From Tubulanus polymorphus (taxonomy: Eukaryota; Animalia; Nemertea): a stretch of DNA of 64,000 nt. A model generated the notes under the pieces. It had not been told where the DNA came from and did not search any database. It saw nothing but the letters and a program-made list of their open reading frames with translations. Shown here piece by piece: positions 1 to 64,000 of this stretch (positions are counted from its first letter, which is position 1; each line of letters begins with the position of its first letter). The position numbers were made by a program, and so were the translations under genes. The DNA lies in assembly GCF_964204645.1 (NCBI RefSeq), contig NC_134026.1, forward strand, positions 1,449,950-1,513,949, read 5' to 3'.

Positions 1-3000
1 AATACAACATACTCCGCAGCAAACCCGAGCGTATAACATTCGAAAGCAGTCCGCAAGAAAATCGCCGATATTAGCGAGACACAGGAAAGTAAGGGGTATT
101 CCGATCAATGCATAAAGTATCGTCGCTACACGCCCAGTCTTGGTTTTGGGCGCCACGTGACCATATCCTGAAACAGAAAAAAAGAAACTAACAATTTCGA
201 TTCAAAATTAGTGTGTATTCAAAGGTCACGGGGAAAGTGACAATGAATGAAATTACATTGACCGATGCAGCCAATAAAAGTAGTTTAGAAGAGTTTTACG
301 TCCCAACAGCAAGTAACAGTGTAACCCTAGTGGGTCTTAAGAGAGATGGCTCACAACCTGACTATACGTAAGTAAACAGAGTTTAGTCCATGTATATGTC
401 TAGGCAGCCAACGCCAGAGGTGGTTTCGAAGCAGGGACCTCTTTGTTCCCAGTCCTCCACTCAACCAACTTAGCTAACTGCACAGGATAAGTCTATTTGA
501 TCAGTAGCTATACAGATTGATGTCATACGATATATACGTATGTATTACGTGACATATTGAGTAACACTATCCGAGCGTGTGATCTCGTTAATGGGATTTC
601 TATTCGGGTTCTAGGCAGAGAAACTTTCTCTGCAGCTTTTGCCTGATATTGTGCAGACGGTAACAAGAAAATATTAGATTTCTGTGAGTGAGGAACTTTG
701 GCTGACATTGGTTTTATCCGTGTATATCAAGAAAAATAACGTGATCTGTACAGAGCGATTCGGCTGCTAGATAAAAGGATTATAGAACACTGTGGAAGCA
801 AAATCTTTTCAAGTTTGTCTGTTTTTGCTAAGAAAACATTATTTTTTACTATCTATCCATTTGCTTGTACCTACTGTCGGTGCGCACATAACTTAACGTT
901 GCGAGGTGCAATACGCGTTGAAAAGGTCAGAATTACTAACATTCTCTGGAAATAAATTACGCAAACGAACATACTGTTCGAAACAATTACTTCAAAATAT
1001 TTAAGGAGCCAGACCTTGGTAATTGGTGCTCATTCACTATGCGCTACACCTGTCCTTTTACAAGTTCAGTCCCGTAAAGCGCTACTACGGTCATTACTCT
1101 AACGAAAGATTTCTAGATCATTAAACTAAATGGTTCTAGAATTGCCGAATTCCAACGTGAATGAAGATAAAACTATTGCGGTAACCGACGCTGTTAGTAA
1201 CGGATGGGGTTTGTTTGAAGTTTCAGCTGTTTATTGAAAATGAAAGGATGAATGTCTTTTGTAAAAACACTGATAGCTATCGGCATTCGATATAAAAATC
1301 ATTTACATCCACGAAAAAAATGCGACAATTTTTGCAAGTTGAAATTTCGAATCTTTTCCTGAAAACGAATATTGTGACTGCGTTTGCTGATCTAATTGCG
1401 AGCGCATACGAATCACATTTTCCATATTACGTTTGCGAACACTTATTGAACGCAAATCATCAATGTGAGATATATCTTCGACTGTTCGAAAAAACCCTGG
1501 ATGCACTTGTCCTTCGAAACCAGTACCATATACACTCACTAATATCCCGATAATCTAAGAGAGACAGAACTAGTATGTTAAAATCTCGTGACGAAACCTC
1601 TTCTCTATCTTCGCGATATAGAATTTTCGTCATCTTGGTGTATATATTAAAAATGAAAATTCTCTCGGCAACAGACTCGTTGGCGGGTCAGATGAGTTGT
1701 AAGAATTACTAGGGATCACATACTCAATCAATATTTGTTAATATGTTCGCGTATTCTGCAGATATTTGCGGAAAATGTCACTTTGAGCATCTCAAGGATT
1801 TTTCGAGTGGCGTTCGCGACGCACGACGGGTATTCTTTTTAACGATTTAACGTTTAAATTTGACGTTAAGTTATCTAAATGACGCGGCGACTCGTCACCA
1901 CTAAGAGTCTGGCAAGTTGCATACGTCCCATGTGAAGCCGTACTCTTTCTCATCGTATTTTCCAGTATATAACATATCCATGTTCTCAGTTTTTGGTGCG
2001 TTATTAATATTCACTTCGGAATTGATCGTCTGCAATGTAAAACTTACTGATATATGGCCATTCACAACTGACGTCATCTTTCTTATAAAGTATATGCAGC
2101 TTTTCATAACGTTAGAATTAAGTATACGCACTCTTGTAAGCGTTAGTCATTTGTAACGATGAAGAGAGTAAATTACTGTTAAGAATTTCATGAGCTGCCA
2201 ATCAAAATATGTATATATATATATATATATATACCAGATATATAAAAGTATCTGATAGCAACAGTTCAAGGTCGATCCAGAAAAATATGGACAAACTGTT
2301 TCAGTATTTCATGCAAAAACTGTTCAACCAAATTTTCCGATTATCAAGTAATGATTTGCATTTCATCGCGTTTCATTTGCCACATCACTTTTAACGAGAC
2401 AAAAAAGAAATAAGGGCGCACATAACCACGAATCCCCATCGTCTTGTTACTGGCCACTTAACTAATTCCTTAACTAATCCGCTTTTTTCTTAAAAAATCA
2501 TTCTCTGTTCGATGGCATCGTATAATTTTGTAACGCAATTATGAACATTGCCCTTTCAGTTTATACCTGAAAATTTCGAACGCTGCAAAAACAAATTCAT
2601 AAATCATCGTTTTGTATTGAACATGGATGTTGATTCATCAATTCATCGAGCTGCTATTTGACATCTGCTCCTGATCTTGGACGGCGTGTGTGCGTGGGAA
2701 ACAGTTCATGAACAATCTGACGGTAGAACCTGGGACGACGTTGATATCTTTTCTTGTCCGCAACTTAGGAATTTGGGAAGTGGACAAATCTACACACACA
2801 CACACAGACCGCCGATACGCATGTTTCGGGAATTAGAGCAATGGAAATTATTCCCTGTTTTCAGGATATTTCACGCTAAAGAATCATCCGAATTTATTCA
2901 ATCTCGACAGCTCTTTTGCAGGCGCTTTTCGTAGAAATTTACTCAAAACAGCTTTTAGCATTAACATACCTATAAATAGCCTGGACGCCGGTGTTTACCT

Positions 3001-6000
3001 GGCACTTGATAGGCGAGATGTTAGTCAAACGGACAAACCCAAGAAATAGCAGGGTTTACAACGTTTATATCGTTGATAAGAAATACTAAATCGGTTCCTA
3101 ACTGTGCAGGTTACAACAACGTTTCAGTCGCTTTATGAATAAGAATTTGTGAATTCGATATCCGAATCAAAATGGTTGAAATTAAATATATATAACTGAC
3201 GAAATGTTTGAGTATCTTTCCGAGATTTACTTCGGACATTTTGTACAGGTTTTTAAACAAAAGACACGAATGTCGACGGTATTGTAGAACGTGAAATATT
3301 GCATATAACAAAGCAATAAACACGGCATAGGTTAGTTTGGTACACGAGTTGTACACGGTAGTTTGGACAACTAACAAACGTTTTACTAATAAAAGCTCAA
3401 GGTTTTATCGGTAATAAACGGTCCAGTGAATGCTACAGATTCGGAGATGATACTGATTCTCGAGCAGATAGCGAAAGAGATCGTTTATTTCCGGACAAAT
3501 ATGATTTCGTGACTTAATTATAATTACGTCTGCTATTTTCGGCCGCTGTGCTGCGTATGTTATTTACGCGGAATTTTCGCTCTGTCTAATTTTTAGCTGC
3601 AGTTCAATCAGTCAGATTATTCCCGAAATGTCGCCATGCTTGATTAATTAATGGCTGTATAATGTTGAGCCAGACTCTTAAGTCAATATTGATCCCTTAT
3701 TAAGTATATTACGTTGGGCCACAGCTAATTATAACTATGGAACTAGATTTGAGACTTCATTTTCATAAATGGATATTTTTGAATTCAAAGTTCAGTAAAG
3801 AACAGTCCACGAGAAAAAGACTAAATGAATCGTGCTGCAAAGATTCGTGAAATCTTAAGCTTGGATTGAAACTGCTACATGTACAGGATCAGATAGAGCG
3901 ATGGGAATAATCACTAATCTAACATTGAGAACATTATTTAGTAAGTAAAACCTTTACTAGAAGTACTAATCAATCATTTAGAGTAAACTATTTCGTACAT
4001 GACCTTCAAACAGTAAGGTTCTCCTATACGCCGTGTCTTATTCCTCGGTTCAAGGCTTGATCAAAGTTCTTACATACGATAAACAGTTACTTACATATTC
4101 CACTGTATTGGATAGATATATACATAATAGTTATATTGATGATAACAGCTTTAGCCCACCTGAAATCAATCACGTTGCTTACACAAATTATGAAAGCATA
4201 AAAATCGTTAAGATACAATAAAACTTTGAGATATTAAATAGATGAAAAAGTACGCTTCAAATGTTCTTGTAAAAAGGTAGGTTTTAAGATAACGTTGATG
4301 GGCTTTCACTGACATTTCTAATGATAGAATTCCATAGATAAGAAGCAGAGGAGAAATACGTTTCAGGTGAAAGAGACTTTCCAAAAGATGACTTCGCCCA
4401 CGTTATTACTAATCATCGTGAATCCCTAGGGTTTTTTTCGTGGTTCAATCAAGCGCCATCGATTAGATAACACGTCACAGGGATTTGGAACGATTTGATC
4501 AAGATTTCATACAATTTCTGTAAAGGAACCGCGGATTATTTTCGTGCATCATAATTCTTTCTTCATTATCACGGTTTTAGCGCATTGAGTCTTGGTGAAA
4601 TGAAAGACAGCCATAAATAAGTTGCCGATGAACGCTTTTCGCACAGTAGATAGCCGTTATTTTATATAGACGAGTTACGAGACCTTTGGTGAAGTAATCG
4701 AACGGGGTTATTTTCAGATAAATCGATCTATTTTAGAATTAAATGATCAAAAAAGCATCGCGTTAAGAAGAACATCACAAAATCCAACTATATACGCTTT
4801 TAACCGACGTAACAAACCATTACCTATCACGCTTTAACAAGTGCTAATGTGTTTTATTCTATCGTCTACTGTATTTTCCAGACTAAGGTCAAATTCACAG
4901 GCGATACGCATTTCCATCGCCGAGGAGCTGGATGGCTTTATTTCATCGTAAATAAATCTATCCATCAACTCGATTTCTTCGCTGAAAAAAAAATCCGATT
5001 CTCAATAAAACGTCGTCGCGCCGTTTACACGAATTATACGAATATCATTTTTCGAATGAAGAAAATATTGCTTTTGTTCGTGCGAACTGCATGTTTCTTT
5101 AGCTGAAATCTTTTTTTATAACTTCCGTAAATTCATTACCCGTCAGACAAATAACGCCTATTATTCACAATCTGATACGTTTTATCGTTTATTTACGTAC
5201 ATGTTTTTCGTGAGTTTTACCGTTACTGGCAAAAGGTTAAATATGCAACAACAAACAGCTTTAATGATAGAATTGAATGAAACGTTGATCCAAACCTGGA
5301 TCTTGATTACTTAATGAAATAACGGCCAACGTATTTAAGACCTGTTTCAGGATTTATCTCAGACAACCTTATAGTTCATATCTTTTATGAATTGAAATTG
5401 ACCCAGACATAAGTCAACTAGACTCATCAACTTCGAGAGATTTCCTCGAATAATCCGCTCCGTTCTGCGTGAGTGAGTATATTGAAACAAGAGCTGATAT
5501 TGATGAACTCCGACAATGTCAACACGTATTACCTACTTCACACAATTTATCATTCTGACATTAAACACGATTACATTCTAACACATAAAATATCACCATC
5601 TCTAAAATTCACTTCAGTTCGGATATTTTTCTTACGCCCCACAAAGGTGTGGTGGCGTAAAATGACACCAGTGCGTGCATTGAAATTGCGACTGAATCTC
5701 TTATAACCCTCAATGGTTCGATTTAAGAATTATTTATCTCTCTCAGATTCGGAGACAATTCGTCTCTGATTTGATGAATCAAGTTTAGTTATTCAGGGAA
5801 ATGTCAACTACAGCCCACGACAACTTACCCGAGAGTTTGGAATGCGAAAATATAGAAATTGTTGACGTTTTATATCTAATTAATAATTGATGAGAAGGAT
5901 TTCTGGGAAATTCAATAATAATAGTGAAGACATGTGGTGTTTTGTTTGAGAAGGTTTTGAGGCGAATGTAGGATCGTGGAGATTCAGATTGCGTGTATAT

Positions 6001-9000
6001 GGTAGTATCTGATGATGAAAGTAGACATATACTCAGATCGCACTACCGTTTATCACATGGCGAATGTGCACCCGAAGTAAATAATAGACCCTTATCGAAT
6101 GTGCAGTGAGATGTATCCGAACTCAAGTCGGAAATGAACTTAATGCTGACATTAAAAGATTAAACCGTTACAACGACCGTGGTATCTCTGTAATGATGAC
6201 GTCAATCATGGCTGACCGATGAAAGGCAATTTATCTTTTTTTGGATCCGAGAAAGATCGGCTGGTTACGAATAGAACAATGTAGTTATATCTTTATATGG
6301 CAATATCGCAGCCTTGTGCAGTATATCTAACACTGAAGAAAATCATCAAAACGATTCATTTTCTGTTAATTCGCCGGTAGAATATAGTTTGTTAAAACCG
6401 AATTGATATTTATTGAACTGATAAAGACTGATTTTGATGAAACATCGTACACTTCATTGTACGGCCATTCCAACCAGCGACGCAGAAAACCCGTTATCGC
6501 TGCTTTGCAGCTACATTTGATATTAAAGTATCTAAATGTTGTAACTCGACATTTGACACGATTATCATGATCAGGAACACAGTGCATTTTCGGATTTTAT
6601 AGAGATGGAGTGATGTTGATCATCCGGTCGCCTTCGCGTATAGTCAAGCATTTCTAAATTTTAGGAGGGAAATATTGTAAATCTCAGATCGTTATAAAGA
6701 TTTCAAAGAAGTCTGCGCATAACGGTTCGAAAGTGCAGCGCAAGTTTGAACCCCTGGTAGCGGATGGTATCGACAAGCACCAATCAACGTTAATAACTCG
6801 GTTCGCTACAGCACAATGGCGGGATATGATAAGATAAAGTTATTTTACGGCTCAGTGTGAAATCGACCGAACGCGAAATGAATTTTTTTATAAAGATGTG
6901 TTAAGTCGGTATCATTTACCTCGGCTTGGTGGAACAGGTGGCATTTTAAAATAGTTAATAAGCAGCTAATGAGCGCTCGCCACGTAAAACTTGCGAAATC
7001 TGTTTCTGTCTGATGATATAGTCCGGCGGTGTTACGTATCTTTATAAATACTTCCTTCTGTTTAGACAGATGTAAAAACACTTTCAATATTATTGTCAAA
7101 TAAGACGCAATGCTTCTCTTGCCATTGCTCAATTCGTTGTGTAAACGCATGCCGCATATTTTGACTGACAGCATTTTTGCTTTTCCTGCGCCATGTGCGT
7201 ATATAAAAATAAAACAACATGGAAATGGATAAAGGTCACGAAGAAGAACGTGTAATAAATATTACGGAGCAAAGTGGTTCATACTTGATTGTCGGTAAAT
7301 TCGCAATATTCTCCGTAAAATACAACCGCGTAGCAATCGTTGACAGAGACTTGGCGTCGAAAGTCTTGAAAAATTATACGGTTTAAGATTTACAAATACT
7401 TCGATTTTTCAAAAGAAATGATATTTAGTTCTCATTTGATAAAAGGGTTTTCTTTTGTTCGCATAACAAAGACCTGGAAGAACAGAAAAAAAACTTATAC
7501 ATAAGTAACTAAGTAAGCTAATCATTATATACTCATATAACAATGCCCCAAACGCAACCTCTTCTCACTACAAGATCTTATCTATACATTTCTTATCACG
7601 GCGTGCTATTCCTGGATATAAACTTCAGACACGCAGGATTAAAACAGAGAACAGATAATAATGATAATGCTGGCGTTTGTCTCTTTAGAATAAGTATCCG
7701 AAATCTCGCAGGGCTTTGTGTGCGCAAAATAAGCAGAAAGTATATTCGATTTCCTAGCAATTGGATATCTTAATACCTCTCAACTATTTGAGCTGATTAC
7801 CTTCAACAATAATTGGCGGTGAAAAATCTTTGCGAAAGCAAAAAAAAGAAAGAAAGAAATGCAGCCCTGGATTTGGAGTTTCATAAGCCAATCTAATATT
7901 TTGAAGCTGAAATAAATGGTAGAGAATACGATATGACATATGGTGAATTGGTGTTTTTTTGCGGCGTACATTCAGTATGGACTAAAACCCATCTAATTGG
8001 CGTTCAACGATGCGTATATAATATGCATATTTACTAGTTACCTATTAATCACCGAATCAATCTTCTCTCCGAACTACGATATGCTCTAAAATATCGTAAC
8101 ATATCATATCAAATCTCAGCTTAGGGCGGATTAGTCGTTTTAGTGGGCTTCATGATTCAAATTGTCAGGAAAACAATGAAAAAATAATGAATAAAAACGA
8201 TGTAATATGATACATATTTCGAATTAGAAAATGTTCAATTTTCTTCGTTTTGCCCAAAGCATTGCTGTATATTCAATTTTGATATGATCGTGACGTCGTT
8301 AAATCAGTAGACAAATATAACACGACGATGATACTTCATTATAACCGCACTTCTACGAGCCGAGAGCCGCATAATCGTTCATTGCCAATGTAATAACTAA
8401 TGAACTTATGTTTCCCAGGAAAAACACTCGCACAAGGGCATCATTTATATTAGAACATTATACGTATGTGAACTATAAATAAGATCCATCAGCAGACGTA
8501 TTTCTAATTACCGATTAGCAACCAGTTCAGGTGAATTAAACGCTTACAAATATGTTTGTTACCGCCATTATTATTGAATTACACTAATCATATAAAAAAT
8601 TGACTTTTTCTTACTTTAGTTCTTTCTTTTATCTTTGTTGAATGATTAGATCTTTCTATTAAAGATCGAAGAGAGATTTCTCTCTCTCTTCGTGACTCAA
8701 TATCTGAGAGGGATGTTTTTCTAATGTTTTGTTACGTAATGTATTGATAACGATGGCTTCATTTACGTAGGCGTATAGACGGTGGATTGCCAATTCGATA
8801 AAAAAAACTCTTCTCATCAGTTTTGTGCGTTCACACTTTCCAAAAAATACATCATCAAAAGTTGTTTGTGAAGGAGAGAGAAATTGTACAGTTGACTCCT
8901 ATAGCCGAGTAATACATTGCATTAACTATTTTAACATACCGACATAATGTTCGTTGTCACAACTGGAGTACCTCGCATGTCAGTTCCGAAACGTTAAGGC

Positions 9001-10594
9001 TTCAAGCACTTTATGTACGAATTAGATTTTAAATTGAATGTAAATAGTGACTTCTTCCTCGACTGCCTTTCGATTTCTGAACAGCCTGTTGTTCAGTACT
9101 GAAGAAACTAATACAGGCTAAGATGTTTTCGAAGCGAGGATCAGTGCTATATTTGGCCCATTTTCGATAACAAATGAATATGCGGAATAATGAAAATCTT
9201 CTCGGAAAAATTGAGCAATTCTTCATATGTTTCCTGTTTGTATGAAATCGATTAATTTTAGTTTTACCGCGAATTTTGTATTATCATGAACCTCCTGTAT
9301 GTATTCATCCATGATTTGCAACACTTTTCAGACTATATTTCTCACCAGCAAGTTATAGATAATAAAAGTGCGAATTATCTTACAAAAAACCGAGGTAAAC
9401 GCAAACTAATGTGGTCAATAGATAAACCATGCCGTAAATAAACACAATCGTTTTGCAGAATCAAGATAAAACTTTTTCTTAAGTTATCTATTTCGGAATC
9501 TTTCAAATAATGATATTCGACAAAATTTGTTTATAACTAAAAGATTTCTCATCTTCAGAAATGTAGTTCCTAAAACTTCGAAAAAATTCCTATCGATGAT
9601 TATACAATCAGAAAAGCTATAAATTGAAGTTCCCAAATGTTTCTGAACATTCGATTTCCGCATATGAAGTTTTTTCTTTTCAAAATCACGTGTCTTACTT
9701 ATAAACCTCTGTGTGTGTGTGGGGGGGAGGGGGGGGGGGGGGGTTGCGCCCACAGTCGACATTCACGATAGAAAATAGTTCAAAAGTTCTTTGTTTAAAC
9801 GAGTGAAAACAAGGAAAATATTTTTTTGTATCCATCGAATACACCTTAGATTTTTTAAGATATTAACGAGACGAGACGTTTGTTGGCTACCGTGAATTAA
9901 GTAAATAAAATAGCTAAGATTACTTTTTGACTTGTGTAAACAAGGTTTAAGGTATAGGCAACCGTGCAGTCTGTTATTGACTGTATCCCGAGAGCACACA
10001 TCAGAAACTACGAAATGATACTATACGTGGTGATATACTATGCTTACCGATAGTCGTGATGACTGTTACTGCAAACAATAAAGCCCCAGCGTATGACCAT
10101 TTTAATTCGGAGTTATCTTCGCCATCCCAACCTTCCGATTTGACGGCACGAAACACGTATTTCTGGTAGTCTTGTAGAATTGTATCGACTTCTTTAGAAT
10201 AATTGCTAATCATATCCTGTCTAATTTGTTCGAGATCAATGGCTTTACGGACAATTTTACTGACCGTTTTGTTACGATGTTCGCGAGCATATACATTCGT
10301 TTTTTCTTCGTTGGGCGCTTCCAACGCCTGGAACAATAAGCCACCCATGATGGAATAGCCAACTACTAAACCACTCAGACCTATATGGGAAAACAGGAAG
10401 GTCCAAGCGGTCTTACAACAGTTTTTAAATTTGCGCCATTGGCGTCTAGTTCGTTCTTGTTTCAATTGTTTTTCGAGTTCGAGTTCGAGCTCAATTTGCT
10501 GAAGTTCAAAATCATCGACGGACGCTTCATCAGAAGTTCCGCCTTCGGCTCTAGATTTTTTCCTTCGAAACTTTTTTGAGAACATTGTCAACAT
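1..10594 (-). CDS. Two-pore domain (K2P/TWK-like) potassium channel, 5' part; continues off the window's left edge
   Basis: Exon 10594-10048 encodes TM1 ([25 protein letters not shown]), the cap and pore helix [18 protein letters not shown], then a GT donor. After an AG acceptor, exon 167-1 continues in phase as [43 protein letters not shown]. The TIGYG filter is split by a ~9.9 kb intron. Confidence 0.93.
405..486 (-). mobile_element. tRNA-derived SINE head (or decayed tRNA-like sequence) in the K2P intron
   Basis: Minus strand reads GCAGTTAGCTAAGTTGGTTGAGTGGAGGACTGGGAACAAAGAGGTCCCTGCTTCGAAACC: A-box-like TAGCTAAGTTGG and B-box-like GCTTCGAAACC at tRNA spacing. There is no clean acceptor stem, so it is not called as a tRNA. 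Confidence 0.55.
2212..2233. repeat. (TA)n microsatellite
   Basis: Direct reading: about 11 TA units. Confidence 0.9.
9710..9743 (+). repeat. (TG)n followed by a poly-G tract
   Basis: TGTGTGTGTGT followed by ~22 G interrupted by one A. Confidence 0.85.
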
Positions 10595-11321
10595 CGCCCT
10601 ACCTTCTAGCCCCCGACCGACAAGAAAAATATGATAATTCCTTCAGGCGCCATTATCATTCTGCGGCAATTACCTCAACAAACCTACGACATTTTATCTC
10701 AACTTCAGCTGATGTTTCCTCGGAAATTCACTACGTTATTTTAAACTGTAATATCCGTTGAATCGCCTCGTTTATGATTTCTGCCTCCTCTAAATAATCC
10801 AAAACTATATATCAACGTTAGAGCTCACGTGGAAAACTCTCAAATGATCACGCACGCTTGCTGACAACTTCTGCGAAATATTATGGAATTACTTCACTTC
10901 AATGACTTTATCCTGAGAAAAAACAAACGTTTTTTTATCGAGAAAACGAAGTACGTCGTGAATCACCGATACAATAGGTACGTAATCACCACTTATTTTC
11001 GAAACAAAACAATAATTTCCCGTATAATTTCTGCGGCGTAAATGTTCCAGCTCGAGAGCGACTTCGATGATTTACGCCTGCTCCAACGGCGGAAGACCAT
11101 GAAATACAGTCTCCCACTACAGCGTATCGTTATTGCACCTGTAAACTTGCCGACTAGAGCAGGCCGCGATTTATTCGCGGTGACATTTCAACCTTTTTCG
11201 AGAAGCAACAACTAGATACGTAAGAACCCCGTCCTATTCTTGCGTACATACGGAACGTTACCGCCGCAATCGCAAGTAACCGCCTTCGTTTACATTAGTT
11301 GAACGCCAAGTGTTGTATGCA

Positions 11322-11385
11322 TCTCTCCATCTCTCTCTAGTCTTTCTCTCTCTCTCTCTTCCCTCACTCTTTTCCCTCACTCTCT
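11322..11385. repeat. CT/GA-rich microsatellite upstream of the K2P coding exon
   Basis: TCTCTCCATCTCTCTCTAGTCTTTCTCTCTCTCTCTCTTCCCTCACTCT... Confidence 0.7.
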
Positions 11386-14300
11386 AACGCAGACGGCTTG
11401 GCTATGAACCTACAGTTTTCTTTCTTCTTTTACGTTCGTGGCGATAATAAACGAGTATAGTTTTAACTGATGAAATTATACCACTTTTCACCCTGAAGTA
11501 CCGGTCGACCGAGCAGACGTTAGGCACGCTGGTAAACTATGACGTCACTCGCAAACTGTAATTAATGGTTTGTCTGCTGAGGTATTGTAAACACTGGAAG
11601 AATTGGAGATCATATGTGCCGTGATCTGATATGAAAAATAAATGCTGAATGCGATGTTGTACTCCCAGACTATCACCAGGATATCGAGTAATTTCTCGCA
11701 ACTATACAAATAAAAACTTTCGCGAAAAGAGCTTCATAATATGCTTATCATTGAAACTTGTTGAACGCCCACATAGAATTCAGATGAGAATAAGCAAAAG
11801 GCTATGCAACTTCGTCTAACTATGGTTTTTTAATCGGATTTTTGTGTCTGTAGAATGAGCATCATCGAAAACCTGCTCAGAGAGAAGGGTGGACTTTTTA
11901 GCAGAAATAAAAACAATATTCGTAAAAAAAACTCGTGGGTTGGCTCGAATCCCGAGGGGATATCGTGTACAAATTTATTGCCTTCATCGAAGCGATATAT
12001 CAAGATCAACATGTTACGTCAAAACATATTGGAAAGAGGAAGAGATTATAAGAAACTGTCAGGGAAAAAACGATTCGAGTATAGTGTTCAACTTCGAGAA
12101 CATAAAATGCTTAGATTAAAACTGACAAAACATCGATTCTTCTTCGTTCTAGTTCATAGTCTTTTTTCGGCAACGATTATCATAACCTTTTCTTTATTTC
12201 TTTAAAAGACACTTCTATATTCGAATATTCTATCTCGTAGCGTGGACGCTGTTACGCATACGAGGACCAACTTCTACAATAGGTTTGACACTCAATGTTA
12301 AGATTAGTTCATTTTCAATGTTTCGACCGTCACATTCTAACAGAGTTCTATGTTACTGAATCCAATTGCCTACTACAATGCTGTTTTAAGTACTGCTAAG
12401 TTTTTTTTACTAAAACTCTCATGGATGTAATGATGATTGGGAAATACTACGATATGGGCTCTGAAAGGTACAGACGGCAGTATCCCGTCATATCATTCGA
12501 TGGATGCCATTGATACATGATGGAAATAAACCGGAAGACATTAGTCTACAGATTTGATGAGAGTAGCACGAGTATACTTCAATGATATTGAATGATTTCT
12601 AGTAGGTGATCATCTCTTATCCCATTTCACGAGTCAAAATCTACGTGACGTCTCGGTATTGATGGTAGGAGACGGTGCGTATATACCACGTACCGTGCGC
12701 TTACTAGAATTCAAGCTTCGCGAAATCGGTGATATGAAATATATCGTGAAGTGCAATTGAAAATTCAAAAGACTGCATCTCATCACTTCGACGAAGCGTT
12801 TTACGAGTATTTGTCTGGATAATGACTCGGGTAAAAAGTGGATGACGACATTTTCGGTCAATAGGCTCCGCGAAGGATAATGATAGTATTTGTCAGACGG
12901 TGGAGTGAAGTGATGCGTATATATCAGTAATTAAGCAAGTCCTGTGACCGATTGATCCCTTATGAATGGATAAGTCATCATTAGATAATCGACGTCAGCT
13001 TGAAAATCATATCAGACATGAATCCGGGTAACTTGTTTTCATCTGGGTTTTTTTAACGAAGGGAACAAGATCTATGACGACAATGACGTATTCATTACTT
13101 AAAGGAGATTCCGACTAGTTTCTTTTGTCGTATAGATGAGACTTCAGATGATTTAGTCGATCGCTGTATTCAGTTTGGTTAATGTTATCGATACACACTG
13201 CAGACCCTCGCACTGAGGAAACTGATATGAGAACCGCGTGATGTTCCCTGCTGCCGAACGTTGAGGAGAGCTCTTCATTTCGCGACTGAATTTCCTATTT
13301 GCATTCTCACACGAATATTGCTAGTTCGAGAGGCCAGAAATCTCCTTCTTCGGTTTTCTTGTCAAATTTGGAATACATATATATCGGAAGATCGTCAGAA
13401 AACCGTCAACAGAAAACCGTTATCGATACGTGGACGAGAGATACCGAAACGGCCCCCATATTGGACTTTATACCACAGATTTCAAGGTCTTATCGAACGG
13501 TCAAGCTTTTGAACTTTATGAATCAGGGTCATGTTTGTAAAAAAAAAGGTCATGGTCACTTGTTGATAAATACTGACCATTTTATGGCTTCAGGCCGAAT
13601 TTATACACAATCATTCTTGAATTGCTTAAATTTGAAAGAAAATCTAACAATGAAAATGGAACAAAGTAGAATTTATCGGATCCAAATCTATTATGTATAA
13701 ATCTATTTTGCGTCAGAAGTCTTTGAAATACGAGGGCCTTTAAAAATGATCAAGCTTTTAAGACACATGGTTTGTTTTTGCACATCATTACATCGTCAAC
13801 AACAGGTTTTGAAAACTTATGACTACTGAAAAACAGAATCCACAAATGTATAAGATAAAAACCAGGGCCAGGACTCTTTTTCGAAGAATACCATACAACT
13901 GCCACTGACTTCTATCTTCCATCATTGCTGATTATAATTAAATTTTAACAACTAGATATCCACTGAACTGCGTAAAACATCTCGTGTTGCTGCTATCCAT
14001 ATGGTTTTATTTACACAAGATTTCACCTTATTGCGTTCTAAAATTCTCATACTTTGAATCGACATTTGCTTATTGCACGTATAAACAAACGTGTTTTGTA
14101 TCGATATACTCCGTAATATTCAGCTTGTAAATATTTTCTTGCAATTTTTCTCGTCCTTTCGTGTCAGAAAAGAACCTTAATATTAAACAGTCTATCCGAA
14201 TTCATAGTCACTTCCATAATCTAAAGGAAAATGAAATGTACAGAATTTCGGTAATTTTTACTATCTATTCGACGTCATACAAAATAAGTATGTACCAGTT

Positions 14301-14416
14301 TATGGGACCTGACAAACAACCCTTTCTAAAATCCTGTATACTTTTCCAATATAGCCTACATGTACATGATATATTATACGATGCGCATTAGTACATAGTG
14401 GTTCTAGTTTGGAGAC

Positions 14417-15517
14417 TTAGTACAATACTTCAGTTGAGGTTGACGTCATTGACATCGGATTGTGAAACCCACTTCCAACTTCGGGTTTTCTTTTTCGGGT
14501 GCAGCGGAATATTTCACCGAGTGTAGCCCTGAACGATCTTCCGACGGCTAAATAAATGAGAAAGTTGATTGAACAGTTTATCGTAAACATGACGTCGCCG
14601 ACGATAACCGCCTTGACGTCGACGTGAGAGGTTTCCAAGTTCAAATCATGCAGTACCATGATCGTGGTGACAAAACTAGTCAGCATTAGAACTGTAAACA
14701 TGCTAGCAATAGCGACCAGATACACAGTGACATTATGAGTCCGTGATCTACCATCTATGTCATGGGATTGATAACGCATTTTCCGCAACTTGAAAATGAT
14801 CAACGGGTTGAGAATTGCTACCAAAGCGATCGGCAATAGTATGTTAATAATACAGTCGATACCGTAATAAACAGCGTGATAATATTTGTCGTGAAGTAGA
14901 GATGATGGCGCGGGGAATTTAACGCTTTTATTCAGCGCGATATCGAAACATTCTTCGAGTTTAAACTCGAAAAATCGCGGCAAACAGAAAATTACTGTGT
15001 AACACAGTAGCGCAAAACACATGATCAGTAACGGGCGGGTTCGTCTAAAACGAACTGTCCTCAGGGGCCAAAACATTCCGACGAATCGAGTAGTTGTGAT
15101 GGACGCCACTAATAAAACCTCGTAGGTCTTCGCGATGTCGAAAAATCCGTTAAATTCGGCTAAATGTAGCCGAAAAAAGTCTCCGTAACTCGCAAAATCT
15201 TTATGCCATCGACTCGCAATTTCTAAAGTCTTAGACAGAAATACCATGACGAGCACATAGTTATCCGCTAATGCCAATATCTGCAATAGAAACGTACTGG
15301 AGCCGCCTAGCTGCATTCTCCAACGCCCTATTTGTAAAACTACGATAGATAATATATTACAAACGAAACCTATACAACAGATCGGGCCGCATATACACAG
15401 ATATCCGATCCATTCCCAGCCAGCTATAGTCGCATCGACTGTCATCGGCTGCAAGTTCTCCCCATCGTCCAAACTTGTATTGGCGAGTAGAGCACTGGCG
15501 GGACAAACCTTCTGCAT
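14417..15517 (-). CDS. Intronless rhodopsin-family (class A) GPCR, FMRFamide-receptor-like clade
   Basis: 366-aa ORF with 7 hydrophobic segments. Motifs: TM1 GFVCNILS, TM2 LALADN, TM3 end TRFVGMFWPL, ECL2 PRFFE, TM5 LLP..LN, TM7 NCSINFLIY followed by helix 8 RSFRATL. Confidence 0.9.
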   Translation of the reverse strand: MQKVCPASALLANTSLDDGENLQPMTVDATIAGWEWIGYLCICGPICCIGFVCNILSIVVLQIGRWRMQLGGSSTFLLQILALADNYVLVMVFLSKTLEIASRWHKDFASYGDFFRLHLAEFNGFFDIAKTYEVLLVASITTTRFVGMFWPLRTVRFRRTRPLLIMCFALLCYTVIFCLPRFFEFKLEECFDIALNKSVKFPAPSSLLHDKYYHAVYYGIDCIINILLPIALVAILNPLIIFKLRKMRYQSHDIDGRSRTHNVTVYLVAIASMFTVLMLTSFVTTIMVLHDLNLETSHVDVKAVIVGDVMFTINCSINFLIYLAVGRSFRATLGEIFRCTRKRKPEVGSGFHNPMSMTSTSTEVLY

Positions 15518-15858
15518 TTTTTTAATATTTTGTCCTTTCTTGCTGAATTCAGATGAAGAGTTGTGTTACACGTGTATCAATAAAACAATAGCCATCGACT
15601 TCCTAATCGCGGTGTTTAGCCTACATAAACCGAAGAGTGTGTTAGCTGCTAGATTTCTAAGCTTTCGACGCCGTCTAAGAATTTCAATTACCTGTCACTT
15701 TGAATCTTCAGTTCCCGAACAACTGTCTGTAAAACTTGACCATATTTAACCCGTGTCATGTATACATATGATTTACCTCTCACAGTCAACATCGCAATTC
15801 CTTCCTTATCATATATTCGATATGATTTTATTAACTCAAGGTAAATAATCAGTGTTTA

Positions 15859-16480
15859 CTATGTGCGGATCGGCGCCGCCGAGGGCGAAAGTCACTACTG
15901 ATTTGCTGGTCATACTACAGGCCTTGATCGGGGATCGATGTCAATAACCGGGCGGCTGCCGTGTTTTGATTCTTGATACAAACATTAATTTCCAACCCTA
16001 ATTATCCCCCTTTTCTTGTCCCCGTAACAGTTAAGACCGTTGTTTTTACCAGCAAAGCAACCATAAGTCTAATAGGAACTTGATGACATGCGCCGAGTGC
16101 CGTTCCTTTGCCCCAGACCAAAGGGGGATGTGTGCACCAAGGGCCAAATTTCGGTTTTCGTAGCTAGTCGACCAAGTCAGAACTAATAACCGAATGCCAA
16201 CTATTTCCAGAATATACTTCCGACTAACGGACATTCGGTTACGTTTAGTTCGACTTTAGTCGACTAACTCAGATAACGGAAGGTCTAGTACCTAGTCGTC
16301 GTTCTACAAATCGGTTGTAGGGAACCGGTAACAACGACTATTCAGACTAACGGAAGGCAGGATGTTGGTACCCGTAGTCGAGGAACGCCGACGTCTCGTC
16401 CAGTCCGGAGCGAAGTCCGCAGATGAAAGCGTACCGTGGCAGTCGAAGGTGGTTAGACTCTGGCAGTCGAGTTAAAAGTA
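15859..16480 (-). ncRNA. Candidate structured non-coding RNA (unidentified)
   Basis: GC-enriched run of nested inverted repeats with no credible ORF. Most helices gain G-U pairs only on the minus strand. See findings. Confidence 0.35.
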
Positions 16481-17294
16481 AATTTTACATAGATGGCAGC
16501 ACCGAACGGCTAGAAAACAATCAAAATGGAGACAGCTGCTTAGCTTAGTGCAGTTCAGTGTTTTGGTGGATTGATTTTGACGCACAATACATTGATTACA
16601 TCGTGAAAGCAGCTGTGCGGATAATCTCAGTCTAGGTACGTCCGTTCTTTGTGTGCATATATACTTTCCGAGCGAATGAACACGTGAAATTGAGGGTTAT
16701 ACCCAGTTATTTATTCGGCTCCCCGGGGCCCACTCGTTCTCGAGTCGTTGTTACCTACGTCAATATAGTGTCGGCGTACTGCTCTCTCACTCCCCACTCT
16801 CCTAAAACAGTCAAACTCTGGAGGATTCAATTCAAGGTACCGTACTCGATAACAACATGACGAGCACCACTAAGTAGTCATCAAAATAAATGCACGTCAC
16901 GAGAATTTTTGTTCTCAGTTTTCAATTCCGGGGGTTGAATATGCAGATATGCTAGAATAGTTCATCGGATCCTGGTTACCAACCTCAATCAACAGGCTGA
17001 TTATTTTGCTAATAGTAGCAGAGAGTAAGAAGTAAACATCGGGTATAAGCCTAGCTGGTGAGAGCCTGGGCCTAGAACTGTCAATTACTGCCCTGATTCC
17101 TGTGATTCCTTTCTAGGTTTTGAACTCTTAGTTAGTACTGGTAACTAGTGTATGAAAAATTCTTTTCAGCGACCAATTCGTAGACAACGTTACGTAATGT
17201 GTATCGTCGATTCATATCTCGACTACTCGTTTTAGAGAAGAAGAATTTGGATTCATCGGCAGCAGTTTTCTGCTCGGAAGTCGTCGTATTAACT

Positions 17295-20200
17295 ATGGCA
17301 GAGTATGAATGGTAATCAGTAATCATATAACAGTGGTGGATCCGTATTGGCTTATTGATGTATCCTTCATTATCTAGAGCCCTTAAAACGTACAAAGCTA
17401 TTCACTCCAGAAGCATTTCAACTCGATAATACTCTCAAAAACCACAAACTAGGCTTCACTATGATTTTCTGGGGCAATTCTACGTTACTCTATTTCATAT
17501 TGAGCTTCTGGTTTTCACCTTGAGAGGATCCACTAACGGTGCCCTTTTAAGATCTATTGCTGAGAAGAATAATGTCCAATATCAATCTGGATCCGCCCCT
17601 GATAATTACTAATTATTAGTTAATTGATGTTAATTAGTGATTGATTATAGCTGAATTAAAACGCTATGTTTATGGGAATATGAAAAAAACTATGCATTCA
17701 AAAGGTTAACATCCAATATTTGGGTAGAGATTCCTAATATCACAGTCTAGGACTGCTGCACACTCACTCACTCATCTGAATCGTTCAACCATTCATAATG
17801 TGCCACTCGTATTGGATTTATATAACAAAGAAAGGGTCACGCTACAAGGCCTTATAGTTTTGCAAAGGTTTAGAATTAAAACCAGCTGTTAATTTTCCCA
17901 CTGGTTGTTCTGGAGTATAATTATCTAATATTTCTGAATTTTTACATCTGGTCATAGTTTCACTTGTCATGGATTATTAGAATCTGCATTCATTAGTGCT
18001 TTAAACTTGATCTTGAAACCCGGTCCCAGGCCACTGTTAGTTTCTGACCAAAATAGTATATTTCCTTTGTTCTAGATGTTATCTTATCTGACATTAGGCT
18101 TTCATGATTTCTTTCTTGGCCATAATTTCTAAAGTATCTATACACTTATAGGACAGCTATCGTAATTCTTTATTCCTTTGTGTATTTGTCATACGTCTAC
18201 GCAAAGGCTAGAATATCTAGATGATATATATTACATAAATCCCATAATTATTGTACACAATTCTTAGTCAGTATTACCAGATATGATCTGTTATTTCATA
18301 ATGTGCTATCAATAGACCTAGGCCTACTCAGATGGGAGGCACGTTCGTGCAATGACAATTTGGTCCGGACCATAGTCAAATTTGGCCCATGTCTAATTAA
18401 AGAGCGCGTTCATTAGTGATAAGATGCTATCAAAATGATGCCGTGGCAAGTGAGGTGTGTCACTTACAGTCCCAGATAGCATTCACACGAAATAATTAGA
18501 CCTGTTCCATCATTTGGCAGCATGAGCTGGTTTAGTTTATTTGGTTGTTAGAAAGGATTTCAAGCTCTGTGATGTTTTAAATTGAATGTGTTTTTGTGTA
18601 TTATTATTTTCAGGGCGTACTCGGTCGTTGATTCATCGCGACTTTCTACGTTTGCCATTTCCATACTCCTAATCGTTTACGGAAGTTTCAGGTAAAGAAA
18701 AGTCGAAATGAAATTTACCAAATTTTCGGGGGCAACATAAAATTCAGGCTTGACTCAAATGTCTCGCAATTAGCCTTGATCTAATTGGGGGGGGACATCC
18801 AATCCTAGTGCGAACTATGCATTTATACTACAACTACTGTGACTTGGAAACAAATTCATTTCGAATGAGGAAAAATGAGATTTTGAAATTCATACGACCT
18901 ATGTAATTATACAACTTGTAACATGAGGACTTATGCGAGTTTGACTGTATCGCAATTGATATTGTGGTTTGTTCTTCACTTGAATCCGACTATCGCTTTG
19001 TCTATAGTATAAAAACCAAGAATTGTAATGTCATATAGACAATAGTCGCTGAAAATTGTTATGAAGTATTGAAAAATTTTAGGTCGCTAAACATGGATCA
19101 AGAAAATAAAGAAAAAGAGGACAGAGAACGAGAGAAAGACTCGGCATTTGTATCAAACGGACAAAATGGAAGCGCTGATAATAGTAGTAAGCATACCGGT
19201 ATAGCATTGAAAAACCAGTTTATAACAAAACCTTATTTAACCTGTATCTACCACGTCAAATATAGTATTAGCTGCTGATATAATCACATGTCTTATCATC
19301 AAGCGTGATGTAATATCTGTATTTGTTTGTTTCAGATGTTCAGACAATTGACAGTTGCCAGGCAATGTTTCTACCGTTAGGAGCTTCAATATCCCTTCTC
19401 ATCATGTTTTTGTTTTTTGATTCGCTGCAGATGGTTTTTGCTGTTTGCACAGCGAGTAAGTTTAGTGCTCTTATCATTAATTCAAATATGCGCATTTCAT
19501 ACCACCTGCCCCCATATGGGAAACAAGGAAAGATAATCAATAACAAAATCTTATTTTGAAAACTTCCATAAAGGAATGTTATTGTTAGGTTTAACCCTTT
19601 CAGTGCAGACTAATCAATACCCTATAGTACTGGAGATGATTTGAAAATTTTGAAAAATTCAACCCTAGTGTGTTGAATAACGAGAATACCACTATAGTGT
19701 GTCTACACTACAGCGCGGTTTATCGTTAGTTACTGATATTTCACTATGTTTGACACGTGCTACCATCATTAAATAGAGATAAAGACTAATTACATCAATA
19801 CACCGCAGTGTGGTATACTAGCAAAATCCATCACCAATTCATACACCGCACTGCTGTGTAGACGCACTGAAAGGGTTAATCTAATTAGGCCTATGCTGGA
19901 AGCTGTGAGTTTATTTTCTATTTTTTAGTCTTGGCCACAGTTGCATTCGCGTTTCTATTGTTACCGATGTGTCAGTACATACTGCGTCCCTGTCACAGCG
20001 GACAGAAGTAAGTTTTAATTCGTTCTATTGATCACCACTTCACGCAGATTCTCGTTCACTAAGAGTTGTTTATTTTTGTAGGATATCGTTCGGATGCTGC
20101 GGACGTTTCACGGCGGCTGAAATCCTCTCATTTTGTCTCTCTTTCTTCATCGTGTGTATTTGGGTGCTTACAGGTCACTGGTTACTGATGGATGGTAAAT

Positions 20201-22479
20201 TCTTGATTCCAAACTAAACTTGCATTTCACAATAATCTTCATTAAGACTTAATTTAATTGGATAAGTTTCAATAATTGGGCTTTCGTTTTTAATTTTTGT
20301 CTGATTCAAAATATTTTTCTGGATATTGAATATAACTGTGAAAATTGTCGAAATAAGAATAAGTGTTCTGATGTTTACTGGTTACAGTCAAACTCGCTTA
20401 CGTGGTTATTGCACAATTCAACACATTACATTACTTAAAGCATCTCGATCTCTTTAATTCAAATTTGCATTTCCAATTCAGCTTTTGTCAATAACGGCTA
20501 TGTTAGTAATTCACTGCTCTTCAATAACGTGCATTTCAAATTTGTTAACAGCTTTAGGCATGGGACTATGTGTTGCATTTATAGCCCTGATACGACTTCC
20601 AAGTCTCAAAGTATCCACATTGCTTCTCGTTGGGTTACTATTGTACGATGTATTCTGGGTAAGTTATTCATATTCCGTCTCAATTTGTGTCTTCGATTTG
20701 AAACCCCTGAAAAAAAGTTCAAAATTTACCTCGAACATCTACTAATTACAATTTCTTCATTTATTTTGCAGGTATTTTTCTCATCGTATATATTTCGAAC
20801 AAACGTGATGGTAAAGGTCGCCACTCGGCCAGCAGAAAATCCTGTAAGTCTAAAAACTGTTCAGTCTGGATGTTTACCCAAACTGGAACCAAAATTTGCT
20901 AATAAATTCTTTAATCTAACAACCGATTATCCATAATCCAATTTCAAAATCACATCAAGCCTGCTTTTTCCCCGATGGGTTTGTACGGAACACACCGAAC
21001 AGATTAACACTAGTAAAGAAGAAACTGAGAGTGAGATTGATTATCGTTAATGATGAGATGTATTTAATTGAAGGTCGGATTATTTGCGAAAAAACTGCAC
21101 TTGCAAGGCTTAATGAGGGAGGCTCCTAAACTATCCCTGCCTGGAAAATTAGTATTCCCAAGTTTGCACAACGCAGGACGGTTTTCCATGCTGGGACTCG
21201 GCGATATAGTAAGTAAATTCACTATAAACTGGACCAGTGTTTAGTGACTTTCGTAATCAATTGAAATGTGTATTGATTTATTCAGGTAATGCCTGGTCTA
21301 TTGCTTTGTTTTGTCTTACGCTACGACGCGTACAAGAAAACACAGACTCAATCATTAGAAGCTGGAATGCCGCTTCCCGCGGCTTACTACCATAAAATAA
21401 CCTACTTTCATTGTTCACTCGTTGGTTATTTCCTCGGTGAGTATGATGCACATTTATTTACGGTGGCGCCACTTACCTGGAAAAGTCGGGGAAATTTGTT
21501 GAGAATCTTTATTGATCGCGCATAAAATCAAACCGTTTCCGTCTGCCTTTGTTGATCTTTGAATTGTGGTCAATCGGCTTTAATTAATCATTCCATTTTC
21601 TGTATCTATCGTACAAAATCCGAGACCCGAATTTCCTCCTCTACTACGTGTTCTGAAACATTCTGTTTAAAGAACCGAGAAAGATTTCCGATATTTTTAT
21701 CTTCCTCCTTTCGAAGCCAGAATGATTCTAATGAATTCAAACATATGATACATTATTTCATGGAATTAGTGAATGCTGGAATGAGAAACTAGTTTTGTTT
21801 ATTTTTAGGTCTGTTGACGGCGACGATATCATCAGAAGTTTTCCGTGCTGCACAACCAGCTTTACTCTACCTGGTACCATTTACCCTTCTACCGTTATTT
21901 ACTATGGCATATTTAAAAGTGAGTATAAAAACTAAATAGCCATTGTCAAACACCGGTAGATCGGTCGAGATGCTATACACGCTTCACTCGGATACAATTC
22001 AGCTTGTATCGGAAATTGATAAGAAATCAATAATCAAAAGGTTATCAAAAGACACTGCTGGATACCGGTATTTTGCTCTGAATGTATTGATCGCATCAAG
22101 GTGGGATACACTTAATTTGGATGCAGAATGATTGCGAAATTCGTTGAAAAATAGTATAAATTCAACGGGGTATAAAGCAATGTTTCGCAACATTACTGTA
22201 TCTTATTCTGCATTCAATGATGAAATAGTAAAACCTCCCACACCTCAAACACCTCCCTTGAGGAACACTTATCTTCCTTGGAACCAAAATTTGTTTAGTT
22301 CATTTTCGCTTAAGATATATGAACATCACTTATTGTTGTGTAGCTTCACTGTCATGATGTGACTGTACGAAGTCTATGAACTCAAAAATATGTTGGCGTT
22401 ATTTTTTCAGGGTGATCTTCGAAGGATGTGGAGTGAACCGTTCTTGGCGCCGGCTCAATCGAAGTACATGGAGGTTTAA
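17295..22479 (+). CDS. SPPL3: Signal peptide peptidase-like 3 (GxGD intramembrane aspartyl protease)
   Basis: 12 phase-consistent exons: 17295-17311, 18614-18691, 19083-19186, 19336-19455, 19929-20007, 20082-20194, 20552-20658, 20772-20843, 21074-21208, 21286-21436, 21809-21918, 22411-22479. Motifs YDVFW, LGLGDIVMPG and QPALLYLVP are present. N-terminus [14 protein letters not shown] and C-terminus [11 protein letters not shown] closely match SPPL3. Confidence 0.97.
19591..19879. mobile_element. Non-autonomous piggyBac-type MITE, copy 1 (SPPL3 intron 4)
   Basis: TTAA-CCCTTTCAGTGC ... GCACTGAAAGGG-TTAA: terminal inverted repeats with TTAA target duplication. Similar over its whole length to 42930-43209. 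Confidence 0.9.
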
Positions 22480-24411
22480 TCGCATTGCGCGCAGCATACT
22501 GCGAAACATCATGTGAATTTACAGTAAAAACATTATCACCAGGCTAGTCATCATATTAGTGGAAATCTTTGATTGCGATATAAAAGCGAAGACTCTCAGG
22601 CTGTCCAGTAAAACGAGACAATAATTCTACTTTATCGAGACAATCCTGCTTAGAAGTTCCAGCATCAGAAATCTTGTATTTTTATTGATTTGATAGTACT
22701 GCTTTTTAAGTCACACATAAAGCAATAGAATACTTCATTCGACCACAACGATTTTTTGCACTCAATCGTTGTACCTACTTCTGGGACCGTGCATCTGCGG
22801 CCCTGTGACACTTGATTTTATTTGTTCATTTCACGTGTGCGACTGTCTCATTTAAACAGCACCGGTTTATGAATGGCAGTTTGAGGCAGGTTTCCCTTAA
22901 TGTAATGTTGTGTTGCGATACTTGTTTATACAGCACGTGGATTATGTTCATTTCTATAGAACTATCGATTAAAAAGTATAGCATTGTAAGAATAGACGAA
23001 TATGCTGGCGATATGATATGATTAATGCATGTGTATTCTGAGGCCTTTTTAGACGCGTAGAGTACCTTGAACTAAATTCGGTTTCGGTGAATAAACAGTT
23101 ATACATGTAGTATACACATATATGATAGAGCTATGCCACACCCCGGTTCACTGGCTTGTCTCATTGTCTGAATTCATTTCAGACTAGGTAATGAATTTAA
23201 CATGATTGAATTTTATTTGTTTTTTGCATCAGATGCGTTTATTTAATGGAAATAGATTAATAAATGATTGATTGATTGATTAATTGATTAATTGTACAGT
23301 TTTTAAAAGAAAATCAGTTCTGGAAATAACATATACAAATATAATGTATATATAAATGATGAACATTATTAGATAATGTACTATAAGGATCACAAAGATG
23401 TATGATAATAATGATTATAATGTGTATTATTATCGGTGCTTACAACCGACGCGATCATGTATTACTACATTACGATTATGATTTAATGCTCATTGAGCTG
23501 CCTCATGAAACGCTTAACAATGAAAAACCACGATCATTCAAATTGTTTTACTTAGGAAAACGTAGTTTTTATCGTAGGATTTTTTTCTATATTGTGATCA
23601 TGATTTTTGTACGAAAACGCCGTTAGAAGACGCAATGTGTAAATTCTATTTCTATTGGCCATATTTTACAATGATGAATTGTGTTTATTTAATGCTGTAT
23701 TTATGTGTTTATCTTTACTATTATGTATCATTTAGGTAGCGATAATTTACGAGAAAATCAATGAACGAATCGGCTTCTTTGAAATTATAGAAAAAAAACT
23801 CTTATTTCCCCCATCAAAATTATGATTGTCTCGTCTGTCTCCCGTACTTCATTCGACAAAATGTTCAGTCAGCAATTTTTGCTCACTCGTTTCTTTATGT
23901 TTGAATATATCGATATTAATAAGATTTACTACTAAAAATGGACGAATCTCTTTGTCACGTATAGATATATATATATATGAATATATATTAACGAATAAAT
24001 ATTTATAATTGGTAAATTTATTCTTTGTTTTTTTTTATTTTCGTGTTTACTTCTGCTGAAGCTTTACTACTACAAACATGGTCAGTGAATTGAATCATCT
24101 CACAATTATATCGGTGATTGCTTCATCGTTTTTATTTCCTGCGGATGAGACTTTCTGTTGTTTTTATTTTCGTCGACGACTGTATCATCGGGGTTCTTGG
24201 ATATTAGGGAATGCCGATTCTCCATGAAATCAGGGGATTTGAATTTCTAGTGTTTTGTTCTCGCTGGTGACGGGTAGTGCAAAGAGCCTCTCGATAAGAA
24301 AGCCCTTACTGAGAATATCTTGTAATTGAATTTAATCGGGGACGTTTGTTTGGACTCCCTGAACCGTATCAAAAACAGTGACGAGAACGCTTTGCCTTAT
24401 ACACATAGAAT

Positions 24412-27400
24412 TTATTGGGAACAAACTCCACATGATTTTGGACATATTCTAATTACAGTCTCGGGATTTGATTGACAATGTCCATCTCTCGCCCACGCAG
24501 CGCAATCTTTATTAGTGTCTTCACATCCTACAAGTAGATATCAATATTCATGTAAGTAACGCGATTAGGTTCCTCGTAAACTGTAAATTCTAATACTCAC
24601 TTTCAACGCATTTGTTACACGATTTCTGACAGTTTACGATCATGTCATAAGTTCTACAAGAAGCAAAATCAGTAGGACACGAGTCATATTTATCTCTGCA
24701 TCCATCGCCACCAGTTACTGTAAACATATTCATAGAATCAATTATAGATCTGTAAATTTGATATTTTTCAACCATTCACTATTCTGTCTTGGCCGTTTTA
24801 AGGATATATATATAATGTGTCCTCATCTCCTGTGGATCCTTCACCAACAAGCCCCTTTAAATGGTTAATAGCAAAAAACACAAAAATACATGTATTTTTG
24901 GTAATAGTTAGCATAAGATAAATACGCTAAGTAGCACAATGAGACATGAAGAGGACGGTATGAGGATGAACTGGCCAAATTGCCCCACGCACGCATTTAA
25001 ATACTACAACTACAATTCTTCTACGAATGTCGAATGTAATATATGCAATATACCTGGTGGTTTTGGCGGTGGGATCGGTTTCTCGGTCGGAGTATCGAGG
25101 CCAAATTTCGGGCATCTGTCGCAAGATTTTCTACACTGAATACTCATCCAACCTGGATTCGAGTCACATTCTCCACTTTTCGCCCAATCAGCGCATTGTT
25201 TCGGATCATGGTGGATATCTACGCATTTTTCTTCGTAATATGCTAAATTAACAAAGTAGATCTTACATATAGATGTACAACGTCGAAATCATCGATTTAA
25301 TTATAGGAAGTGAGAAATAAAGCGATTTGTAAAAGGTGTTTGATGATGAAAGAAACGTTTCTAACTTACATTTTGGGGTAATACATTTACACAACTTATC
25401 AACGAACCCTTCCTCGGGACACTTAACATTGGAACACCATCCTTGCATTTGGGAATTAAAAGAAAACGTTGAATGAATTGCATACGTCGACTAAACCGAA
25501 ACTCTCGTCTTTACTTACTGTCACATTTGTACATGCGATTTATGACTTTTACATCCGAAAAAGACAGCATTTTCCAATAGACGCGTCCGATGTCTTTCTC
25601 TTTAGCGGGAATACGGGTTTTGATAGTCTGTTTATCTCCACCGATTGAGAAAGCCTAGAATTTATAACGACCAATCTTAATTGGAACGAAATGTCATGAA
25701 TTGAAGTCATTGTTTATATCTGAATCTACAAATTCAATACAGCTCCATTACAGTTGTTGTTTATTTTTCTTTGAATCCTGAGCTATTTTGCGAGGTTATA
25801 GACAATCATTTCTTCTGATCTGTGACGACTGTGTGACTTGCCATCACCGTACAACGGAATTTGACTTACATTGATACCGTAGTGCATAACACTAGCGTAG
25901 TCATATGGGATTCCGTGTCTATCCAGTTCATCAGCTTTATAAAGGGTGAACTGGTCTTTCAGATCTGGTTGAACATTCTCAAATTTTATTTCGATGTACT
26001 TGTCTCTGTCCGGTAACTGGTGTTCGTGAACTAGACCGATCGCATGTCCAATCTCGTGGAAATAGAGTCCCATCTACGAAATCGGACAATTACTCGTGTG
26101 ATATATGATGAACAAAGGATTCATGATTAGCACATAGAAACAGCGAATACTTTCAGAGATTGAATTATTGCGGAGATGATGCGATTATGCGCCTGCGTTC
26201 ATCCCGCTGAAAAGCGTAATTTAGAGCACTTGTTCGTGCAAGATCATTATCCTGCACGGTCACAACGTCTTGAATATGAAATCGCTTACCCATCTGCAAC
26301 CGTCCCAGTCCAGATACAGATCCTGCGTACCACCATACATTCCCAACTGTGAACTACATCTGTGAACATTTACAATGTTAAAATCAATCTCCACGATTGG
26401 TAAGTCGATGAGAATAAGCTGAGCTCATCGAGTTCAAGTATCAATTTGTTAGTTAACACTTTTGGGAATCAGTTGCACATTTCTATTCGAAGACTGTCCT
26501 CGATTGTCATATGGATGTATTAATCTAAATTCGAATGTCCGAAGAGAATCTTTTTCTATCTTTAAAGTAATAAGCAACAGAAAGAGGTTTCCTTCATTTT
26601 TTCCGCTTACCCAATACCGTTTCTAAAGTTAACTTTATTGACGTCACCGAAGTGGGCTGGCCTGAATATCAGACATGTCTCCTGCATGTAAACATCCATT
26701 GCTTCTTTCATCTCTTTGATTTGATACGGCCCTGTGGGATGATGTCAATATTACTGGATTATTGCTATTACTAGATTATCAAAACTCGGAAGAGAAATGG
26801 ATTAAGTGAATATCGAATTGTCGTCTTGTCGCTGCGCCTTGAATGACTTACAGAAATGATCTGGTTCAAACTGATACGGAATTGTTCTATTTGTCCAGCG
26901 CCATTTATCTCCTCTGTACGCCTTTCTTTTATTGCGACCAGAACTGAATGAATAAAATGAACGCAACGTAAATCTTAGATATATCAGAAAATCTGAAATA
27001 AAACAATTGAAATTTTGATGGACTCTTACCCGTAAAGTCCCTGGTATTGTTCGGGGGATAGCCTCATATCCATGCCCTCAATTATTTGACCATCATTACG
27101 ATCAATATGGTAATTCGCTGGATCAATTCCTTATGATGGAAATAGATTGAATAAATTGAATGTGGATTAACATTGATAATTCAAGTGTCAGTTGATAAGA
27201 AATCTATCGGTTTAATCTTTTCAAGATTTTTCTGAAAAATATTTCTTTTACCATGTGATTTTAGCGCTTTGGCGATCGACTGGTCAACTGTCTCATCGGG
27301 ATCCTTATGCCCCAAGCTGATCGCAACCTTACATCAAAGTTAGATATATTTATTCAACTGATTATTGGAAAGTGAATGATAAATCATGCAATTTCGAATT

Positions 27401-27603
27401 CGTTTTTTTCTATTTCTTGAAATACATAAAAAAATAACATCACATTACCTCTCATTAGGTGCAAAATTTTTTTTTAAATTGAATTGAACTTGTAATCTAA
27501 GAATTATGAATTCACATCATTCTTATGAATGATTTTATTTCTATATCAAAATGTCATCTCTTACCAACGGCAACAGGAAGAAAGCGATTATGTTCCGAAC
27601 CAT
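24412..27603 (-). CDS. Secreted astacin (M12A) zinc metalloprotease with a Cys-rich linker and three C-terminal ShK domains
   Basis: 12 exons: 27603-27565, 27327-27252, 27129-27030, 26943-26852, 26731-26611, 26359-26290, 26073-25870, 25654-25519, 25441-25370, 25242-25054, 24717-24601, 24527-24412. Signal peptide MVRNIIAFFLLPLVAISLG; prodomain EGMDMRL; furin site RNKR; zinc motif HEIGHAIGLVHEH; Met-turn SVMHY. The three ShK domains end CRKSCDRC, CQKSCNKC and CPKSCGVC. Confidence 0.93.
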
Positions 27604-27649
27604 GTTTTAGAGATTGCAACAAAACCATTCACGCGGTCCACGAGGATCG

Positions 27650-27657
27650 TTTTATAC
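27650..27657 (-). promoter_or_regulatory. TATA box of the astacin gene
   Basis: Minus-strand TATAAAA about 50 bp upstream of the ATG at 27603. Confidence 0.5.
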
Positions 27658-28837
27658 GCGCCGATACATATTTTCTTATCGGATAGATGACATTTTATTT
27701 TGATGAATGTAAAATTACCTTTCAGTCAACAACGATCAGCTGAGATTTCTCACGCAAACGAATTTATCATTTATTTGAAAATGAAGTCCCTCTGAAGTAT
27801 GATTGCTGGCCTTCGCTACCACCTTATCTTATTTTAGTTTATTTACTTTTTCCTATTTTTGTTTTTGGTTAAATCCATAGAAGTTTTTTTTTCAAATGTA
27901 TATGTTGGTTCATTAAATGAGCTGTTAGTCAATTTCTGGTTAAAAGAAACCGATCGCTGAAATAAAATTGTCATTAAATACGTTATCGCTGTAATGATAA
28001 GATTTTAAAAAAACATAATGCCATAAACGACAGTTGTCTGCACGAATTCAGTTAATTTTGTCCTATACGGCGAATTTATCAGTCGAAATGTATTTTTACG
28101 AAATAGTTCCGGTCGTAACTCAAATGAATGCAAAAATCTCTACATTTTAGTGATTTATTCTATAGCAGAAGATAGCAGCACTATAATCATATACAGCTTT
28201 TCTTCGGTATTTGTTCGGTGGAATCTTATCCTGGGAGACGAACTGAATCCAGAAGTTCATAAACAATTTATAACTTACAACGCTGTTGAAATACGATTAG
28301 TTATTTGTGTTTGTGTTATTCTCCGTCATCGTATATACTGGGTATACATCGTTATGTCGTCAGATAGATCTAATGAGACAATGCTACAAAAAAACCCGAT
28401 CTAATTACGACTTGAATAACCACTGCCGTATTAGACCATGGACTCGATGTTTTAGAGTCCGCGATGAGACCAATGTTCATATATTCCTCCATTGGTGTAT
28501 TTGAAAATGAAGATTGATGTGATCAGAAGACAAATGTATCATCACTATTATATCTAATTTATTGGTTTAAACAAATCATATACAGGAGAATACTGGACAT
28601 AAGTTTCCACAATTTTGGTCAGTTTCGGCGTAATCACGATTAGTTCATTTTCAATTATCTGACTGGAATTTAAACAATAAATGCGGAACTTTATTGGCCC
28701 TTTTAGTTTGCTACATATTGGAAAAACAACGGTTTGTATACGACATAATATCTATGTATTCATATCTATGAACGAAACCTAAAGGTATCATACACTCATG
28801 ATATATAAGTATATATCTTTACTGTTCAATGATTGAG

Positions 28838-31800
28838 TCACCATAGACTACACTTGTGTTCAGGATTCATTGGACTTCCGACCTTGCATTTGAAGACCGA
28901 TGCAAATTCTTCGTTATTCATCACCATGCTGTATATCCTACAAAACAAAACTAGCAAGTTGTGCAGAGTTCAGAGGCGCCAACCTTGCAGTGATGCACCA
29001 TGCATTTAAATACCTTGTTATTGGATGACCATGAGCCCGTTTCGTTATTCTAGAAGTGCCGACCGATGTAGCCTTCCCACAGTATATCTAGAGGGTAGAT
29101 ATGTAAATTGGGAATAAATATTTGAACATTGAACTTCTATTTGGAAAACAAGAAAACTATTTCATGTAATGAAAGGTGGTTTGTGTGTATTTCTGGTATT
29201 AGCCGGCTTTAAAACTGCATGATTCTTTTTAAGAAATTCAAAGCCCACTTGAAAATCATCGGTAAAATGGCGATTCTTGTAATCTTAAATTTTGAAGTAT
29301 GCTTCTTTCCTTTTTTGCTGGCTTTTTCTATGTGCTACGTAGAATCTGAATTAGAAATATATTTAATACACCTGAGCCATCGATATAAAGTTTAGTCGAT
29401 CCTGAGTCATTGAACTCTCGAATCCTGGTAACATCGGCTCCTTTTTTCCAGCGTTTGTTTCTGTCAGCCATTTCACGTACGCCTAGCGATAGAAATAAAC
29501 TATCAACATTTATGTTATATGATGTTTTATGTTTTATTGTTAATATCATGGTCTAACTGAATATAAATTTGATATATGTAAGGTTGCAGTGTATATACCG
29601 TTCTAGTAGCATGTACTCCACCAGAATCCGCGATCGTCTCTCCCAGTGTACGAGTTCCATTCACCTAAAACATTTAATTTTATGTTCAAAGCATCGAATA
29701 TCGTAGTGAAATTGAAGTTTTCATGTCAGAAAATTGTCGTGTGGAACAGAAAAATTGAGAATCGTCTAATTCATTGTAAGCTTGTTCTGCGTAGTCTGCA
29801 ATATGTTTTATATTTCTTCAAACATTTAGTCTACACCTTCAGCACATTATTTCCATTTTCATTCGAGACAATTCTACAAGGTAGAAGTAATAACAAGTGG
29901 TTGTTGTTGGACTTACGGGTAAACGTTTTGATTTGTCGGCTGGATTTGGCACGTCGAATCTATCATACTGATCGACGAAGCATCGCGCTTTCTTGTCGAA
30001 CGCGGTCGATGACTCGTTCGTCCACCACATTTTTCTGGCTCCGGTGTTTCCAAAATAACGTCCTAAAAATGAGATTTTGAATTGAAGTTCAATTACAGAA
30101 TTATGTTTCCTAGAATAAATCCAAATAAACTATAACTACCTTGCTCGTCAAAACCGTGGGTAATTTCGTGCCCGATAGACAGTCCAATTGAACCATAAGT
30201 AATGTAACTAAAAATTCATGGAAAATAAACGTTTTTATATACATCGTCTGTACAAAGTACAGGGTCACGTGATTCATAACAGGGCTGTTGTTTTACTTGG
30301 GTAAGTTCTCGGAGAAGAATGGTGCGTCCAAAAGTCCACTGTAAATATCTGAGTAGAAATTAGAAAAATGGAATAATTTCACTGATGAATTCGATATGTC
30401 TGCATCTTTAATGAAACCATCGAAAACAAACTTACGAAACTCGTTGGTTACTGCTAAATAAGCCGCGTTAGCACTGTATATAGGCAGCGGCCATCTGAAA
30501 TGAAATAAAACGCCATCTTTTATGCAAGCATTTATTCGCCAGGCTTATTTTGGATCGTTTCTAGGCACTTACTTCAAACTGTTAGATTTGACTATCAGCG
30601 AAAAAGATCGACGTTGCATAGCGTTAGTTGCGGTGATGACGTTTGTATAGAAATGCGTGAACTTTAGATTGACCTAAGAAAGAAGTTTTAGAAATATGTA
30701 TCAATCCACACGCCACGACTGGCTTCAGTTGCGTGAGATAGCGGGTCTAGATACGCGGTGGTTTAATATTGTTCTTAATCATTTTTCAATTCGAATCAAA
30801 TAAAAGATCGTAACTTTTTGACCTTGTTATATATATCTGCGACACGCGTTGCATTCAGGAGATCGTCGGGGTAAGCTGCATAAGTTCCCATCGTAGAAAG
30901 TTTACTTGATGCAATATTCCGCGTTTGTTCGTCTATCCACCTCAGTTTTAGTAGGTTTTCTCCAAAACCGTTGCGTATTCGAATAATGAGATCATCTAGC
31001 TGAAACAAACATTCAACATATACTACACTTCATCAATTCGACAAAAACATCGTTTTCTTAGAAATCTAAATGTCAATTGAAGGCTTACAAATTCATCAAT
31101 GAAGTTCATGGATACGGTGTTAAACACATAGAGTTGTTCATTCAATAACACACGAGATATACTTCCCTTATTAAAACTTTTTTCAAGTAAAATAGAAATT
31201 TTCCTACCTGTCTCTTCACTTGCACCTTGTTTTTCAATTGTTTTTTCACGTACAAAGCGGACGCACCTGAACTAAATAAAGTTCGTGTTTTTTCGACACA
31301 AAATTCCCAGAGTTCTTTTGTGGACGGAAACTACAGAAACGGTAAATAAATCTATCTTAGAACAAAAGTCAAGGACGTTACAAGAATCCGTGTTATTTTA
31401 TCGGTAAAAAATCGGTCTTTTTATCGGAAGTGTAAATATGTGATATGTATCTGCATAAGATGATTAGATGCCGCAAATATTAATTAGCTTACCAGTTTTC
31501 TATACAGTTCAATAGCGTCTGAATGAAGATATGGTAGACTACCAATTAGATAACTAGTCACTAAATAGTTGTACACAACACTAATAAAAAGAATTAATTC
31601 AGTAAATAAATCAACTATTTTTAACGGAGCAGCGATTAAACATACGAAGACTTACCCCTTATCAGTCGCATTCAGCAATTTGTTGAGCTCGCGAAAGTAG
31701 CTCGGTTGAGATATTACGGTGATATTGATATTGCCCGGATACGAGGATGCGAGAATTTTTATTAGGTACTTTCTAAAATCGATCTGTGTAATCAGAAAAC

Positions 31801-34800
31801 AGCCGAAACGGGTCATGTTTTTAGATAATTCTAGAATTTTAGAAATATCGTTTAAAATGAAAGACAGATATTACCTGAGCTGATGTTATTTTAGCTATCT
31901 CTGTTAAATTCACTAGCATCTTATCGTTCATATTTGCAGTTAAACCTACAATCTTAAAAGAAAATGCGTACATCAATGACCTATTCACCTAGTAATTCAA
32001 TGGACCTTTCTCTCGATGCTTGGAGTGTGTCTGAAATGTAATTTATTAACCGAGATGACTTTTTCCCGCAGAAACACGAAGATCGTCTGCCAACAAGACC
32101 TCGGTACGGATTTTCAATCCACGTATTATCACATTTCCATCGCGCCTGATGATGAACCGTGATCTAATAATTGTGACAGAGTAGCGCTATCAACTATCTC
32201 AACCGGCAGACGATTCAATCAACGAAAACTGCGCGTATACCACAAACACGCATCATCAGTCATCGCCTGCACGATCTAAAGATGATTGAGCAATAAAACC
32301 TGACAAAAACAACCCGATACAGCCGTTAAGTCGTATACAGCTAGTTGAAAACTCACCTCGCTTAATTTACAGCTGAATCTCAGAATAGCTTCCACGTCTA
32401 TTTCGGTAAAATTGACGCCGTATTGTTTGAATAACTGCTGCAATACATCAAATTGTTTCGTGTACACCTAGATAATTAATAAACTATCAAATTAGTTTTC
32501 AATCGCAAAAATGAAGAAAAGTTCTTCATCACATCTAAGCATCTTTGTGGTGACGATTTTGCATACCCCTGATTTGACGATGGTCTCATTTACTAGTTTT
32601 ATATTTCTACCGATTCCATCCAAAATTGGGGGACGAATCTACGAAAAGGAATATAAAAGGACGTTGGAGAAATATTTGAAATATATTTTATCCAGCACTG
32701 TATAAGATTGAGATGCGTGCGGTGAGTTGCATTAACTTACCCTCAACACGTACAAACCACGACCAAAATCAGGAGTTGACTCAGTAATGAATAATGGATG
32801 GATTCCCATATTTGTGAGAATACCTAAAAATGTGCCCACATCGGCTGCTCCTAGATCGCCGTACGAACTGCTGAAGTTCATATCTCCTTTCGGGAAATAT
32901 TTTTTGGCAACTTGGTGAGCTGAAAATTTAATGCCAAACCATGTCAAGAAAAATTTTCTTTAGATAATTCTATGCCGCGCAATAGGATTTTGGGGTTACA
33001 GCATTAAGCAATTCAATAGGTACTCTATTGATCTCTGAGGTATGCAGATACGTAAAAGTTCTAGATATCAAGAGGTTAGAATATCAGCATTTACCCGAAA
33101 TAATGACAAATGTCTTCTGTACAACAGCTTTTCAATTGACGGAAATAAATAAATCAGAATCAAAACGTGTCAAGGATGTCACAAGAACCGCTCATATAAT
33201 TTCTCTTGATTAATGGCACTTCAATACATAATATCATACTCCGTTTGTTTGTCGTATATATTCATTTTTTTTTTAAATTGTATACGTCGTTTAAGTGTGT
33301 CAATACTTACAGTGATTATATTCAATTAGATCCCTAAATACTATGTTCATACAACTTGAATACAGTATTTTCATCTTCTTTACGGTAACATCGTCAGTCG
33401 CTGATGTGGGTGAGTCAAATTCATCTGATAAACAACAACATAGAATTCAACATGTAATGCTGGAATGACTTATCTGACTTAGCCCGTTAATTACCGATAC
33501 CTACGGCATTTTTCATTTAGTTAATACATGGATTAGTGAGAACTGTGGGATACGCAAGTACGAAATAAGCCAAGGACATCACGGGTTCCCGGTTCTCCCC
33601 CTCGCAGTGACTCACTAAAAATAGCTAGATCAGTCGAAATTTTTCGGGCGGCTGCTTAAAAATTCAAAAGAAACTAATTCAATCTGTTCATCGTTATTCA
33701 TCATAATGCAACTAACACGAAATTCATAGATTTCCGTGATATAGCAAAAACATCCATTTTCATTAATAATCCGGTATTGATTACGGTAATAATAGAATTC
33801 AATGCCATGATAAGCTCTTCTAATTCCGTCATTAGGGCGAAACGCCTTCTTCATTTGGATTACGACTATGTTTTCTGTACGTGTCGAATCCTTCCAGAAC
33901 CTCAACTGCGGATGTTTGTATATCGTCGCTCATTCAAGTCGAAGAAATATTTTATTTCCTCTAGAAAGGCGCGTTTCTTTGCTAACTCCAACGTCAAATA
34001 TGAATATCGGTTCAGCGGTGTTTGAATTACCGGCAGTTATTTGAATAGTGCTAAATCTACGTTTAGTAAAAACATTTTCATCCAAACTATTAGAATCGAC
34101 AATAAAGGTTTTTTTCCGTTGACGGCTTTGGTTTACGACGTGGAATAATATACACATTGCTTCCATGAGATCGATTGCGACGTCGTAGAAATGTATGGCA
34201 CCGCGTACGCATTAAATCGAGTTGAAATGGATGAGTAAATTTGATTTTAATCGAATTCGTCGACGAAGTTTCTAAACACTAACGGAAAAACCGACGACAA
34301 AAATGTCATCATAGATAAAGCATTAAAATGTTGGGCGATAAACCGCGATAGCGCCGCGAGATCAGTGATTGATCTCAAAACACACATTTTCTAATCTCCG
34401 TTTTTCGCACTGGAGAACATCGTGCGAAGAGAAAAATCACTTAGGATCAAATACTGAAAGAGATATTAATTAGGCGGTGAGCGCACAGATTCTTTATGAT
34501 GCCTCGGGGCAGTTTTGAGTAGTTCGATCCAATTCCTGGACTGTACAAATTGTATACGTATGTAGATCTAAGGCATCTTACCGCATTCTTATTTGTCCTC
34601 GGGCGCTAAAATGATATTGCCTAGGTGTCACGGGGTCACGAGTGTAACTAATATCTTTGAATTTTCAGAGATGAAACAAGAATCGATTCAGAAATCAGGT
34701 TCTGAAATCATTGAATTTCCAGAGCCTGGCATGCCTTAATCATAATTTTCATCCTTGTCGGGGATTATATGCCTACATGTTTCGGAGCCGATTACATCCT

Positions 34801-36224
34801 CTGTATTCGCGCTATTAATAATCTTTTCATTTACATTTTTCAGCAATTTATTTATTGCTCGTCGAACACAGTCGCCTATCGTCGTACTAGAGAGAAGCTC
34901 TCTTTCAGAAGCTCTCTTTTATTTGAAAAGCTATTCAGATTTAAAAGCAAACAGACAACGAAGAGTCTTAGGATCAAGTTTGAGTAGGGAACGTCGAATG
35001 GATTTCCATTTCAAAAACAAAGACAAGCGATTTGTTGAAAATATCCATCATCTAAGTCAAAATAAATCTTCCACTTATGGATTGAACGAGGAATAAAGTG
35101 AACTAACCTCTGAAGAACAGCAGAGTTTTCCGTTCGAGTATTTTCAAATTGTTTATCTCGTCACTGCCGGGTGGAATTCGGACGCGATGGTTCCAGCCAC
35201 CGCACGCGTAAGCTTCGAAATCTTCGCACGGATCAACTGATGAATTCAGTCCCTTTATTATAAGCGCTGATCTCCGCACACACTCAGCGCTGAGACACAT
35301 CTTCTAAAACAGAATATTTCAGTACCAGTCCCCCAATAAACAATTTAAACGTGGGTGCGTCATTCTTTTTATGTAGTTACTGGGGAATTGGAGGATCTAA
35401 GGTACTTATACCCCCGAACTTCAACTGCCAGCTCCTATAGGCGCATCGTGAACTAAAGACGAGGTTGAGGGATGATCTTTGTTTTAATGTACCGTACATT
35501 TACCTCCAAAAATTGGGTCATAATAAAAACTACCCTCGGCCCAAAAAGTCGTTTGAATTACGTTTACTACAACCCCACAATCAAATGACCGAAAAAATTC
35601 TTTAAATATCGACATAAACAGAATTAAATGAGAGCTGCCAATAATCGGTTGATCACTATGAGAATCAAGGAATGATGTTTACTTGTACCGCACCTCTGGA
35701 AGATCAAAATCGATCCATTAAAAATTAGGTGATTTCCCTCGAACAATTGTTAGTGATATTTACACGTAGATTATGAAGAAGAGGAATTGTACGTAAACGT
35801 TTGAAAATCTAATATTTGTCAATTATTACGCAAACCGTTTGGATGCGACCTGAATTTTTCAGCGGACAGAGTATTATGTAACTATAATTTGAATAAGCAG
35901 TAGATTTAAAAGAAGATTATTTTAAGATCAAAAACTTACCTGGCTGTTGTCAACTTGAATAACATCGAATATCAGCAGTAAAATAATAATTGTAGCTGCA
36001 AATAACATACATCCCAAAAAGAAAGGTGCGCAATAACTCGGACATCTTTTATCATTTCTTCGATTGTGTTGACGACTACAGATGCCCGTATCGGCACCCA
36101 GTTTCGTTTCGCCGTTCACTTTCGGTTCTTGTGATTGCCGTTTCTCAAGATATGCCGGATTTTCCAATCCGCACTGATCCGTATCGGTTGTCGAGACTGA
36201 CTGACGATTGTGATGATGGGACAT
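28838..36224 (-). CDS. Neprilysin/ECE-like M13 zinc metallopeptidase (type II membrane protein)
   Basis: About 21 exons. N-terminal cytoplasmic tail plus TM (35940-36224); CLSAEC...VDPCEDFEAYACGGW (35108-35303); KILYSSCMN (33311-33424); SANAAY (~30436-30494); GHEITHGFD (~30140-30207); LGETIADSGG (~29598-29664); C-terminal FKCKVGSPMNPEHKCSLW* (28838-28937). Confidence 0.92.
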
Positions 36225-39200
36225 AATGCACCGCGCAGTAGCCGCTTCACTCGCTGCTAGTTCGATATGGCTATCAGGGATGAGAGATAATTTGTCACTT
36301 AACTGGTTTCAAAACACGCAATGACAGTCTAAACATAACTCAACGATGGTCGTCGTCCCTTGTGTGGGCTTAGCCTAATTTCTCCGTCGTAATACTTAAC
36401 AACAAACAATTTTCACTAAGCAATCTAGATGAGTTGATTTACGATCGTGCGCTAAAATAAAAATCACCACCGGTACAAGAGTTCGAATGTGTTTATGAAT
36501 CATACATAGGCCACATCCCCGGTGTTTACACGCTTAGGACATGGTCTCTCTTTTTAATGCTGTAGAAAGCTTGTCTTTGAGTCTTACTAAACAGTTCGTA
36601 AATTAGGCTGCGCGACCAAGATAAACTTATAATAGCCCGCCATTTTCATTCGATGCTGTTTTGATTGGGCTAATAGAAAGCCGCTTTGTGGGCTCTTGTT
36701 GTTTTTCTAAGATATCAAGGTCTACGCTGGTGCCATGAAAAAAGGAACTAGGCACAAACAGTCGTCCATATTGAGATTTTCTATACAAAGAGTTGTATGA
36801 ATATGGTATCCCCAACGGAATGGTATCGGAACATGGCATCCCCAACATGTGCGAGTTCGCGGTTGAAATCGAAAAGTTTGTGATAAGGCAAAAGAAGATT
36901 AGGCAATTGTGCATTAGAAGCCATTGTTTTAATTGCATCTCTCGCAAGACACAACAGAATCATTACTTCAAGTTTTCATGTATTTGACAAGTGAAGAAAT
37001 CTCTTGTATCGGTATCTAGAATATGTAAAGTTGCACGAATTGAATTGTGAAGATCCATGACCGCAGCCGATGCCTGACGTAACTAACTCTTTTTCATGTT
37101 TCATCAGGCTCAACATATCAAATAGAGTTCCTATATTACTATCATCAGCGATGATGATGCACAGCAAAACAAGAAACGTCACTGGTCTTCATCAAAACGC
37201 TGCTCTCTTCACGAATATTTCAGTCGGGAATTATGAAAATTTCCTTTCATGCATGGATTGAATATTCGAGATTAGGCGCGATCCTCTCTCTTGCAGCAGA
37301 CGATATCATCCGGCGCAATAACAACAGAAAATCAAAGATAATTTCGTATATTTTACTATTTACATCATCCTTTATTTATCGCCATGTATATATTTAACTA
37401 ATATCTCCATAAATATATATATCACAAGTTGCCACAACGGACGGAGTGACGGAGTTTATTCTTCTAAAAACTACAGTAAAACACAGGACGCGTGGTCGCC
37501 ACCAAACGGCCAGCTTTTCACAGACAATGAAAATCACTATTTACACGTTCATTCTATTTAGAGCAGCAAAATACATCAAATATACAAAATTTACAAAATA
37601 ATTCAATGATATTATTGATAATAATAATAATAATATAATATTTATACATATATTAATAATAATTATCATTATATTACAATAATAATAAACTATAAAGATA
37701 GATCTCTGGACTTTTGATTCGATGAAATTTCTTTTGAATAAAAGAGACATGAAAAACATTCACAAAAAAATAAATAAAAACACACATTTTCAACAAAAAA
37801 AAAATAAATCATATCCACACACGAAATAAATACATAAACAAAAATCTTTGACGGAAGTTGGACTAGCCCTAATATCAACATTACAAATATTACTTCAAAA
37901 TGTCTAATCTTGGTCGAACAGTATCCATCTTACTAAAGATAAATCCAGCTATAGATTGATTATCCATGGTCTCTAAAACGAAAATCATTTTCACAGTTGA
38001 TAGATTAACAAAGTGTGAGAAGTGACTATAAAAGTGTTTCTATATCTAAAATCATCATTCACGTAATTAATACTACTTTAGTTAAGATAGATATTCACAT
38101 TGGTTTACATACTGCCGGTATATGACAAGAATTAATATTTAGAAAAAAAAATGTATCGGACAAATTCTGATTCGAATCACATTTGCATAGTAACAAACAC
38201 AACCAACACGGCTAAAATCAACAAACCCATTGCAATTATAGGCGCAAAATCTTACAAAAACTGCTACAAATGATAAATTATTTCTTATATTCGATATGTA
38301 ATTCAAAATAAGATGGAATGTGAAATAAAAATACATTTTACGGTTATTATATTATTGTTTATAAGTGTTAAAATTTATAATGAAAAATTTAAAACAACCA
38401 ATTGAATAAATAATGATTAACAATTAAATAATCGTAATAAAAGGAATGATGAAATAAAATTATGCTTAAAACTCACAATTAGAAATTGTGACAATAAAGC
38501 ACATTGTTTTTTTATCACCATATATTTTTAGCACTTCGTTTTTTAGATAGAAAGGAATGTTTGGAGGGATTTCTTGCAACTTGTATTGGAATGTTAATTT
38601 TATTAGAAATAAATGTTTTATGAGTTAAAAATTCTTGCGAAATGAGGAAAATCTGAAATTATTCAATATTTTAAATGCAATCATAATGACATGTGCTTGT
38701 TTTGATAAAATAAAATGTTGCGCGCTGTGCACAAGCTACAAGTAAATATGCTGCAATTACGAGCCGTACGGAATGTCACTTAAGCAAATTATCTGATGAA
38801 TTACATTAAGATCAAAAATAGGACTGGATGCAAAAAACTTCAAAATTGCGATGCCGAGTCCAAGATTTAAGACCAGTTGGTTCTCTAGTCTTCTGGTCAC
38901 AGCTAGTGCCTGGACATACCTGAATACTCTTTTCCATGTTCATCAGGCTCAACTTACTATAATACACATTTTCGAGTAAAATCTACATAAATTCTTACTG
39001 TTATCAGTGATGATGCGACGCAAGGTAAGAAACGTCATTGGTCATCAAGAAAACGCACTGCACTCATCACCAATTACAGTTGATTCCTCTTAACTCAAAT
39101 GCTTTCAAGTCATCTTTTAAACTCGATAACAAACCTTCAAACCATAATAACAGAATGTGATTTGTTATTTAGATTTGTCTAACTTCACTTATCGCCCAAC

Positions 39201-39404
39201 TCGAACAACAGTGACTGGTCACAATCGAGTCGAGTTTGGAGGAGTTTTACTGTATAAATATTTCACTCTGAAATTACGAAAAGTTTCATTTCACGCCTGA
39301 GTTTTCAGATCGTACCAGTTACAAATTCTCGCTCCAGTTCGATTGCACACTTCTTCGCGCTAACAGTCAATATTCACTGAATGTTTATACGAGGTGTCGG
39401 TATT

Positions 39405-42400
39405 TTAAACAGCCCATTTACGCGACTGTAACGCCGATAATTGACTTGCAGCGATTGTTCCGTGAGATTGAGAGTAGCTGCCGTAAACTGATTTCGGAGC
39501 TCCCGTTGATGATGTATTTCTAGTATTTTCGTACTGTCGACGACCGTACACCGGTTTCACGCGTGATTGATCTTTAGAAGATGACGTCGGGCGTTGATTC
39601 GGCATCTAGAAAAATATAACCATAGCGTCGCATGAATATAAATAACAGTTTTTAAACAGATATCCCCTCAATATAGCGAGCAATCCAAAAAACAGAATAG
39701 CAATGGCATTCTAGTGTGTGGGGAGGCTACATGGTTTAAAGGCTAAGCAATATTCTGAGTTATCATTTATGTACAAGGGCAGATTGCGGGTTCCTCAATA
39801 ATCTGAATTGCCCTCCTTGAAGAAAGCAGAAAAAAATTGAGTGACTTCGAAAAGTTCTGAAAGAAAAATTCTGAGCACACCAGGGGCCGATTCAAGGGGT
39901 TCCCAGGGTGTCTGGAGGAATATCCCCTCCGAGTAACCCTACGTCGCTTAATCAGTCTAAATTGTACCCACAAACAGCCCTTGACGTATCTAATCATTTA
40001 AAGTACACCAAAAAATGTAACATATATCGCAAACAAAAAGCGAAAACTATAACCTGAAAAATAGCACGTAACCCAGAATCATTTAATCACGTTGCAGAAA
40101 ATAGTGTTTTTCAAAGCTTGAACTTGGGTCACAGCAATGATTGGTGTTAGTGAGTGATGGAGGCTGAATGTAAAAACACTGTGTCGTCACTTAAATTAAA
40201 CTAGTGTTTTAAGTTAACACTACTTACAGTTAAATATACATGTAGTCAGAATTTACTAGTCTACATAAGTGAGCACTGAAATAGTCATTTTGATTACGAG
40301 TATTATATTCAAGTTGTTTCGACAGTAGGAAATGAAAGACTGCAGGTAATCGAGATATCATCATATTTTCAACGCAGTGAACTCGCCTAGCCTAGTGTGA
40401 TAACTCAAATTCATAAATACATGTATTAGATACAAATCAGGAATGCTCGACCTAGGAGGGTGAATTGAATTCATCATGCAAAATCAGCACAAAAATTAGC
40501 AACCATAGGCATACATACAGTTTCATTCATAGATTTCAGATATCACAAAGACTAGGGATGCTACTAGTTTGCAGAGAACACATTTATTAGACACACACAC
40601 ACAGATATACAGCAAAACCTCCATTAAATATATACTGGGTACATGAACCACTACATAGAATAAAAGCTACGAAAAAAAAGATATAGAAGTAAAAGTTATT
40701 TCTGAAATACGACTCAATTTCAAATATGAAATAGTTCAACTAGAATCAGCTACTACGATTAATATCTAATACACACACATCATACGAAGAAAGATTATTA
40801 AAATAGTCTAAAATCATTAGGAAAACAAAGCGTTCTGTAGCCCCCACCACAGTAAAGCACGGTCTGGATTAGTTATTGAATATTTATATCTATTTTTTGG
40901 AAGGCTGCTTACTGGAGGTAACACACGGGACCGTCTAGAATACGGAGTCATCAGATAATCTATATAACTGTTATCCTGTGCGTCCTGCGATTTCTACAAA
41001 CAAAAATCAAGTCTTAGCAACATAATGCTACATATATACATCAATACACAGACACAGTGTTTATGGACACAGTCTCTCTCGAGAAATTGATTAGAAGTCA
41101 CCACCACAGATAGGAGTGAGTGAATTGCCAAGCAACATGCAGAAAAACATGAAATAAACAAGTGAACAGTGATCAACAAACCACAGCAACCAGTTCAACA
41201 GCCCTTCACACTCACAAATTACTTCACAACCGTGGAACTGGTTCCTGACCCTTAACTCAAAGTTTTAGGGGCTGGTCATAAAGTATTGGTACATCCCCTA
41301 ATTACACAATATAATCAAGAGTAAATAAATAGTCCATTTCTATATATAATGTCAATCGATATTCAAAGATAAATTCCCTATTTCTTTTACATGCAACGAT
41401 TACAGGTTTCCTGTAGGACCGACAATTTCAGATTTGATCGGCTTTGAGGGTATGAAATTTGAGGAATGTTTAGAATAAACTATAGACTTCAGTAACTGTT
41501 CCCGAACTGCTGAGCCTAGAATGTTTTGAAGGGGTGAAGCTCTGAAGAAATTGGAATGGTTACTTTTTTGAAAAAAGGCAGACCTTGGCCACATTATCAT
41601 CAAGCAAAACTCACCAGTCTCGAACTATTGACCATTAACCCACTACTCGCCGCAGGTCTATGATCATCTCTCGTGATAACGGGGTTTGACGTCGTACGTG
41701 AGAATGACGTGTATTGTCGCGCGTACGTCTTCGGTTCCGTCGCTCGGTTACCGGCACCGACTACTGGCGCTGACTGTTGACGTCTCGCACTTCCGTTCGT
41801 ATGAGCCATATAATTCGGTGGATTTGAGGTTGTCTATAGTGAAAGCGGAGACGAACATTTCAAAATCATTGAAAAACTTCAGCTAAATTATGGTTATCAT
41901 TGTAACCAATATAAAGATTCTTTCTCAAAACGTAGCTAAGATCTAAAATCGTACAGGGTAGCCACACCCCCCATTTACGTTCCCTGGGTTTTCCCAAAAC
42001 GCCAATATCCAATTCGATGATTCATTTGTAGCGACTTACATCTTTTGTTCCTGAAGCTGCAGCTTTGATATTTTCGTAACTGCGTTGTCTTGATATAGGA
42101 CGATACGGTCGCGTGTGGTTGTGTTGAGGGGGAGTGTGAACGGTTCGACCGAATGCTACTCCTACAAAAAAATAATGTATCATTTTTCCTTCAACTAAAT
42201 CACAACCATGAAATCTCTTTAATCATTGCTTTAACTGGAATTTATGAGTTTTGATAGATAACTAGATGAGTTCCATATGAATCATGTATCTTATGATGAT
42301 GATGATCACTATTTCCACCTTGCCAGTCCTTAAACCCAAGCGTCATAACCCAAATATTGAATCAAAAATTCTCCACGATACAATTTTGAATATCTGTAGC

Positions 42401-45400
42401 ACATTTGAGACAAATTTCAAGACAGAAGCAGAAAATTTTATAACAAAAAGTTAAATACCCGATTAAAACCAAACGAATTCAAAAGATTAAAACGCAATCT
42501 CTTTATTGAGAATTTACATCAAAAGACACAACCTTTCAGATTCTCGTTGTGCCTTTTGATTTTGTTTTTTATCTTTAAAATTTGTTAATAGAGGGATTTA
42601 ATCCGATAATCTATAGTCCAAGTCAGGAGTGAACGAGTTATCCTATTACATCATACTCACTATCACCGTATGAATTATTTTGTGTTGTTTGTTGTTGTTG
42701 TTGAACGGGTCGAGTAACTTTAGGAGCTGGTTCCGTCGTTTGCCTGCTGTAATCATTCACTGGAGTCGCAGATCTAGAATTCGACGATTGATACGTCGTC
42801 GTGTGAAGTTGTTCGGGTTCTTTTTGCGGCGTTTCTTTACGCGTTCGTTCGACCTCCGTACGTCGTCTTCGTCTACGATCGGCTTTCTTTTGTAGAATCA
42901 TCTGAAATTCATTTAACCACAAATTCCGTTTAACCCTTTCAGTGCTGAATTATTAATAGCCTATAGTGCTGGAGATAATTTGAAAATTTTGAAAAATTCC
43001 ATCTTAGTGTGTGGAACAACGGGAATACCACTATAGTGCGTCTACACCGCAGCGCGGTGTATCATTAGTTACTAGTATTTCACTATGTTTGACAGGTGCT
43101 GCCATCTTTCAAGAGAGATAATTACTAATTACATCAATTGCGGTGTACTAACAAAATCCATCACTGATTTATACACCGCACTGCGGTGTAGACGCACTGA
43201 AAGGGTTAAAACGTTTAATTGTTGCCATGTCAACCATCCCCTAGACTTCCGAGTTAAGAGGACAGGATAGGATGTACTCAACTTTGCCGGCACCTACACG
43301 CGACTTCATTTGAAAGGCATTCCTTTACCTCGTATAGTTTATTCCTGTATTCAGATACCGTCAGTTGTACGTCATCATTGAGAACAGGAATTACATCAGC
43401 GTCTAGTGATATCTCTTCAGGTTTATTGTGAAATCTATACAGCAAAACAATAATACGAAACAATGAACAAATACTTCATCTTAAAGCGTACATTAGACAA
43501 CGACTTGAAACGGAATCATATTTTTACCTTGCAACATACGGATGTCTTAAGGCGTCTTCAGCAGTTATTCGTTTATCGGGATTGAAATGTAATAACTGTT
43601 TGAGAAGATCCATAGCATCACTCGATCCATCCGGCAATAAAGCATCTATTGATTTACGCGGTCTATAAAATATTCATAATAAAAAAAAGAACGTGAAATC
43701 AACTCTAAAGAGAGATGACGAGACCGTTTTTAACAAACTTTTCAAACTCGTACCTTTTGGAAGCCCTGTCTAATACAGACGCACCATACGCAGAATTTAT
43801 ACTGTCAATATCTAGAAAAAGCATTAACAAATATGATAAACTCGGGTCTTTCTGCAAATACTCGATGAATTGCTCCGAGTTTGTTTTTTTTACCTGCTCT
43901 GGTAGGAAGATTAATCGTGCTCATAATCTTCTCAATTTGATTCAAAGTCGACGTCCCCGGAAATAACGGTTTGCCTAATATCAATTCGCCTAATATACAC
44001 CCTAAACTCCACATATCAACGCCTTTAGTGTACCTGGGATAAAAACAAGAAAAACTTATAATAACACATTCAGACTCGCCTAAGTCATCGCACGTAATTA
44101 TTTTTTCCAGTTCAATGTACTTAAGTCATCAAAATAATGATGGTCCCCCAAATATTATTATCTCAGTTTGACTGCACTTACAAAACCATGGTCCAATTTT
44201 GACTACCTCACCAAAGATTTAGTGTACTAGGAAATTAACTCCACAAATTTGCCTCATACAACATTTCAAAAGTTTTCAAACTTTGACTCTTTACTGCCCA
44301 TCTTTCACAAGGGAATCTCTGATTTGAGTGGCCCGCCTCATGTATCTGCCTCATATTTATACATACTTGTGAGATGCTAGCAGAATTTCTGGAGCTCTGT
44401 ACCACCGCGTAGCGACGTATTCCGTTAGATTTGGGTCAACACCGTCTTCGATATGGAGCTGAGTTAACGATCGAGCCAATCCGAAATCACAGATCTTTAC
44501 GAAACATTCACTATCTAACAATACGTTAGACGGCTGTAAATAAATTATACAAATTACATAATTAAGAATTCATGGCATATCAGGGGTATCTTATAGGCTC
44601 TTAAAGGTCGGGTAAGATTTGGTTTCCCTGATATTCCCTGACCATCTATCAATACCAAGAAAATAACAATCATAAGATATCCTCAGCGAGGGTTATTTCT
44701 TATCAAAAGGTTCCTGATGTCTCTCGGTGCCAGCAAGAAGAACGACTAGACACCAAATATTCAAATTCCGTGATTTTCAAGAAAAATTTCCAGAATTCCC
44801 TTATATCCCTGATCTGTAAGAACCCTGCATATCTGAAATACTTCCATAATTTTCTATTCAACCAGCCGCAAGCTATGGTCAACTTTCGACTCAAGTGAAT
44901 TCTATAATCATTCTAGCGCGGAATGATACAAACGTAGCTCGACCTTACCTTCATGTCTCTATGAATGACGTTTCCCGAATGCATGTATTTCACAGCTTTA
45001 AACAACTGATACATAACGTAGCGTTTATGAACATCTTTCAGAATACTGCCTCTTTTGATAACATTGTGTAAATCCGTATCTAAAATTAATTGAAATCACT
45101 CTCATAACTTTGTATTCTTTATGTACAAAGCAATTATCAGCTGATTTTCGGAGGAGTGGATGTAATAACGACAGGGATGGCGGCCGCTCCATTAAAACCT
45201 CACATGGAGAACACTGATTTAACATATATTCATCACATACCCATAAATTCAAACACTAAATAAATGTCTTTGTCATTTTCAGCCTTGATAACGTTGTGCA
45301 GTTTGATAATATTTGGATGATCACCGAATTCTTGCAGGAACATAATTTCCCTAAACGTCCTCTGAAAATATGAGAAAAGAAACAGATATAAAGTCAGATA

Positions 45401-46560
45401 CAGTTTTTCTCCGAGGGCTCCTTCAATTGTTTACACGCGCTATTGACCAAAGTCAGGTAAGTCAAAGTAGACACAATCACATAGATGAAATTTGGCTCAT
45501 GCCAGATTATTGCGTGTGAATGCTAACTGGTTCTGTGACTCCATTCGCTTGCCACAGCATCGTTGAGATTTAAGTAACGAGTGAGTGATTTACATGTGAA
45601 CGCGCTCTATGATTAGGCACGGGTCAAATTTTACTCCAGTTTGACCAAGACCACATCTATCATCTCTTATGCAATCGCAGCTATGGTGATTTAACCCTCA
45701 CTAAAACCAAGACAGTACATAGGCCTAATACACATATGCACTATTTATAACTTAAATCTATCACTTGTAACCTACCTGAGCATCAGTTTGGTTGCGGAAG
45801 GCATCAAAGATTTTCTTTACAGCTACAACTTCATTTGTTCGTTTATCAATTGCCTTCCAAACTATTCCATAAGCCTACAACAAATAGAGAAACAATGTTC
45901 ATCATCAACAAACAAGAGATTCCAGTTTTCTGTTAGTTCGACAGTATTTTCGGATACCGAGAGAGTATTGTGTGGTAAATTAGTCAGTAACCTGCGTTGT
46001 AGTTTCACATAAACCCATTCGATTATAAAAGCTTACCACCAACGTTTAGTGTGGTACAATATTAAATCTGTAGTAATCTCACATCCGGGTTACCCCAAGT
46101 CTAGAATAAAGGCCACTGATGTCACTATGAGAAGAGTTGACCAGTGAAATTGATCAAGGTTGGTTCCAGGACTTTGTTTCTGCAAGTTGGTCAAGGAAGG
46201 TTTGTAGGCAGGCTACAATTATAAGGCAAGGAAAAGATGCAGCCTACTCCGATGGCGATGTACTCCTCCGCACACGTCACAGAGAAAGTGATAAAATAGA
46301 ATGATTGATAACAGCAACAACAATAAAGAAAGTTTGCGACTTCCGACGCATTCGATCAATTACATAAACCATTTTTTGGAAAAGAATTAATGTCAGTCGA
46401 CGGAGAAGAAGATTAAGAAGCCGAATTCGGAATAGGCCGATCGTTCTACTCAACTAACACAGGCATTTCATGAGCAACAAATATTTGCACCTACCCCCTT
46501 GCCAAGTCGCTTTTTTATTTCATAACGCTTGGTTATGTGGGGCTCAATTTCTGAGCTCAT
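39405..46560 (-). CDS. MAPK15: Atypical MAP kinase 15 (ERK7/ERK8)
   Basis: Exons give [22 protein letters not shown] / [33 protein letters not shown] / [19 protein letters not shown] / HRDMK / [24 protein letters not shown] / [16 protein letters not shown]. It has the TEY activation motif and a long low-complexity tail ending [11 protein letters not shown]...RKWAV* (39405-39605). Confidence 0.96.
42930..43209. mobile_element. Non-autonomous piggyBac-type MITE, copy 2 (MAPK15 intron)
   Basis: Same TTAA-CCCTTTCAGTGC / GCACTGAAAGGG-TTAA ends as copy 1. Internal AGTGCGTCTACACCGCAGCGCGGTGTAT is an inverted copy of the right subterminal ATACACCGCACTGCGGTGTAGACGCACT. Confidence 0.9.
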
Positions 46561-46882
46561 TTTCACGAGGTTTGACGAAAAGATCTAAAAGAAATACATC
46601 GAATATAAAAATGTCACTGAGTGGACCGAACAACACCTAATCTCATACTTCCGCGTTAATCCGCGTCGTGATATAGTTTCTGCGTAAATAACTTATTCCC
46701 AAAAGCAAAATCGATATATTTACGATATAGTATTTGTTATTAAGTATTCGCAGTTTTCACGAATATACGTGGAAATATATCTATAGAATGTTATAAATTT
46801 AGTAACGATTATTGTGATTGTGTTAATACATCTGTTAAGTAATTCGCCGTACGCAAAAATCGATGACGTAGTACAAGCGTCA

Positions 46883-46896
46883 GTTACCATGACAAC
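46883..46896. promoter_or_regulatory. RFX X-box upstream of MAPK15
   Basis: GTTACCATGACAAC fits the 14-bp X-box consensus and lies ~320 bp upstream of the MAPK15 ATG. Confidence 0.65.
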
Positions 46897-48236
46897 ATAC
46901 CAGTCCATAAGTGATATACCTCACATGCCAGAGTATGTGTGCTGGTCTATTAGGTGGCGCTACGTAACGATTCGAATTTACAAATTCAGTACGGTATGTG
47001 ACACTGTTCTACTTTCCTGTGCATATATTTTCCTCACCATGAAATAAACGCGAACCTTTACTTACACTTAAACGTGTGGTCTGTAATGTAAATCATTGGA
47101 GAGCCCCTTGTTGGAGTTGGTAATCGATAACCACGCCGCGCGGTATACTGCCGTAATTGACCGATAGTACATTCATGGATCGAAGCTTTCCCTGTAGCAT
47201 GTGCTTGATCGTTAACGTTGTAAATTAATTTCCCGCTGGACTTCATTTATCTCCTCGACTCAGCGTGACCGGCAACACTCCGGACCCGTATCGACATCAT
47301 GTCTAGTCTCGTGCTAGCGTGTCAAGTTCAGTTCAAGCTACGTCCAGGGCCAATATTCGGCATCAGGCAACGGAATGAGAGAGAACGAGTTAACTTGAAT
47401 GGATGAGAAGTTTTGACCAAACTCCTCGACAGCATTTTAATCATATATTGCCAGTGGTTTCCACTTATGACATTTATGACGAAGAAGGATCTGGTGTTCG
47501 ACATGGAGGGACATCATCTGCAGTGTTTTCGTGTTGTCGATATAATTTCTGCGGACAGCAATCGATGGCTACCCGGTAATGCCTTGATTCGATGGCATTC
47601 ACGGACGAAAGAGCCGCCATCTCTACTTTTCTCAGTTCGCCTCTTAGATACAGGTATCGGATTGGTAGGCCTACTTTGTAATGTAGTAAAATCATTTCAG
47701 ATCAACTCCTTCAGTCCATTCGCCCGGTCCAACCACGACCGCGGTTACAAACGGCACTTCAATGGTTAAGACCGGGTCTCCCGATATCGACTACATTGAT
47801 ACTTAATCATCATGCCATTAAGCTATCTTTCTGTTTTCCGTTATCCCCGGGGTTCATTCCCGGTCGGTCAGGGGAAGTCAGATGGCGATAAATCAAGCAA
47901 AGCGCCGCGGTTTACTGATAAATGTCCATGCGATGGGCCAAAACAGACAGTCGTAACTCACGCCACCGGTATATTTATTTTCAAACGATACTTATTTGGA
48001 TATATCGGGGTTTTCACTAGTGGTGTTTAACTGGCCGCATTTTTGTCTTATCAGACAAGCGATAAAGACAAGTCCGAGCAAATTTGTAGCTTGTCACTGA
48101 TTTACGGTATGTCGATTAGAACGATGCGATATGTATAGTCGCTGTCCATGCATTTGGTAAAAAGAATATTCTAAATCCGGGAATTATCATGAGACTGAGT
48201 TCAAGATATGGATGATAACGTACATATATAGCAGAA

Positions 48237-48821
48237 ATGTTTAAAATGACGGATTTGTGTAGACGAAGTTTGCAGTTTTATTGCGGATATATATTCGTTG
48301 TATTGTCTATCGTGAACTTAGGATTCTGTATTCCGCTAGGGCTGAGTTCCCCTGTGCATACGGCTGGAATGATCGTGTCTGGTTGTCTGACAACCGTTCT
48401 TACCGCCATCGCTGGAATTAACATGATAATATTCATTACGATTCATAGAAATACGATCCGAATGAAAACGTCTGTGATGGTGATGTCCATAATTTCCGCT
48501 ACAGGAGTTATACCTACTTTAGCATATACGTGTGCCTTGATGACTTTAGTATCGGACGAAACCTCGCTAAACGCCGAAATTGATAACACTGAATCGGTTC
48601 CTTTAGATATCGGTGTGAACATTGCGCATATAACGGTACTTCTCACAATATTTATTACCTCTCTCGCCGAGGCTATTGTATTTTGCAGAAACTTTTGTGG
48701 TTTTGATTCTATAAACTCTGTTCAGCCGCTACAAGATCAGCGCGATTCTCGACGAAATCGAGCTCAACTGGGCCCGTACACAATTACACAGATGATGAGT
48801 TTGGAAGCTGAAGTGCGGTAG
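48237..48821 (+). CDS. Intronless four-TM protein, MS4A/CD20-like
   Basis: 194-aa ORF with four hydrophobic segments, VMSIISA in TM3 and a Cys pair (AIVFCRNFC) after TM4. AATAAA at ~48953. The family call is from pattern only. Confidence 0.65.
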   Translation: MFKMTDLCRRSLQFYCGYIFVVLSIVNLGFCIPLGLSSPVHTAGMIVSGCLTTVLTAIAGINMIIFITIHRNTIRMKTSVMVMSIISATGVIPTLAYTCALMTLVSDETSLNAEIDNTESVPLDIGVNIAHITVLLTIFITSLAEAIVFCRNFCGFDSINSVQPLQDQRDSRRNRAQLGPYTITQMMSLEAEVR

Positions 48822-49650
48822 AAAAATAAGTGTTGGTTGTGCAGTTCTGGTTTTGTGTGTATCATCCATCGATTAAGTTCACACTATTCTGAGTCTATAT
48901 CAATTGAGTTATTTTTACACGCATTTATTGCAATCAAGTGTTTCTAAAACATAATAAAAAAAATGAATGAACAACGTATATTACGAATAATCAAATTGTT
49001 GTCATCGTGGTTTAATGTAAAGACTCGATTATTTCAACGGGGCCAGATTTTTAATGGTGCTATTTAATTCCTACAGAGGTGAAACAGTGAACCCATAATG
49101 GAAATGTGTTAGGTCGTTAGCTAACAACAGTGATGTGAATTTGAATGTGGGAACGGATATGTTTCAGGTATTCAGTTGCAGTTATTTTATAGTCGTTGAT
49201 AACACTAGAATCAGTCATTTGCTCGCGAGTTATAATTGCTTTATTATCGCTATGAACATTGAATGATGCGCACCTACCTCACAAAACGCAATAAATGTGA
49301 AGTACGGATAGGTAAATGACGCATTTTCCTCCCGAATTTACATCGAAAGGAAACATACATATTCACCCCTCCCAGATAGATGTAGATATACGCTGATTAT
49401 TGAGGGACACATTACTTCATATTATAACTGTTCAATAATCATTAAACTGATAATCAGGGATCATTCGATATTCATACTAACCCAGTAGCGCGGAAACTGG
49501 CACATGTTTTATGTGATTATAGTGTAAATCCGTTGCATCATGGGATGTATCAGAAATGTTATTACGCTGCTTATTATGTTTATTTGTTTATGAATATTGC
49601 GTTTAGTTATTATTACTTTTGTTTGCTTTTGGCTGTCGACAGTTGACTGG

Positions 49651-52600
49651 ATGTCGTCATCTGTTCGAATCGACACCGAATTCGCAATCTCGCCCGCGTG
49701 CAACATCCACCGCGATGACATATCAGCTATCAGCCGATCCGATGTCGCGTTAGAAATGGATAGACACATGCGGAAACGGGGTATTAAGTCCGTTATTGGC
49801 GAGTATGCAAATGAAACCAATTTTCACGGCTTTAGATATATAATTCATGCGGCTTCACCTGTTGCCAGGTAAGTTTTTGAAAATATATTTTGAAAAAATG
49901 GTTTTTGGAATTCATACCAAATTTAACCTATCGTAATCATTTAACTCTGTCAAATATAGTCATCACAACGATGAAAGCAATTAGATTGGCCAAATCAGTA
50001 TGGATTTTGTCGAGTTTATCGTTTTTGCAAAGCAGAATCTGATCATAAACAGGTTAATAAAACATGAATGCGTACCTATAAGTCTGCCGTCTGTATTAGG
50101 CGGATCAAAACAGATTTCCATGAGCCATGACGGTAAAAACTTAGATTAGACCGAGAGAACGAATCTCAAATTACTCTCAATAATTCAGGTATCGCATGTT
50201 TTTTTTTCTGGTAGTTGTTGTCATTTACGTATTTGCGACACAGACGGCATCTGATCCTTCCATATAGAATCGTGAATAGTGTATATAAAATACGAAGTAA
50301 TGGAAATGATACCATCCGTTTCCTGAAACTATCATTTTATAGCTTTTTTTTCTGAAGCGGTTATCCATTGCATCTATTGTATATCTCGTTTATTTTAGAG
50401 CCCGACATATGTCACAGTATCTAGCTTCCTAACTCAAGTTCAAGTTATTGTCTACTATTTAACGCTCCGCTGAGCTAAATTAAATTGACATCTGTTGAGA
50501 CAAGCTCTAGCCAGAGTTATCCTGTACTGAGTTTCTCATCGTATTTCTGATGTCGACTGTAATTTGGGAGCTTCGAAAACGCGGCACATACGTACAAATT
50601 TCAAACAAAGGTGTTAGTTTCCCCTCTCTTTTAGCTTTTGGGATATTTACATAAGAGTTCAAAAATTCAATCGAGAAATATTCTAATCTATTTTGACTCT
50701 AAGAAATTATATAGGTTTCGACGTGGAAGTAAGAAACTACAATATGAGCAATATCAACCCGGTGAATGTTAACCCTCGCAGAAGAAGCAACAGTTACTGA
50801 CTTTCATTCCAGTCACAGTCGATGGTGCAAATCGCCAATAAGACGAACACTTACTTATATAAATCTGTATCGTTACTGATGAGAATAGCCATTACCGAGA
50901 GCAATTAACATCCCACGTGCTACATAGATTTCATTGTATAATGGTATCTTTCCATGTAGACAGTCATGTTTCCCTTTTGTCGATCGTTGCTGCAGGGAGA
51001 TGGGAGTACCTCCCTGGTTGCTCGAACGGGATCCTACCCGGGGTACTGTGTCGTAGAAAACGATTTTCACCCACGGAATAGAAATTCGCGTTGCAAAACG
51101 GTAATTAAGATGGCGATGAAAAGGATATGAATAACCCTCCAAATGACCAAAAATCATCACGATGCTTTAAATAATGAAGATAGGGCGATATATTCGATTT
51201 CGACATGCAGAAGAAGGTTTTCTATTTTCATTGCTGGAATAGGAAATCCTGTACCATCGTCGCCTAATGAAGAATACGATAGTTTGGTTTATCTTTTGAG
51301 TCTAGGGTTCCTAGGGATCAATAACCCCATTTACAATATATTAATTCCGTCAACACATCGTATATATGCAAATGAAGCAGTTCAGTTCTCAATCATCTGT
51401 ACTTTCGACCCACTACTGCTAGTTCACTAAAGACTTGAATAAATGCTCCGCAATGCTTGTAAATACTGGACATCCGTCTTGAATGTGATATAAAATCGAC
51501 ATCAGTTATATCGAATGAGACAACGGAATTCTAACAAGTTATGATTTCATATTGATGGCTTGATGAGAATATCCAACTGAAATCACTGCTATAGCTTATC
51601 GATCTAGTCAAATATATATTTGAAATATAATATTGATTAAATGAATTCCAAAAATTCGGCCAGAATCAGAAGGAAGGCGACGAGAAATGCAAAATCAATA
51701 TTATTTTCTCTAAAGGATAATTCGTTCAGTTTAGACGAGATGACGTGAATGGTTTTGATGAAGTCGCACAATGGCCGCGATTTCAACCAATTCCCTAGAG
51801 CGCAAATTAATTGGTTTTACAAAAAAAATGTAAATATATTTCGAACGACGAGGAGTATGAAGGAGGAAGTCTTTCGTGTATTGTTGTTCAATCGTATCCT
51901 TGTCGACATGGGAAATGTTGTTTTTGGCATCGTATTCCCTGCGATGAAACAATCATCATTTAGTAGCTTATAATGCCGTGTAGGAAGCTCGTGTACAATA
52001 AGAAACGTTCTGCAAATAGCATATTTGCAATGAATAATAGTTCTTCTCAGAAACATCGGTGACGATTCCTATTTTGTTTGCAGGTTGATTTGGCTGTTGT
52101 TATTTCTGTCAGCTATCGCTGCGTTTTTGTACCAAGTACAGGACAGAGTAAGAATGTATCTGAGTTGGCCTGTCAACGTCAATATCGATATCGCCAGTAA
52201 TTTTTCGCTCATCTTCCCCGCCGTGACAATCTGCAACTCTAATAACTTCAGGTGAGTTTGTCATCTCATTAATCACTGGCTGTGTCGTATTCAACGAGCG
52301 ATTGGCATTCTCGCCACCAATACAACGTTTTTTCTATTCGGTTAAAAATTATGTAACCATAAATAAATAATGTCTCATTGAACGCATTCGCAATCGCTAA
52401 AATTGCTGTAATATAAATCGTGTACACAATAGATATTTTCAAATTTTCAAGTTCAATAACTGCATCTAACAGCTTGGTACTTATTCAGTGAATTTCAATA
52501 GCCGGTATACAGCCCTGTCTCTCCTCACACGTGCTACATCACTGAACGATAATCGTGGTCACGACACACAATCAAATAAAGTCGCTTAAAATACACTAAA

Positions 52601-52711
52601 TTACCCAGTAACGCTCAATCGTTACAGCTACATTTAATAAGTCAATGTACTGAAGATTATTCACTTAAAAAAGCTCAAGCATCTATGAGAATTTCTGCTG
52701 AGTGAACATTG

Positions 52712-52742
<31 letters not shown>

Positions 52743-55700
52743 CATGATATAGAGCTTTTTACAACAGGCGATTTCTAGATCAAAATCGAATAATTCGACA
52801 GATATTCACGCATGAAATGGTGATATATTCTCTGAATTCAGTTATAAATGGTCGCGTGTATATAAAAACGCTTATCACTGTATCATTGGATGATGGGGTC
52901 ACTATCACACTGGACCCCATCAGCGCAGAATCTTAATGTCCATCATTAGTGTCATGGAAGTTTTTTGTATCGATAATCAAGTCAAATCAAATTTGTCGGT
53001 CATCACAGCTCCACTCGTCGGCGCACAGATTGGGGTACTCTAATGTTTACCGTACGCCATATGAATAAATATTAGGGAAATGTTTCTGCCTTCCAGACAT
53101 TATATACTGATAGACATATTTTCTTCTAGTTAGAGACGTTATCTTCATTTCTGTTACCCCGGAATCGGCGGACACAACAAAGGAATGATGATTAATAAAT
53201 CGGTCTATAAACGATAAAAAATAATCACCAAGATCCAGTATTTCTTGAACAATTCCTCGGAAACATTTCTGGACATAGACTAATCCGTGTTGAAGGAACA
53301 TCCATATTTGATAAAGTATAAACACTCTGCTTAGCAGTAATCTAAGCTAGATGAAGCTTAGATCGATAGAAACGAAGCAGAATTCTGTGACTACGTATAA
53401 TATATGATAGCAAACAGGATTGTCATTGTATTATCACCGAGCGCCCTGTTCATCTGGATCCAGTTCCACAGTCGTGAGTTAGAGTTAACGTGGAGTTAAA
53501 ATTAGTTCATTTTCAGTATACAATGAGTTACTCTGAGTCAGATGATAAGTGACAACTGAGGAACTGGGTCCTGTTGAATTTTATATATTTTTGATGCCGA
53601 TTTTGCCGATAATACCATGGGAATTGATGTGCACCGCATCATCAATATTTGCGCTTCATTATAACAATGAATTACAATATTGTGGATTTCGGGGTCGATT
53701 CTGTACTTGATTTTTTCATGACTCTTATTTCCTATTCAATAAATTTTCATGGTTTTTTAATAATGAGTTTCGAGTGGATGCGAAATCCTTGTCATCAAAT
53801 TGGGCTAGCCTGTTTAGACTGGTTGCCAGTCAATTCAATTCAATTGTCAATATATTGAAGTTCGAAATAGCTTCATTCATCCTTGAAATTATTATCATAT
53901 CATTCATTGTCGATGGTATCAAGCAATTTGTGTCTTCTTGTTAACTATAGATTGTCAGAAGCGATGAAGTTAGAAACGTATCAATACCTAACCGACGTCT
54001 TCCACCAAAAAGCGAATTGGGAAAAAGCGATGGAGAAACTGAATGAAATGAATTATACAGATCTGCAGATAAAACTGGCTCATCGAAAAGAACATATGAT
54101 ATTGGGGTAATTATTTACACTCATTCCTATCGGCTTATTTTGAGCATCATTTTTCGGTCACTCGTCGAGTCGTTAATGAATATACGTAAAACTGTTTATT
54201 GAACTCTTGATTGAAAAACTTTCGTGAAAAATCGTCAGTGGAGTGGAATGCTTTTTATCCCACGTGAGAATAAAACATGTGTCTGTGATCGAGTGAAGAC
54301 ACTGAGTCTATGGCTGATCTTTTATTCATCTCGTTGATTATCTATCCGCAGTTGTACGTGGAAATCGAGTCAGTGTAGTTCGGCTAATTTTACCCCGATT
54401 CTCACAGATTACGGCGTGTGTTATACTTTTAACACGAATAAAGACAACATTTTGACAGTAGAAAATACAGGTACGTCGAGACGAAAACCTAACTCAGCTT
54501 AATCCATTCCATTCATTAAACACGTTCTTGATAAGTAATTCAAGAAAGTTGTTTTCTCAATTCGCAGTACGACCTTGTGAAAGGATATATACTCTAACAC
54601 AGGCCGAGCGGTGTGCCTCATTTACAGCTTTTTTAGGAAATCAGTAATAGATATATACCCTGTAATCGGACAAACCAATACAAAAAAAACGATAGCCTGT
54701 TATCAATTTGTTAGTTCGGAATAATGATATCATTTTTTTTCCTAATGTAATCCGTAGGCCCACACATATTAATCAGAGAATATCGTTTTGGTATTTTTAG
54801 TTGGCATCATCACTTAACGATAACCTAAACGTAATGCTGCCCTAATTACCCTTCATTTTATGTATATTTGAACTGGTTTTTCACGATAAATGTCAAATTA
54901 TGCGCGTATAAATCATCTGCATCATATAATATAGGAGTAGTTATTTTTACACATCATCTGAAGTTCATTAAACTACTGAAATTTGAATTTAGGTGCGGCT
55001 TTCGGATTGGAATTATTGTTGAATATGGAACGTTATGAATACATGACCGGCGCCCACGTTTCGACGGGCATTCGGATACTGATGCATAACCATAACGAAA
55101 AACCTCGAATGGCGGACCTCGGCATATCAATTCCAGCTTCGATGAATGCTATGGTAGCGATGGAATTGACTGAGGTAAAATGTATATACTGCTCTTTGTC
55201 GGATCCGATTGCAGCACGACCGTTTTTAACGAAAGTGGTATTTGAGCCGGCAACGAATGACATGCAAAGTTGCACTTCATTCTATTGATTATAGAAGCTG
55301 TCGTTTCCATTGAACGCTTCATTTTTCAAGTCAATTCCGCGTGCTGTGATAAAACATGAAATGATAACATATGCTCGTTGATATTACCACTTTCCGGCCT
55401 AGGAAAAATATTTGAAAAATATGACATGTTTATTCATATTACAAGGTTGTGTTTCGGTTGATACAGAGGTTATTGTCTCCAAAACGCTTACGAAACCGTA
55501 TACCAAATCTTGGTTAAAACTGCCCGACAATGATCACAAATGACTCCCTATAAAATCCTGGGGCCAGTTGTTCAAGTTGGCGAGAGAGGTAACCGGTGTA
55601 TTAATACATGGTAAAAATGAAACAAGATTGAATGAAGCACATATGGCCTACAACATAAAAATATTTTTATTCGTTATTAATATATTAATTATATTATTGT

Positions 55701-58700
55701 TACAGAAAGAAAAAAAGACAAAAAGTCAAAAAGCAAAAATTTATTTATATAGATAGATTGACCTTATCCACATTGACATGAGGATAAGTTATCTAAAGAT
55801 AATTTTATCAATTATCATCATTACTTATCATCGTAATTCATCATTACCATTATCGTGAAAGGATATAATAGGTTAGGTTATAATAGGTTATGATATTTTT
55901 ATAATCAGTTACATTTCCACAGATAAAGTGTTCGTGTTATCATTAATTTCATCAGTTGTGATGCCCGGACAGTTTGACCGTACATGCATTCATGATTTAA
56001 AAAGAGGAACTCATCAAAAGCATTTCTTACCATTAAAGTTTGATCCTGAATAAAGATTCATCGATTCAGCAAAGAACGTTAGGTTAACAGATGGAATTAA
56101 TGGGTTTCACAAACTACTGATCCACTTCCATTTAATGTAAAAAAACTGCATTTGCGTTGAAGTCTATTTACACTCTGACAAACTGATCGTAAAAAAGTGA
56201 CATTCCTCGATCTCTTGGAGCTGTATATGAATTAGATTTTAAAAGATTAGAATGAGTTCTGTGTGGGATGTTTAGAACTGTCCTCTTGAGGTCTTGAATA
56301 TTATCTATACATAATACGCGGATAAAGGGATTTGAATTCGAAATCGACAGAATGAGCTTTAAAAAGAGATGAAGTCAATAATACAGTTTCCAATGGAAGC
56401 TTTAAGCAATTGTGTCCTACGATATTTTTTGAAGGTGAATGAAAGTACTACAACTAGCCGAGTCATCTAAGTTTTTCCAGTTCGTCAGATCCTTTCGTTA
56501 TTATCACCGTAAAATGGTACCGTATACGTCACAGTAGGGTCCTTCTAAGACCTACCGTAACAGCAACTGCAGCAGAAAGAAGCGATTATGATCTCCAGGA
56601 TGAAGGTTACGAAGTGCAGGACGGACACTACGACTGGAAGAGCGTAGGCTGCTCCTACACCTACTGTCCATATTACGATATTAGCAGCTGCCGACGCTGT
56701 ACACGACGCAGCGAAAGACCAGACGCAGCCAATAATAGCCAGAACCATGCAGGCGATTCTCAAACCATCACTCTTCTTTTTTCCGCACATAACTGCTAAA
56801 ACGCCTGAAACAATTGGAATGATCGCGCCCCAGATACCTGCATGGAAGAAATTCCATTGAAGAGCGGCGATGCTTGCGATATTTAGTACTAGAGCGAGTA
56901 CTTCGAGTACAAGCACTGCTATGCCCAACCCAAGAATGGCACCAGCGCGAAGTTTTCCTTCTTGTCTCACATAAGCGGGTTGTTGGACTATTACCACGTG
57001 AGGTTGTGGCTGTCCATAGTTAGCCGGTGGTGGCTGTCCATAGTTAGCCGGTGGTAGCTGTCCATAGTTAGCCGGTGGTGGCTGTCCATATCCCCCTTTT
57101 ACGTCTGCCATGTCACGCGTAAACCTATTCAAAAATATATCATCGAAGGATTAACGCCAGTTCTTGAGGTGCAAATAAAAATATCACTATTGCAAAGAAT
57201 TTGCCTTTCTGCGCAGGGGCGCGGTGGCATTTTTCGAGTACAAAAGGTACAGATTTACAAATTAGAAGGTTGAAATCTTAGTATTGGTGGCTGACTTAAT
57301 CAATTTGAGATTGTGTGGCCCGAATCAGCCCCCGTGTATAATTCATTTACCTTACTAACGTTGTATGATATTCGCTGTTCGTTGGATAACCGTCAAACAC
57401 TTCTGACGATCTCGGTTGTATATGAGAACACTTTTAGATCGAAAGGATTTATACTCTAAGGAAGATAAAGCATATTTCTGGTACTTTACAATGAATGTTT
57501 TGATTCTACTGTCCTACTGACATCTTAACTCCGAATAGAACTGGTTTAGCACTATGGTTACCAAATGGTTTCCAAAAACGTTGCGTATTGTGTAGATATT
57601 CTCCGGTTAAATTGTAGAACACTATTGCCTGGCTCAGTGCATATATAACCTTATCGATCAACGACATTTCATGACACCAGTTTTAATCGAAAGAGTTTGG
57701 TTCATTCTCCTATAGGAATATGTTCTTTCTCAGGGCGGATCGCACTTAAAAATGATTTCAATATTTTTCCGCGCACGATATCGGTTTAACTCCGATAAAT
57801 GGGATAGTTTCAGGAATGTCGTGAGCGCCGTTTGGCCATTATATACACCTGACCGAATCAGACATCAATTTCAAAAAGTGGTAACATTGCATCTGTGCAC
57901 TATTTCAACGGGATTTCCGCCGGTTAACCTTAGTCCATTATATTTGAGCAACTGGTCACTGATTGTTAATCTTCTTCAAATAATGAATATTTCCTTATCC
58001 CATCGCGTTTATCCCAGTTCTCCAAATCTGTCTCTTTTTTAACTGATGATTGTTTGAAATTTTCAGTTAAACGATTTAGCCGCGCCTCACGGAAACTGTA
58101 CGAAGTCAGACTTCCGGTCACGTGAGGCGTGTATTGTCGACTGTCGAGTTGATAATCTGGCGCATATTTGTCACTGTCGACCGATGTATGCCACTTACAA
58201 AGCGCATATTCCCCTCTGCAACGCAACATCTCATCACATTTGTGTCAAAAACGTTTTAGGTAAGTGATAAGTGGAAAGTGAAAATCAAATAGTGCAGGAA
58301 TATCCTCTCACAGATAACACCTGAGGCATTTGGCGATAACCGTTCGATAAAACTATCTCTCCCTCTCTCTCTCTCTTTTGCAGGGAGCCACGAAGGTTAT
58401 GAGGCGTGTAATGATAAATGTAAAGTGCCCTGTAAACAGTTGATGTATTCGGCTTCGCTTTCGTATACGACCACGTCTGATTTTATGGCCCGAGCTATGG
58501 CCAAAAAGTACGCCAGCGATTTCGATCTTCTGAACAGATCTCGCATCGCGACGCTTAATCTTCACCACGTCGACGATACGTTTCTGGAAGAAGACAACGC
58601 CGTGATGTCAGCCTTCTTGAATAAATATCATAATTTCTATAAGCAATTGGTGTGGCTCTACGAATCCGCCCATAAAAATGTCTCGCATATCAAAGCCATG

Positions 58701-61700
58701 CGAGACGCGTTTGAGGGAGCTGAATTGTGTCTACAGGAAAAAAAGGTATTATCGGTGCAGTTGTTTGATATATATCATGCATTCATTACATTGAACAGAC
58801 AGGTTACGTCTGGAACTAACAGACGTTCCGGATAAGATCAAATATTTATTTCCAGTACGTGATTGAACTGTTTTCGTTGTCGCTTTTTAGAGTCTTTACG
58901 AAGAGACTTTGAAGTTGCACTTGGTTCCAGGATTGGTCGAGTTAACGGTGGAGCGGCTGCGATACGAAATATCCGACTTACAGAACAGACGGTTGCCGCG
59001 ATTCAGCGACCTCGTGCAACAGAACGCAACTCACAACAACATATCTACATTCGTACAGCAACAGTTCGAAGAAGAACTGTGGTGGCTGGACCATAAAATG
59101 AGAATCATATTATCAGAATTGGAACTGACTGAAAGTACGTATTCGAACGCTTTAAACACGATTAAGTCCGAGTATGAGAATGCCGACTCCGCTCTACCGA
59201 TGTCGATTCTGCGGCCGTACGAGGACAGGTTATTGAACTCATATTCGACATTCGTCAACGATTCAAGTCGAACTATAACTGACGTAGAACATTTCCTTGA
59301 TTACATCGCGCGATTCAGGCGTTCTCCGAACGGAGTAAATCTGATCAAATTATACAACGAAACAGCAACATTGAACAGAGTTTTAACCGAATTCACCGAG
59401 GCCACGGAAGGCCTGGAATCGATCTCTAACGTAATAAAAGAATGTTTTCGCCATGAAATTTCCAGCATTCGGTCGACCGAACAAAACATAATCGGTTCGG
59501 CACAATTCCACGCGAGATTGCTGCATATCTACGCTAGCGAGTTCGTCGAATCGCAGCCTCACTTGTTGGAGTTCGGCGATTTCATCGACCGCATAAAAAA
59601 TCTAACCGGTGGATTTCAGATACAATACCTCGAGGATAAGTTACAAAACTCCGATCTGTGGAACCACACAATATCTCACACTAAGAACATGATGGTCACG
59701 TTAGATAAAATGAAAGCCGAAGCGAAATCGACGATTCTACACTCCGAAGAAGTATTGCTCAGTTTGGAAACGTCTGCCTCCGAGTTCAACGGTTCGAACG
59801 GTTGCGGCCAGTTTTCGACGATCATCGAGTTGTTGAGAACTTACAAGGACAGAATAAATAACCAACCGAATTATATCGATTCGGTTCAAAAAGACTATGA
59901 ACAAATGCTAACAAGGCATACGAATCTAGACACCCATTTACAACAGTTGAAAGATTCGTACGCCATTAGTTATAAGTTCATAAAGTAAGTATAATGTATC
60001 CTTGAAGAACTACAAACTGTTTAACTTTCCATCCAACGCCTCATAAATTTTCATTTTCCTAATGAATAATGGGAGAAAAACCATCGACCAAGAATTCTGT
60101 TGGCAACAAGGATTTACCCTCTGGGCCACAACGTGTCTGCACGGAAAGGAGAACTGCTATCATAATTTCTTAAATGCATTTTCTCTTCCCATAGTTCTTT
60201 CGAGTACAATATCTTACCAGATAAAGAATAGAAAAATTAATTACTCCCACGAGAGATTTCCTCAATGCAACGTTATTCAAATATCTATCAAATATTTATA
60301 GTTATTCAAATATTTTACAACAAATGATGAAAAAAAAAGAAAATATTCTTAATCTACATTTTCAGGAGGAATGTTCTCACTGTTCGTGTTTTCTATCAGA
60401 AGCTCAATTTTCAGCGAATCACAAAAGCCGAAGGGTATCAATGGTTTTCTTTGATATGTAAGTCATAAATTTGGGCTTATTGTTTGTTTTTCTATTTCGC
60501 CTTTACCTGACGCGTTATAGGATCATAATTCGACGCTACTCGCTCGATTAACTCAGTAGCTAATAGTTATATTCAAACTCCTACCGGGACATGTCATTAA
60601 TAGCATCGGAAATAGTTTCAGTTCGATGATAAACTACCATTTAGGGAGTTGAATAGTCCTACGTAGAGGTATTTACGGTCGTTGACATTTGGTCATAAAG
60701 ATATATAGCTTAGTATATATAGTTATATTCGAAGAGCGGAAAGTGCTACGACTGTTGGGTTATCATCGCATCCCAGTGGTGGTATTAAAGACAGGAATAA
60801 TCCTGCGATAATATATGTATTAAGTCATGCCCAGCGCTTCGTCGACGGAGAGATGATAATTTCGTCGTGCGGGGTCGATGAAATTTGAATATAGCGTCAA
60901 ATATTCATAAAACAAAAATTCTTCGTTCGCGTTTGGATTTTCATGAAAATGAAAGCTTTCGGTATACTGTCGTGCCCCAGGGGATCATACAGTTACCGAC
61001 TTAATTGCCTTTTCCACTAGCATTTCTCCTAATAAAAAACCGCACTTAACCAGCCGTGTATGGAATACGTTACGAATTCTGGAAGTTGTTCTAACGTATA
61101 AAACAAATCAATTGATAATCATTTCCCATTGCCATTTGCTCGTCTGTAAATTGTTTACCGGTTTCATTGCAACACGTCTTATTTTGGTTCACGCCTTTCA
61201 ATGTATATGATATATGCAATGAACGGTGTGAACCAAATTATCAAAAGAAATAATATACAGTAGACTTCGCTCAAGAAAGGATCTATTGGGACCATCAAAA
61301 TGTTCCGGGTTCAATGTATTTGATATGTAGTATCACAAAAGATTTTTCAAAAGACATCCATGTTGAACGGTTCTGACTGACGTAATGAGAGGTGAACGGA
61401 TTTCTATTATCTATACATGTATATGGCGAGTTGATCAGACTTGAGGGGCATTTTCAATCGTGTGGCATTTTCACTCGTGGGGCATTTTCACTCGTGGGGC
61501 ATTAACACTCGTGGGGCATTAACACTCGTGGGGCATTAAAACTCGTGGGGCATTAAAACTCGTGGGGCATTAACACTCGTGGGGCATTTTCACTCGTGGG
61601 GCATTTTCACTCGTGGGGCATTAACACTCGTGTGTTAACGAACATCTGTACTTCATTCTCTGGGATATCGGTATCATTTGACTTATCCACAGATTTGGTT

Positions 61701-61986
61701 CGTCCAAACACTGGTTAGAAAAATATCTATCCCAATACGATTTTCAGTATTTTTTTCTGTATTCTTTTCAGGTGATATAGGTGGTTCGTTCGGTCTGTAT
61801 CTCGGTGCATCTTTGCTCACGTTAGCGGAACTGTTATATTTCATCGGAAAACATATAAAACCGGGCAATTCTTCACAGGAAAAAGTGAAATCGTTCAGCA
61901 TGAAACAACAACGAGCGAAAATGAACGGTAGCGACAAACAAAATGTGATCACTCACAGCGATAAGATTGCCTGGGCGTCTGACTAG
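49651..61986 (+). CDS. DEG/ENaC (ASIC-like) channel subunit, ~930-950 aa, with a very large extracellular insert
   Basis: 10 phase-consistent exons: 49651-49868, 52084-52251, 53951-54106, 54352-54470, 54993-55174, 58067-58259, 58384-58745 (or -58802), 58891-59984, 60366-60457, 61772-61986. Motifs: TNFHG, IWLLLF (TM1), FPAVTICNSNNFR, TDYGVCYTFN, GLELLLN, Cys-rich thumb, and CDIGGSFGLYLGASLLTLAE (TM2 with the GAS filter). Confidence 0.93.
52717..52742. repeat. (TA)n microsatellite
   Basis: Direct reading. Confidence 0.9.
53456..53571. mobile_element. Short palindromic MITE-like element
   Basis: GGATCCAGTTCCACAGTCGTGA ... TGACAACTGAGGAACTGGGTCC form imperfect ~22-bp terminal inverted repeats. 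The core ATTAGTTCATTTTC recurs at ~12303, ~28639 and ~62313. Confidence 0.6.
56545..57111 (-). CDS. MS4A/CD20-like four-TM protein nested antisense in DEG/ENaC intron 5
   Basis: 188 aa from ATG 57111, with an AG acceptor just upstream and a donor at ~57350 implying a 5' UTR exon. Motifs: GIWGAIIPIVSGVLAV..GKKKSDGLRIACMVLAII and C-terminal ASFCCSCC. The N-terminus is Pro/Gln/Tyr-rich. Confidence 0.82.
   Translation of the reverse strand: MADVKGGYGQPPPANYGQLPPANYGQPPPANYGQPQPHVVIVQQPAYVRQEGKLRAGAILGLGIAVLVLEVLALVLNIASIAALQWNFFHAGIWGAIIPIVSGVLAVMCGKKKSDGLRIACMVLAIIGCVWSFAASCTASAAANIVIWTVGVGAAYALPVVVSVLHFVTFILEIIIASFCCSCCYGRS
57006..57091 (-). repeat. 24-bp coding tandem repeat, (YGQPPPAN) x ~3.5
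   Basis: TGTCCATAGTTAGCCGGTGGTGGC is repeated on the + strand, in frame within the nested 4-TM gene. Confidence 0.9.
61443..61638. repeat. 17-bp minisatellite, 11 copies
   Basis: Unit GTGGGGCATT(TTC/AAC/AAA)ACTC is arranged head-to-tail without spacers. The array ends in the hairpin TTAACAC-TCGT-GTGTTAA. Confidence 0.95.
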
Positions 61987-62971
61987 TCGAATATCAATGA
62001 TTCCGGCCGATTTAAACAGACTAAAATGAAATTCTGAAATTCGACCTCGTAAACGCGTGTATAGTTGTTTCATGATGTTAGATAGTTATTTGTATTCGTG
62101 TGTGAGTGTGTAAAGCAATCGGTACTGGAAAATCATTCGCTGAAAAATTCAAATTGCATCTGCGTCACTCTGGACGAGGCGACATTCTCTTTCATGTAAT
62201 GATTTCCGTTGGATAAGTGGAATCGTCGGATAGTTAAACATAACCGTATCGTAGAAATTGCATGATCATGACCTATCTTCAACTGTGAGTTTAATCAGAC
62301 TACTGAATCGAAATTAGTTCATTTTCGAGTTGATTTTAACACTCAACTTAATGATGACTCCTTATGTTTCAGTTCGTCTCATATTCAGAGCACTTTGATA
62401 TAAAATAAAACGGCGCAGTTGTCGATATCGCTATTAGAGTAAAAATAAATGTACATACAAATATAAAGCGTTTCTGTTCTATCTAGGTTCGTATCGTAGT
62501 TTGACTATGAGCTTACACTCCGGAAGTACCCATTCGGCCATTCTAAACGACAGGTCCCGTCAGGTAACAGGTTGCTTCGACTGCGTGGTTTGGACGCTGT
62601 AAAACAGTTCCTAGATAAATATGGTTGACGACGTTGGTTTTTTTAACGTATTAGAGAAACCGCAGCAAGAAATGATAGATTACAACATGTCCTGGTGGAA
62701 ATTTGACCTGATCGGAAAGATGACCCGCTTAAGACCAAACTGATAAGTCTAATTCAGACAAAACGTTACGTTATTTTAGGTAGGTTTTAACATTTATCAA
62801 AGTTATGTTGTCTTTAACTGGCTAGATAACAGAGCATTTCCATCGATCGATAAAAAAGAACACGGTAAGCAAGCGAAGATAAGCGATAAGACATCGGTCA
62901 CGTGACTATGCTTATCACTAGCTCGCTCGAAGAACAAGGCGTCTTCACACGGATGAAGAGTCGGTTTAAAA

Positions 62972-63645
62972 ATGCCTTCCCCGAGTTCCTTGCGTGGAAA
63001 GTTGTTGTACATCGTGACTGATGTTGTTTGCTTCGTCATCGGTAAGTGTGGTTTGTGTCTATCTTGACCAGAGAAATAGATACCGTGAACAGAAGGCCGT
63101 GTTCACAGGGATGACTCTTCAAATAATTCATTCAGAAATGGACGGGAAAACATTTATGGCATATCATCTACAAACTTCACGAGAAAAAAAAGTGAAAGTG
63201 TATATTCGATTTTGTATCATCGTAGCAACATCGAAGACGATATAGCAATTCGTGTATTCTTGAAAATAACTGACATGGTACTTTCTCTATTTGAAGATAC
63301 CGACGCGTAATCTAGCCCGCTATATATCTCACCGGGGTTTATACATATAAGTTCGGATATATTTCAAATACATATGAAGTTTTTAATCTAGATGATATAA
63401 GACTCTTATCTCGGCGGCCAATATTCGATATCTTTCATACGACGACGTTACATGAATATGAAAAATATCTATCATTGTATATTGCTTTTTCAGCGGCGTT
63501 ACCGAATATTTTGATGAAAGAGTACATGCCACCTTATCATCGTGGGTTTTACTGCGATGACGAATCGTTGAAACACCCTTACAAAGGATCGACAGTTCCT
63601 TGGACCCTGTGTATTTGCGTTGGGGTTCTCTTACCCGCTGTAGTG
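62972..63645 (+). CDS. Phospholipid phosphatase (PAP2/PLPP/wunen family), first two coding exons; continues beyond the window
   Basis: Exon 62972-63041 (MPSPSSLRGKLLYIVTDVVCFVI) joins in phase to 63494-63645 (ALPNILMKEYMPPYHRGFYCDDESLKHPYKGSTVPW). PYHRGFYCDDES...PYK is the family's N-terminal signature. Confidence 0.88.
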
Positions 63646-64000
63646 GTAAGCTCAAGCTGATTTGTCGTCGAATTTCTGTTCATTGAGCTTAACAGAGCAT
63701 ATTCTAAGAGGTGAAAATACCTTATTGCCTACAAAAGAAATAGGTGGAAAATGTTTCAACTTTTCAAATTGATTCGTTATCTGTTAAGTTTATGGGTGAT
63801 AAAAACCTACTAGGGCGCCACCTGCTCGAAACGTTGTCGTTAAAACGCTTTTATTAACTGAAATATTATATTCAGTTTATTATATAGTCCTGTTGTCTAA
63901 TGCTGGCTATGCTCCAATTTTCTATGTTTGCCATTAAGCGATAAAAACTTGAATATTATACGGTATTATAATGACTATACATTTTCACGTTTATACGACG

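Follow-up and report, generated by a model that had tools for sequence, protein, structure and literature searches.

Channels of the DEG/ENaC superfamily are defined by a trimeric, Na+-preferring, amiloride-sensitive current, and their gating has diversified mostly in the finger and thumb of the ectodomain; the knuckle is small in the solved structures compared. According to two ENaC studies, the knuckle contacts the neighbouring subunit's finger at the top of the ectodomain (PMC6197857), and the N-glycans of the alpha-ENaC knuckle and palm act as shear-force tethers (PMC6955349). The best solved relatives of the channel described here, by sequence and by fold, are ASIC1, ASIC2 and BASIC (ASIC5) of clade A (PF00858; PDB 6l6p, 6ave, 9mky). 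FaNaC and WaNaC (PDB 7yvb, 8on7) and the brachiopod DiaaNaC (PMC11750451) are likewise spiralian DEG/ENaCs, with non-proton gating, and the DiaaNaC paper makes no mention of a knuckle or protein insert. In a window of 64,000 nucleotides from the nemertean Tubulanus polymorphus, we find a gene for an ASIC-like subunit with a 459-residue insert in the knuckle, likely a member of a subfamily shared by molluscs, annelids and nemerteans. We give a probability of roughly 40% to the reading that this insert is a glycosylated rod, predicted to run out and back, which likely binds an extracellular partner and passes a pull or the binding itself on to the pore.

The gene lies on the plus strand, and its ten exons, all flanked by GT-AG and in phase, encode an open DEG/ENaC subunit of 932 aa with no internal stop; within the window, tblastn with the family proteins finds this gene only. 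Exon 1 (49651..49868; aa 1-73, start codon inferred) encodes the N-terminus and the HG motif that precedes TM1, is in phase with exon 2 and matches 3 of 30 family proteins by tblastn (best E 4e-5); the NCBI model does not include it. Exon 2 (52084..52251; Pfam ASC 1e-13) carries TM1, the segment that follows it and the first palm strands, exon 3 (53951..54106) the short finger, and exon 4 (54352..54470), which the family proteins also match by tblastn, palm and beta-ball. Contigs of run X2, taken as RNA because they skip GT-AG introns, join exon 2 to exon 3 and exon 3 to exon 4. Exon 5 (54993..55174; Pfam ASC 1.2e-6) encodes beta-ball and palm, and its 3' end is found as the 20-letter loose end of a contig at 58065; exon 6 (58067..58259), placed by phase and homology, encodes the Cys-rich thumb. 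Exon 7 (58384..58745) holds the end of the thumb, the post-thumb strand and the first 93 aa of the insert, its first 66 aa matching Pfam ASC at 8e-4. It is followed by the 1094-nt exon 8 (58891..59984), which encodes 364 aa of the predicted helical insert, the other nine exons measuring 92-362 nt. The pre-TM2 strands and the start of TM2 lie in exon 9 (60366..60457), in phase, and exon 10 (61772..61983; Pfam ASC 4e-5) encodes TM2 with D0', the GAS filter, the C-terminal tail and the stop. Exons 9 and 10 taken together have matches in 28 of the 30 family proteins, the best at E 7e-18.

The transcript evidence centres on the insert. One spliced X2 contig joins 58745 to 58891, the junction that the initial annotation had proposed, and rules out the alternative donor at 58802 that it had also offered; with an overlapping contig over 59030-59899, X2 covers 58891-59899. 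Exons 1, 9 and 10 are joined by phase and homology, exon 9 and the junctions 49868-52084, 59984-60366 and 60457-61772 lying outside the X2 contigs and run X5 giving no contigs. Skipping of exon 8, which had been raised against the insert, would be out of frame, given that exon 7 ends in phase 0 and exon 9 starts in phase 2. The NCBI model of this gene, XP_074644052.1, has 735 aa and contains neither membrane helix: it ends at a stop (59986-59988) met by reading through the donor of exon 8. Taken at face value, it would describe a truncated gene whose product, having no TM2, forms no channel. We regard this as very improbable. Exon 8 ends at a perfect GTAAGT donor, the plus strand of intron 8 lacks a poly(A) hexamer, exons 9-10 form an open frame in the right phase with up to 53% identity to relatives, and mollusc frames break at the position that matches the end of exon 8; the model also lacks TM1, which leaves no signal for secretion. 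It is probably a mis-annotation, and the transcript of the next gene, which overlaps exon 10, may have misled it.

Outside the insert, the channel has the architecture of its class, with two TM helices around a Cys-rich ectodomain (PF00858) and a fold match to solved ASIC-type channels at Z 21.1 (rmsd 3.6, 258 aligned); membership is assigned here from architecture and motifs. The pore had been described as intact, and the 932-aa frame bears this out, with HG at H59-G60, D0' at D863 and GAS at G873-A874-S875 (from exons 1, 9 and 10). The 14 ectodomain Cys outside the insert fit the seven conserved disulphides of DEG/ENaCs given in PMC6197857. Whereas these traits are common to ASIC and BASIC, four others set the nemertean channel apart: a knuckle of 459 aa against a few tens, a Cys just before D0', a finger about 20 aa shorter than in ASIC1/2, and Val103 at the position of the post-TM1 His of ASIC1/2 (H73 in rat ASIC1a; PMC9949801), the last two as first proposed. 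That column holds V, T or I in all 23 family rows that cover it. Because the His is missing, proton gating of the ASIC type is unlikely. Membership in the FaNaC/WaNaC group was considered and rejected: by similarity ranking, with no tree, the core is closer to ASICs than to clade-B FaNaCs, both for XP_074644052.1 (ASIC2 2.5e-30, Aplysia FaNaC 1.3e-13, Malacoceros FaNaC1 0.29) and for the family profile (ASIC 1.7e-98, Aplysia FaNaC 4.8e-56, Malacoceros FaNaC1 2.1e-30), FaNaCs scoring far below ASICs in both. Motifs and alignments thus support the view of the core as an intact clade-A-like DEG/ENaC with a knuckle insert.

The insert fills the 459 aa that separate the post-thumb strand, which ends at aa 373, from the pre-TM2 strand at aa 833. 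The initial annotation had estimated about 455-475 residues, drawn from an extended exon 7 and one uninterrupted exon of 1094 nt, and the size and the phases hold; its span of 58470..59984 had the knuckle site and the end of exon 8 right, but the insert starts at 58467. The composition is also as described, low in Pro (1.5%) and Gly (2.4%), with 9 N-glycosylation sequons and 3 Cys (461, 651 and 771). Shuffling gives 4.7 sequons on average, and 67 of 2000 shuffles reach 9. We consider the insert more than a product of chance because a 365-codon open frame lies at a site where 30 of 30 relatives have an insert of similar size.

These relatives point to a family. The best match of the core is a 943-aa chiton protein (E 4.9e-55; the next match has 6.8e-23), and the 30 proteins retrieved with the chiton relative (26 from named molluscs, one from Capitella and three unnamed) all have 480-514 aa at the knuckle site, the range being 480-494 aa in 29 of them; XP_074644052.1 is not among the 30. 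The TM2 motif is present in 27, and in one cluster 9 of 12 members are proteins of 917-929 aa on contigs of 3.1-3.8 kb, which we read as transcripts. The long-knuckle channels (e.g., chiton XP_064610984.1, Aplysia XP_005111008.2, Capitella ELT93614.1 and scallop OWF41244.1) share with the nemertean one the insertion site, the helical and sequon-rich character of the insert and the flanking introns. Among open frames from read assemblies, all seven end at chiton residue 865 and four start matching at 366-367, positions that correspond to the introns closing exon 8 and opening exon 7 of the nemertean gene. In a tree of the core without inserts (25 rows, four of them outgroup, after seven of 32 rows were dropped), the nemertean channel groups with the long-knuckle family at 94/98, and with all 32 rows the SH-aLRT is 85, both for trees that have few outgroups, contain no ASIC, BASIC or HyNaC rows and place the nemertean channel on a long branch. 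Its core shares 32-38% identity with the 23 mollusc rows and 25% with Capitella. Judging from sequence, the nemertean gene is likely a member of an uncharacterised subfamily that molluscs, annelids and nemerteans share. The data set of PMC10507113 includes the Aplysia protein and, from Platynereis, entries of 956 and 1017 aa. In a search of mainly open-access literature, we found no description of a long knuckle insert and no functional account of these channels, no paper for the six family accessions searched, and nothing in the supplements of PMC9234716 (one file) and PMC9949801 (eight files).

Within the family, the insert is the less conserved part: over 20 proteins, identity to the chiton protein is 29% in the insert and 48% in the core. 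Its conservation is uneven, with 23 of the 45 columns conserved in at least 85% of 29 inserts sitting at 105-215, in the far bundle of the predicted fold described below. Among these far-bundle residues are the charged and aromatic K111, R115, R117, E122, R123, R157, F196, Y198 and R204 (P0011 numbering). Sequons number 269 against 120 expected, and one is invariant in all 29 inserts. Any extracellular domain would be expected to be rich in glycans; the enrichment does not by itself show tethering.

Whether the nemertean and mollusc-annelid inserts have one origin is a separate question, compatible with any mechanism. Compared with the 480-514 aa of the latter, the nemertean insert has 459, is split by an extra intron of 145 nt and has diverged too far to be matched by the family insert HMM, where it scores -4.8 bits, below shuffles (the top ones reach 3-4). 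When the trimmed insert is aligned globally to the profile, z is 4.1 relative to plain shuffles but 1.7-2.7 relative to controls that keep the helical pattern (0-10 of 83-150 controls score as high); a circular-permutation control proved too strict, small shifts keeping homology, and was redone with these other controls. Such values, the extra intron and an acorn-worm protein with a different insert of 209 aa, which shows that the site tolerates growth, would suit a separate expansion of a permissive knuckle in nemerteans. Against this, the nemertean core groups with the long-knuckle clade, the inserts are similar in length, and, aligned at the anchored position, the last 30-70 aa of the nemertean insert fit the family profile (z 3.8-4.5, reached by 0 of 744-824 control windows), although part of the ancestral knuckle lies in this segment. 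The motif most conserved in the family also aligns, in order and in a degenerate form. We regard an independent origin as unlikely, and the alignments as no more than suggestive of homology between the inserts. The conserved far-bundle residues of the family are kept only in part in the nemertean insert, with 23 of 84 strongly conserved columns identical, which weighs against the partner-binding reading.

Predicted structures give this domain a shape. The AlphaFold model of a mollusc insert (pLDDT 86, pTM 0.73) consists of long helices. Four-helix bundles match it in two ranges, about 100-305 and about 45-100 together with 305-480, and we read the model as a putative out-and-back rod of two stacked four-helix bundles within one subunit. 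In the model, two long helices of 79 and 92 aa link the near and far bundles, about 12-14 nm at 1.5 A per residue. The nemertean insert gives a similar pattern, with helices of 71 and 72 aa, in a model of low confidence (pLDDT about 37-66 over the insert) that used the mollusc alignment and is not independent of it. Its predicted far four-helix bundle would cover 58653..59385 (aa about 436-631, plus strand), across intron 7, and retrieves the same bundle templates as the mollusc far bundle. Of the long coiled-coil stalk imagined in the initial annotation, the predictions bear out an all-helical and glycosylated insert; a one-way stalk is not supported because the chain has to come back to the palm at either end of the insert. 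Of the heptad-like runs, a periodicity near 3.5 is present in all six predicted helices, but weak (power 3.5-4.7), and the two long mollusc helices have periods of 3.63 and 3.60 against 3.5 for a heptad.

Searches with the insert alone matched no known domain in Pfam or PDB. Pfam returned only sub-threshold coiled-coil families, and Foldseek with the mollusc insert nothing at E 0.001 or better. With exon 8 as query, neither 5035 longer candidates nor 1.84 billion representatives yielded anything but its own protein. A dynein-tail candidate, DHC_N1 (0.92; 148-154 of 256 shared features; recognition 1297), was discarded because its signal is that of helices in general. The best structural matches of the mollusc insert are designed bundles (Z 13.7, rmsd 3.4, 197 aligned). 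Sensors of bacterial chemoreceptors (McpZ 8f7n, Tsr 2d4u) are similar in architecture only, as four-helix bundles stacked on long shared helices, with 7-10% identity and Z 9-10 that is not significant, and we claim no homology.

How might such a domain act? Given that the knuckle lies at the apex of the trimer, the rod would point away from the membrane. A partner, either matrix or a facing cell, would be bound by the conserved far bundle and its glycans. Both ends of the insert are anchored on the two palm strands that descend to TM2, so that a tilt of the rod or a pull on it would shift the palm and thereby open or close the gate. A functional precedent is alpha-ENaC, whose knuckle glycans, according to PMC6955349, link the channel to the matrix, although with one sequon on a small knuckle in a clade B channel, compared with nine sequons on a predicted folded domain of 460 aa. 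A tether or partner-binding rod coupled to the palm is our best guess. A bolder version concerns an ancient lophotrochozoan lineage within the ASIC superfamily: its trimer would be crowned by three rods of 12-14 nm that extend to about 20 nm above the membrane and attach, by the conserved far bundle, to matrix or to a protein of the facing cell, the pore then opening upon force or contact. We consider this version unlikely.

Two other roles deserve consideration. The insert could have no part in acute gating and serve assembly, subunit choice, trafficking or spacing, or cap the channel until a protease cuts it, as GRIP tracts inhibit ENaC. The knuckle-finger contacts proposed to aid ENaC assembly and stability (PMC6197857), the faster evolution of the insert relative to the core and a single furin-type site in the nemertean insert (aa 607-610) are consistent with this. 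Such a site occurs in only 6 of 29 family inserts, for which we rejected a conserved protease site, and the near-constant length, invariant sequon and conserved patch are more than a plain spacer needs, which makes this role possible but doubtful. The insert might instead sense a soluble ligand, a peptide or small molecule bound at the far bundle, with a piston or twist of the long helices gating the pore as in the unrelated chemoreceptor sensors. Conserved charged and aromatic residues do cluster in that bundle, the finger, which senses ligands in other DEG/ENaCs, is short in the nemertean channel, and chemoreceptor sensors recur among the fold matches (McpZ 8f7n, Z 10.2, rmsd 12.3, 303 aligned; Tsr 2d4u, Z 9.4, rmsd 3.9, 167 aligned). 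These Z values are within the range common for helical bundles, the best chemoreceptor sensor match in Foldseek has E 0.034, and the conserved Arg and aromatics may be structural; we hold this reading to be rather improbable. The partner-binding rod remains the reading that we prefer.

The knuckle thus contains a predicted folded domain that equals the rest of the channel in size, has no match in Pfam or PDB and varies little in length among chitons, bivalves, gastropods, cephalopods and an annelid. Even as a spacer or assembly part it would constitute an undescribed domain family, hidden from published trees by alignment trimming. Members in Aplysia, cephalopods and Platynereis make it testable in standard models. 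If the insert gates the pore, it would be a new sensing module on an old channel and a handle on how DEG/ENaCs are tethered to the outside; and if the gating arm is true, these animals would have a DEG/ENaC whose own chain encodes the tether, so that removing a single domain, or moving it to another channel, would put the tether model of mechano-gating to the test.

Rebuilt from the sequence, the channel gene comprises ten GT-AG exons (49651-61983, + strand), all in phase, which encode 932 aa without a stop. Between the last residue of the post-thumb strand (aa 373) and the first of the pre-TM2 strand (aa 833) sits the 459-aa insert; exon 7 (58384-58745) provides 93 aa and the 1094-nt exon 8 (58891-59984) 364 aa, plus the junction. 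It contains 1.5% Pro, 2.4% Gly, 9 sequons, and 3 Cys, no hydrophobic segment was found in it, and the ectodomain has 14 Cys outside it. The channel motifs HG, D0', and GAS are all present, and the ASIC His aligns to Val103. The initial annotation was accurate on these points: a sequon-bearing insert of ~460 aa, low in Pro and Gly, at the knuckle; an uninterrupted 1094-nt exon with correct phases; an intact pore; and no ASIC His. None of the five listed sequencing runs is recorded as RNA; run X2 nevertheless yields contigs in which GT-AG introns are missing at 52251-53951, 54106-54352, and 58745-58891. The last of these shows that exon 8 is spliced onto channel exon 7, with 58745 as the donor among the two first proposed. 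The other proposed junction, between exons 8 and 9, lies outside the X2 coverage: an overlapping contig reaches 59899, short of 59984.

Several other features surround these exons. Intron 2 holds a high-copy repeat (53450-53900; X1 contig depth reaching roughly 19,000, versus 36 nearby), with an X1 contig lacking 53278-53684 also present, and the sequence of intron 9 contains a tandem array of an 18-base unit (61455-61630). Just upstream of the channel gene lies an open frame of 150 aa with two hydrophobic segments (48369-48821, + strand). Intron 5 houses an intronless 188-aa gene (56545-57111, - strand), and an X2 contig (55980-57035) covers it. The predicted product begins with Pro/Gly/Tyr repeats, has four hydrophobic segments, and ends in a Cys-rich tail; it has no Pfam match at E 1 and may be an MS4A/CD20-type four-pass protein. 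Another X2 contig (61576-62284, + strand) begins within intron 9 and extends across the final coding exon of the channel; its loose end matches the sequence from 62488 on, beyond a GT-AG gap. The joined contig probably represents the 5' end of the following gene, in which case the two genes overlap on the same strand. That gene's exons at 62972 and 63496 we take to resemble a phospholipid phosphatase, though a stretch of 49 aa gave no Pfam match.

Exon 8 alone found no relative among 5035 longer candidates, nor among 1.84 billion representatives. The core gave 8 matches among 867 candidates. Other than its own protein, the best comes from a chiton (943 aa; E 4.9e-55, the next 6.8e-23); it carries 481 aa at the knuckle site and has an intact TM2. 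With this chiton protein as query, 7996 scored candidates yielded 30 proteins, of which 26 are from named molluscs of four classes, one is from Capitella, and three are unnamed. All 30 carry 480-514 aa at the knuckle site, and 27 reach TM2. In one cluster, which includes a cuttlefish protein, 9 of the 12 members measure 917-929 aa and sit on contigs of 3.1-3.8 kb that are probably transcripts. Ranked by the family profile, ASIC (E 1.7e-98) comes ahead of BASIC (1.3e-79), FaNaC (4.8e-56), and ENaC (1.7e-51), pointing to a place in clade A. In the accessible part of the PMC10507113 supplement, Platynereis entries 956 and 1017 aa long share the family's core and, judging from their length beyond the 400 letters visible, would carry inserts. 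The acorn worm Saccoglossus has two channel proteins (P0003 and P0009) whose insert at this site is 209 aa long and does not match the mollusc insert HMM; a 635-aa Platynereis entry with a similar core, in the same partial source, may be another intermediate.

In insert-free core trees, the nemertean protein groups with the long-knuckle rows (SH-aLRT 85 in a quick tree of 32 rows; 94/98 with LG+G4 and 25 rows, seven dropped), on a long branch and against a thin outgroup lacking ASIC and BASIC. Of seven open frames from read-assembly contigs, every one stops at chiton residue 865, and four start matching at residue 366-367; hence in molluscs the insert seems to occupy a single exon of ~1.5 kb, between the introns that in the nemertean lie before exon 7 and after exon 8. 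These flanking introns may predate the insert. The nemertean insert does not match the family insert HMM. When anchored against the family, its last 30-70 aa score z 3.8-4.5 (0 of 744-824 controls) and its first part, which does not match, z 0.5-1.5. Global alignment of the trimmed insert gives z 4.1 versus shuffles and 1.7-2.7 versus pattern-keeping controls; the best motif of the family recurs in order, in degenerate form. A common origin of the nemertean and mollusc-annelid inserts is quite probable, and the gene is most likely a divergent member of a long-knuckle subfamily of clade-A-like DEG/ENaC channels. This subfamily is widespread but undescribed, and its domain belongs to no known family. 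The accessible parts of PMC10507113, PMC9234716, PMC9949801, and PMC11750451 do not mention a long knuckle; the data seen from the first include an Aplysia member as 'uncharacterized', and in that paper's trimmed alignment a Platynereis entry with such a core is left with just a short segment at the knuckle. No description of the insert was found in the literature searched, which covered mainly openly available papers and part of their supplementary files.

Given the 30-sequence alignment, AlphaFold2 predicts the chiton-type insert as all helix (pLDDT 86, pTM 0.73), including helices 79 and 92 aa long. Foldseek with this model returned nothing at E 0.001. Matches from VIA-align are four-helix bundles mapping to residues 100-305 or about 45-480, ranges that suggest two bundles stacked on two long antiparallel helices, in a rod of perhaps 12-14 nm leaving the knuckle and returning to it. 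With the mollusc alignment as input, the nemertean insert is also modelled as all helix (71- and 72-aa helices, pLDDT about 37-66), and aa 436-631 of that model match the same bundle templates. Both models agree with the helical character initially proposed. The long helices of the family show periods of 3.60-3.63, which does not fit a heptad, and the predicted out-and-back rod is preferred to the coiled-coil stalk.

What such a rod does can be read in several ways. The NCBI model of the gene (XP_074644052.1, Tubulanus polymorphus, 735 aa) begins after TM1 and ends at the stop reached by reading through the exon 8 donor, as it would if the gene yielded a truncated product. We judge instead that the model is truncated, because the exon 8 donor fits the consensus perfectly, no poly(A) hexamer lies in intron 8, 28 of the 30 relatives are matched by exons 9-10, and mollusc frames break there too; a truncated product is very improbable. 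A full-length channel whose insert serves a structural or inhibitory role is unlikely, and one whose insert senses a soluble ligand slightly more so. We prefer, at a probability of roughly 0.4, a rod that would bind a partner and be coupled to the gate, because 23 of the 45 highly conserved columns of the family inserts fall in residues 105-215, in the bundle predicted to lie far from the channel; sequons are in excess (269 versus 120 expected in 29 family inserts, one invariant; 9 versus 4.7 in the nemertean); and the insert is anchored on the palm strands leading towards TM2. The ENaC knuckle sits atop the ectodomain, where it touches the neighbour's finger (PMC6197857), and the knuckle glycans of alpha-ENaC act as tethers under shear (PMC6955349), a precedent for the role proposed for the nemertean insert.
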